Assembly (NCBI GenBank): GCA_964106645.2
Contig: OZ067043.1
From: Podarcis pityusensis
Lineage: Eukaryota
DNA: 64,000 nt
Direction: 5' to 3' (one strand)
Below, one piece after another: positions 1 through 64,000 of this stretch. The first letter of the stretch is position 1, and every line of letters begins with the position of its first letter. The notes below the pieces were generated by a model. That model had not been told where the DNA came from. It worked only from the letters and a program-made list of their open reading frames with translations, and made no database searches. The translations under genes and the position numbers were made by a program.

Positions 1-469
1 CCCACAACTAGAACTGAAGGTCTGGGACCAGCAGTAGGCTGGAGGACGTGTAGGAAAGTGGCTACTGCTGCTCTAGCCTGCACATCCTTGCTGCGCTTCC
101 AGGCTCTTCAGTGCTTCCTCTGCCCTCAATAACATCCTTTTTGGGCTCTGGGGAGGGTCTCCTTGCGAGCCACAAGGACTTTCCAGCTCTCTCCTGCCAT
201 TTCCAGGTATGAATTGAATTATTTAATTATTTCCTAGTGCTGTGCATATACATGTCACACGCAAGTAGAACATGCATAAGTGGAGGGATGCCTGTATACA
301 AAAGGGGATTAACAAAGAGTTTGGGGCAAATGTGAAGCAGTGTCTTGTTTATTTTTCACACATTCAAAAAATAATATGCTGAAAAATAATTTGAATTTAA
401 ATTGCAAAACAACAAAGCTTAATATGTTATTGTCATTATTTTTCACATTATTATCAAGTGAGATAATAT

Positions 470-840
470 AATTGGGGAATTGCACTTGTCCTATCAGACA
501 GTCTTTGGGACTGCTGCTGCATGCCAGGTTGGCTCTGAATAAGATCTCTCTCATCCATGATCTGATTGTGGATGAGGAGGCTCATCTGGTCTGTATTACT
601 GAGACTTGCGTGGGTGAGCAGGGTAGAGTTGGTCTCACCCAGCTGCGGCCACCTGGGTACCCAGGGCAGCATCAGAACAGACTTGAGAGTTGAAGAGAGG
701 GAGTTGCTTTATATAAATTTTCTATCCAGACTGAGTGGGGGTATTGTTTTTGTTTGTTACCATGTTATGTACTTTTTGTGTTTTTAAATAGTAAAGCACC
801 CTGTGATCTTCAAATTAAGGTTGGAATACAAATTTAATAT
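470..840 (+). mobile_element. L2-clade LINE remnant: APE endonuclease N-terminus followed directly by the 3' tail
   Basis: ORF ...LLLHARLALNKISLIHDLIVDEEAHLVCITETC resembles the APE start (N-A-R-S..K...CITETW); tail gtaaagcaccctgtgatc...tacaaatttaata resembles the L2 tail at 10385-10440. Confidence 0.75.
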
Positions 841-1492
841 ATTGGGGATTTGACATTTGAACAAGTTGCATTATAATGAGCTGACTCATTGTTTCATCTA
901 GCTCAGTACTTGCTGCTCTGACTGGCTTCAGAGTTCTCTGACGCGGGTGTTTCGCAGTCATGCTACATGAATTTCTTTTTCAATGAAGGCACTAGGAATT
1001 GAATGTGGAATCTTCTTTATGCTAAGCTTTGCTCCACTACTAAGCCTTGGTGCTGTCCCATACTATTGGTACATCCAGACAAGTATTCGTAAGTGGCAGC
1101 AACTGTCAAGCAAATGTATTTATGATATCCAGTTGGGAATGGCACATTCCTTTTTGCAAGTTTCATGATTTTGCAAGTGATGCTGGGGACCCCCCCCCCT
1201 TTTCTGTTTTTAAGAACATTCATAGTAAATTGGGTGATTTAATTCAGGCCTTTCCAACTTATGAGCTACCAAGTAATATATAGCAACCCTGTTTTTATAA
1301 TTTGCCTAGGACTGCAAAAACAGTATGTATCAAAAATACATGGTTGATATTGCCTTGGTGGGTTACAAATAGTGCATGTCTTTTTACATTGGTCTACTCT
1401 AAAATAAATAGTTGCATTTTCCTTTCCTATATAAATATTCTTTCCCCCTTTGATGGGTAAACGAAGTGCCGTTCTGTTTTATTTTTATGCAG

Positions 1493-1625
1493 CCAGTCCT
1501 CCCCAAATTCTTTCTGTGTCAGAACTCATGGAAACAGCCAATGAAGTCTCGAAAATGACCATAGCACATGAAATTGTAGTAAACCATGACTTCAAATTGC
1601 AAGAGGTGAATTTCTTACCAAACAG
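1493..1625 (+). CDS. TCP11: TCP11 (T-complex protein 11) internal coding exon (first seen in window)
   Basis: ttatgcAG acceptor, GTagg donor; encodes SPPQILSVSELMETANEVSKMTIAHEIVVNHDFKLQEVNFLPN(S), with the TCP11-family 'IAHEIVVN' motif. Confidence 0.92.
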
Positions 1626-1897
1626 GTAGGTTTTCTTTTCCTGGTTATTTTCCTGGTTTTATTTTAGTTTCCTGTTAAATCTAGAAGGATATTGTTGGTA
1701 AAAGGATGTGGATTTGAAAAATTAAGAAAGATTAATTGTGTAATCTTTTTTAATTAAAAAAAACTTATTTATTGATTTTTCACAAGCTTTTTAAAAAATG
1801 GTGTATTGTGTTTGTACATACACATTTTCTTACATGTCTTCCCCAAGGTGATCTCCGTCCAAGATGTCCTATTTAACGCTCAATTGAGAGTGAGTGA

Positions 1898-2212
1898 GCG
1901 GGTGGCGCTGTGGGTTAAACCACTGAGCCTAGGGCTTGCCGATCAGAAGGTCGGCGGTTCAAATCCCCGTGACGGGGTGAGCTCCCATTGCTCAATCCCT
2001 GCTCCTGCCAACCTAGCAGTTCGAAAGCACGAAGTGCAACTAGATAAATAGGTACCGCTCCGGTGGGAAAGTAAACGGCATTTCTGTGCACTGCTCTGGT
2101 TCACCAGAAGCGGCTTAGTCATGCTGGCCACATGACCCTCGGCCAGTAAAGCGAGATGAGCGCCACAACCCTAGAGTCGTCCGTGACTGAACTTTAACTG
2201 TCAGGGGTCCCT
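1898..2212 (+). mobile_element. Sauria SINE (tRNA-derived)
   Basis: gcgggtggcgctgtgggttaaaccac...cttgccgatcagaaggtcggcggttcaaatcc (A/B boxes), body ...gtagataaataggtaccgctc..., 3' end tcaggggtccct. Confidence 0.92.
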
Positions 2213-2301
2213 GATTCAAAAAACATCCAAGGCTTCACTATGGATCCTTCATATCAAATGTAAGTGGAAATATGTTAATAGCAACTGTTTTTGACTCACA
2301 G

Positions 2302-2422
2302 TTTGGAAAGCAGAGTGAAAGAGACATTGCATAAAGCTTTTTGGGACATTCTGAGAGAACAGCTCTCCAAAACGCCACCAGACTATTCCCATGCTATCAA
2401 GCTACTTCAAGAAATCAAAGAG
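2302..2422 (+). CDS. TCP11: TCP11 coding exon
   Basis: AG/GTgag; (S)[40 protein letters not shown]; phase matches previous exon. Confidence 0.95.
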
Positions 2423-2570
2423 GTGAGATGTTTGTGTATGTTTGAGACTTCATTATTTATAGCATACACAGCTTGACCTTTGTGATAAATAAATTGTTAC
2501 GTTAACAATATATGTGGTCATATGTAAAGAAGAAAAAGTGAGATTTCCAAAACCAGTAAGTAATGTTGCT

Positions 2571-2708
2571 TAGGGTTGCCATATTTCAAAAAGTAAAAAC
2601 CAAGACACTATGAAAGGTATTGAGCTTTTTAAAGGAAGACCGCCCCACCCCCGGATGTCAATTCCACCTTTGAAATTCTGGTAATGTCCGGGACATATAG
2701 CAGCCCTA
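2571..2708. mobile_element. Small hAT-type MITE
   Basis: TIR tagggttgccata / tatagcagcccta; 8-bp TSD atgttgct / atattgct. Confidence 0.75.
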
Positions 2709-3360
2709 ATATTGCTTGAGAATTTAAGACTTTAAGATTTATAGACTGTCATTTGCCTATAGTAGGCAAATATTTTTCCCGACATCCCACTTGCTAATAT
2801 TTGTCACACAGTTATGTGCAATCAGGCTGACAAACATGGGTTGGGTCCCCCCCCCCCCGCCCTCCATATTTTTCTGCCGTGTTATTCACACTTGCGCCCA
2901 TAGCAAAAGTACAGCCAACCATTCATAATTATTGTCTCTGGTTAGCCATGTGCAAAAGCAAGGTAGTCTGGAAAACTGTGAAACCACTCACTATTCCTTC
3001 CCATGCACACTTCAAGCTGTGATTAGCGATTAAGCTATGTAGTTGCTATAGCTGTGTAACTGTTCCCAATTGTGTATGTTCTCAAACTTCAGGTTTGCAA
3101 TCAGTTTGAACATTTGCTTGTAGAAAAACATTTTTCTTGTTGCAAGGGACAGGACAATGGGCTTGGTTTCCAAACTGTATTCTATTTTATTGGACAATTG
3201 CAAGGTTTAAAATTCTTTTGATTTTTTACTATGTATGCTTCCACCTTAACTTTCCGTTTGAGAAGCTATAAGATTTATTTATGCATTCAGTATAAGTTTG
3301 TCTGAGCTGAATGTGTTGTTGTATCCAGAATGGGTTTTGTTTTATATAGGGACTTGTTCT

Positions 3361-4040
3361 AGCTCATAACCCACCTACTCTCAGCAGCAAGAAACATCAT
3401 AGCCAGACACTGGAGAGACCTATCAGGAGTAAGCATGGACCAATGGTATCAAATAGTATGGGAAACAACCTTATTAGAAAAACTAACCAATAAACTGAAA
3501 CTGACACAGGGACAAATAGAAGAAGACACCTTCACCCTGGTTTGGTTCCCCTTTATCACACACACAGCCCAAGAAGACAACAACACGAATCCCCCGACAG
3601 CGTACAAATCAATCTGACTAACCTGATTCAAAAATACACACCCCCCACTCACACACAAAAACAATTCTCACTACAGCCAACCAAAGACAACCAACCACAC
3701 CCTAAGCCATACCCAACCTCTCTCACCACCAAGGAAATACAGCATGTGAATAGTAAAAGAACCCATACAAGTAACGCTGACACAACCCCTCGCACACGCT
3801 AAGTAGGATAATAGAAGCATAACCACCCAACCCCACCCCACCCACCACTCCCCACTCCCCAGCTTCCTCTTTTCTTCTTCTTCCTAATTGTTTAAACCAA
3901 TTCATAAACCAAGAACTCATACATTGACCACTAATAATGAAACATATGTTGTAGATACTTTTGCACATTTATTATGCTATTTTTGTGATATACATATGAC
4001 ATGAGAAAACTTGGTATACTTATTTGTATAACATCAATAT
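3361..4040 (+). mobile_element. 5'-truncated L1/Tx1-like LINE (ORF2 C-terminus plus 3' UTR)
   Basis: HLLSAARNIIARHWR...DQWYQIVWETTLLEKLT...VWFPFI, typical of the L1/Tx1 ORF2 end; A/C-rich strand. Confidence 0.7.
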
Positions 4041-4068
4041 ATATGGACTTGTTCTGTTTTTTACTTTA

Positions 4069-4314
4069 CAGTGGTACCTCTGGTTGTGAACGGGATCCGT
4101 TCCGGAGCCCCATTTGCAACATGAGCAGAACACAACCCGCGTGTGCGCGGGTCGCGATTTGCCACTTCTGCGCATGCACGTGATGTCATTTTGCGCGTCT
4201 GTGCATGCTCAAGCAGCGAAACCTGGAAGTAACCCTTTCCGGTACTTCCGGGTCGCCGCAGGACGCAACCTGAAAACACGCAACCTGAAGCAAACGTAAC
4301 AAGAAGTATGGCTG
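4069..4314. mobile_element. Tc1/mariner (pogo/Tigger-like) MITE
   Basis: TA|cagtggtacctc ... gaagtatggctg|TA; CpG-rich. Confidence 0.85.
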
Positions 4315-4402
4315 TATTCGGTTATAGTCTTATAGGGTTTTGAACATAGCAAATGAAAATCAATAAGGTTATTAAAAATGGCAACACTTTATTCTTATGT
4401 AG

Positions 4403-4623
4403 ACCCTACTGTCCTTGCTCCTGCCTCGACAACATCGTCTGCAAAGTCAGATTGAAGAAACTCTGGACATGGAGCTGATAAAACAGGAAGCTGAGCATGG
4501 TGCTTTAGATATCCCCAACCTCACCGCTTACATCTTAGGTACAATGGCAATGCTCTGTGCACCTGTTAGAGATGAGGAGATACAGAGACTACGAGTCATG
4601 GCAGACCCAGTTCATTTGCTCAG
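4403..4623 (+). CDS. TCP11: TCP11 coding exon
   Basis: AG/GT; TLLSLLLPRQHRLQSQIEETLDMELIKQEAEHGALD...MLCAPVRDEEIQ...; CAPVRD motif of the TCP11 family. Confidence 0.95.
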
Positions 4624-4798
4624 GTGGGCACCATTGGCTTGGACAAAGGTAATTTTCTAAAAGTAATATATCCTTTACTGAATTTATCCTAAAGGAAGAT
4701 GCATCATTTTGCTACCCTGGGAGTACAACATCTGTTATTTGATCTCCTTGGGATTTGATCTTATAAATCAGTTTTATAAATCACCTATCATTTCATAG

Positions 4799-4800
<2 letters not shown>

Positions 4801-4830
<30 letters not shown>
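4801..4830 (+). repeat. (GT)15 microsatellite
   Basis: Direct reading. Confidence 0.97.
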
Positions 4831-4832
<2 letters not shown>

Positions 4833-5659
4833 TGGAAATAAATGATTTTAAATTCATCATTTGGCTTTCCTTAAGGGGTAAATAAATATTTATATTCAGA
4901 CCATTGTCTTCATCACTGAAACATATCATACAGTAGGTTAGGATGTAACCCATAAAGCACAGTTTATTGTAGTATACACAAGCAGCAGCAAGCCAGAGAC
5001 TCACATATTCCTTACTTCCCTCTCTTCCTTTGGCACAACTGTAACTGTGTTTCTTGTCTTGTCCATGAAAGAAATTTGGTTAGTTTGTTAACAAGCCAGA
5101 GTCATAAACCAACCTGATCCTGACTTGTTTGAACAAACTATAGTTTGCCCCAACCAAAACCCCCACTCCTTTCCCCCAGTGTGGATATAAAGAAACTCTA
5201 GTTAATTTGACAGAGAAAGTGAAAACCTACAGTCTCCTCATTGTCATGCTTGCTGCTGCTAGTGCACATAGCACATAGCACATAACCAAAAAGACAGAGG
5301 ATCACAGATTATAAAGACCAAAAGGTCATGCCTTTCAAACCTTTACTGCAAGGTAGAACTAAATCTAAATTCTAAGACAAGCTTTTAATATGTAATTGCT
5401 CTGTGGCACAGCACTATGTCTCCTTAGCTATTGAGTAATTAAAAAAAAAAGTCTAATCAAATTTTGCTTTGGTATACCTGGGAATAGCATCTTCCTCTTC
5501 CTGAGTTGTGCTTCTGTTTATGCTACACTATTTCTGTGATCACCATAGTAGTCTAAAGAAGCTCATCCATCAGTGGTAACAGGTTTGGTTTTTGCTCTTT
5601 AGTATGATTTCCTAGATTGGGTAGTTAAATGTTTACTTTGTCCCTGTTGCCTACGGTAG

Positions 5660-5796
5660 AGAGATCTTCAGAGTTCTGAACCTAATGAAAATGGATATGG
5701 TAAATTTTACCATACAAAGCCTTCGACCCCATCTCCAAGAGCACTCTGTTGAGTATGAAAGGAAAAAATTCCAGGAGCTCCTGAAGAAGCTACCAG
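5660..5796 (+). CDS. TCP11: TCP11 coding exon
   Basis: AG/GT; (R)[45 protein letters not shown]; not in the ORF track but phase-consistent. Confidence 0.95.
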
Positions 5797-6737
5797 GTGT
5801 GTATCAAATATGATTGTAAAATAGTCTCTGGTGCAGACTAGAGCAGAGGGTTAACACATGCCACAACCACATCCAAGGCACTTCTTAAACACAGGTACAC
5901 ATAAGCACAAGAGGAAACGTTTAAGTTTTAAAATCCCAGTTTATACCTGAAACTTTTCTGGAAGATAGAACTTTTCCTCTACTTCTGTTACCACATAGAT
6001 TCTCTGCTGGCCAAATTATGATATGGAGTTTGAGGGGATACTGTACGTTTTAAGGTTTCCCCTCTTCTGAGATGGGCATCCTCCATCAATTTTAATGGTA
6101 ATTATGACTGGTGTTGCATTGGTATTTTCATTATGTTTTTAATTTTGATTTCATGAACACTGTTTTGAGAAGATTCTCTTTTTTATTTAGCAGTATAAAA
6201 AATTATAAAATAAATAATAAAAAACCAGAATTGTCAGAAGTGGGTTGGCAAACTGTTTTAGTGCTAGTTTTGGTTAGTAAAAATGTAGGTAATGTAATGG
6301 TAATAGTACCTCTCCCATCACTCGCTTCAGTTTTGGAGAGAAGAGAATATTTATGTGAGAGAAGGTGGAAGGAGAAGCAAGTGAGCCCCTGGGGTGCTCC
6401 TAATGAAAACAAATGTTATGAATGTCATGAAACCTAGCACAAAGTCATACCTGAAGATTACTATAAGTAAAAGGGACAATATTTGATTAACCACCCCCCT
6501 TTTTGCAGTTTTAATTTCCTGTTAGCTTCCATAAATGTGCCCTCATTAAGAACTGTTTTACTCTTAACTTTTCACTAGTTTTTTTTTTTTTTTTTTTTGC
6601 ACCATGTTATTTAAGAAAAAGGCAAAATGCAATGATTATTTGTTGCCAGTAAGGTGCAAATAAACACAAGAGAAAGGACCAGCCTACACTTCTTGTTTTT
6701 TCCTCCAAACCTCCATTTCTCTAATGTTACACTTTAG

Positions 6738-6958
6738 GTGGCCTCACTTGCACAACTGAGTGGTTGCGCAAGGCAGCAGCTGAAATATCAACTTCTGATC
6801 TGCTACCCTCCTCATCCACCTCTGAGACCAAAGGATCATCTGTTCCACCCTCCTCTCCGGCTGCTAGAGAAGTGTTATCTGTCCATAGTCCCACAGCTGT
6901 GCTAAACCAAGCATACATGGACTTGCTGCATTGGGAGCCTGGAAGAGAATATCCTGAG
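6738..6958 (+). CDS. TCP11: TCP11 coding exon
   Basis: tttAG/GTaaa; GLTCTTEWLRKAAAE...SPTAVLNQAYMDLLHWEPGREYPE. Confidence 0.94.
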
Positions 6959-7271
6959 GTAAAAGGCACCTTATGAGTCAGAAATAATAGCCATGCTAAT
7001 TCATTTTCAGAAACAGGGGTCTTAAGATAACACTATAAGGCCACATTGCGGCACACTAGTTGGCTACGAGTTAGGCAGCAAAACACAGAAATGAAATGAC
7101 CCATTTTCTGTCTGTTCGTTCCCCGCACAACAACCCACAGCCTTCAGTAGCAGGGAATGTACCAGCTTAGCTTGGGCATATTTCCTTTTACTCCAGTAGC
7201 ATAAGATGCATCTCAAGTGCTAAAGAAATCTGCATAGTAACCCAATGGTTTATACTGTTATTTCTTTGCAG

Positions 7272-7456
7272 ACTATGTTGATGGACAAAGCCCGCTTGGA
7301 TGCCCTTCAGATGAAAGTGAATCAACTAGCCATTATTGCTGCAGTCCTACTAGTGAGCAGCAGTACATGTGGAAGTGGAGTGTTCAGCTCACCAGGATGT
7401 GGAGATAGGCTAAAACGGGTAATAAAAGCCCTTCTGGAAGGACTTCCTGACGCAAG
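7272..7456 (+). CDS. TCP11: TCP11 coding exon
   Basis: ttgcAG/GTaat; TMLMDKARLDALQMKVNQLAIIAAVLLVSSSTCG...LLEGLPDA(R). Confidence 0.94.
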
Positions 7457-7971
7457 GTAATGTTTCTATATTATTGGTGTTGAAGGCAGGAGAGATACTT
7501 ACCCAAGCCTCATGTAGGCTGCTTGTGGGCACTTAGAAAATCCAGAGTTAATCTAATGCCTCTTCATGCTATTTATGAACTGGTAGTGAGAACCTGTGTC
7601 AGTCCTTTTGATGAAGGTTGTCTCCTATTCTTATTCATGGAGAAAGCACACCCACTTCACTTGAGGCATAAATAAATTGTATGTTGTAACTATAATATAG
7701 CAGAGAGAAAAAGGCAGAGGACTGAACAGGAGTTCAGTATAAGCCAAACTAGGGGTACAACTGCTCATATAGCTTCTCTGTCAAGGAGGGGTAAGAGGAG
7801 GTTACTTCAAAAATATTGCAGGCTAGTTGCCTACTGCAGGCAAGGTTTGTTTTTTAAGACTTAATTCTATAGGATTACAACAGGTTAATCACTTCTCTGC
7901 TATCATGCATATATAAAGTTCAATTTCAAAGAGCTGTCAGATTAACATGGCCCCATCTCTGTGTGGCTTAG

Positions 7972-8135
7972 GTTAGAAGATGTTTTAATGGATATCAGCA
8001 ATCAAATGCATGAGGAAGTTAATAGCATTCTCCTGCAGTTGGGGTATCCTGTTCTCAGCACTGACAAGGCTGCTTCACTTAAAGGCCAACTCATGAGTCT
8101 TGCAGAGAAGGACAATGCAGTACGGATTCTAATTG
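7972..8135 (+). CDS. TCP11: TCP11 coding exon
   Basis: AG/GTgag; LEDVLMDISNQMHEEVNSILLQLGYP...LKGQLMSLAEKDNAVRILI. Confidence 0.93.
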
Positions 8136-8519
8136 GTGAGTCATGAGTTTTTGCATATTTTTAATGTAATATCACACTTGAGTATGAAAAGGCTGAGTGT
8201 GTATTGCATTTCCATATTTTAACTGCAATTTTTTGTTATAGTGCATTTCATATATTGTTGTGTTTTACCCTGGAATCATCTGTGACAATATATACATTAG
8301 TATCATAATATACTACATGCCTCCACTGCATTCTCATTGTGCCGTCCAGCAGTTATTCTAGGTAGTACAGGGCTTTTACAGTCTGCCCCAAAGAAGGTGA
8401 GAAAACCAATGGTAGCTCGCTGTGACTTGTTTGCAAATTATTTTGAGGATAAAATCGCTTGCATCCACTGGGACCTTAACTGTGGCAAATGAAAGTTTTC
8501 CAGAGCACTGGCTAGTCTT

Positions 8520-10443
8520 GTTATGTTGGATGCTTCACTTAAGACTTGAGGATGTGCACAAGGTGCTTGGATCGGTCAGGGTGGCCAGTTGCACTCTGAA
8601 CCCTTGCCCCTCTTGGCTGATAAAAACTAGCAGGGGGGACAGTTGACTTAGTCTGGGAGGTGATAAATGCCTCCTTGTGAAAGGGGGTGGTCCCTGCCTG
8701 CTTGAAGGAAGTAGTGCTACTCCTCAAGAAACCTTCCCCGGATTTGGAAAATCTAATTACTGGCCAATATCCCCTTCTTCAGCAGAGTTTTTGAGTGGGT
8801 GGTTGCAGGCCACATCCAGGCACTTTCAGAGGAATCGGATTTTCTAGATCCATTTCAATTGAGGTTTAGGTCCAGTTTTGGCACAGAAACAGCTTTGGTC
8901 GCCCTGTATGATGATCTCTGTTAAGTGAAAGACAGGGAAATGTTGCTTATCCTTGAGATGCTATTGACCTTGGTATTATTCTGAAACGGCAGTCTGAGAT
9001 AGGGGTGGGTGGCACTGCTTTGCTGTGTTTCTGGTCTTACTTGGTTAGTTGTTTCCAGAGGGTAATGCTTGTGGAGTGGTCTTCAGCCCCATGGAGCCTT
9101 CACTGTGGGGTTCCTTAGGGTTTGATTATGTTCCCCATGCTGTTTAACATTTACATGAAATTGCTGTGTGGGGTCATCTGTAGTTTTAGAGTATGTTGTC
9201 AGTAATGTGCTGATGACACACAGCTCTACTTCTCTACATCCGCAGGTGTCACTGTGGATTTGCTGGACTGTTGTCTCAGTAATGGACTGGATGAGAGCCA
9301 ATAAACTGATGCTCAATCCAGATAAGATTAAGGCACTATTATTGGCTGGTTCCCTAGATTGGTAGCCTGCTTGATGGGGTTACTCTCTCTCTCTGAAGGA
9401 GTGGGTTCACAGCTTGGTGGTTCTTCTGGATCCATTGCTGTTGCTTGAGGCTCAGGCGGCCTTGGTGGTGTGAAGTGCCTTCCATCAGCTTTGGCTGGTA
9501 GCCCAGCTGCTCCCCTATCTGAACACAGATAGCCTCTTTTGTAGTCTGTTGCTCCGGTAACCTCTAGGTTAGATTACTGCAAAGCATTATACATTGGGCT
9601 GCCTCTGAAGATGGTTTGGAAACTTCAGCTGTTGCAGAATTCGGTGATCAGGTTGTTCAGCAGGCAGGGCAGTCTGAGCAGTTTAACTCCAATCCTGACC
9701 CGACAGCACTGTCTGCAGGGCTGTCTTAAGCATATGCAGCGCCGGGGTGCAAAGATCTGCCCAGCACCCCCCCATTGCCCAGTCCCAGGTGCGCAGGAGG
9801 GCAGAGGTGGTCGGCCGCCTCAGCATCTCGCTGGCTCAGTTGCCCCTGAACTCGCGGCGCAGAGCTGCCTGCAGCAGAAGAGCCCGTCGCGGCGCTCCGA
9901 CCGATGGATGGACTCTTCCCCAGACTCAACTCTCGGCTTGGTGCCCCGCACCCCTAGCGCCTATGGGCAAGACAGCCCTGTCTGCCAATTGGTTTCCAGG
10001 TCCAATTCGAAGTGCTGGTTTTGATCTATAAAATCTTAAACGGCTCAGGACCACAATTATCTCAAAGACCCCTCTCCGCAACCTGACCCCTGCAATGATA
10101 ACCTGAGGCCCTTTTTTGAGTGCCTCCTCCACGAGAGGCCTGGAGGGTGGCAACACAAGAATGGGCCTTTTCTATGGTGACTCCGTTTGTGGAACACCAT
10201 TCCTTGGGAAGCTTGCCTGGCATCTTCATTACTTATCTTTAGGCGCCAGCTGAAAATGCTTTTCTATAACTAGGCCTTTGGCTGATTGAACATTCTATGG
10301 CCTTTTAAATGTGTTTGTGGGAGGGGGTTTAATGGTGTGTTTTTATTCTTGTTATGTATTTTGTGTTCTCATTTTGTATTTTTATGTCGAACGGCCTTGT
10401 GATGTTTGATTAAGGGTGGTGTACAAATTTAATAAATAATAAT
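8520..10443 (+). mobile_element. Degenerate 5'-truncated L2 LINE (RT region plus 3' tail) in the last TCP11 intron
   Basis: Frameshifted RT motifs (VPACLKE, DFLDPFQ..FGTETALV, (Y)ADDTQLY, DWMRANKLMLNPDK, RLDYC, LQLLQN); tail ...tacaaatttaataaataataat. Confidence 0.9.
9716..9980. mobile_element. GC-rich non-autonomous DNA transposon (hAT-like) nested in the L2
   Basis: Perfect 12-bp TIR cagggctgtctt / aagacagccctg; flanking tctg duplicated. Confidence 0.85.
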
Positions 10444-10743
10444 CAAATCACATAGTGGAATTAATGATACACCTCATGTAAAATTGCATACAAGAGGCCA
10501 TTTACATGCCATTGTGATTAAATGAATACTGCAGTCACAATGAATATCTTAATTGCATATCAACAACATCTGTATAATGATTTTGTACAACACCACCCAC
10601 TTGTTTCTATGAAAAGTTCTATTCCTGTCCTTTCACCCTTTATTATCCTATCTGCCTTGTGATTTTTCAGCTACCTAGGGAGCCCTAATATGAATAAGTT
10701 ACAGGAATCAGGTCTTTTTCTAAATCTGTTTTAATTCCTACAG

Positions 10744-10973
10744 AGCAACGGATCCAAACTTTTCTTAGGCTTTGTTTGTATCCTGGTGGCCAGAACGCTA
10801 AGAATCTACCCCAAGGCCTTGCTCCTATTCAAGAAGAATTACTGGAAGTGGGCCAGAGGTTTGGCAGTTTAATTCATCACAACAGACAGGTGTTTGGTCC
10901 CTACTACTCAGGGATACTGAAGAAATTGCTGCTTCCAAAGGGAAAATCTGAAGCAGGGACAGATTCCCATTAA
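10744..10973 (+). CDS. TCP11: TCP11 terminal coding exon (stop TAA 10971-10973)
   Basis: ctacAG acceptor; (E)QRIQTFLRLCLYPGG...LIHHNRQVFGPYYSGILKK...DSH*; HNRxVFGPYY motif. The tail-to-tail position next to ANKS1A supports TCP11 rather than TCP11L1/L2. Confidence 0.94.
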
Positions 10974-11357
10974 CAATCTAAAACAAGCAGCACACACAAC
11001 GGCAGGGAGAAGGGGAGAAAAAAACTGGCAATTGTTCAGACTGTGCTTTGGCTCAAAGTCCACTGCAATCAAGTGAGCAGCTGTCCTGCTCTGTGCTGTG
11101 ATACCTAAAGCACTCATACAGCTGGACTATTGAAGCTGTGGGATACAGTTACATAAATACCAACTGACAATGCCAAGTTTGCTGCAGTAAACCTTTAAAC
11201 AGCTCAGAATGTTGTCTTGTGTTTTTAGACTAGCTGGTGCATTTTCCATCAAATGGGAAGGGCAAAACTAGGGACCTGATCTTGTAGCCATTAATGTAGA
11301 AGGTAATTAATTTCAGTGAAACTAGATATACAAGCATATTCAGGATTAAGCCTTGTT

Positions 11358-11607
11358 AATAAACAATACAGACCAGTATACCACATCAACCCATACAGAG
11401 AGATGTTGTGTCTAATTTTATTAATTTAGTCTGCTCTAAGTCATACAATTATGAAAAACAAACAACAAAACGACTGCTGGAAGCCCAGGAATATTTACAG
11501 TCTCGCCTTGTTGTAGTGAGGTCAGTCTATGTTGTTGCACAGATTGGTTATGTTTGGTACCACAAAAAACTGGACAGATTTAACAATTTTTATATACAGA
11601 AAATAAA
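11358..11607 (+). promoter_or_regulatory. Candidate TCP11 polyadenylation signals (AATAAA at 11358-11363 and 11602-11607)
   Basis: Canonical hexamers about 385 and 630 nt after the TCP11 stop. Confidence 0.5.
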
Positions 11608-11655
11608 AAGGAAATAGTTCAAGTATCAAAATACAAAGACAGATTAAATAACATT

Positions 11656-11661
11656 TTTATT
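11656..11661 (-). promoter_or_regulatory. Candidate distal ANKS1A polyadenylation signal
   Basis: AATAAA on - strand followed by U/GU-rich sequence (tgttatttaatctgtctttgtattttg); other - strand hexamers at 11417, 13372 and 14257. Confidence 0.5.
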
Positions 11662-13897
11662 ACAAATCAGTCCCACTGCCATACATCACAATTAGCAAAG
11701 GAGTGTCTACATTGTAAACCAAACTGCCTGTTACCAAGAATCGACCTGCCCTCTTCAGGTGCAAGCATAGCGGAAATTCCTGCTGCTAGACATTCATACT
11801 GATCATGCAAAAGGAGACAATGTAGGAGTGAGGTATCACCCAACTCATTTTAGTTTCACGAGTGTAGAAGTTATTTTAAAAAGTGAGGTACCCTCAGATA
11901 TCTGGTCTGCAAGTACAGCACAACTCTTAAACTGCTCTAGAATTTCTTTTAATGGGGGGTGGGGCAGAATTGTTATGTACCTCAGAAATCAAATAAGATT
12001 TTCATCTCAAGCTAAGAAAGTCAAAAAGGCCAGATCCTATGAGCCAACAATGGCATGTACAAAATAAAAAGATTGCAAGAGTTTGATTTTAATAATGTGA
12101 TTTCCCATTCAAGAGCTAAGGAGCAGTTCCTTCAGCCACCTTAACATTTATAGTGTTTTCTCCTGGACACCAAAGATAAAAAGAAGTCTACAGAAGACAT
12201 ACATCTTTTTGAAAAGGGAAACATTTGGAGCACTGGGGGGGAAAGCATTGATGATGCCACTTCAGCATAGGTTGGTGCTAGAACAGCAACAGCATTTTCA
12301 TTGAAGATCTCAAAACGCATTCAGTGCCAGGAATATAGGGCACTTTTCTCAGTGTGCTGCAAAACCCCACAGAGAGGCAAGAGTCTCAAATATTGTACTA
12401 GTATTCAAATTGCTCGGAGCCCAGGAATAACTAAAATTCATAGGAAAAGTCCAGACCAGAATGGCTTTGGTTACCTTCTTATAAAGAATACCTAAGCAGG
12501 AGATACTGTCATAGATATTGCTATGTCCATGTAAACTCTGAGAAAGGAAGCACCTGATCACTGGAAGAAGCAAGTTGGAAGCTTTCACTCATTTTGTCAC
12601 CATGTTCTAAGGCTATCCTCTCTATAGCAAAACAGTTCAGTGTGCATTCTCTCACAACAGTTATAAGTACCTCAGTATTTATAACCATCACCAGCATACC
12701 ATTCACATATGAATATAAAGGAATGTTAATATTTCCAAAATTCATCCACCAATTATTTCCAAAGCCAGGCCTTTGGGATGATGATTTGGTTTTTTCTCGA
12801 TACCTTTTCATCTGGAATAAGACTAAATTACATTTTAAAGATACAGAAGTCGAAACAAGCCATTAACAAAATAGCAGGGTACCACAAGCTAACACAGACT
12901 TATTTGCACTTCCTCAGATAGGCTATAGAAAGATGTATATGTCACAGCCATAGCCAAAACCAGTGTTCGAGACTGTGATACTCTATGTGAAGCATACAGT
13001 CATTCTTGGGTGGAGTAGAACAAGAAACAACTGTTTCAGCATAATGCCCAAAATCTCTCCACATCTTTTTCATATTGTGAAACTGATATACTAAGTATAC
13101 TTAAATTATGAACTAGTATAAAAAGTGCTAATCAGTGAATTAACTACTTAAAAATCCCAAATCATCAGGGCACAACCACATTTTCAAAAATATGGTACAG
13201 GAATGAGATGCATGGAGCTACAGTCAAGTTATTCAATGTATATAAATGTGTGACAAAATTGTACTTAACCAGAAAAGAAATACTGCAATAATAAGAGTTC
13301 TTTGCAGTAAAAGCACACTTGTACCAGGCATCAGTTCAGCAATGGTCATGAAGGGTTAAATATTGATAATTTTTATTAAAAACGCCCTGTTTCCCACCTG
13401 TTTCACTGCAGCTGTGAAGCGTGTACAGTACCTTCACAGTTGCCAGTACCTTCAAAGTTTAATATTGCAGTGACTTCAGAATCTTTGTCTACTACTTAGC
13501 AAGTGTATAATGCTTAATATTCTAGCATCCACTCAGCCTATGCTGTAAGACAGGCACATTCACATTTTCTTTTAACAGTTAAGATTCTCCACTTTCATCA
13601 ACACAACATGTTATGCTGAAATTGTGGATTTCACAATATTGCTGCATGTACACCACTGTTTTAAATCAGAGCATCAGTCTCTTAACCTCAGATGTTTCAT
13701 TCTCTTGCTAAAAACACATACTGCTTTTTGTCAGCTTGTAGCTGGAATCTCTTTTCACTCAACTCTGGAAGTCCTTAACGAGCAGCCAAGGACATATCCC
13801 AGAGCCGGGTGTTGATCTTCATACATCACGGTTTCTCTGCTTCTTAGTGCTCTGCCCCTTTACTACATTTCCATGGAAGAACGCGGATGTCTGCTGT

Positions 13898-13901
13898 TCA
13901 G
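13898..13901 (-). CDS. ANKS1A: ANKS1A alternative terminal exon, coding part 'C TGA' (isoform ending ...LSTN*)
   Basis: Pyrimidine tract ccccattctgtttgccttctgccaAG|CTGA; joins the phase-2 donor AA|GTATGA at 15721 to give AAC TGA. Confidence 0.65.
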
Positions 13902-15698
13902 CTTGGCAGAAGGCAAACAGAATGGGGACAATATTAATGGAAAGAAATATAGGGAACGAGCTATTCATTCATGTAAAACTACTGAGGGAAGCCTTCAGTT
14001 ACAGTGATGGAGAAGTTAATGGCCACAGCTTTGTGTGTTTTATAGCCATATGGTGGATGCCCTCTGTTCATAACCAACTGCTCTGAAGCTTCTTGGATAG
14101 TTTACCATTAAAAGGCACATGTACTATGTTATCTGGTTTTCAGGAGAGAGAAAAATCACCAATAACTCCTGCAGCTCTTACTGACAGAGATTAAAACTAT
14201 TCATATTAGGGAAATAATTGTTTGCTTTTTGAGAATAAAAGCAAAGCACAGATATATTTATTAACACTCAAATGTGCAGTAGTCTAAAGAGACTAAATTC
14301 TTCAACTGCTATAATTGTACCTAGTTACAACTTGGTATAATTTCCTGGACATAATTCCAGGGACAGTGGGCAGATACCTGGCCCTACCTCACCTATCATC
14401 AACAACTGTCTCACTGCTGACCCTATTCTCTGAACAGAGAGATAAAAAATTGCTTGAGATCTTTGTCCAATATAGTGACTTCTCTACTCTAACAATATCA
14501 GAAATAATCTCTGTAGGCCTTAACCTTATTATCAAAAGCTGGTCCTAATTCAACATTTCTTTGCAATCATTGTTTAATGAGCTACGTAAAGTTTGCCATT
14601 TGAAGAATGTAATAAGGCAAATACAACAGACTGCTCACCTGCTTGAAGACAAATAAATGGCAAATATTTTGATAGTGTCAGTGTGCCTGGAATGCTACAT
14701 TTAGCAATTTTTAAAGGGATGCTATTTGCATGAAATTTTGACCCCTTTTCTTCTAAAGGGGAACTGTGTTCTGTTACAGCAAAAGCACACCCTTGATTGT
14801 CAGTCTTTGTGTACAATTTAGTGACATGTGCCTTTGAAAGTTTCAATTTTAACAAGAGTTTAGGGGGGGAATCAATTCAAAATTATTATTTATAAGCAGA
14901 TTGGTTAACCTGAACAGAAAGTGATAATTCCAGGAAACGATTAAAAAAAAAAGGCATCGTGTTTAACGGACAGCTGAAAACATCCCTTTTTGGCATTTTC
15001 TTAAATATACCAAGCCTAACTCCTAGGAAAAAGGAAAAGCGCTTAATTAGAGCAGACGCACTGCCAAGTAGAACTTTATATTATACCATGCATTCAGATA
15101 TCCAAGGACAGCAAAGATTGTGAGCAGCATCCATGCTAGGAAATCTGGTGAGCAAGAGATTTGCAAGCAGTATCACAGTGGTTAGTGTCTTCTGAGACGA
15201 TAAGTAGAAGAGTGCTACTTGTTGGAAACAGTTTTGTGGCCATGACTCAGTATGGAGGTATAAATCTAAATTGAGACAGCATGTACACATGAGACCAAAG
15301 TTGTAGAACAGTCCAAGGTTTAGAATGATAAATAGAAAAGGCCTATGGAGTGTTACTTCACCCCACAAATTCACAGTGTCAAAATGAAGAGAAAGTCAAG
15401 AAACACTGGGTGTTTTCTGAAATCCACATATTTGACTCCTACAGGCTTCATTTCTCCCACCTCACAGACATCTAAAACAGGTAGCTCTCTCAGTGAGTTA
15501 CACTTGTTTCCATTAGGAGTATTCACAGCGTTCAGAAGAGATCAGATACAAAATGCTGTTTAGTCTATGGTATCCTAGTGCTGTTGCCTCTGATGGTGCC
15601 ACACCTAGTGTCAGCAATGGAAGGAAGGAGGGATTTAGAACAGCAGACAGATCAGACTGCAAAGGCACGGTTAGACGGGATGGATGCAGGATTTGTTT

Positions 15699-15818
15699 TC
15701 AGAAGATAGTAGTCTCATACTTAGTGCTGAGGGTCCTCTTGGAATCCTGCTTGGGCTCTACAACCCAGGACACACTAGCATGGGACTGGGAGTCTTGGTC
15801 CACTTCAGATGGCTCGAG
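15699..15818 (-). CDS. ANKS1A: ANKS1A terminal coding exon ([39 protein letters not shown])
   Basis: ttttctAG acceptor; 39 codons + TGA; ANKS1-family C-terminus. Confidence 0.93.
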
Positions 15819-16029
15819 CTAGAAAACATTAGAAGGAGAGAGCATATCAGCCAAGCTGCTCATTATGAGAATGTGAAGGCAAACCTGTACAAAGACAGCT
15901 TTGGGAGGGAGCCGCCTAGGTCAGATTTTTTAAAAAGTATTTAAAGCAGAGGATGTGCACACGTACAGGTATTTACCACCTAAAATGTTACCATAAAGAC
16001 TTGGACCAGTTTTTCAGATGAAAGAAATG

Positions 16030-16286
16030 CCGTATTTTTGCTCTATAAGACTCACTTTTCCCTCCTAAAAAGTAAGGGGAAATGTGTGTGCGTCTTATGG
16101 AGCGAATGCAGGCTGCACAGCTATCACAGAAGCCAGAACAGCAAGAGGGATTGCTGCTTTCACTGTGCAGCCATCCCTCTTGCTGTTCTGGCTTCTGAGA
16201 TTCAGAATATTTTTTTTCTTGTTTTCCTCCTCCAAAAACTAGGTGTGTCTTGTGGTCTGGTGCATCTTATAGAGCGAAAAATACGG
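16030..16286. mobile_element. Tc1/mariner-superfamily (Tc2/pogo-like) MITE
   Basis: TIR ccgtatttttgctctataaga / tcttatagagcgaaaaatacgg followed by TA. Confidence 0.85.
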
Positions 16287-16762
16287 TAGATACAGCTCAT
16301 TTTGGAAAAAGAACAAATTAAATTTTGTTTAAGCCCAAATCAATTATCAATTCAAGGTAGCAGTTTGTTGAAATTCACTAGAAACAGAATGCTTATTTGG
16401 AGTTTAAAGTGTTATATTCAGCTATCTAAGGTTAGGTTTTTATGATCTGATATATTCTCTTAAACAACAGAACTCTTCTCCTTGAATGTTAAATTGATTT
16501 TAATATGGTAAAACTCGGCAAATGTTGCACTGAAGAAACATTTTATGCTGGTGAAAAGTGTTACAAGCTTGTCCTTGAAACGCCTCTTGTGTAATGTATA
16601 GGAAAGCTTGAATGAATTAACCTAGCAAGGTCAAGACAGAAGGGAACATAGACAGAGCAGCAAAACTAAGGGGAAAGAATGAGGGAATCACTGAATGTGA
16701 GTTGGTTTGATAACAGAAAACGTTTGTAACGAGAGACATGTGACTGCAAGAATGGTAAAGAC

Positions 16763-16861
16763 CTTAGCTCCTTGACTAACAGATTGCAGCGGCAGATAGG
16801 AGGGACGGTGTGTAGTACAGGTGTGACAGTAACAACAGCGACTATCGGGAGGGAGCGGCAC
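16763..16861 (-). CDS. ANKS1A: ANKS1A cassette exon (VPLPPDSRCCYCHTCTTHRPSYLPLQSVSQGAK)
   Basis: Long pyrimidine tract ...gttcctcAG, AAG|GT donor, 99 nt, phase 0/0, no stops. Confidence 0.75.
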
Positions 16862-17917
16862 CTGAGGAACGGGAGCAAGCAAAACACAGACAAAAGGTAA
16901 CATTAAAGGAGAGCAACAAGTATAGAGAGCACATGGGCCAGTACTCTGGTATGTTTATTTTCTTGCTAGATTGACAAGGACTCTTTATGGGAACTGCTGA
17001 AAAAAAAGAAACTAAGTACTCAGTAAATGTGTCATTGATTACATGTTTCTGTCAGTCCTACAGAGGAAACTTCAGAAAGAAAGGAAGAAAGCCCGTGTGC
17101 ACAAGGCACCAGCAACTAGTAGTTCTAAAAGCAGTAAATTCATTTTAGGGTGTCAATATAGTCTGTAGGCTGCCCAAGCAACAATTTTGGAGGGAAAACA
17201 ACTTTACAGCACAAATAGTCTTAATAGCAAAAATACTGTCCTGCGTCTTCATGGGTTCTCATTTTATTGCATTTCATCATGCACAGTTTCCAGCCAAGCA
17301 CTGGTTGCATGTAGCATGTTTAACTTAACAGCTTTTGGTCCAATATCTATGTTGTCTAGAACTGTTGAGAAATGCCTCCCTGCAGGCAGACCTTTGTCAT
17401 TCAGTGGTATGTAAGCTAGGACTTTACTACTTCAATCAGACACATGAATCCACCTCATGAGATGGTAGTGTGAAAGAGAATCCTTTTCTGCGAAAGTATT
17501 TCCCATCCATTACCCATCTTTTTTTTCTTCTTTTTTTTACTTTCAAACTATCAGCATTGTCAAGACAAAACACAGGATTACCACACAGGAGGAATGCAAG
17601 TTAACTCAGGAAAAAATATGAGCAAACACTCTGATTTACTTCAATGAGCAGTTCTGGTATTTGGCCCTTGTCAAAATAGTGAATAGTGAAAGGTAAATCT
17701 TTGTATTAGTATACTTTTAAGCCTTTCCAGTAACTTGCAATTCTTTCTATTGTCTCATTGTTACTTGCTCGGCTAATTAGCTCTTAACTATCTTACTTAC
17801 CTGAAAAGGCTCAATGCAGTATTTTTTACAGTATTTTTTAAATCAGCTGTGGTGAGGCATCGTGTCAAAAACTAGCATAACTACAGGAAAGAACCAAAGT
17901 TCTTTTAACATACGTAC

Positions 17918-18088
17918 TGCTGATTTCCTCATGCTGGCTCGAGGTTTAGGCACCGGTTTTGAAGATTTTGTTTCTATCATTTCAGCTGTCAAAGCACCTG
18001 GAGGTTTTGATTTTTGGGCTTGGAGGGCCAGCTGGTAGGCTACTTCAAATGCTTGTCCCAATGTCAGAATGATTTCATATGTTAGATT
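17918..18088 (-). CDS. ANKS1A: ANKS1A exon, PTB C-terminal helix
   Basis: [26 protein letters not shown]...[17 protein letters not shown]; AG/GT. Confidence 0.95.
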
Positions 18089-19609
18089 CTTGAGAAAAGA
18101 AACACAAAGTATAACTTACTTCAGAAAGTAATGCCAAGAGTTATGATGCTAGTCTCTTTCTACAAACAAAATGAGTGCTGAGTGCTGTCTGGTATCTTGA
18201 AGACCATTTTATATCACAATCCTGTGTGTAAAAAGTAGGGAATAAGCCCCATTTTGTATAATGAGGTAGTGATGGCCATTGGGACAGGTAGGGCAGAAGG
18301 CTGGAGGCAAACAGTAGGTGGAGCTAGAGCAAATGACAGTCTAGAGTTGGCTAATTCTAGCTTTGCCCTCATCCTCCTCTCCACCACATGGACTAAAGAG
18401 GGGGAAGCTGTGAGCTCCCAACTTCATTTATTTCATATACTTATATACAGCTTCATATGAAAAATGTATCTAAATGGTTTACAAAAATATTATACAAGAT
18501 ATATCCACACAACAACAACACCAGGTAAAACAATAAAATCTCCCTAAAGCAAAATGTAACAGCACACTTTGAAAATATCTCAAGAGTCAGTAGACATGAC
18601 TCAATAGCCTTGCCACCAAGTACCTGTAAGGTGGATGGAGGATCAGAGATCTACGGTCATCTGGACCCCACCCCACCCTTCTTTGGAGAGCAAAGCCACT
18701 GTGGAAATACAAAGTTTGTCTGAGCAAACAGCTTCTGAGGGGTACCTTTTAAAGTTATCCCTTTGTTCTGTGTGACTTTGGGCTGGCTGACACCAGTCAC
18801 AGGAAAGAAATGATTCTGCCATAAGAAGCAATTCTGCCCAGTCAAGACAGGCTACTTCCCTAAGCTTTGTGAGGCCAGTACTGGTATTGCACAACTGCCT
18901 TGCTCTCAGAACTTAGGAGCTCCTCTGGATTAACAACTGTGGATTGACCTGGCAATTGAAGAGTTTCTGGCAGGCTTAAAACCCAGCACTTTTTGCACAA
19001 CTGTCTGGCAGTTCCAGAACAAAAATACTGGTGAGGGCACAGAAAGGGCAAAGTACATTTGGGGGTAGTGAATTTGAAAAGTATTTCCACTGTGTAACCA
19101 AAAGTAATCAAGTAATGAATGGGAGGTGAGCAATTTGTATGGGAAGACACTCTATTCCCCCACCCCACTATGTTGCCTATGGCTGCAGTTAATGTCCAGG
19201 GTTGTGACAAAAAGCAGAAACATACTTCAGAATTCTGTGCAACATACCTAGCTCTGCCATGAAAATCTTTTTTATCATGCAAGTTCTAAAATCCAAATAT
19301 AAAACATTTGATACACCTCCAGTATTTACTTCTCACTTCCTACACATTATACCCTATATTTTGTAGAGAAAGCACTGGATTTTTAAATGTGTTAGAGTAC
19401 CGGGACTGCTAGCCATTTCACATTCAGGGCAAAGAAACTCTGGAGGAAAAGCCAGCATATGTTGCTTAAATCCTTGCACCCCATGTTTGCGTATATGAAT
19501 TACCAGCATTCCAAAAGCTTTTTGCTGCAAACCAACTACCTACAGATTATTTTTAGCAAGGCAAAATGCAAAGCAAAGAATCAAGCCATTTATATTCTAC
19601 ATGACTTAC

Positions 19610-19747
19610 TACATCAATGGTACTGAAGACATGGCAGTAGTGGTGGCTAGTTTGCAAGTCCTTTGTGATATAGGCAAATGTACAGAGATCCTCCGGGTCC
19701 TGTGCAGCACATGAGATGTTCCGGATTTCGTGCTCAGCAATAACATT
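19610..19747 (-). CDS. ANKS1A: ANKS1A exon, PTB domain
   Basis: [46 protein letters not shown]; AG/GTaagt. Confidence 0.96.
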
Positions 19748-20076
19748 CTGCCAAACGGAAACAAACAGCTTTTTTTGCTCAGTAACTGAGATTATCTTAC
19801 GAAAACACTATTCACAATAAAATAACTTTTTTTAAAATTTATTTACAACTAAATAACAACTAAGATTTTGGGTTAGAATACCCTGGGTGGTATTCAACTA
19901 ACTTTTACTCAGAGCAGATCCATTAAAATTAGTGTCTATGACTAACTTCAGTCCATTGTTTTCAATACGTCTACTCTGAGACATTCTTTCAGCAACAAAA
20001 GCAGCGTCCAAATACAGACAAGCACTATCTGAAAAACTGATACAAGGGAAAAATCAATCTCTACCTAACTTCTCTA

Positions 20077-20442
20077 CAGTGGTGCCCCGCAAGACGAATG
20101 CCTCGCAAGACGGAAAACCCGCTAGACGAAAGGGTTTTCCGTTTTTGAGTTGCTTCGCAGGACGAATTTCCCTATGGGCTTGCTTCGCAAGACGAAAATG
20201 TCTTGCAAGTCTTGAGATTTTTTTTTTGCTTTTCCCCCCCTTTATCTAATCTGCTAAGCGTTTAATAGCCTTTAATAGCCTTTTAGCAGCTAATCCGCTA
20301 AGCCTTTAAGCCTTTAATAGCCGCTAAACCGCTAATAGCGCTAATCCGTTAAGCCGCTAATAGGGTTGCTTCGCAAGACGAAAAAACCGCTAGACGAAGA
20401 CTCTCGCGGAACGGATTAATTTCGTCTTGCGAGGCACCACTG
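20077..20442. mobile_element. Tc1/mariner (Tigger-like) MITE
   Basis: TA|cagtggtgccccgcaagacgaa ... ttcgtcttgcgaggcaccactg|TA. Confidence 0.9.
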
Positions 20443-20592
20443 TAGTGGCAATTCTTACAGGATTTACCATGACATTTTGATGTATTTACTGATAAGGAAT
20501 GGGTAGTTGCATAACAGATTAATTTCCATGATGTACTGTCACTTGACATTCAAGATTTTAAGTATTAACTACAAGCTTAAGATCGTTCTCAC

Positions 20593-20679
20593 CTTGTTAG
20601 ATGCATCAATGAATTTCACTCCTTTGTAAGTGATAGATAATATTATAGTTGGGGTCTTCTTCATATGCTCTGTTGATTT
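20593..20679 (-). CDS. ANKS1A: ANKS1A exon, PTB domain
   Basis: [29 protein letters not shown]; AG/GTgag. Confidence 0.95.
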
Positions 20680-21103
20680 CTTTGTAAAAGAAAAAAACTC
20701 ATTAAGAGGCATGATTAAAACATTTCTCAGGATGGAGTATACAGGCAAGTTGTTTTTTTAATCCGCATCAGGTTTTGGAAGAACTATGCTAGGTTTTTAA
20801 AGATACATTTTCAAGGCAATGAAAATTCAGTGAAGTATATATATAATATATACACAACAAGGTATAATCAGACTTTACACACCCTAGCAGTAAATACTGC
20901 ATACCAGCTGAAAACATATTTGCCAAACAAGTTGACTAAAACAAGGTAACAGATAATTGTAGGGCAATTACGAAATTTCGAAGTTTTGTGGTTTGGCTAT
21001 TATATCTTGTGCTTGCAGCAGCCTCCAAATCTTGAGCTACACAACACATTTTACTTTTCAAGACTGGTATCAGAAGTTTTGATTTTACACAGTGCACACC
21101 TAC

Positions 21104-21175
21104 CCTCATCTTTGCACAGGCATCCTGTGTAGATTCTGTCCCTCGAAGATCTTTGATTAACATGGAACCTAGATA
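21104..21175 (-). CDS. ANKS1A: ANKS1A exon, PTB domain
   Basis: [24 protein letters not shown]; AG/GTagg. Confidence 0.95.
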
Positions 21176-21354
21176 CTGTTTGAAACAGGGGAACAGTAGC
21201 AGCAACTATTAACACTAATATTTGTACCCCAAAAGATGAGAAGATATTCTTGCTTCCAAAAGGAACCAGGCAATCTTATAAACTTCTGCCTGGATAAGGC
21301 CAAACTGTACTAAGTAAAAGCTATTATGTAAGTGGCAGGACCATGCTTTCCAGC

Positions 21355-21487
21355 AAAGATGGGAAATATGTTGCCTTCAAATCTTGTTGAATTGCAGTTC
21401 CCAGTAGCCACAGTCAGCATAGCCAACGGTCAGGGATGATGGAGATTGAAGTCCTACATCTGGAAGATCTCAGGTTCCTCATCCATG
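21355..21487. mobile_element. Degenerate palindromic hAT MITE (family of 58953-59088)
   Basis: ...cagttcccag...ggtcagggatgatgg...acatctggaag...caggttcc. Confidence 0.6.
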
Positions 21488-21524
21488 CTTTACAGGAAGA
21501 ACCAAGATTATGCACCAGATGAAT

Positions 21525-21852
21525 TAGAATCATAAAATTGTAGAGTTGGAAGGAATCTCAAGGGTTATCTAGACCAATGCAGAAATCACAGCTTAAAAAT
21601 CCCCCAACAGATGGCCATCCAACCTGTTTAAACCTCCAATGAAGGAGAGTCCACCACCTCCTGAGGTAGTCTGTCCTACTGTTGAACAGCTATTACCATC
21701 AAAAACTTCTTCCTAGTGTTTAGTGGGAATCTTCTTTCTTGTAATCTGAATCCATTGGCTTGAGTCCTCCTATCTGGAGCACCAGAAAACAAGCTTGCTC
21801 TGTCTTCCATGTGACAGCTCTTTAGATATTTGAAGATGGCTATTATATCAAC
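21525..21852 (-). mobile_element. CR1 LINE 3' fragment
   Basis: tagaatcat...tagagttggaagg...gatggccatccaacc...ggagagtccaccacc, reverse complement of a CR1 3' end. Confidence 0.8.
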
Positions 21853-21882
21853 CTCAATTTAATTAATCTAGAATATACTTAC

Positions 21883-22008
21883 ATTGGCTTCATACCCACA
21901 GGATTCAAATATAAGCTTCTCTGGTTGATGCTGCCAGTGTTGGACAGGGGCATAAGCAGCAGCCAGACTAGGGGGTCTGAGTGTAAGTTTAGATTCACGG
22001 CGTTCCTC
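21883..22008 (-). CDS. ANKS1A: ANKS1A exon, start of PTB
   Basis: [42 protein letters not shown]; AG/GTaagt. Confidence 0.95.
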
Positions 22009-23426
22009 CTGAAAACACAAGTTGCAGTTATAGTCAGAATTTGGTCTGGGATGCCTGCTCTACTGAGCATATTTACCAAGGGCTCTGCCCCTGCTCAAGT
22101 TGCTTGCCAAGCTCGTCTACAACCCTGCCTACCCTTCACCAATTCCCCCACCCCCCAGACCTCACCAACGCCCCCAACCCAACAGACTAAGGTGGAAAAT
22201 CTTTTTGGCTCCCACTCCCTCTGATGGTAGTAGAAAAGAGGGGGAATCTCATGGTCAATGCACTTGTCAATCATAGCTCTCCCACAAGAAGGATGGAAGC
22301 AGAGAAGGGAAACAAAGGCAGCTGGGAGGCCCAAGTGCGACGACAGCCTTAGGGAAATGCATAATAGGATAAATATTTTTATAACCACTTTTCCACATAG
22401 TTCAAAGCCATATATACTTACATAAATAAAAGAAATAACTATCACCTAAAATGCACATATAAGACAAAGCATCCATGGAACATTTATGTTCTCATTTAAA
22501 GGTGTGGAAAAGGAAGGTTTTACTGGCTTTTTAATAAGATAACAATGCTGGTGTCTTCCAGAGTTTGGGGACTAGTGCTGAAACAGTCTCTCTGCTATCT
22601 TAATCAGTTTTATGAAAGCAGCAGACAGCAAGGCCAACTGAACCTCCTCTGGTGAGTGGGCTCACATGGGCTATTAACAAATGTCAAAACAGCATCACAC
22701 AATACCATCCTTGTGACTAGGGCAGTATCTGGCTACCTCTAAAAATGTCTTGAACTAGGCAGGCATGTTTCCACTGTACAATACAAGATATAAAGACAGA
22801 CAAAGCTTGATAAACAACAACAAACTGGTTGCTGTATCTCAGCAATTTTAATAATGTTAATAATGTCAAGACTGGGAACACCCATAACTAGACACCCCTC
22901 CCCATGGCAATTGCACAGTTTCTGAGAGCCTTAAAAACCAGTACTTTTTGCACAACTGTCTGAGCAATGATCAGTGGCAGTTCCAGGAAAAAAATACTGG
23001 TGATCATCAGCAATGCACTAAATCTGCTTCCATATTGGGGGTGGCAGAGGCAGCAGCCATACTTCACTACTGTGGGTCTCCAGTCGGCAAAACTGTGCTA
23101 CAGCTCCCATGAGATTCCCCCTCTCTTCTACTACCATCATAAAGTAACTTTGATTCTTCTTGCTACATTTCACAGTGCTATTTCCCAACTTGTGGAAACC
23201 AAACCAGCTGCAAGGCTTTCATGCCTCCACCCACCAATGTCAGTCATGCCCCTCAGATGTCCTCACCAGAGCAGGTAGCCATCTTAGAGCATAACAATCT
23301 ATTTCTAATTTACCAGAGCCAACCAGCCATTCCCCTCCATGCCCTGCTCAACAACAGCTGTAAGGTTAGAGACTCCTGTTTTACAAGCTAATAGAAGAAT
23401 TTCTAGAAGAAAAAATAATGGAATAC

Positions 23427-23591
23427 CTGTGCCTTGAGTCTCTCTGTTCTGGGGTATGATGCAATGTCATGGCTGCTCTCATGTCTCTTCTTTCCAGCAT
23501 CCCCCAAAGGCAGCAGGAGATCTGCAGATCTCCCTGTACAAGAGTCACTCTGGCTTAGGGGTGAAGACGTCTGGGATATCAAATCCTGGCA
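23427..23591 (-). CDS. ANKS1A: ANKS1A exon, SAM-PTB linker
   Basis: [28 protein letters not shown]...RTERLKAQ; AG/GT, phase 0. Confidence 0.92.
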
Positions 23592-24171
23592 CTGAAATCA
23601 GAGTGTACACATTACAAGAATTAGATTTTCACAGGGTATATTCAGAGCAACTTGCCCACAATAAATAAAAATGCCCCTATCAGGCAAGGCTCAGTCCCCC
23701 CCCCCCCATTTGTTTTAGTATGATCGTTAAGGTCAACATAACCAGTAAAAAGGAAGTCTAGTTCATTTATACCCTGCTTTTCCATGATGAACTGTACTCA
23801 AAAGGGCTCACATTAACTTATTATAAAAGTACATAATATTCTAAATGTTACAAAACATATCGATAAATTCAAATGAGACTTAGTTAGCATCCATTATGAA
23901 GAAAATTGATTTAATTTGGGGCTGTTTACTTTGTAGAGACAGAAGTATAAATGTTGCATTTCTATTCTGTGACTTGAGGTCCACCTGGAACTGTTCTGAA
24001 GCACCTGAGCTCTAAACTTTCAAATGGTTTCCAAAATCCAGAGGCATGTGCTCAATCTCAAACAAAGTTTAATTAAAATGGTGTGTAGAAAGAAAAGCAA
24101 GACCCACTGGGGACAGAAATGCTGTAGCCCACCCCACCCCACCCCATTCTTCCTTAAAAACAATGACTCAC

Positions 24172-24279
24172 TCTTAGCTGAGAGAACCGTGGTGGTTTCT
24201 GTGGGGGCTCCTCATATGGTCTGTCTGCCAGAGAGGCTATTATACGCTTACGATGGCCAATAAGATTTACCTTAAGTAC
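24172..24279 (-). CDS. ANKS1A: ANKS1A exon, end of SAM2
   Basis: [36 protein letters not shown]; AG/GTgagt. Confidence 0.95.
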
Positions 24280-24427
24280 CTGTAGGGAAAGAGAACGTCA
24301 GAAAAACATGCTACAAAAAACTTTCTACATTGTGGCTTCTCAGTATTAACACAGCGCTGCAATCTTTCACCTTGTGAATCACCAGAATTTTCATCTTAAC
24401 TGGAACTGAATAGGCTTAGCAACTTAC

Positions 24428-24577
24428 ATTTACTAGTTCTAGTTCCCAGAGGTTTTTCACAGAGTCTATAGAGCTATAGCCACTCGACAAAAACGATTGA
24501 ATATAATCCTGCAGCCCCAGGGAGTCAAGCCATACAGGAACAGAAGGCTGAGTCCCATCACAGCCCAGAGATTTCAC
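24428..24577 (-). CDS. ANKS1A: ANKS1A exon, SAM2
   Basis: [50 protein letters not shown]; AG/GTaagt. Confidence 0.95.
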
Positions 24578-24682
24578 CTGTAGAAGGAGCAAGACAGAAA
24601 AGTGTTATAGATGTGTAAGAATCAGGTGTGAACATAGCGCTACGTTGGTTACAACCCACAGTAAAAGTCACTTAGCAGTATA

Positions 24683-25725
24683 CAGTGGTACCTCAGTTTT
24701 TGAACAGCTTAGTTCATGAACAACTTGGAACCCGAATGCTGCAAAACCGGAAGTAGGTGTTCCGGTTTTCAAACTTTTTTCCGGAAGCCGAACGTGCTCT
24801 GTTTTGAATCCACCCGTGTTTCCTGTTGCGCTGTTAATTTGTGTCCCCGTTTCCTGTTGCGCTGCTAATTCCCTCCCCCCCATTGTAATTCAAGCCTTCC
24901 GTGTCCAATTGCAGTGTTCTAAGGTGATATTTGGAGCTTATATTTGGTGCTTTTGTTTTTGCTATTTATTTTGCATTTTTTTGTTTTGAGGCTTTTTCAG
25001 TTAATTTGTTTTTGTGGTTTGTTTTTTTAAAGATATTTATTAAAAGTTTAATAGTTACAGAAAAAAGAAGAAAGAAACAATAAAAAGTTCACAATACATC
25101 AAAAATAAAGAGGGGGAAAAAAACAATACAACAGAACAACAAAAAAAGCAAAAACATTTAAAAAACACATCCAAAATCTCTATATCTCTACCTTTCATTT
25201 ACTTGTGTCATCGACCTCCTCACACCTCCCTTTTTTGTATTCTTGTTCAATTAGCTATTTCAGCAAATCCTTTCCATCATTCTTAATTTTTATTCTATAA
25301 TTTATCTTAACACAATCTAACCTTAAATTTCCACTTTGACCCATTAATTTGTTTTTGTGACTGTGTGGATCCCAGTTCAGCTACTGATTGATTGACTGAT
25401 TGTGTGACTGTGGAAATGGATAAAAGCCTCCTATCTAAACAATGACTATCATCAGTGCAGGTAAGAAAAAAATTTAATTTTTATTTTTATCATCTACAAT
25501 ACTGTTTTATTTATTTTATAGTACAGTACATTGATTATTGTTTTCATTTTATGGGTCAATGGTCTTGTTAGATAGTACAATTTATGTTAAATTGCTATTT
25601 TAGAGGTTGTTTTTAAAGGTCTGGAACGGATTAATCCATTTTGCATTACTTTCTATGGGAAAGTGCACCTTGGTTTTAGAACAGACTTCTGGAACGGATT
25701 AAGTTTGAGAACAAACGTACCACTG
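24683..25725. mobile_element. Tc1/mariner non-autonomous element interrupted by a retroposon
   Basis: TA|cagtggtacctcagtttttgaac ... gtttgagaacaaacgtaccactg|TA. Confidence 0.85.
25017..25343 (-). mobile_element. 5'-truncated poly(A) retroposon (L1-like 3' UTR) with 16-bp TSD
   Basis: TSD ttaatttgtttttgtg at 25001-25016 and 25344-25359; AATAAA plus A-rich tail on - strand. Confidence 0.8.
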
Positions 25726-27437
25726 TACTTGTTCAGCTGGAAAGTTTTTGTGCCAGTGGAACATTGTTGCAAGTGGGTGGCTGGTAACTTTGTTGCACAA
25801 CAAATTTTCACTAGTGCAGCTCTTAAATTGGATTCTTCTGTTGCATGACATTAAAACTTGTCCATCCGCTAGCACAAGAGCCCTTGCATTATTAGACAGA
25901 GAATATTGGATACATCCCATTTTCATTTGACTGTGTAACTCCAGTCTGTATTTGGTTGTAGCAACTATACAGTGCAGTTCCCTGTGAGGTAGAAGTATTA
26001 TCTCCATTAAGTAGAGATGAGCCACTAGGGCTAACTACAGAATGCATGAAATCTCAGGGGGGTGCCTCCCCCCCCCAAGCTGTTTTGTGAATATGAGTGG
26101 GGAAATTAAGCATGGGAGTAATGGGAGGAGCTTCTTCATATTTTTTTCTCACCTGCTGCTTCTCTGTTCTAATGTGCTCCCTAAAACTGCTTTTAATCTA
26201 AACTCTACAGCTGTATTCTGTAGGGAAAAATACATGTATTTGCATGTAATGTTCAATTATGCCCCACGGTTACTTAAGTGCCTGAGTTGAAGTGAGTTGG
26301 CTTGGAAGTGAATTAACTAAAGGTACAGTTGTCAGCAATAGATCAAAATTTTGAATGTCAGTGGCACAGTAACCATTGCAGAGAGGAGTAGAACAAATCC
26401 AAGAGGGACTGGTCTAATCTAGTAAGTGACTGTTGGTGGAACCAGAACAGTCTCGCATAAGGAGGGACAATGATCAGGAACCCGAAGAGATAAAATTTGT
26501 AAAAACTCACTCTTGGAAATGCACTCTTCCACAATGACCAGAGGCTTTCATTGACCCATTGTGGGAAAGAGAGCAAGCTCAATGCACAACACCAGGCAAT
26601 TAACTGAATTCAACCAGGGGAAAACATGCAGTGTAGCAACATGGATCTATGGTTAAATCCTATTGCTTTCAGAAATTCAGCTTCTTCTGGAACTTTTAAT
26701 TAGTAGCGCAACCAAAAGCTTTCTGCATGGCAAAGCATAATATAGAACCTCATGGTAAGCTTCCTGCTATGGAATTTGCTTCTTAAAAAGCAGACACGAT
26801 TGAACAAACAAACCACTTTACTTGGCTCTGTAAGAAGCAGGCTGTTTTGGAATGTAAAATTAAAATGTCTATTCTAGGAGGAGCCACTTCACACACTTTA
26901 AAACCTTCCTGTTCCATTGTTTTAAAAAAGACTATGTGAAATTGTAATACATAGAAACACCCTATATTTCCAATAATAGAACCAGACAAGGACATTTAAA
27001 TATATAAATATTTCGATTGGCATTCTGGGAGAATGGAGACCCTCCATTGTCTACACAAACAGAGGAAAAACCTGTTGTGAAATCAGGAAGTCTTTAGCCT
27101 CTCACAAGTCAAATCACTACTTTATTCTTAGTTTTATTAAACTGAGATTTGTTCACAATGTTTGCACCAGCTTTGGTGATATCTTCTCATTAACTCAGTT
27201 TACTTAGAAGCTGCAAAAAACATGTATCTTTCGACACAATTCTGACTCCACTATTTGGACTCATGCTTAATAGGAAAGCAATACTAAGCCCTCTCCTTAC
27301 AATGTCTATTAATATGGCAGAATGCAATTATTTGCTTCTCCTCCTGTAAAATTATTTGTTCACTCATAATTATGGAATTCAAGGTATTCCAATACTAAAA
27401 ATTATGTCTGCATGTGAAAACACAAATTCATTTTAAC

Positions 27438-27536
27438 CTTAGGAAGAGACCGTGCTGCCTGAAGAAGTTTTCTGCGATGCTGTGGGTCACTAATACCAAT
27501 CTCTCGAAGGTCCTGATCTTCCATGACATTACTGCC
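27438..27536 (-). CDS. ANKS1A: ANKS1A exon, end of SAM1
   Basis: [33 protein letters not shown]; AG/GT. Confidence 0.95.
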
Positions 27537-28234
27537 CTGTAGGAAGACAAGTGGCAGACATGAAATAAGGCTCAGCAACGCGACAAAAATGAAGCTCAGC
27601 AGCTTTGCATTTCAATAAAAACTGTGTTTCATAATTTTTGTTTTTACCAGGTCTTTGATTGTATAATAAAAATTGTCTTTGTTGTTTCACAACTCTGCAT
27701 CATGCAAAAACTCCGTGTAAATACAGAATTTGGGCACAGACTTCGACACTCTGGGAATCTCAGCTTTGATTTTAAAAAAATGTTTCTAGTTCTTAAAGCA
27801 GTGAGGATAGCTTTGCAGATGTAGCGGAGAAACCCCAATGGAACCTCAGCAGCCAAGGCGGAAGGAGCCTACTTTCTAGCACGAGGAACAGGATTTAAGG
27901 TATGCATGCTTTCCTCATGTAACAGCAGAATGAAGGAAGTGAATAAATTCACACAACAGATCATAATTCAGCTTTTCTTGGCATTACCTTTGTACAGAAT
28001 CAATATTTCAGTCTTGGCCCAGGTATGAAAATTGAGAGCATCGCAAGAGCCCTTAGAATAAAAAATCATGGTTCCTCCCTAGCTGCTGCTTGGTTATCAT
28101 AACACAGTGTAACAAAAGATAGTATCACCAGGGCAAACATTACACAGTTAGAAATCTAAACAACCATGAAAATAACAGGAGTAATCTGGTTATTGTCACA
28201 GCAGGACCTGAGTGCAATCAGTACTCTCATCTGT

Positions 28235-28640
28235 GATTTCCTAAAACTGGTATTCTAAGGGATACTGCCTATAGCAGTTGAGGTAGAACACAGCTGTCTT
28301 GACTATTCTCCATGAAATTCTCTAATCCTTCAAAACCATCCAAGTTGGCGACCTTCACTACATCTTGTGGGAGTGACTATCGAGTTTATCCATGTGCTGT
28401 GTAAAGTAGTATTTTCTTCCAACATTCAGCTTCACTGAATGGACCATAAGTTCTAGTAATATGAGAGAGGAAGGAAAAACTTTTTCCTACCCACTTTTCT
28501 CCACATCATGCATAATTTTATATGACTCCATAATTTCCCCTGCTTGCCTTTTCTCTAAGTTAAAAAGCAACCTTGCCTCAGGAGAGCTGCTCCAAACCCT
28601 TGATCATTTTGACTGCCCTTTTCTGAAACTTTTCAAGCTT
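28235..28640 (-). mobile_element. Old CR1-like LINE fragment
   Basis: ccatccaagttgg...cactacatcttgtgggag...ttctccacatcatgcataattttata...gccttttctctaag pattern. Confidence 0.55.
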
Positions 28641-31475
28641 TATAGGAGAGGGGGGAAATCTGTAGTCATGGACACTTATAAGCATCGAGTTCTCATTTGT
28701 TCCCACTCTCAATGACCCTGGACCCCAAGGTCTAAGGCAAACACCAATGGATCCTCCAGCAATGGCTCCCTTGCTACCGTCTGCTGCTCTGCAATCTCAC
28801 TGCATCCCTCCTTCTTTTCTCTCTGTAGGCTTCCCCCTTTCACCTCCTTGCCTCTGCATCAAAGGAGCCTTTTTGTTAAGTGCACTGCATAAGTCCCAGC
28901 TGCTTGATTCAGGCTATCCAAAGCCTACTTTCACTGCTGGCCCCACTGCATCTCATTCCGTCCAATAAATTTCAGTAGATTGATTTACACGACCTTCCCA
29001 TTTCATACATGCTCGCTTTCATCAGTCACCCCTTTGATCATAGTTTAACAATCCAGTATACCTGGACGCAGCTTCAGCTGCCTGCCCTTTCCTCGTAGTC
29101 AGCTTTGCTAGTGCACTGCACTGGCAAACATGGAAAGCTCGTCTTTGCCTGAATTCCCTTGAGGGCCAGAGAGAGAAAATTGAATTTATTTTAGAGCATG
29201 CCAACAATCCAGGGAAGGTCAGTTTCACTGTAATCTATCATGCGTCTCCATGGAGATGGAAGCAACCCAGCCCTCTCTAGAGGAGTGACTTTCATCATTA
29301 CACTCTTTACAAAGCTCATTATCTCCACATGTGAAGTGTGGAGGAATGAATGAATGAGTACATAGTGCTTAGCAAAGGCAATATTCAACAGCCATTTTAC
29401 TATATATCTTGTTTTTCTTACAGCTCAGATCCAGCCCAGAACACCCCTTTTATTATTGAAGCAATTAGAAAACCAAAGCTACCTTGTAGCTCATTTTTTG
29501 CAACTAAGATTAGCTAACCCAGACTACTGTCCAGTTGTGCTAGATAGTGCTCATATATACATTCAAAACTAGACACAGTTTCCCACACTATTATATGCGA
29601 TTCTTTTCTCTATTGTGCTTGCTGTAACTAAAATGTGAGAATGGACAGAGAGCTGAAAAGGTGAGCTAAAGTACATATAAATAGCTAAAAGCATAGAGAA
29701 AGGAACATGATTTTTTTATCGTGACAAAAAGGTGGGCATCCAGTATAATTCTTCCACATTAAAAAGGTAACATTCAACATGGATTCCCTTTTTGTAAAAG
29801 ACAATTCCTAGGGTACTACAGTAATTTTTACACACACACACACAGTGAAAGAAGATCTAGATAAAAGCACTAGGATGCCTTTTTGCTGTATTAAGCACAG
29901 GCATACAACCATTCCTTTTACACGAAGACCCCCACTATCATATGATGGCATAGCAATTTGAAATTCCCATCTTGTGTCAGCTATCAACACATGTAAACAA
30001 CAACCACTGAGGGGCAGAAATGGGAATTAACTGGTGATCATTAATTCCTAATTATATCCCTCTTCAGTTCTATCAATAAAGGGGAGACTATTAGAAAAAC
30101 CAACCCTTGTGAAGGCTGCTTACTATAAACAGAAAAGAGAGAGAGAGAGAGAGATCCATTTGAGAGTGAATTTGCCATCTGCTGAATGTGCAAGGCCAGA
30201 CCATTTTCTTCACACATGAAATGACAGCAGTAATTGCACATTGATGTAGGCCATCATGCACTTTGTATGACAGCACAGAGTAAACACAGCACAAGATACT
30301 TCTTTTGCTTGCCTTGTTTGCTGTGGATATTGTTTAATGAAGAATTTTTACATGGCTGTATCCACAATATTTCTGCAATGCCTTTTCTGTATTTTCATTG
30401 AGCTGCATTAGCCACCGAATCTGCAATGATGTCAAATATTCTGGTAAAAGGACAACTGGTTTTTTTGTCTAAATTGTACTAATTTCCATGGTTATCTCTT
30501 TTGCCGTAAAACAATCCTAAGAAATAAAGGGCATTTTGTAATCTTAATAAAATAACTTCAGTTGCAATGAAAAGCTCAATGTTTGCTCCATTTTGAGTTG
30601 GTAAACTCATGATGAACAGCAGCTACAGCCATTTTCTAAAACACAAAACCTGCCTGCATGTTTTGATCTGAAGTATCACCAATTTTACCCATACACCATT
30701 CATTTAGTACATCTCACAGGCAAATAAATCGAACTCAATGAAATGTCCATTTCAATGGGTGCACATAGTGCCCTTTTCAGTGACTTGCTCATGTTTACAC
30801 AGGCTGTATACATACTTCAACCATCCAAGTGCTGCAGTTTGTGGTTTTCTAAAAGCACCTTTGTAGACATTGCTTTGCAATTGTTCATGGAGGAAGTCTG
30901 GTAGCATAGGCTGCACAGGTTCATCATATTGCTTAGTGTATCACACAGACAACACCATGACTAACTTCTCTCTCATTTTTTGCAAGGTGCTGTATATATA
31001 TGCTCCCTCCCCTTTCAATGGCCACCACACTCCTAACAAAAACCTTGCTAGTTATTAATGTTTGATGCTTTATTTATTATTATTAATGCTAAACATTATT
31101 GTTTGACATTTTATTATGTTTTTATGTGTGTTGGAAGCTGCCCAGAGTGGCTGGGGCAACCCAGCCAGATGGGCGGGTATAAATGCTAACATTTGTTGTA
31201 TCAGAAGTCTGGTAGCACAGGTTGTGCAAGCAGAGTAAGTTTTATTGCACTCAGTGCATGCCCATGGGCTTCCTTCCCTTGTACAATGCAGGTAACTTCT
31301 TGACGACTTCTCTCAGGGAGAGGATGCAAGGCAGTCTGGGCTGTATCCAGCTCTGAGTGTGACTAACATTGGATACAACCCTCTGTTTATGTCCAGAGAT
31401 GTTTACCCCCTTGTACCACGCTTGACCGTGCACAGAGGCTGCCTGTTCTGGTGCCATGCACACAGCTTATAATTA

Positions 31476-31717
31476 CAGTGGTACCTCGGGTTAAGTACTT
31501 AATTCATTCTGGAGGTCCATTCTTAACCTGAAACTGTTCTTAACCTGAAGCACCACTTTAACTAATGGGGCCTCCCACTGCCACCGTGCTGCTGGAGCAT
31601 GATTTCTGTTCTCATCCTGAAGCAAAGTTCTTAACCCGAGGTACTATTTCTGGGTTAGCGGAGTCTGTAACCTGAAGCGTATGTAACCTGAAGTGTATGT
31701 AACCCGAGGTACCACTG
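31476..31717 (+). mobile_element. Tc1/mariner MITE, copy A
   Basis: TA|cagtggtacctcgggtta ... taacccgaggtaccactg|TA. Confidence 0.92.
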
Positions 31718-31782
31718 TACTAATTATAATGTATGTTTTATTGCAAGGCACTCAAGACATGGTCTGCTCAGTTTTATGAAAC

Positions 31783-31783
31783 A

Positions 31784-31835
<52 letters not shown>

Positions 31836-31844
31836 ACGAACGAA
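31783..31844 (+). repeat. (AAAG)n microsatellite ending in (AACG) units
   Basis: Direct reading. Confidence 0.95.
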
Positions 31845-32552
31845 CCCAGGCCTCCAATATATGTGCTCCCCGTTACAACAATTAATTTCATTTGAGTCAT
31901 TGTGGGTTTTTAAAGGGCAACGTATAGTGATATTTTGTTAAAGGGCAACACAAAAAATGGACACATCTTGAATTTGTTGAACTGCCAACATAAGCAGTCA
32001 GAAAATATATATCTTGGTGAAAAAAGTTTATAGGGATTGCAACATTATGTTGATCCAACCTTTGAGATTTTGATAAACTGGAAGGATTACTTTAAAAATA
32101 ATAAATGCTATGGTGGAAGCCAGTACCTTTCCAACTGTGCTTGAGTACAGAAGAGAAAGAGTTGATGGCAGCTGTTTCCACCCATCCTTTTAAAGAGTAA
32201 AGCAGCAGTGAAACTTCTGTGACTCTCTAAAGACTCAAATATCAGCATACTGATACACATGAGAAAAATTATTTTCAAAGCCTAACTTGATTGTCTTTGA
32301 GGTGGTATGAAACACCAGATGACTCAGATACCTCTTCTACTGAAAGGTGCTTTCAAAATACCAAAAAAACCTATACCAACTATATAGGAATGACAATGTT
32401 ATACGCTAAGCAAAAACTGCTTATGTGGAAGACAGTGCAGTGCAGTCAATCCATATAGTCTCATGCTTATTTCACACATATGTGCCACTACCAGGCTTGG
32501 TGAATGCACATATATAGGTAGGTTACAGAGCAGAAGGCTAAGACATTTAGGT

Positions 32553-32729
32553 CAGAGGTAGTCAACCTTTTTATACCTACCGCCCACTAATCCATCTTTC
32601 TTGATGGTAAAATTTTCTTAACTGCCCACCAGTGCTCAATGGGAGGAGGATTCAGCTTGTGCCATAGAACCCCCTACTGCCCACCTAGAATCCACTAGTG
32701 GGTGGTAGGCACCAGGTTGACAACCCCTG
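32553..32729. mobile_element. hAT (Charlie-like) MITE
   Basis: TIR cagaggtagtcaacct / aggttgacaacccctg; TSD atttaggt / gtttaggt. Confidence 0.8.
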
Positions 32730-33068
32730 GTTTAGGTTATTGTTTTTCAAAATACTGCTTTAAATGAGACTTTGTAATGCAGGTCTTGTTACATTAAAAC
32801 TACTGTTTTGGCCTACGGTTTCCCTTATACTGTACAATGTTAGCTTTTGCTCTTGTAATCAGTACTGCAGACATTGCTGCTGCTCATCTTGAATCTCTGT
32901 GCAAGACTTCTCCACATTAAAGCAAAATGAAGCACACCTATGCACCACCAGCTTGCAGCAGCAAGGGAATTACCCTTTGGCACCAGGGGAAAACAGGTGG
33001 GTATTTTGAAAGAAGTGCATTGCTGTCTGGATGGATAAGGCAGATACTTCAGAGGCTTTATTCTACAG

Positions 33069-33195
33069 CAGGGGTGGGGAACATGTGGCCCTCCTGGTGT
33101 ACTTTGACTCCAGTACCCACCATCTCTTACCATTAGCCAAGCCGGTTGGGACTAAGGACAACAACAACTGGAGGGCACCAGGTTCCCCAATCCTG
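33069..33195. mobile_element. hAT MITE (family of 58953-59088)
   Basis: caggggtggggaac...gccctcc ... ggagggcaccaggttccccaatcctg. Confidence 0.7.
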
Positions 33196-33422
33196 GTGTA
33201 CAGCAAGCCTCTCAAACCTTAACATAAAATGTGTGACACCCATTGAGATTATCAATGCCAACAATCAAGGTCTAAGCATTATGATCCGCCCAGACTAGTT
33301 TTACTTAGACCTCAGAAAGTGACCTCTCTTTTAGCAGTAGCAGCTTTGAGAGCTCCACTTGAATAGGCACTTGCTCTGGGATCAGCAGTGTCTCTGTCCC
33401 ATACGTTAGCACTTCACTAGTA

Positions 33423-33665
33423 CAGTGGTACCCTGGGATTACAGACACTTCAGGTTACAGACGCTTCAGGTTACAGACTCCGCTAACCCAGAAATAGTAC
33501 CTTGGGTTAAGAACTTTGCTTCAGGATGAGAACAGAAATTGCGCGGCGGTGGCACTGCTGCAGCGGGAGGCCCCATTAGCTAAAGTGGTGCTTCAGGTTA
33601 AGAACAGTTTCAGGTTAAGAACAGACCTCCAGAATGAATTAAGTTCTCAACCCGAGGTACCACTG
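33423..33665 (-). mobile_element. Tc1/mariner MITE, copy B (inverted relative to copy A)
   Basis: TA|cagtggtacc ... cccgaggtaccactg|TA; body is the reverse complement of 31476-31717. Confidence 0.92.
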
Positions 33666-34984
33666 TATTTTAGGAGCAGAGGCTGCAGTGTAGAAAGGAC
33701 TCAGGTTCAGGGCACAGTAGGAGAGAATAATAATTTTCACAATCAAAAATTTGATGGGAGGATTTTTCAGGGCTACTTCTCTCATCATAGATCCAAGAAC
33801 CATCGAGCAGTATTTAAATATGCTCATCTTATGGAGATTCCTCGTTCCCTGAACCATCCCCATATTCATGTATCCTGTGAATCCCCATTCTAAAAGTACT
33901 TAACATGCACAGCATAATATTCAGGAAAGCATTACAGGATTATACCTTTGGCCCTGCTGAATTGTGTCCCGTCCCCCCCTCCCCCCGAGAAATGTCCATC
34001 TTCCTTTGCTGAAAAAGGCCCCCTGCTTCCAACCTAAGCACAGAGCTGGCACTTCCCTAAGGGTGCCTATGCGAATTCCACTCTGCTTTTTAGAGCCTAA
34101 CATGGCTCTGCGGGAATAAATGGCAAAGACTATTTTAGCTTCTCTGATAAGCAGGCAGAACTGAACACACAGGTAGAAAATCCATAGGGGAGGCAAGAGG
34201 CATTTTTACTTAATTGGTTCTGAGAGGAGATGCACATTTAAAAGCAGAGGGAAGTGTTCACTAGGTGGTCCTTCCTTACAAGCTTTTGATAACAAGATGG
34301 ATTGGAGACAGACAAAACCTAGCAGGAAATCTCTTAATGCAATCATGTGAACCAAAGTAGTACAAAGTGTTATGGGCTGTTCTATCTGGGTGTCTGTTGT
34401 TTTAAAAAACCTTTGAAGAGACATTACTATTACTCAATCTAAGAGAGTTCTGACACTCTACTTGACAATGTTATAATGCAATCATGACCTATCATTCAGC
34501 TATATTCTGAATAATTTAAGAGATCTATTCCTTGCTATCAGTATCCCAAAGCTCAGCTCCCCAAAAGCAGCTAGACTTGGTGAAAACATCTCAAGTCTGT
34601 CTTTGTTGATGGTTTGGTTTTCACCTAGATGAACTGCTCTTTGATTTGGTATGCTTTGGTTCCTTTTCTTTGGTACATCTACTCATTCCTGCTGCTACTT
34701 CTGTTATTTTGCATACCAGGCGTCATTCTGTACAATTTGGGTTATTGTTTTTATTATCATTTCCCTATGATATGTTTGCTCTTTTTCTTTTGACTACCTC
34801 CTGCTTTTATTTGTATTGCTATGTACAGATAAAAATGTTTGCCTGTCTTTGGAATGCTGAGAAGGGATAATGGTCACTAACTAGAACCTCAGTCACAAAT
34901 TACACTGTGTCCATTTTTGATCTCCAAACTGTTTTCCCCTCCAAGTCTCATTCTCCACAAACTTCAGAAGGATTCACCTACAGT

Positions 34985-35186
34985 CAGTGGCAGAGCTTCA
35001 TGCTCTGGCACCGGGGGCATGGCTGGTGCATGTCCCAGGGGTGTGGTGCACTGCCCGTGGGGCATGGCGTGCTGCCTGCCGGGGTGTGGCGCCCAGCGCA
35101 GGGGGGAGGAGCCACGATGGCACCCCACCGGGATCGTGGTGCTGGGGCGGTGCACTCCCCCTGCCCCACCTCTTTCTCCGCCAGTG
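34985..35186. mobile_element. GC-rich hAT MITE
   Basis: TIR cagtggcagag / ctccgccagtg; TSD cctacagt / ccaacagt. Confidence 0.8.
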
Positions 35187-38100
35187 CCAACAGTTTGTTG
35201 AATAAAATGTCCTCTCAATCAATGTAGAGAACAGGGTAATTTTTGAGATGGTACTTGATGTAGAATGACTCCTAAAGAAAGTCTCGCCAAAAATGACAAC
35301 AGCACCAGAAAGTCCTTTTCCACCAAGGCAAAGACAGGAGACTACTTCAGAACTCAGTGTGCATGTTGAAGGGATGACAACAGTATCTGGTAAGGTCTAA
35401 AGGCCCAGTCTCAGATATAGTCTTGGTTAAAACGAGGGACAATTATTTTGTGATTTTTCTTAAAAGACTCACAACTGCTATAGGAATGCTGTCTGTCTGT
35501 CTGTCTGTCTAATCTAATCTAATCTAATCTAGTTGCTTTATCTTGCCCAAGGCAGGCCAAAGGCCTGGTTATAGAGGAATACTTTTGTTTGGTGCCTAAA
35601 GATATATAATGATGGCACCAGGCAACTCCCCCCTGTCCTAAGACAGGACAAATAGTATGCCCCCTCCCCTTCTAAAGAAATGAGTGTCCATTATTATGCC
35701 TACCTACTATGCAAGGTCATTTGCTTACAACAGTTATCACACAGTGCATAAAATTAGAGATTTAGCCCAAAATGTTAGTGCTCTTAAGGAACTTTTTTTT
35801 TAACCTTTATACTAAATATGCAGTTTTCTTGCTTCAAAGCAGCCTTATATTTATGCTTTCATCTGGTAGCAATAGGTAAGAAGGAATGGATGCAGGTGAG
35901 TGAGTGGGCTGCTGTAAGACAGGCAGAGTGCTTCATTCCTCTTCTGCATCCAGTAGAAACCAAAATTCACTCTTCCACAGGCTAAAGCAGGGGTGCAACT
36001 CTCTGCATCCTATAGCAAACTAGTAAAGTTTATGATAGGATAATGTTTGTGAACTTATTTGCAAGGCTGCTTTAAAGTTCTGCCCTAGTTTCATTTCAGC
36101 AATACAAGAATATTTGTATTGGTTGTGTCACATTCAACGAACTTGTTGCCCCCTCTGCTCTTCCCATGTCCCCCTATGTCCTCACCAAATTTACTTTGAA
36201 TTTGAACATAGGGTGAGGAGAGGAATCATTCAATCAAACATGTGAAAATACTTGTGCTGATGGAATGATCTCCTTAGCACTATGATGAATATCACCCTTT
36301 ATCAATGTGGTGTTTTTAAACTTCTGTTTTCCCATTCATTAGTGAATTAAATAGATGTGAACAGGAATGCAGAGTGTTCTATAAAATGAAACCAAGCCCA
36401 TGCTTGCCTCTTGGGAGTACGTAGTCCAAACCACTGACTAACTGTGCTTACAAGGTCACTGAATATTTCCACAACGCTGTATCAGGTATGGGGTGAGAAC
36501 TACCGGAGTCACCCAACTTTAAAAATAAAACCTTCGAAAGGAAGATGTTTCATTGTTATTCAGTAGTTTTCCTGCCTAACATACCCTCAAGCCAGGGGCA
36601 CTGCTGAACCAATAACTCCATGCTGCTAAGCAATACTAAACTGAAACAGCAAGATTACAACTGTGGAAATCTGTCAAAACATCTGCTGCTCAAGAAATCT
36701 AGCTATGTACCTTAAAACAAAATCAAACATCTTATGCTGTAATGGCAATGTAGCTTCAACCAGAACATTTTTGTTTCTTAGCTGGCTCAATTAAATTTAA
36801 ATTCAGACTTTTGCATATTAGCAAATTGCAGCCTACCTTAAGAGAAGATGGCTATAAAATAGCACCACATAGAGACCAGCATAAATTACTAAAAACTTGT
36901 GTGTGCATTTGAAAGGAAGTTACATACTAATTAAAAATAACAGCCACTCATCTTTCTTATTGTGATGCAGTACATGGAATGTTTGGGGATATTTCTGCAG
37001 TGTGCGTTACAGTGTGAATTATGGGATTAGTGTTCAATCAACCAACATAGATGTCAGCTGTTCAGTATACATTTGACTCCTCAAATTATGATACTTATTT
37101 TGCCTCAGTGCTTTATAATCTGTGGTTTTCTAGCATCCCACTCTAGAGGAATCTCTCCCATATTGGTTATTCTGTATTCCTGTGAGTCTGCCACGGAACC
37201 TCAGTATCTTAGAGCATTAGTGGCCACATCTACTGAAAATGATTAATGGTCCTCAAAACATTCCCTAGAATATACTCAACAGTCCCCTGCATTGCACAAT
37301 ACAAATGGGGAGATCAGTAGAGGTGGCCATAATTGCCTTTTGTGAAAAGCACTGCTTTATGACTGCCTTAATACCCCTTGAACTGATCCAGTGCCTAATG
37401 TTGCTGGATGTACAGCTCAGACCATAACATCTCTATTTTTCTACAACCAAATCAAAGCAGACACTTGGAAATGTGACCCGCCCTGAGATTTTGTGGTAAA
37501 GGGCGGTATATAAATTTTAATAACAACAATGCCAAGCTTTTCCCATGCCATCCAGGCTATACACCTGTGTCCCACAGAGAGACTCCTCCTCCAATAAAAT
37601 AGTATTTATCTTTCAAGGAGCATGACTTCTTAGTATTAAATAATTCAGTTCTTGTAAATTTCAAAAGTGTCTTAAGAAATGATAGCAATAGGAGACTACT
37701 GGAACTACAATTTGCAGTGTATATCCCTATCTGTATGTTCAAAGTATTAGGCACATCATCTGTCACTCCTTTTCTCCTAAGTGGATATTGAAACCTTTCT
37801 AATTCCATTCATGCAAAACTGATTTTATCATCTCGTTATGCCACTACAATGGTGGAAATCTCCCATTATTCCTTCTGGTTTGTACTGGGATTTCCATTTC
37901 CTCTCCTCCCCCATGTGCCCCCAAAATCTGCTCTGGAGGGTTCCTCAAACCTACAGAGCTGATTTTGAGGGTGCATAGGGGTTTGGAGGGGACAGAAGAG
38001 GAAGTGGATAGGGTAGGGTCAAGTATATTCCCTATAGTCACAAGGCATCAGCGGACAGCATCGTAGTGAGCCAAGTAAAACAAAAAATAAGAACAGAATT

Positions 38101-41100
38101 GGAGTACAAGTCATTTCCCATAACCATGAGAAGTAAAACTTTCATTCCTAGTATGTCCTTCTTGCATCCCCTCCTAACTGCAGTTTAACTAACATGAACC
38201 CTAGTTGCTAGCATCCTGAGATATTGTATGCTTGAAAAGTGTGAAGTGAACCAAAGCTGACAGTTGAAAGTTTATATTTGATTCATCAGAAGCTTTGGGG
38301 CAAACAAATGCTTGTAAAGTGACAGTTAATTTTTTTACCCTTCATTTACACCAGTGACATATGACAATCCTTAGTTGATCACCACTGTAGCATTGCCAAT
38401 ATTACAAAATATATTGAACAAAAATGAAACAACCGTACTGATTCAGATTTATTCTGGGTTTGTGAATTTTAGTCATGCCTCCAAGTGCTGTTTTTTTTTT
38501 AAGTAACGAGTGGTCAATTGATAACCCTTCAACACATATTATTCCTTCCAAGTGTGAGTCTCCAGAATTTTCAAGCTACATATTAGTAGGAAGGACATGA
38601 GAAAGAAAGCATTTGTTATTGGCCTTGGGATATCTTGGAACAGGGAACTATGAACATACATATGCTTCTCATATGGGAAATGATCTACTGTGAGGGCAAA
38701 ACTATTTCCCCAGAGACTGCATATGGTTGTGCCTTAAATATAGCATGTTATGTTTCAGAAGAGGAGTATTTCTTATTTCTATAGCAGATGGAAAGGAAGT
38801 GTAAGGAATATATAAAACCAGCATGCAGAGACATGTCCACAATAACATTCCACTTTTTCAGAATGCAGCTAAAACATAACATTCTCTTGTATGCAAGTTA
38901 CCTCTGCAATTATTATTGTTATTGTTATTATTCATTTCATTTCTATACTGCTTTGCATTTTAAAGAAAAAACCCTCAAAGCAGTTTACAACCTACATTAA
39001 GGTGTCAAATAAAACAATACAGAATAATAGGAAACAAAAATATTATCTTAAAGATTTCAAAATAAAACATTTCAAAGGAGGTAAAATACAGAATGCACAT
39101 CTAATGCAGCAAACAAAAAATATCTTAAACATTTCAAAAGAAAACATTACTAAAGGAAGTCAAAGAAAATGCACATTTAAAGCAGCATAAGTAGCAAGAG
39201 AGTAAGATATCACAAGCCTAGAACAAGCTGCTTTTGCTGCCAATCCTGCCAATGGTAGTGCATGACAGGTGGTGGCTGTGGCAGCTTGGGCTCAATGACC
39301 TGGGTCTGCATTAAGAGACAGCCAATTATTGATTAATTCAAAGAATTCAAGTATTTAAAAAATGCATTGGACATGATCTGTATGCATGCCTTAGGACTTG
39401 GGCATGACCAATAGCTAGTTAGTTAGAATTATTGTACCCTTGTTTCAAACTGTTTTTTGAAACATACTTGAGTTTAAAAAGCAGCTAATTGTGTTGCATG
39501 TGGGCCAGTGGCAGCTGTTCAATGAGAAAAATCCCACAAACAACCACAAATAGTCTATTCCAACACATTGTTTCTCAGCAGATTTTGATTCGCATATTTA
39601 TATTATGAGAAGGCAGACACAGCCATGAGGCCTAAGAAATGCAGGAAGGTTAAGAGTCAGTAGTGTAAATTTAATTCAAAACAGGATCAGTGCGGGTTGA
39701 AAAGCAGATTACTTCTGTGAAACGTATCATTGCTAATATAGGAAAAGTCTAGGGCTTCAGGCTAACTTGGTAACATACATTATATAATTTCGCTTCTATC
39801 TGACAGGTTTTTGGATAATATGCTGGGGTCTTACAAAAGAAGACAGGGAAATTTCTAATCTTGAGGTCAAAATGTATGGGACAATGAAAATGCACATGCC
39901 ACTTAGCAAACTTTTTATTAAACTTCTGTAAGCAGCAGTATTTCCCCACCACCAAAGCTGCTGGTTTCCCCTTTGTGAAACACACCCATGCTTCTCTTAT
40001 CAGGACAAATGGCTTAAGGGAGAAAACAATTTTATTCAGTGAAAATTGTGTAGTTTTGCCCTGATTTTGGCTATAAAGGAATGGCTTGTACACAAGTTAA
40101 TCGAGATCTCCCTATAGAAACCATGCTCTCCCTCTCTGGTAGAAGGCAAATAGTCTTAGGTTATTGCTCTCTACACAGACTCTGCACATTTAATTTAGAC
40201 AAGATGGGGTAGGCATTTATGCTATTGTATCCAGTGTTTCTATGGCTCTAAATTCGACTGCTGAATGTAAGAAAGGGGGGAATACCATGAACAAGTGAGC
40301 CTGGTAACGATCACTGCAGGCTAATCAGACTTGACAGTAAATTGCATTTAGTCAAATTAATGTCAGAACTTCAAATTATTTGCAAACATCCCGTACTTTA
40401 ATGCCCTCAATTTTTACCTCATTCCTCCAATTAAAAAATGAAGCCAGAGGAGCCTAGGGCACTACATGAGGAGAGCAGATTTGCTTCTGACAAAGTCTCA
40501 CTGAATCATTGTTGCACGCAACACTTTTATGGGAAGTTCAGTAGCAGAAAGGGGAAGAGGCAAAAAGTAAAGAAACAAAAATGTAATGGCTTAATGTACC
40601 TAAAGAAATATGTAAAGGGATGGACTTGTGTTGGGATGTGGTACATATTACCCCTCCCATCATGAACTCAGAACTGTTTCTAGTATGCTGATTTTGGTAA
40701 ACTCAAATAGCAGCTGTTACCTGTTCCTAATAACGAAAAACAGTGCCAAACATTCATTCTCTACCCATGAAGGTTATTATTTTTTCACTTGGCTTTAAGG
40801 AGTACATTGATGTACAAAAAGCCTCCACCATGCACACTGAACTAGATCCTAATTTAAGTTTATAATTTCAGCTATTACCACTATTAACTACATTTACACC
40901 CTGTCTTTCCCCCAAGAAGCTTAAGGTAGCACACATTGTTACCCTCTAATTTTCTTCTCAAAACACCCAGTTTAAAGTCCAATGCTCTAATCACCATACT
41001 ACAGTTAGATTGCATAATAAGGACAGTGCTACAGTTTTTTTTTGGGGGGGGGAGGGATAACCTCTGAGTGAAAAGCAAGGAAAATACAATCTTCATGTTT

Positions 41101-42099
41101 ACTACAGGTTTGACCAATAGGCGCCTAGCCACTGAGGCGCAAATAAGTCACAGTATGGCTTATTATGTCATGTGAACCCAGACCATAAATTGTTTGTTTC
41201 AAACAAGCCATGAGCAGTAAGCCAGAAACAAACCAAGAACAAACCTACTATATATTGAACATACGCAGATGACTGAATATAAAGAAAGCAAGGGGATTTA
41301 TATTTTAACTACACCGTGGCTGCTTCATCCAGAGCTTTTATATATGTGCCACCCATAAACTTGCCTTGTCAAGTTCCAATAGCAGTACCAGTCCTAACAG
41401 GTGTTACTGTGGGATTAGAATTTTGACTGCATAAAGGCTGGTGTGACATTGTCCAATGTGGTGCACTGTGTGTGTGTGTTAAAAAACCTGAGTTGTCTTT
41501 GTACATTTCATAATATTTTATTTTTGTTTTTAAAAAACTATTATCAGTATAATCACTAAACTGTATACCAATATACAACTTGTAAAGAGGCTGCCTCAGG
41601 TTGTCCATTAAATCAATGATCAGAGATAGTGACATGTTACTGAATTAATGCAGCCCAATCTTGTAACCTCCTGTTATCAAACAACTGCATGTAGCATTGC
41701 TTAGCAGCTAACAGCACTAAGCTAGAGAATGAAAGAATCTGAATTCCATTACTGTCTCTACCCAAACAAAATATGCCATTTCGGGAGTAGTGGCTTTTCA
41801 CAGAAAAATGTAGGCAGACTCCAGTTCTAATGTTCTGTAGCTATTCTCTTCCAAGCTGTATGCCACTTGTTCAAAAATGAATTATCTAGGGTGAAATGCA
41901 TAGAAAAGTATACAAAATGTATATATTATGAAGGTAAAGCTTACATATGGAAAATCCATACAGAAATGCATGGAATTTAAATGCAAAATTCTGATGATGT
42001 CTTTTTTTTTTATTAAAAAAAAACAGCAGAAAAGGGATGAAACAAACTTAAGATTGAAAGCATGCTAAACTGACACATAAGAGAAATAGGCACACCTTG

Positions 42100-42300
42100 A
42101 ATCAAGCCTGGAAGGGAACATACAACCAGGGCAGATCAAGCAGTATTGGAGTAATATGCTCTGACCGACCTGTTCCAATAAATAACCTGGAGGTGGTGTT
42201 TTGTACCAGCTGAAGGTTCTGGACACGTTTCAAGGGCAGCCCCATGAGCATGTTACAGTAGTCAAGGCTGAAGGTGACCAGAACACACCTGATTGTGGTG
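42100..42300 (-). mobile_element. L2 LINE ORF2 C-terminal fragment
   Basis: LDYCNMLMGLPLKRVQNLQLVQN...HITPILLDLPWL. Confidence 0.8.
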
Positions 42301-45300
42301 AATTTTAAGTGAATTGCTCTTTTGAAGTGGATCACAGAGAGAGAAATGCAAGCTGTAAATTATTTTTGGGTGTCATAGCAATTCCCATATATAGTGATTA
42401 TTTTGTTACATGCAATCATGATACTTATTTGGTAATCTTTCTATTTACCACCAACTTCTGTTTACCACCAACTTGGTCCTTGTCTGGACATGAAAAGTGG
42501 CAAATTGGAAGGGCAGCAGACAGTACTTATCCATATCCTTATCTAAAACAGAAGTGTTCAAAGTAAGTTTCTACAGAAACCAGAAGGTTGCACAGCCATG
42601 CTTCCTTCAGTCCAGTGTAGATCCCAGGTGTCAGCAGCCAGGGCTAGTGCCTACATGCTATTTGGTTTCTAAGGAAGGAAGTTGTGATGGCTGAGGCAGA
42701 AATGGCAACTTCCAGGTCCTCTTTTTGAAAAAGAGTTTGCAAAGGTACTTCTTCCAAACAGGAGGACAGAGGAAGCCTAGTGTTTCACCTTTCCATCTCA
42801 TCTCCAGAGTCTAATCACACCACTTCCTACACACATCATGCATGATTGTGAGTCCCCACTTGTCTATCATACGCCCAACACCCTATTTACATGTATTAGC
42901 TATAGCTTTCACAACATGACATCTTTTCTCAACCACCATATCAGCACTTATTTTGGAAACTGTTTTCCCCACAACAGATGAATAACTCTTAATTTGAGTA
43001 TATTCACGAGGAAGCCAATAAAGTAGGAACTTTAAACAGAACATGAAAAGCATTTGTCCAGCTCTGGCAAAATGCATTTCACACTAATATTACTTTCAAT
43101 GCCTGAGATATTTGATCCTGTCTGAGGAAAGCTATTTCTGATGCTTTTTTTTTTTTAAAGAAAAACACAACTGGACAGCATCAGGAAGGTATGTGTGCGT
43201 GTGCTTCACCTAATTTACCTTCTTCCATAAAGCAGGACATATATTTCAAGCACTTATCCAGCTTTTCTTTGAAAATTTACAACAGAAGATTATACATCCT
43301 CTTCAGACATCTTGCCCCATTGCTGAGCTATTGATATAGTTCTAAGCAGTAAGAAAAATTGTGCAGTATCTTGGATAGTTCAACCCAGAATCTCACATCA
43401 TTCAGCCTACGTTCTATTTTTAAAAACCCCAACTTAATTTTTATTATTGCTAAAGCAATTAGCCTAATAGTCTACCTGGCAAAGTGCAACCCATTACCTA
43501 ACATGCGTTGCTAGCCTCTGTGACAGTGAGATTTAATGCAACCCTTTTGATCTGTGCCAATCCTTAAGAACCATATAAGCTCACAAACGCATTATTCAGT
43601 TTAACAAAAATCTGAAAAATCTGTGTTGGCAAAATAAGAAATGAAGCAACAGATTTTTTCTAGAGAATTCTGTCCCAACTGGCTTATGCTGTCTGAACCC
43701 TTTGTGAAACCTAATAAGTAGTTTTGGACTATGAACTATGTAGTTAACATGCATATGCTTAGATTCTGGACCAGGAAAAAGAAACTGACTTTCAAAAGTG
43801 AACTCCTTTTGTTGCAGCTTAATTCAGTTATGAAAACCAAAAGCCAGATGTGAAAACTACTAACACTGATGAGGAAAATAAGGGGGGTAGCATTTATGAT
43901 TCTTCACTTTCTTATTTGGCTAAAACTTAAATCTGTTAAGCATGTATATATTGTAACAGATAATGGAAGAATTATGAACTAAGCTGTTACTGAAAAAGGT
44001 ACCCTTAAAGGCATCACTATGAAAGAAAAAATGGATTGCAACAACCACTTTAAAATAGGTGCAGCAGCAATGTTAGGCTTTCTTGTGAACATCAAACTGC
44101 TCTGGAAGGTAGAGAACAGAGTTGCAGTGATTCAATCCCTGAAATGTGTTCTTTAAAGTCAGAAAATACTATAAATGAAAATCAGAATTGGAATGATGCC
44201 CTTTATAGGTTGAACGAGCCATCCATGGAACTCAACTAAAACTCTAAAGAGAAACATATTCTGTTGCTTCCAAGAAATGTAGAAACTTGCACAGGGATCA
44301 TACCATAAAAATTTAATCTTACAATCCTTGAGGAAGAGATCACTTTAAACGAAGTGCAGCATGCAAACATGCTACTCTTGCTACACAAAGAAGCAGTTGC
44401 AATCCTTACACTTCTTCTACCAAAAGCAAAAGGAGAGTATTTGTAACTCAAAATATCCCAACGAAAGAATGTAACCAACATCCATTTTTCTGTCATGACT
44501 ACACAGCCCTTTATTTGGGGTTATATACCATGTACTATATGGGAGCTGTCCAGGGTATTGAAAGTAATTATGGGTATGGAAAGGGCTTAGGGAAGATTCT
44601 CATGTCACTGTTCTATTTTCTGAAATTGATTATTCTGTAATAAAGAGCACTGCAGCAAGAAAAATGGTCACACAAGTACATGGTTCCTAATGTGCGCAAA
44701 AGTTACATCTGACACCCCATTCTTATTCAGCTGTGTAACCTCATGAACAACTATACAAGAATCTGCCTTTAGGTCAGATAAGCTGCATCAAGTATTTGGG
44801 TTCAAAACTTCCCACTTCAGAAAGATCCTTAAAAAGGAAATGCAGAATAGCCCAAAGCTTGGAGCACTTCTTAACAGAACTAATATGGTAATACAATATA
44901 TTACTTTCTTCTGTAGCCAGGAGTTTAAAAGTAGCATGTTAACTGCCAAAAATTAATAAACCATACACTTAGCAGTGCTTTGTTTATTAAAATATTTAAC
45001 ATGTATTTATGTCTGCCAACATCCATTAAGACACGAATATATTGCCACATTATTCTTTCAGAAGAGGTATCTAAAATATGCTGGAGAAAGTTATCTAATC
45101 ATTTGCACTGGATGGGACTAAGATAGTAAATTGGTTCTCTTTCTTTTGTTAAATTGGTTCTCTTTCTTTTGAAACTACTGGATATGGGCATTGTGACAGT
45201 CATTGTTTATAAGAAAAATGCCTGGCAAATGTATCCAGGTTCCTTTTATTTCATTTTCCTGCTTTGTAAAATATAAAGTATAATTTCCTAAAAATTCAAG

Positions 45301-47011
45301 GTGGCAGCAATAATGGAGTCCCAATAAAGACAGGTGTGGTCTTAAGTCTGAAATAGAGGGAATTTAAATTTTAAATGCTTGTAAGAGGATTAGAAGGAGC
45401 AATTATAAATAAGTTGTCCCCTAAATACATTCCCCCTGACAGTATGAATGATACTAACAGTTTGTATAGGTGTTATTAATTCCAATCATCCACCACTTAC
45501 AGAATAGTCATTAACTGTAAACAGTTAATATTTTGTTAATCTTCCTAAATCTAACTCTTAGTGAAGGCTACACCTTTAAGTGAACAAATAAACACTACTC
45601 TGATTATTTAAGAAAAGCACTACCTGAAGTTGTTAACCCTAACGAGATTTTGTGAAAGACTAAAGCCTAGTCCACTTTGATAGCTAAAAGATTTGAGTTG
45701 TCTCCATTTCAAAAGAAATTTTACTTGTTTTGCATGGCTAGTGTTTTAACATGTTCAGGAAGGGATATCTGACCAGTTTTCAAACTCTGGACCTGCAGGG
45801 AATTCTGAAATTAGATACTGACCTTTCCTGAAAAATCAGCAAAGTGAACAGAGAGACATTCCTATGCTCAAGCTTTTTTAAGCAATTCAAAATCCTTTGC
45901 ATCTGCCTTTAGGAAGGTGGAGACTGACAAAAAAGTCTACTGTGATTAAGGATTTGCAAATGTGTGGTTTACATTTTCTATGAAAATGGACCAAAGGGTG
46001 ATAACCCATCATTTTTGGATGCTGAACCTTTGCTTCTTCCATAAAACGACTTCTTAAAGGAAGTTGGCATGTTAATAATTCAAACTCAGCAAGGATCCCC
46101 TTGGTAAGGATCTATTCCTTCCTAGTGCTGATGAATGATTGAGCCTAATTTAGCTAAGTGCTGACAGGGCCAACTAATGTTCAGCAACAATGACTGCATA
46201 AACAGTGTTGTGCTTTAAGAAGCTAAGTGATATGAATACCAAGGCAAGGATACTACACCTATTATGTAATTTAACCAGAATGGCCAAAGCTTATTCTGTT
46301 TTGAACTGTCCTGTCCATAGATATCAGGAAGTATTGGGAACGGGTTCTTAAACAAAAAACAAAAACAAAATAGTTGAGATCCATCCTACATATGTGAAAT
46401 GGGTTAGAGAGGAAAGCACAGGAGTTTGCTTCTGCAATACTTAGTATAGAATGCATCTTTACCAGCTGAAGCAGCAGCATTTAAACAAGCCCCCAAATAT
46501 ACATTCATATGCAATCATTCCAGCAAGATAATCTCTAGCCTGCAGGTTGCTGAAAATGTTCAAGGAGTTAACAACTGCAGAAAGAATTCAAACATTTTTC
46601 TGTCGTTCATTTCCATCTGAAGCTGGTAGCTCAACTCTCAAAGTAAGACTAAGCTACTACCCAGGTGTCAACACAGCTTCAGTTTAACCCTTCATCTAGA
46701 AAAGCTTTCTTGATGTTCTTTCTATGAGTTTGGGATTTTTATGAATTCATAGGAGAACCTGAACAACCCCCCCCCAAAAAATGATTTTTTCTGTGCTATG
46801 TCCGTACTCATCCAGACAATCAAAAGAATTCAGCCTTGCCTTTCATGTGTTTAATTTGATCTGACAGTGCTGCATAAACTGCTTTATCTGAGATCCAAAT
46901 AATGCAAATATATATCTGTATTGTACAAAACAAGTTTCAATTTGCTTTCCAAAAGGTAAGCTCTGCAAGTCCCAATAAAACCTTGTAACTTTTTCCAACA
47001 AAGCTACTTAC

Positions 47012-47118
47012 CAGGAAGCGAACATCATCAAAGCCATTGAGAAGCAGTTTGCTCTCATACTGCTGTAAGCCGATGGACTCCAGCCACTCCCCAACACTCT
47101 GCTCCAGCATCCGTGAAC
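47012..47118 (-). CDS. ANKS1A: ANKS1A exon, start of SAM1
   Basis: (G)[35 protein letters not shown]; ctctcgtcAG / GTaagt. Confidence 0.96.
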
Positions 47119-47227
47119 CTGACGAGAGAGGAATCGGCAGACGCTTGAAAAAGGAAAACCCATTAAGGCGGTAGCAGCGGCACTCTGAGGAAGACAGGTG
47201 GCATTGCCACATCATAGTCATTACCAT
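47119..47227 (-). CDS. ANKS1A: Putative alternative N-terminus of a short ANKS1A isoform ([36 protein letters not shown]), in frame with the SAM1 exon
   Basis: Four in-frame ATGs, open frame across the acceptor; resembles the MMWQCHLS start of short AIDA-1/ANKS1B isoforms (recalled, not searched). Confidence 0.7.
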
Positions 47228-49059
47228 AAAGAAGCCAAACCAAGGCCAGAGTACAACAATTAGCTGACAGACAGTTCCTCTTCTGTACACAAACCATGAA
47301 CAATAAGCTTCTGTCCTGTTCAAACTAGAGCGTTAATCGGTCTCCCGGTTATACTCAAACAAACTCTGAATCCAAGCTGTTTAGAACCATTCCTGGGGCC
47401 AAGGCATCACATGCACTGATTTTCTGGCTCAAGTGTGCTCCTCGCCAGGCAAAAGCATCCCAAACCTCACAAGACTCCTGGGTCAGCTCCTTGTTTCATC
47501 TGAGGGGGCTGAAAACTTTCCAAGGCAACATTCCAAGCCAAGGCTACAGGCACGAGAGACAAGAGAGGGCCAGCTCACAAATAAACACAGCCCAGCAGAT
47601 GCTTGCATCCATGCAACTTCAGATGCATTACCTTGTACAACAGGCCAGTAAGGAAGACTGTTAGCACTGGAGGTGCAAAGCAGTTAGAGAGAAAATACAT
47701 CTTCATGCAGCTGAGAGAGACAAACAGACACGATGGGTGTTCAGAAAAGCAGCAGCAGCCAGATTAGTGAACAGCTGTCCAAAGGAAGACATGCAAGACA
47801 AATAAAAACAAAAACAAAAAAGACAAACTGCAGTAGAAGAATAAAGATTTATACTTTTTTTCCCCCAACAGTCCCGGAACAGGCAAACCATGGTACGGGC
47901 TTTTCTTTGTTATTTTATTATAAGGAGTGGAAGCATGAGGGACAACAAGCCTGAGCTTGGAAGTCCTGCCACTGTCATTTTATCATCTATCCAGATGCAT
48001 GACATCCTGACAGCCGGTATTGACTGATCTGGGCTGGGAACCAGCGTCAACATCTAAACTGGAACAAATAAGTATACCGGAGCATCCAGTCTGAGCAAAA
48101 AGATAAATGGTCAGCTCATTTTCCACCCAACATGCCTGCTCCTGCCAGTTCTTTGTTGACTTGTATTTGCCCGTCCTTCATTTTCTTCCACTAAAGGCAA
48201 GTACTACCTTCAAATTCCTTACTGAGATAATGAACAGCTTTCAGAACAAAGCATCTTAGCTCGTTGGTTTAAGGGGGTGAGGAAAGCCAAGCAAGATGAA
48301 CACGCCCCCTCCCCTTTTCTCCGCAGCAGATAGGGTTAGATATGTCCTGGCACCTCCTTTCAGCTGGTTAGTCAGAAATAAATTCTTCCAAGAGCCCCGT
48401 AGAAGCTATATGGAACGCCTCTTCTTCCCTCCACACATCAGAGGAGAGTCTAGGAACTTGTTACTTTCCCTGTGCAGAACTGGTGATATTTGATGAAGCA
48501 AGGAAAGTTCAGAGCCCACGTCTTTGCAGTCCTCAGAGGAATTGCTATGCAAGTCACGCAGAATTTTCTCAGTCTTCCTAGCATGTCCGTCACTGAAGGG
48601 CATTTGCAAAATATTGATGAGGACACCGGGGTTGCAGTCTTTGAACCCTGTGGTTATCAGAAGTTCTGAACATCCTAAACTAGCCTCCACCCCTTTCTTT
48701 CCAGACTGCCTACACAATGCAGTGCTGGCTATTATCTGAACAATCGAGGGGTTAGAGATCCTGTTACGCTGGCCTTCAGAAAAGATCCTCTGTTAAGCAA
48801 GTCAGTGTTAATGAGTGCTCGGGAGCTGGCCAGCCTTCTTAATGCATACTGCAGCACAAGGGATGCAGCACTCACAAAAGATTTCCTCCTCCCTTCTCTG
48901 ACAAAGCCTGGGCAAAGGGACAGCATCTATATCCCCAAATTCCAAGCAGCAGGCTCTTGCTAGCCAGAGATTCTTTCCTTATCCAGGGCTGATTCCTTTC
49001 TACTCCATAAGCAGGCAAAAGGACTCTGGTATTTTCCCAGGCAAGCATGTGTCCCTTTC

Positions 49060-49300
49060 AGAGAGCTGCAGCAGACTGCTTTGTCTAAAGGCAGCAAGCT
49101 CCACACTTGCAACGTCTCTCGCTCTCTCACTGGCTGTTCCCTCCCCTCCCCTAGTGCTCACACCCCTCCCAGCAGAAGCAGTGATCAGGTTTCAGAACAG
49201 AAGCTGGCAAGGGAGAGAGAAATAAGACGGCAGCTTTGCAATATTCAAATTGCAATTTCAAAATTTGTTTGATTACCCTGAGCCATGTGGTGTGGTTTTT
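49060..49300 (-). promoter_or_regulatory. Candidate internal promoter for short ANKS1A transcripts
   Basis: GGGGTGTG and GGGGAGGGG boxes, GA-rich gagagagcgagaga, TTGCAAT; about 2 kb upstream of the MMWQCHLS ATGs. Confidence 0.3.
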
Positions 49301-50427
49301 CAGCATAAAACGGATACAGTATGTGGGGATTAATTTATCAGACGTGAGCTGAGATTTTCAGATACTGAAAGGTAAGCATGACTGAAGGGAGTCAGACCAA
49401 TTGGAAACAAACATATTACACCAGCTTTCTATATGCCTGCATGTAGCATTTGCTTCGTCTTGGATTATTAAAGATGCTTTGCCTTCACGGATCTGATCAG
49501 ATACTGTAGTTATTACACCAAAGGCAACTTTTGTGAAGCTACTGGGGAACAGAATTGCCATTGTGGGGGGATGAATAAGTCAAGTTACTAAACCCCCTCA
49601 TAATTATTTGGGAGAAGCAGTGTACAAAGGCCCTGAAAGTTTTTAGCTTGGATGTTCAAAAACCAGAGCCAGAATATACGCAAAGGCCCTAAACAGCGTT
49701 TTTGTAGTAAGTATAGTTTCCAACACCTAACTATTGGAATATAAAGTCAAAATCAAAACACAACTCCATTTCAAGTTTGAGAGTCTGAAGAAATTGTTTA
49801 TGTTGTGATACTGATGAAGACAGTTTCATAGTTTTCCACTTAAGTCTAAAGTGTTTTGCATTTGCATAGCATGGCAAAAGAGAATTAAGCTAGAATTTGC
49901 CAGTTGGAACTAGTTTGCCAAATGAAATTATCCTCCCTCCTCATGCACTGTTCTGGGGGTTCTCCCATCCACCCCAAGCCAATTTTGGAGATGCTGTGTG
50001 GAAAGCCCTGTTGCCCAAGCAGAAGCCCTTGCATAGGGCTTCTGCTAAAAGAATCCTACCCTCTGTGTTTAACTAGGGACAGCTCACTCAGGCAGCACCA
50101 AAACATTTTGGCCACCAGGAAGGCTATTACATTAGTTTAACCCTGAGCACCTTAGATTTGGTAGCAGTTTATTATAATGGGATTGCAACCCTCTGGCTGC
50201 AAAGCAAAATGACCTTGATAATCAAGACTGTACCTTCATGTTTGTACATCACTATAAGACTATGGCTACTGGAGAAACCACTCATTCATTTTGGGCATGT
50301 GCCTAGACATAAACAGACAGTATCTTGATACATGGTCTGCATTAGAGAATGCATTTAGTGCATTTAATGCAAACTTGAGTGCTAAATTGAAAACATATCA
50401 ACTACAGCCACCAAGAAAAGGCTAGAC

Positions 50428-51267
50428 CAGGGGCTCTCAAACTTTCCACCCCCAGGGCCTGCTTCAGATAGCTGAAAATTACTGAGGTCCACCAGTTACA
50501 AAATGGTGGGGCAGGGGCAGAGCCCATCTCAAAATGGTGGCAGATAGAGGCAGTTTGGCATAATCAGGTGGCAATTACTGACATCATTTTCTACAAATAT
50601 ATCATCCATCTTTGGAAATTGCTAAATTATTTGTCACAGCATTTTCACTGCAGTGAGGTGTTTCATAGCTCAGGTTTCCTCAAGCTAAGCACAGACATTT
50701 GCTCTGGAGGTATTGTGACAGTCTCCTCGTTTTAGGTAGAATTTGCTGATCCAGAGGCTCTACATGAAGAAGACTTACTCTTTTATATTTCCCCACATCT
50801 CACCTCCACATGCCTCTATTTTTAGTCATGTCCTGTAATTTCTTCTCCAATTCTGCTTTCACACTCAACTGGACCTTAACCCCACCCCTAACCTCCGCAT
50901 GCCAACTTCTTCCTGGTCCTCTTTCATTCATCCCTCCTATAACAGCTCTCTTCTTTTATCCCTTTCCTTTCTATTCCCATTTTATTTATTATTAATATTC
51001 ATTAACAACAGCATTTTATCTTAGTTTCTCATTTCCTTCAACACCTCCCTCTGGCTCTTTATCCTCAGAGGAGGGAGACATTCATTCCCTCCTCCCTCAC
51101 TGTACTTCTGCTTCTCAATCACTTGTACTCAGCATGGGTGCTGGCACTGGTCCAACCAAAATGCAGTGGCATGGCTAGGGGGTAGGGCAGGCATGTGAGG
51201 AGGCCTTGGACAGGCTGTGGCACTGAGGCCACTAGTGGATCCTAGTCAGTGGTTTGGGAAGCCATTA
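50428..51267. mobile_element. Old hAT-type DNA transposon remnant
   Basis: Left end caggggctctcaaact; degenerate right end ggtttgggaagccatta. Confidence 0.45.
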
Positions 51268-54200
51268 GTCTGTACCAATCTGTACCAAAAGGAGAACATT
51301 GGTGCCAATTGCCAATCCTCAAAAAGAACAATAGGTATTAACTCACTGCACTGAATAATACTGTCAGCTTTACTATAGTGTTTAAAATAATGAACTGGAT
51401 GCAAATTGCAATGAGCTTTTGTGCAGCACAATACAGCACATTTTAGCTATACTTTTTAACTAGCTACCAAATTCTCTCTAATGCAACAAGACTTATGTAA
51501 GCAAACTGCCGTTGCAGTGGCCACTCATTCTTCTCTGGCTTTGGGTAATAAAATGACGGATGAAATCACTATAAAACCAGCACACTATATACAACCTCTC
51601 CATGCCAAGGGAATCCTCTCTTGCAAAAAAAAAAAAAAAAAACTGCAGCAAAGAGAGGGTTATTTTATGCCATGAAGCCATTTTGCTCCAACACAGTAAT
51701 TTTTTCAAGCAGAAGGGTAAGAATATTAAGTGGATTAACACCAGATAGAAAGTATACAAACCTTATATTACAAATAGAGGCCTGAGGCCAAGTTGTTGCA
51801 GAAAAACAAATGCTTTTGTTTTCATGTAGCAGACCCCTTTTAAAGATAGGTTTCAGAGGATGTGTTGCCCTTTTAATAGATTTCTTAATCAGTGGTGCTA
51901 GTGAAAATGTTCATGGACAAGGATCAGTGAGCACATTTCTATTGGGACAGAATGCTCACTCTTTGTAAAGCTTTAGAATCCCATCTCGGCAGTAGCAGTT
52001 TACAGTATATTGAACAGGGCATCCGCACATCCCAAAGGAAAGAAAGGTCTACAGCCTCTGCCAAAGTCTCTGCAAGAAGACCCCAAGCCTTTTAAATTTA
52101 AAGGTTGGTTACCTCAGTCACTGGTACATGAACAGAGACAAGGGACATACATAAGAGACCCTTTCACACATAACCCCAATGTGTGGAAGGAAAAGGAAGA
52201 CTGTGCCTGCTGCCCCCGTTATTTAAGTGGATCCTGGCACCAACTCACATGCTGCTCAGAACATAGGCAAGGGAGCTGTGTGCATGCAGAATTTCTATAT
52301 CAGCAGGAACTCAGCTGCACATGTATAGGCATCCCTTGCCATAATTCCATTTAGCATGACCCCCTCCGCCCTCCATGCTTTGAGTATACCTGTAGACTTG
52401 TGAATAGCCCTTTGCTCACTTCTAATTTTAGAATTAAAGGAAAAGCAAACCCTAGGAATTCACGTCTTTGAAGTGAGATCGGAAATGACGAAACAAAAAC
52501 TTGACGAGCGACACCGGGAAGTTCTAACTGCCACCAGTCTAAGTGACACTGAACAACAGAATATAGAGTGTTATGGTCCACACAAGCAGGAGAGGGACAA
52601 CCCATTTCTAATGGTAGTACTCAGTAGGAGAAGCAAGTCTCATTTGATGGGCCACACATAAACATGTAGCCTAAAGGCTATGTTACTGGGAGTGGCACAG
52701 TTCCAAAGGCCTCAGATCAGTTCCTTCCACTAGGCAATTGTTATTTCTACTATGTAAAAAGAACCACTTTCAGCAAGGCTGAATGCTATGCAGTATTTCC
52801 TGGAATGTTCATTGCTCCTGTATCAGAGAATTATGACTATGAACACAATGGACCCTTCCTCCACTTACATTGTCCATTAATAAAAATATGTATCACAAAA
52901 TGCCTTTAAAAGCAGATGACAAATTTAAGCGCACAGCTACACATTTGCAATATTTATCCAATTTAAGCGAGTAAATTTCGGTAAGTTGAAAAGATCGCTG
53001 CAGGCAGGCAAGCAAGGAGGGAGGGTTTCTTTATACGAACAGGACCAATTACTGAGCCTCTTCAGAAAGGGGCATAATATGCTGAGGTCGGAAATCCAAT
53101 CCAAAGAACAGCCTGATAGTTTCTTTTGAAACTTAAACTAATTTGAAAATGATTCCTTAACTTGAACTTGTTACAGAATAAGGAGAGAAAGGATCTGCTT
53201 GGACTGCAGCTCCAGCAAATTTCCTTCGTATAACCTGTATTCTACAGTCACATAGTCAGATCAGGTCATTTTATAGGAAAATTGAATGACTTCCAGTAAT
53301 GTGCTCCAATAATGGCATACACTTTCTGTGGACACACACGAGACTCCTATTTCACTTCTCCTTTAGCCAGCGCAAGCAACAAACCTTAATCCGTGACTTA
53401 GCATTACATCCAAACCAGGAATCATTGTTTGTTCCACTCCAAATGAACCAAGATGTTATGCCAATATTTGTTCTTGGCTTACCAATCATGGTTCATTGGA
53501 AGCAAACAAATCTTGATCCCCAGGTAGGACATAATGCGAAGGCAATGATTGTAGTTAGTTGCTCCCACTTGATGTAAGGGAGAATTGAAGCAGGAGCAAT
53601 GTCCGCATTCACAGTGAACCATTGGCTGTAGTTTACTGTAACACATGAACTGGGCCAGCAAGAACGAAAGGTTGCTGATAAATTCATATTTTAAAATAAA
53701 CAAATAATCAGAACAGCATTATGGAGTGCCGGGGGGGGGGGGGGCCAACGGCGACTGACAGAAGCAAATTATATATGGCAGCTCTGATCTGTTTTAGTTT
53801 AACTGATTTGCCAGAAAGTACATTTTTCTGCGTCAACCAAATTACAGAAAAAGCAATTTTGCCAAACAAGGAAGATCGATGAACATAAATACACTGGTCT
53901 TCTTTAAAACCCACATTGAAATAAGTGACTCCCACCTTGCAGTCTTTTCTGCATAGATTACTAGGTGCTTGGCCTGTATTGTATTGCTTGTGTAGAAGAT
54001 CCTATAAAATTTTTTTATATAAGCTGTTCCATTAACATATAGGTCAACGCAACACTTTTGAAAAGTCTGTGGTATCAGATGAGACTTCATGTATGAGGTT
54101 CATGTATAGCACTACATATTTGTTTCTATGTTGTCTGCTACAAATATGAAAGATATACCCGGCTAAATACTTATACTGTTTGGCCTGGCATGGATTTTGT

Positions 54201-56392
54201 TTTGTTTTTTAAGTTCTCAACCAGGGAAAAGAAGTTTTAAAAGTGAATGGTGTATTTATTGCTTCATCTTAGAAAAATAACCTATTTCCAAAATGCATTC
54301 TTTAAGAGTTGTTATTTATATTGTTATCTTTACTTGTTGTAAAAATAATTTGCTTTATAACGTTAAAAAAAAGTGGAAACTGCAACAAGATGTTGCGGTG
54401 TCCCCTCCCTCCTAATACAAGTTCTCTGTTCAGAGGTCCAGCCAGCCATTTCATCCAAACAGGGCATGCCCCTTGCTCTCTCCTCCTGCTTTTTTTCTTT
54501 GAAAAATTCCTTGGCTGCTGAATATGATCAGTCCTCACTGGACTGTTTCTGTGGTTTCTTCACCACTTTAGGCTCATTTAAGATTTTTTAAAATGCTTCT
54601 GCAAAACTGGGTGGGGCAAGGGGGTATAACAGTCTTCTCTCTGAGGACCTGTGGGGTTATCAGAACTAAGCGGTAGCTTACAGCTTGTAGCTGTATTTCA
54701 ATCCACATTCTTACTTCATGCTTCCATTCCAGGTGTGGAAGCAAATGTGTGGTTTATTTTATTTTATTTTAGCACCCTTTAATGAGCTGTAAAAACTTGG
54801 AACGTTTCTGGTAGTTTTCTGAAAAGCAAGTCAGTCTGCAGCAGCACCTCTGAATGTTTTCATGTTTTTGCCATGGGCTGTCACTGCTGTTTTGTTCTGC
54901 ATCACATTTTTGAAACACTGCACTAAAATATTCCACAAGCTGCCACAAGGTTTAACCAAAGATGAACTCCTGATAATTTAAAAATCACTTATTCTCTACT
55001 CCTTATATGAGGAAGTATTGCTGAAAAAACCTTGCTATTCTCCTTCCTCTTGCCCCAGACTACAAGACTCCTTAAAGCAATCTGATGAAAATGGTGCTTT
55101 AATTACTACAGCAAGGCTTTTTCAATGACTTGAAGATGCCACCTTCAGGACTTCATGTTGCTACAAATTACTGTTGAAGGCTGGAGAAGATGGGGGTGGG
55201 AGCAGAACTAGGATGCAGTCTTCCACCTTTGTCAGAAATTCTCAGTCAAGGTTGCCCACGAAAGAAGGCAAGGGATTGAGGAAACTGGTATAAAAGGCAT
55301 CTTTTCCCAGGGCAAGTAGGGCTCTAGCTCATGTACATGCAAGAATCAAGATCCAGAAAGTGATTTTTCATGAATGAAATCAAGCCAGGAAATTATCAGA
55401 TATATGGGCCCTTTATACTGATGGTTTAAGGTTGCTTGAAAAGTGCTTTGTGTCCCACCCTCTTCTCCTCCCTTTCTCCTCTTTTTTTACAGACGGTATT
55501 TTTCCCCCTGAGTATTTAAAATGTTTAAAAATGCAATACAAAAACTATACAAAAGGAAAGAAAAAAAGAGCCAAATAGACCTAAGTAGAAAAAAGGCAGC
55601 AGATAAAACTACAAGGAATCCATTGTACTGGATCTTTTTTAAGCCCTGCTCTTGCTGCATTTTGCCCTGTAGTCTCTTTTTGCCTAACCCCACCAAAGCT
55701 TGTAAACTCTCTGAACACAGAGCCCATTTCTGTTGTGCGCAGCACATAACAAAATATAGAGGTGCTTCCTTCCTCAACAAGCCTTTTAAGTGGAGATCTT
55801 TATCCTGGTCTGAATCTGTACTGGATTTAAAGCTATTTTCATATATGATTTTTTTTTTTTAGTGTGTTAAATCATTTTGAGATACTTTATGGTTAGTAAT
55901 TCATGAACAGAATCAAACAAACAAATATCTAAATAAGTGAAGGAAGGCAAAACTGGGGTCAGATAAAATGTATGGTATGAGCAGCAGTGAAAGTGGAGTT
56001 GTAGTAAAGGGGGAGGGGTAGCCAGTCCATTAAATTAAGCATGGGGAGGGGTGATCCAATATCATGAAAGCTGGCTTTCTCTTCTCCCTCGTACAGCTCT
56101 AAACTCCACACCCTCAAATTTACTCCAGGGAGTTCCCCAACCCTGGCCATTCCGCTGGCAGATAAATGCTGATGGATATCCCCATCTAATCAGGGACTGC
56201 AGAATAGCAAATTGCTGCCTCTTATCTGGATTTCTGGTCTTAAAGGGAAGCCTTAAGATAGCTGCATATCTCAACTATGGGGTTGAGAAATACAAGGTTC
56301 CTCAATGGTAAGTCCCAAATGGGCCCAACTTTTTGTACTGCTCTCTCACTTGTTTGAATTGACTCACACCCTTTAGCAGTTCAGTATGGTAC

Positions 56393-56459
56393 CTGAAATC
56401 CTCTGCTGTTCCTGAGAAAAGTCAATGCCTTCACCAATGGAGCTCATTATTTTTTCAAT
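56393..56459 (-). CDS. ANKS1A: ANKS1A exon preceding SAM1
   Basis: [22 protein letters not shown](G); tttttcAG / G|GTacc; phase 1 fits the 47118 acceptor. Confidence 0.93.
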
Positions 56460-58952
56460 CTGAAAAACATAAGAAATTATTAGTGATAATTGAGCAACAC
56501 CTGACTAGAGAGCTTCTTAATCCTATAATTGTATAAAGCTACACGTCCAAGAGATTTGTATTGTTGTCTGGAAATAATAAATTCATGGTAAATATAAGAG
56601 AGAGAAATCTATAGAAGCATCTTACCAAGCTGATAACTAGCAAGAAAGTGATAACATTTGTTCATACTATAGAATAATCTATTCCTCTGATCTCACCTTA
56701 AAATACAGAAACTCCCCACTACCAATAAAGAATATGCCACTCCAGCTAAGAAGAGAACCTTCAAGGCAAATAACCCAATACCAAGTTGCTTCTACTGAAA
56801 GCCTGCAAAGACATTAGGATGAGCTGGAAACCATGAACAGATAGCAGCAGTATTTTAAAGTACATTTCAACCAGGAAGAGAGAAGCCAGTCAATCTAACT
56901 GAACTACAGGTTCATGTAGATGCTCCCAAGCATTTATATCTCAAAAAAAGGAATCCATTGTTGCAGTCAATGCCACATTCTGGATATTATTATTTTTTAA
57001 AAAACAACCTCTACATCTTTTAAAAAGTACTTTGACAAGTGGTCTTATGTACCAACATCTAAGCAGATCTTCAACCTACAGAGCTTGATGCCCAGGCACT
57101 TCTTGTGCAATCCTGGAGAAAGAAGGAGGAGGAGGAGCTTCTTTGGGTTTGTTTGTATGCTCAAAGACCTAGGAATACTGTCTAGGAATAGACATGGGTG
57201 GCAAATGGTGTTGATGGGTTTATGCCCAATTCCTGCAAGACAATGATATCTAATACTCCATTTAGTTCTGCACTGTTCAACCCACAAACCTTGACATATC
57301 AAGTTACTGCACATCTCATTTAAGTTATCAAGTTTAAGATGCGCTTTTACAGCAGTGGAAATAGACTTCTGAGGTATTTCTTCATAAGATCTGCTATCTT
57401 ATGCTACCATAATAAAATCAACTTATTATGAAAGAGAAGACTGAATCTCAAGATGACATCCCTGACAAATTACCAAATTAATGTAGAACTGCTTCTTATG
57501 AGCAAATGCCTAAGGACATTTAACAGACACAATCATTTATTTTCCCTGTTCATCTCACTTCTCCTGCATCAACTTTTAGATTGTAAACTTTGGGGGGAGG
57601 AAAGTACCATGCACATTAATTGCACTACAACAAGTAAACAACAACAAAAGTAGCAATAGGTTAGATTTACTCCTGTTGAGACACCACTGCTTTGTTTTAG
57701 CAATTTTTTCAAAAGCAATGAAAGGCCACTCCTCTCATTTTTTTTGGGTCCTCTATGGGCTACCTCTAAAAAATTGACATTAAATTCACATCCCCTCAGT
57801 ATGATTTTATAGAAGTAAGCTTGTAGCATAATGTCTAAATGTCAAAGACCTCCAGCAGGAAAAAGCATTTTTATCCAATAACCATATGAGTTACAACATG
57901 TTTGATATAGCACATTGACTTTTATATGACTCTACAAATAGCACCAGAACAGACTCAAATGTTTTCAAAACCCAGCAAAGGAAAAACACAAACACCAAGA
58001 AAGCAGAAAATAACTGCACACTAAGCAACCCCAGCAGTCAGCCTGCTTCCCAGATTAGGCAAAGTTTTGCAGGTTTCTTACATTGGAGAAAGATTGAACT
58101 TCGACGACATCAGGCACCTGCTGCTGAAACTGCTGGGAAAGAGCAAAACATGCATTTCAATCCATTAAGTTAAGCACAATTTTGTCTAGGAGAATGGATT
58201 ATGCAAGGTCTCTTCTTAAGACTGTTTGATTCAGAACAGCACAAGTTCAGGCCAGAATTTAATAAAGGGCCATGTTTCCCCCCCCCCTTTTTTTTTTTTT
58301 GTACCATGAGTTGCCTCCTGGTCTTAAGCACTGCAGGTAAAGTTTTAAACTATTCTACAACTTCTATGGTTGGCTGTGCAATTTAACATTAAAATGAAGT
58401 AGATACTCAAAAGCAGATGTGGAAATAGGGTTCCCAATGTTTTTAGTGCATTAAACTATTTTCAGATTTCCTGTTTCTCATACTGCTAAGAAGCAGGTAC
58501 TTTACAGATAGGTACTTTATGTTACTTTATGTATTTCTTGTGGGGCAACATCCTGAAAGGAGCTTTCTTAGATTGCAGTCATGGGGACCATGGGGATGCA
58601 AGAATAAAAGAAACACAAAGACAAGCATTTTTAAGTCCAATATGCACAAAACAGTCCAACCCAATAAAAAAATTTCCTGAGTACATAAGATGACCCAATA
58701 GAAACATGGATTCTGATCAGTTATTTCAGCTGAATGACGTCTTTTTATTCCTGACAAATGCCAATATGTATAAGAGTGCAGAGAACTTTTTTGAAGTCTA
58801 AAAGTATGCTTCTCCCAAAAGCATATACTGCAGCTTAGATAGCAAGACACATGAGCGGTGTCCTACTCATGAAATGGGACTATCTTGCTCTCTCTTCCTG
58901 ATTGCAGCTCAGTGCTTTATGAAAAGCCTACCTTGTGAGATATTGTGTAGAG

Positions 58953-59088
58953 CAGGCATGGCCAAACTTGGCCCTCCAGATGTTTTGGAACTACAACTCC
59001 CATCATCCTTGGCTAACAGGACCAGTGGTCAGGGATGATGGGAATTGTAGTCCCAAAACATCTGGAGGGCCACGTTTGGCCATGCCTG
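58953..59088. mobile_element. Palindromic hAT MITE with perfect 8-bp TSD
   Basis: caggcatggccaaac ... gtttggccatgcctg; TSD gtgtagag on both sides. Confidence 0.93.
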
Positions 59089-61505
59089 GTGTAGAGGCTC
59101 AGAGGACAATCTTTCTACCCCCTTACATGAGTTGAAGTGACATTTCAGTCATGCTAGAGACCCTTGGATCCAAATCACATGTTCAACTGCATTCAGATGA
59201 TACACCATTCATTTTCTCCTTCCTCACATACACACACTTGCTTACATCACAATAAAACCCTACGTGAGAACTTTGGGGTTGCTTTTTTTAAAAAGGAAAA
59301 CACCCTCAGATTTCTTATGCACCAAAGTTATATAAGAGTAGCATGGGATGACTTAATATCTGAAGGGCCTTGTGAAACCCACAAGCTTATAATCAAGTTA
59401 AATAGTAACCACTAGGCAAATTCAAGTACCTATTCTCTGTGGCCCACCTGGCAACAATTCCCTATACTTATTACTGTATTTATTACATTCATAATTTTCA
59501 AAGGGCACCTCAAGTTTACCCTTGAAGAACAGCTGCAATCTAGAAGGTCAGAGATTTACAGATGCTTTGAAGCCTTCACTAGCTCAATGCTTTGTTATCC
59601 AAAAATGTTGGCGGTAGATTTTTGGGTGGGGTGGGGAGAAATAGAGGAGTCCAAGTAAACAGTCCATTTTGGTAACAGTAACTAGCTCTGCTCTTCTATC
59701 GCTCCACCGACAAATCCTATTATGCACACCCAACATGCAAGTGCCTCAGCATTTAAGCCTAACAAAGTCCCTCCATTTAGAACAGCTGTGCCCCTCCCTT
59801 AGTGGAAATGTGGACATTTGCCAAAAGGCTTCATTTAGCATGCACTAACAAAAGCAGCTTGACATACTCTGTGCTGGAAAACAAACAGAACTTCCATGTC
59901 TGTTAATATCTTTTGCCTCTTCAATCCCAGCTGATGCATAAAACACTTAAACATAAAATTCTTCTGTAAAAAGGTAAATGCCCTGAGGGATGCTTCAAGG
60001 CTGCCCACCTTGCTTTTCCCAGTCTCTGCTAATTTGTTTCAAGAGTGTTTTTAAGGATAAAAAATAGCTCAATGAACTTCAATGAAGGGAACGCGTAGAA
60101 CTCCCTTTTGTGCCAAGTTACTTCAGTTTTGATGAAATAATTAAAAATGCATCACAAACGGCACTAGTTCTGCCTTAGTGCTGCAGGGCCGTCAGTATCA
60201 AACTGACAAACAGGGAACGAAAGGCGTGTGCACCCCTCCCATTTAGATACTTCTCACGAAATCCCATTGAAACAGTTTCCCCATGTAGAACCCCCTATAA
60301 CCCCTGAATTTAAAAAGTCAAAGGGCATTTTGGCATGAGAGCTGCTTTAGGCAAAGCTGCTTCCTGGTATGCCCATGCTATTTTTGTCTGCATTTTGCTT
60401 TAAGCAGTTCTCAAGTCAACTTCAGAAATTGCTGTTTAATTTTTGGGTGATGTCTCTGAAGCCCTGGCTTCTGATCACTAACAATCCTATGAACTGCTTC
60501 TGAGGTTAATCTAGCTATCCCTTTGAACCTACTGCCATCCCCATAAGGCCAAGAACACTGGTATTTCTTTTTTTCTTTCTTTTTTTAAGTGCTTGGGTTA
60601 CAGATTTCTGTGCCAAGCATAAAATTCCATGCTTGTGCACAGCCATTCATATAAAAACAGTACAGCAGGGAGACACAGCTCAGTGCATGTTGTGGTTTAC
60701 ATATGGTACGTGTAGTAACTATCTGTAGATAGGCTGAAAATTAATTCAAAATAAAAGGTCTCTCTGTGATCAATGTTTTTAAGTGCTACAGAAAAGGAGC
60801 AACATACAGTTTGCTGCCTCGACAATTTCTTGCAAAAAAGACAAATCATTCCCATTGCAACGTAACAAGCATCTAACTGTGCCAACATTATAAATCCAAG
60901 ATAGTATAAAAAGTATAAAATAGTATAGTAGTATAGTATAAGACAGTATAAAAAGGAAATGGTGATGCTGTTGCAAGTCAACCTGGTTTAACAGCTTCCA
61001 AAACTGTGGGAGGTGAACTGCTACCAGGGAATTTAATGTGTGGGCAATCCATGGTGCAAAAATTTACACAGAATCTAGTAAGCACTCTATCTTTGAAAAA
61101 AGCAAGATTTCTCATTCTAATGATTGCAGGAATATATTTGGAAGCATTTGTCAAGTTGCCAGTCTTCATGCAATAGAGTCAGCACAGATCAAAGCTTTCA
61201 CATGCTTCTCCCATCTTTTCCAGGGGAGTGCTGTTTCTCTCTTTCTGTTTTGTGTTTTCAAGCACAAAAATGTTGTTGAAGGTAAATTCTAACCACTTCT
61301 ATAACTGCTTTTGTCAGTGCACTCGATCATGCATCAAGGTGAATGCCACCACCAAACCAACCCCTCAGCATGTTTATCCTGGCAAGTGCCACTTAGTTCC
61401 ATGAAACTTTTGTACAAAGCATGCATGAATGCATGCACAGGATTGCTGCACATTCATGTGCTTTGCTCACTTTTCAAGCAATTTGGTATTCTTAGGATTT
61501 CACAC

Positions 61506-61652
61506 AATCATACAGTGTAGAGTTAGAAGGGACTGTGAGGGTCATCTAGTTCAACGCCCTGCAATATAGGAATCTCAGCTAGAACCTCGGCTTAAAAATC
61601 TCCAAGGAAGGATAGTCCACCACTTCTTATGGAAGTTGGTTTCATTGTAAAC
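61506..61652 (-). mobile_element. CR1 LINE 3' fragment
   Basis: aatcatacagtgtagagttagaagggac...gtcatctagttcaac...; similar to 21525-21852. Confidence 0.7.
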
Positions 61653-64000
61653 AAGTGATAGCCTGGAGTGGAGAATTTCTCCAAAGGCCTAGTCAGATTA
61701 TTATCAGCCATGATTGGACATATTTTTTAAAGACACTCTGAAATAATTTTTGGTCAGCAGCACCGAAGAGCAGCTCAGGTTTGTGGGTTTCATCCTATCA
61801 CCAGGCAAGTTTGAAGGAGAGTTAAAGCTTCTTGTTTAAAGCTAGAAGCTAATATGCATCCCAAAAAGGCCTATTACTATGTTAACTGCTAATACTTTGG
61901 GAAACACAAGCTACAGGCTTTTTCCTTCTCAACTTTATCCAGTATTTAACTTTTCTTCAGCAAACCAGTGGAGGATCAGTTGTTGGACAAAGTGGGGCAT
62001 ACCCTCCTAATATTCTGAGTCTCCCCCCCCCCCCCATGTCCCAAATCTGCAAAGCCATAGTTCAGCCTTTCTACGGTCACCCACAGTCATTATTAATGCA
62101 TTTACCACTGAATGAGATGCTTACTAGATTCTTCTGCTCATCTTCTCTCCTTAGCCAATCAAAATAATCACTACCAGCATGTCTCTAGTATCTTTCTCCC
62201 ACAGAAATTGCTTTGGTGCGGCAAAAGATTCTTTTGCTCATTTTCCTCCCCATTTTTCTCGGAAGTCATGGGGGGAGCTAAGATTTAGAATAAGTAGTGG
62301 GGGGTGTCACTGGTTGCGCTGTTAATCAGCCCATCCTAAGCCAATTAGCACCATGCATTCTTCCTGTAGGTGTTCACAAGCCAATCAGAACCATGCTTTT
62401 TCCTGTGCTGCCATCTGCAGCATGTGCCAGAATGATAGATACTCACAGTGGGACCCTTGTTTACTTATCTTTTGTGTAAACATGGAAGGGCGAAAATATT
62501 AACCTGAAGTATATTTTTAATAATATTTAAATTGCATAATGTGTTCTGATTTTCATTTAGGGTTTTAACTAAATTAAAGGGGTGATATAACAACAGTTAA
62601 TAAATTAACACCAGTTACCCAGGAACAAGCACTATTGAATTCATTAGGACTTATTTCAGAGTAGACAGGTAGCTAACAGAATTAGATTGTTCATGTTGCT
62701 GCTCTTCTATAACCAGCTTATCTTGTTGAATCAATTAAAGCAAGTGAGCTTGGTTTCTTTTCATGTCATTCATGATTCTTCTCTTCCACATTTTATCCTC
62801 ACAACCCAGTGAATAGCCCAAGGTCACCAGGGCATTTCATAATTGAGTAGTGGTTTTAACCCTGGTTTCCTGCACCCTAGTCCATTTAATATTTCTCTGC
62901 ATTCTGGAAAGAAGGCAAAGTAGTAGGTAAGTTGGAGAGGGGAGGACAATCTTTTTCCATAAGGTTGGAAGGTTAGGGGGACCTTATTAACAAGGTTATT
63001 TGGCAACTGAGTAACCAATTCACGTTAAAATCCTAGCTGGAAGCCATCCCAACTGAATTTAGTAAGACTTGCTTCCGAGTTATGTATGGTTGTTGTGACA
63101 TTAACTCACACTATGAATTTTGACAGCAGGACCCTTCGTTAAATATGGTTAGACACTTTTCAGTTTACTTAGGCACCAAGTACTCCTATAACTGCAATGC
63201 ATTTGTTTCAACACCTCTGCAAGCGAGGAGGGTGAGAAGAAAATCCGAACTTTGCCCTGTCAATGCAACCTCCTTGGTCCCACCCATGTGACCTTATTGG
63301 CCCCACCTACATGACCCCTTGGCCACAGGTAACCCTATCAGGTCCAGGAACTACCAAATGTCACTGCAGCAAACCTTGTGTTTTAAAAAATATTGTATAC
63401 AACTTCAGACCTCCTTCATCCCTTTCAGAACATTAGACAAGCTTACCTGGACTTGCTGCTGCCACATATAGCTTGGTGTATGTACCTTTGCATGAGGTTC
63501 CGGGGAGTAGCAACAACATATCTATAGAATGCATCCCCAAGTTTTTCTCTTTTCTATGTTTTTTTTCCCAGTCAAACTGGGGCCATTACATAAAATGTCA
63601 AGCAGCTCTAAAAGTAACAAGTTGCTTCTCTTGCCTGCATTGTGTGTTCCCACTACAGTTCAGTGCATCTGTCAACTATCATGGAACTCTAAGGAACAAT
63701 GTTTTATTACTGGAACTTCAATTATTCTTTCCTATAAAATCAATGCATATGAGGTAATATTACCCAGTAGTGACCGGTTTAACGATTATGGGAAAGAGGT
63801 TGTATTTATTTGTAGCAGGGATTTGTGATAACAAAATAGTAAAAAAGTAATCAGCAAAACAGTGGGTGGAAGACACTGCGGAAGAACTATATGCAGTGCT
63901 TTTTGGGGGTAAAAAAAGTGAGGTGTCAGTACTTATATATTGATATAAGTGTCATAGGTGCCAGCACAAATTGGGTGCCACAGGCAGCAAAAAGTGAGTG

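Follow-up and report, generated by a model that had tools for sequence, protein, structure and literature searches.

An ancient alternative N-terminus predicted for ANKS1A (Odin) would place the gene beside its paralog ANKS1B among the sources of AIDA-1-type short isoforms

The feature described here lies on the minus strand of the window (the whole stretch of 64,000 nucleotides that was analysed, from Podarcis pityusensis contig OZ067043.1), within the squamate ANKS1A (Odin) gene. The predicted product shares 451 of 479 residues with snake ANKS1A against 279-286 with ANKS1B, which identifies the gene as ANKS1A, and the ortholog tree agrees. In a structure search, the SAM part likewise found ANKS1A (5zry, E 6e-22) as its best match, with ANKS1B (2kiv) at 4e-12. 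Translation from 47227 to 47012 runs without a stop from a leader directly into the first SAM1 exon, inside an open frame extending over 47332-46937 (minus). The 109 nt 5' of the SAM1 acceptor are thus in frame and open, and they encode the peptide that a sequence-only reading of this DNA had quoted for the supposed intron. The features are as follows:

56393..56459, minus strand: ankyrin-bearing (long-form) exon 5' of the leader, joined to 47118 with the leader skipped
47228..47650, minus strand: conserved non-coding region 5' of the start, presumed 5' UTR/promoter, aligning to bird and anole translations with changing frames and stops
47163..47297, minus strand: out-of-frame upstream ORF of 44 codons, overlapping the start cluster in Podarcis
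47210..47227, minus strand: four in-frame ATGs (47227, 47221, 47215, 47212)
47119..47227, minus strand: predicted coding leader of the short isoform (36 codons and one further base); intron and polypyrimidine tract for the long form
47012..47118, minus strand: first SAM1 exon, common to both forms, with a phase-1 acceptor for the long form and a GT donor
27438..27536, minus strand: second SAM1 exon
24428..24577, minus strand: first SAM2 exon
24172..24279, minus strand: second SAM2 exon with HRKRIIASL, equivalent of the AIDA-1 NLS helix, left out in some short models of both paralogs
23427..23591, minus strand: linker exon, missing from many short models
17918..22008, minus strand: PTB domain and flanks in five exons (22008-21883, 21175-21104, 20679-20593, 19747-19610, 18088-17918)
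16763..16861, minus strand: Cys/His-rich cassette exon of 99 nt (33 aa), after the PTB domain
15699..15818, minus strand: last coding exon, ending in YETTIF and a stop, with a tail identical to that of short ANKS1B

The leader begins at the four-ATG cluster and comprises 33-37 residues, depending on the ATG used, with cysteines at positions 4, 11, and 13 when numbered from the last Met. A purine occupies position -3 of the last three of the four ATGs, and MMWQC is the start common to fish and ANKS1B. For the long form, exon 56459-56393 joins in frame to the AG acceptor before 47118. Pyrimidines account for 22 of the 30 nt preceding this acceptor, a value typical of the gene, in which the 12 other acceptors scored ranged from 14 to 24 of 30. 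The earlier proposal that the pyrimidine tract doubles as coding sequence therefore stands, provided that the leader is translated.

An exon model for the short form, assembled from window coordinates, has GT-AG boundaries in 10 of 10 introns, contains zero internal stops, includes the HRKRIIASL motif, and ends in YETTIF. Its product comprises 483 aa from the first ATG or 479 aa from MMWQC, plus 33 aa with the cassette exon, reproducing exactly the 479 and 512 aa expected from the earlier reading. The anticipated SAM-SAM-PTB-YETTIF product is borne out by this model and by a domain check of the 479-aa snake ortholog, which has no ankyrin repeats, compared with six ankyrin stretches in the 1190-aa form; the architecture of the short product is accordingly SAM-SAM-PTB. 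The cassette exon (16763-16861, minus) has a counterpart in a cobra model. AlphaFold2, run on a 77-row alignment led by the snake ortholog, gave confident SAM-SAM and PTB predictions and pLDDT values below 50 for residues 1-35. Low pLDDT in itself is no proof of disorder, but it suggests that the leader fits a linear signal better than a domain.

Upstream of the ATG cluster the picture changes. The bird-lizard alignment continues for ~420 nt 5' of the ATG, passing through frames 2, 1, 2, and 3 with stops, and the upstream extension of an anole model meets a stop and a frameshift in the lizard window. Because the upstream alignment shifts frame and carries stops, coding constraint can be placed from the ATG cluster onward. 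Longer upstream starts (anole MSCLG, bird MLCAH, and a salmonid 91-residue extension) were considered as the general start and rejected, as each is limited to its own clade and that of the anole is disrupted in the lizard. The overlapping upstream ORF (47297-47163) could possibly act as a translational damper; in birds, the ATG homologous to its start shares the frame of the main ORF. Acceptor-like sites 5' of the ATG lie at 47774, 47710, 47666, and 47543, none of them in frame for the long form. Four TGCATG motifs, which we take to be RBFOX-type, occur in 47415-47795 (minus), within 600 nt upstream, a number that ties with the densest 1 kb in the window. This region, with its TGCATG motifs and acceptor-like sites, may contain 5' non-coding exons or take part in splicing control.

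The leader is strongly retained in ANKS1A proteins. Its 40 residues are identical to those of an anole model, and in a homolog search with residues 1-40, 128 of 130 candidates passed. Among the 120 of these 128 matches that were listed, identity ranged from 64 to 100%, every gene name given was ANKS1A, and the species covered basking shark, teleosts, squamates (snakes), birds, a marsupial, and placentals. Across 26 distinct ungapped ANKS1A leaders, W2, C4, S9, C11, C13, Y14, S20, and P26 (counted from the last Met) are invariant, and position 6 holds L, V, I, F, or M. Cys4 is kept in 38 of 38 distinct leaders, and Cys11 and Cys13 in all 26 ANKS1A leaders, with the latter two lost in tetrapod ANKS1B. 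Over 156 ANKS1A rows, the Trp-to-SAM1 distance is 39 (84 rows), 40 (65), 38 (6), or 37 (1), with rows P0015, P0072, and P0097 unclassified and outside these counts. Length differences among the retrieved leaders are whole codons only. Protein searches return in-frame copies only, and broken orthologs would escape them. Within that scope, the ortholog conservation predicted earlier is supported at the protein level, from shark to mammals.

Several rows depart from this pattern. Vesper bats and two relatives (P0054, P0056, P0105, P0321, P0322) show a one-residue leader deletion and faster change. In P0015, from an ENA contig, an ANKS1A leader is joined to unrelated PF28598 sequence, probably through chimeric assembly. 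Four rows (P0020, P0171, P0322, P0326) end in STN instead of YETTIF and would lose the presumed PDZ ligand. Among teleost anks1ab-type models of at least 330 aa (P0085, P0112, and P0355-P0368 among them), an ankyrin motif was found in 0 of 55, in a retrieval biased by the query, and salmonid anks1ab-type isoforms labelled X1 also have the leader. One teleost duplicate may thus retain only ankyrin-free forms, as far as these models indicate.

Could this conservation be non-coding, reflecting splicing or promoter elements before the SAM1 acceptor, with the open frame and the database isoforms as by-products? Conservation between bird and lizard does extend upstream at the nucleotide level, and the ANKS1A short entries are predictions. 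However, the leader resembles the proven coding N-terminus of the paralog, the exchanges at position 6 are conservative, length changes among the retrieved rows are confined to whole codons, and frame changes are limited to sequence 5' of the ATG, which makes a purely non-coding explanation extremely improbable. Another alternative is that the leader represents a 3' extension of the SAM1 exon within the long protein, inserting a Cys-rich peptide through an acceptor at 47184 or further up. An in-frame AG with 14 of 20 pyrimidines is indeed present within the leader at 47184, and ankyrin-bearing sequence is joined to part or all of the leader in P0100 (king cobra), P0051 (basking shark), P0080 and P0082 (salmonids), and P0063. 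The king cobra gene model uses the 47184 acceptor, which could give long Odin 22 extra residues. However, leader conservation begins at the Met cluster, upstream of the 47184 acceptor, and ends abruptly before that cluster; the ankyrin-bearing models enter the leader at different points in different species; the homologous Met is residue 1 in curated ANKS1B isoforms; and the acceptor-like sites at 47543, 47666, 47710, and 47774 are out of frame for the long form. An extension of the long protein is therefore very unlikely as an account of the leader, and an alternative N-terminus remains the preferred reading.

The relationship with ANKS1B (AIDA-1) supports an N-terminal role and indicates great age. 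ANKS1B was absent from the 120 of 128 matches listed in the first homolog search with the leader; ANKS1B leaders were gathered through a full HMMER scan and a shark query. The scan, covering 1.84 billion proteins, returned 54 matches at E<=0.001, of which 15 were ANKS1B-type, including one named catshark ANKS1B; a repeat protein (P0148) among the 54 was spurious and was dropped. Curated ANKS1B isoforms that start with the homologous leader include human NP_001339126.1 and mouse NP_852063.1 and NP_001170869.1, and the curated short isoforms are listed alongside BAC/BAE accessions. When the window leader was compared with eight ANKS1B leaders, 14-20 of 33 residues were identical, and each pairing beat 20000 of 20000 shuffles. 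The likeness to the short AIDA-1 N-terminus claimed earlier thus holds as homology, but not in its details: mouse ANKS1B begins MMWQCHP, not MMWQCHL, and in ANKS1B three residues rather than two separate the Tyr from GYS.

Gene structure points the same way. The Trp-to-SAM1 spacing is 39 in 117 of 118 ANKS1B rows, the long-form splice junction occupies an identical position in ANKS1A and ANKS1B, and in 264 of 264 parsed rows the codon split by the acceptor is preceded by S, T, A, I, or P, each of which a YAG acceptor permits. In both paralogs, contig ORFs span the leader and the SAM1 exon and continue into the intron, showing that the leader is contiguous with the SAM1 exon in genomic DNA. At the homologous junction, ANKS1B long forms (P0263-P0310) carry a 4-residue insert of ETTR/HTTR type, which occurs in none of the ANKS1A long forms retrieved. 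In unrooted trees of 23 chosen rows, ANKS1A and ANKS1B were split with support of 100/100 for the body and 96/94 for the leader alone, and cartilaginous fish fell on both sides in the body and leader trees; the shark ANKS1A row in these trees is an ankyrin-bearing model. Because leader and body trees both divide the two paralogs with cartilaginous fish on each side, a pre-duplication origin is favoured and later conversion is disfavoured. The named matches included no cyclostome or invertebrate outgroup. It is thus very likely, from these comparisons, that the leader start predates the ANKS1A/ANKS1B duplication, as the earlier reading had proposed.

The basic helix of SAM2 is also shared with short AIDA-1; helix 5 of SAM2 has been described as the AIDA-1 NLS (PMC10252437). 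The expectation that the short product keeps HRKRIIASL agrees with the exon model, but the motif is not specific to this isoform, as an identical helix is present in long Odin and some short models skip it. Joint skipping of the HRKR exon (24172-24279) and the next exon (23427-23591) was found in 7 ANKS1A and 14 ANKS1B short models; the HRKR exon was kept in 36 and 77, respectively, and 13 rows were unparsed. The skipping models come from pika, little owl, pond turtle, and serow for ANKS1A, and from shark, teleosts, and birds for ANKS1B. This distribution suggests an ancestral splice switch for the nuclear signal that is common to both paralogs.

Databases already contain this form. A short ANKS1A isoform is predicted in RefSeq/UniRef for Pituophis, Anolis, Puma, Athene, Emys, Macrotis, Amphiprion, and others, so that the isoform can no longer be called hidden, as it was at first, given automated models across many vertebrates. 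Examples are:

XP_070797607.1, Pituophis X4 (479 aa): predicted short ANKS1A model
XP_062835756.1, Anolis X12: predicted short ANKS1A model
XP_025781257.1, Puma X2: predicted short ANKS1A model
A0A1A8ALA9, Nothobranchius: predicted short ANKS1A model

These entries represent the same isoform as that of the lizard (451/479 identical for the snake model), but their names are automated and carry no link to AIDA-1 or to a function, and some are stretched to non-conserved upstream ATGs. All short ANKS1A entries encountered were predictions (XP_, genome-project, or unreviewed UniRef records), with 0 NP_ records, and the database matches included none named as a short ANKS1A entry of human or mouse. 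A study of the short leader form of ANKS1A was not found in the accessible text of open-licence papers and preprints, and the available portions of PMC2584000 and PMC4699217 make no mention of it that could be found.

Among characterized proteins, the closest counterparts are the short AIDA-1 forms (AIDA-1C/1D/1e; NP_001339126.1, NP_852063.1), named here as a group. In them, too, a homologous leader extends the SAM1 exon on its 5' side with equal spacing and acceptor position, and they likewise lack ankyrin repeats and have a SAM-SAM-PTB architecture, the HRKR helix, the same optional exons, and, in most forms, the YETTIF tail found in the lizard product. In contrast, the ANKS1A short form keeps three cysteines where tetrapod ANKS1B keeps one, and in amniotes the ANKS1A leader is four residues longer, with two additional ATGs. 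Expression, PSD enrichment, and nuclear import, all documented for AIDA-1, are putative for the ANKS1A short form. The predicted product is the ANKS1A paralog rather than AIDA-1 proper, although it may work like AIDA-1. Compared with full-length Odin, the short form shares all exons from SAM1 onward, lacks the ankyrin repeats and the long linker, and gains the leader; that linker carries most known phosphosites (PMC2584000, in the part available). An LTR2B-driven 593-aa ANKS1A isoform of ape extra-embryonic mesenchyme, detected by western blot according to the accessible text of PMC12082684, is also an ankyrin-less SAM-SAM-PTB Odin from an internal promoter. However, it occurs in apes only, begins at long-form residue 542, and has no new leader described in that text, whereas the leader form is gnathostome-wide and has its own N-terminus.

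Taken together, the leader is best read, with a probability of roughly 0.72, as the coding start of an additional ANKS1A transcript, whose product would be an adaptor of 479-483 aa with the order SAM-SAM-PTB-YETTIF and without ankyrin repeats, corresponding in ANKS1A to short AIDA-1. We infer that the leader is very probably translated. It also probably begins a transcript of its own, whose 5' end would come from an immediately adjacent upstream promoter or from non-coding exons joined to the leader at an acceptor-like site (47543, for example). A transcript starting within the intron would carry the leader and the SAM1 exon as a single unit, and translation would begin at one of the four ATGs, which the upstream ORF overlaps in Podarcis. 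Ankyrin-based cargo capture would be lost, and the PTB, SAM, and tail contacts would be retained. The YETTIF tail is identical to the AIDA-1 tail at the sequence level, its last residues presumably form a PDZ ligand, and binding to PSD-95 is putative. Short Odin could therewith be a trafficking/scaffold adaptor whose cargo differs in range from that of long Odin, or it could compete with long Odin. According to the accessible parts of the sources, the ankyrin repeats of long Odin bind the EphA2 kinase domain and its PTB domain binds Sec23 (PMC5027278), SAM1 of Odin binds EphA2-SAM (PMC9499636), and ANKS1A binds LRP1 NPXY motifs (PMC10733300). There is a somewhat better than even chance that the ankyrin-free protein acts as a receptor-trafficking/scaffold adaptor through its PTB domain (NPxY cargo, Sec23), SAM1 (SAM domains of EphA receptors), and the PDZ-binding tail.

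The unfolded, Cys-rich leader might in addition serve as an S-palmitoylation membrane anchor, a tentative proposal in which the invariant Cys4, within a hydrophobic/basic and apparently unfolded N-terminus, would be the palmitoylation site. Palmitoylated short N-terminal leaders are present in PSD-95 alpha, GRIP1b, and GAP-43. These proteins share with the ANKS1 leader a short Cys-bearing alternative N-terminus, a likeness by analogy. No paper on palmitoylation of ANKS1B was found by title or abstract opening. A zinc site formed by Cys4, His5, Cys11, and Cys13 was considered and set aside, as ANKS1B does not retain His5, Cys11, and Cys13 throughout and the leader has no predicted fold. Entry into the nucleus would be conditional, with inclusion of the HRKR exon as the switch.

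The earlier reading proposed a synapse-to-nucleus adaptor. On the model advanced for AIDA-1d, the short form would be a postsynaptic protein confined to neurons that moves to the nucleus when NMDA receptors are active; this alternative keeps the isoform of the preferred reading and departs from it in tissue and function. The leader, the basic SAM2 helix, and the YETTIF tail are all common to short AIDA-1, and the four TGCATG motifs within 600 nt upstream point weakly in the same direction. Short AIDA-1 forms are described as brain-only and PSD-enriched in the available text of PMC6684583 and PMC4565644, and Anks1a was found in mouse PSD fractions in that of bioRxiv 10.64898/2026.05.20.726457. 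However, the helix is identical in long Odin, and its retention is therefore not isoform-specific. In the accessible parts of two lacZ gene-trap studies, signal was reported in ependyma, fading after P10 (PMC4443284), and in brain endothelium (PMC10733300). The trap site is given as the 14th intron of the 25-exon mouse gene (PMC4443284, available text). Counting back from the window's 11-12 exons would put the SAM1 exon near mouse exon 14 or 15, and the trap could therefore fall on either side of the leader start. The same preprint describes, in its available part, recruitment of Anks1a into synapses and an action on EGFR. That text makes no use of the word 'isoform', and its CRISPRi cut the signal by ~95%, in a readout that may or may not detect the short form. 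The accessible portions of the literature yielded no nuclear data for an ANKS1A short form. A neuron-specific synapse-to-nucleus role modelled on AIDA-1d is thus unlikely.

A bolder synthesis would make the short form a second AIDA-1 in vertebrates, that is, a membrane- or synapse-anchored short Odin with a palmitoylated Cys leader as old as jawed vertebrates and a nuclear-signal splice switch in both paralogs. As a whole this is doubtful. If true, a lipid-anchored short Odin would survive knockouts of 5' exons and CRISPRi aimed at the promoter, might account for the Anks1a detected at the postsynaptic density, and might buffer the effect of ANKS1B haploinsufficiency, and the leader would explain the targeting of short AIDA-1 forms.

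The more limited conclusion, drawn from sequence comparison, is that this leader is a real and ancient alternative N-terminus, by which ANKS1A joins the genes with AIDA-1-type short ANKS1 isoforms in a form that databases already predict. In the accessible parts of the literature, Odin is treated as a single ankyrin-bearing protein, and short forms are ascribed to ANKS1B. If short Odin is expressed, exon 3 knockouts (described in the available text of PMC10733300) or targeting of the main promoter may spare it, and gene-level expression and proteomics would blend two proteins of differing cargo preference. The isoform behind synaptic Anks1a (bioRxiv 10.64898/2026.05.20.726457, available part) would then need naming, and short Odin would become a modifier candidate for the ANKS1B neurodevelopmental syndrome. 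The leader has remained nearly unchanged in both paralogs since before the shark split and must therefore have a function, in AIDA-1 as well.
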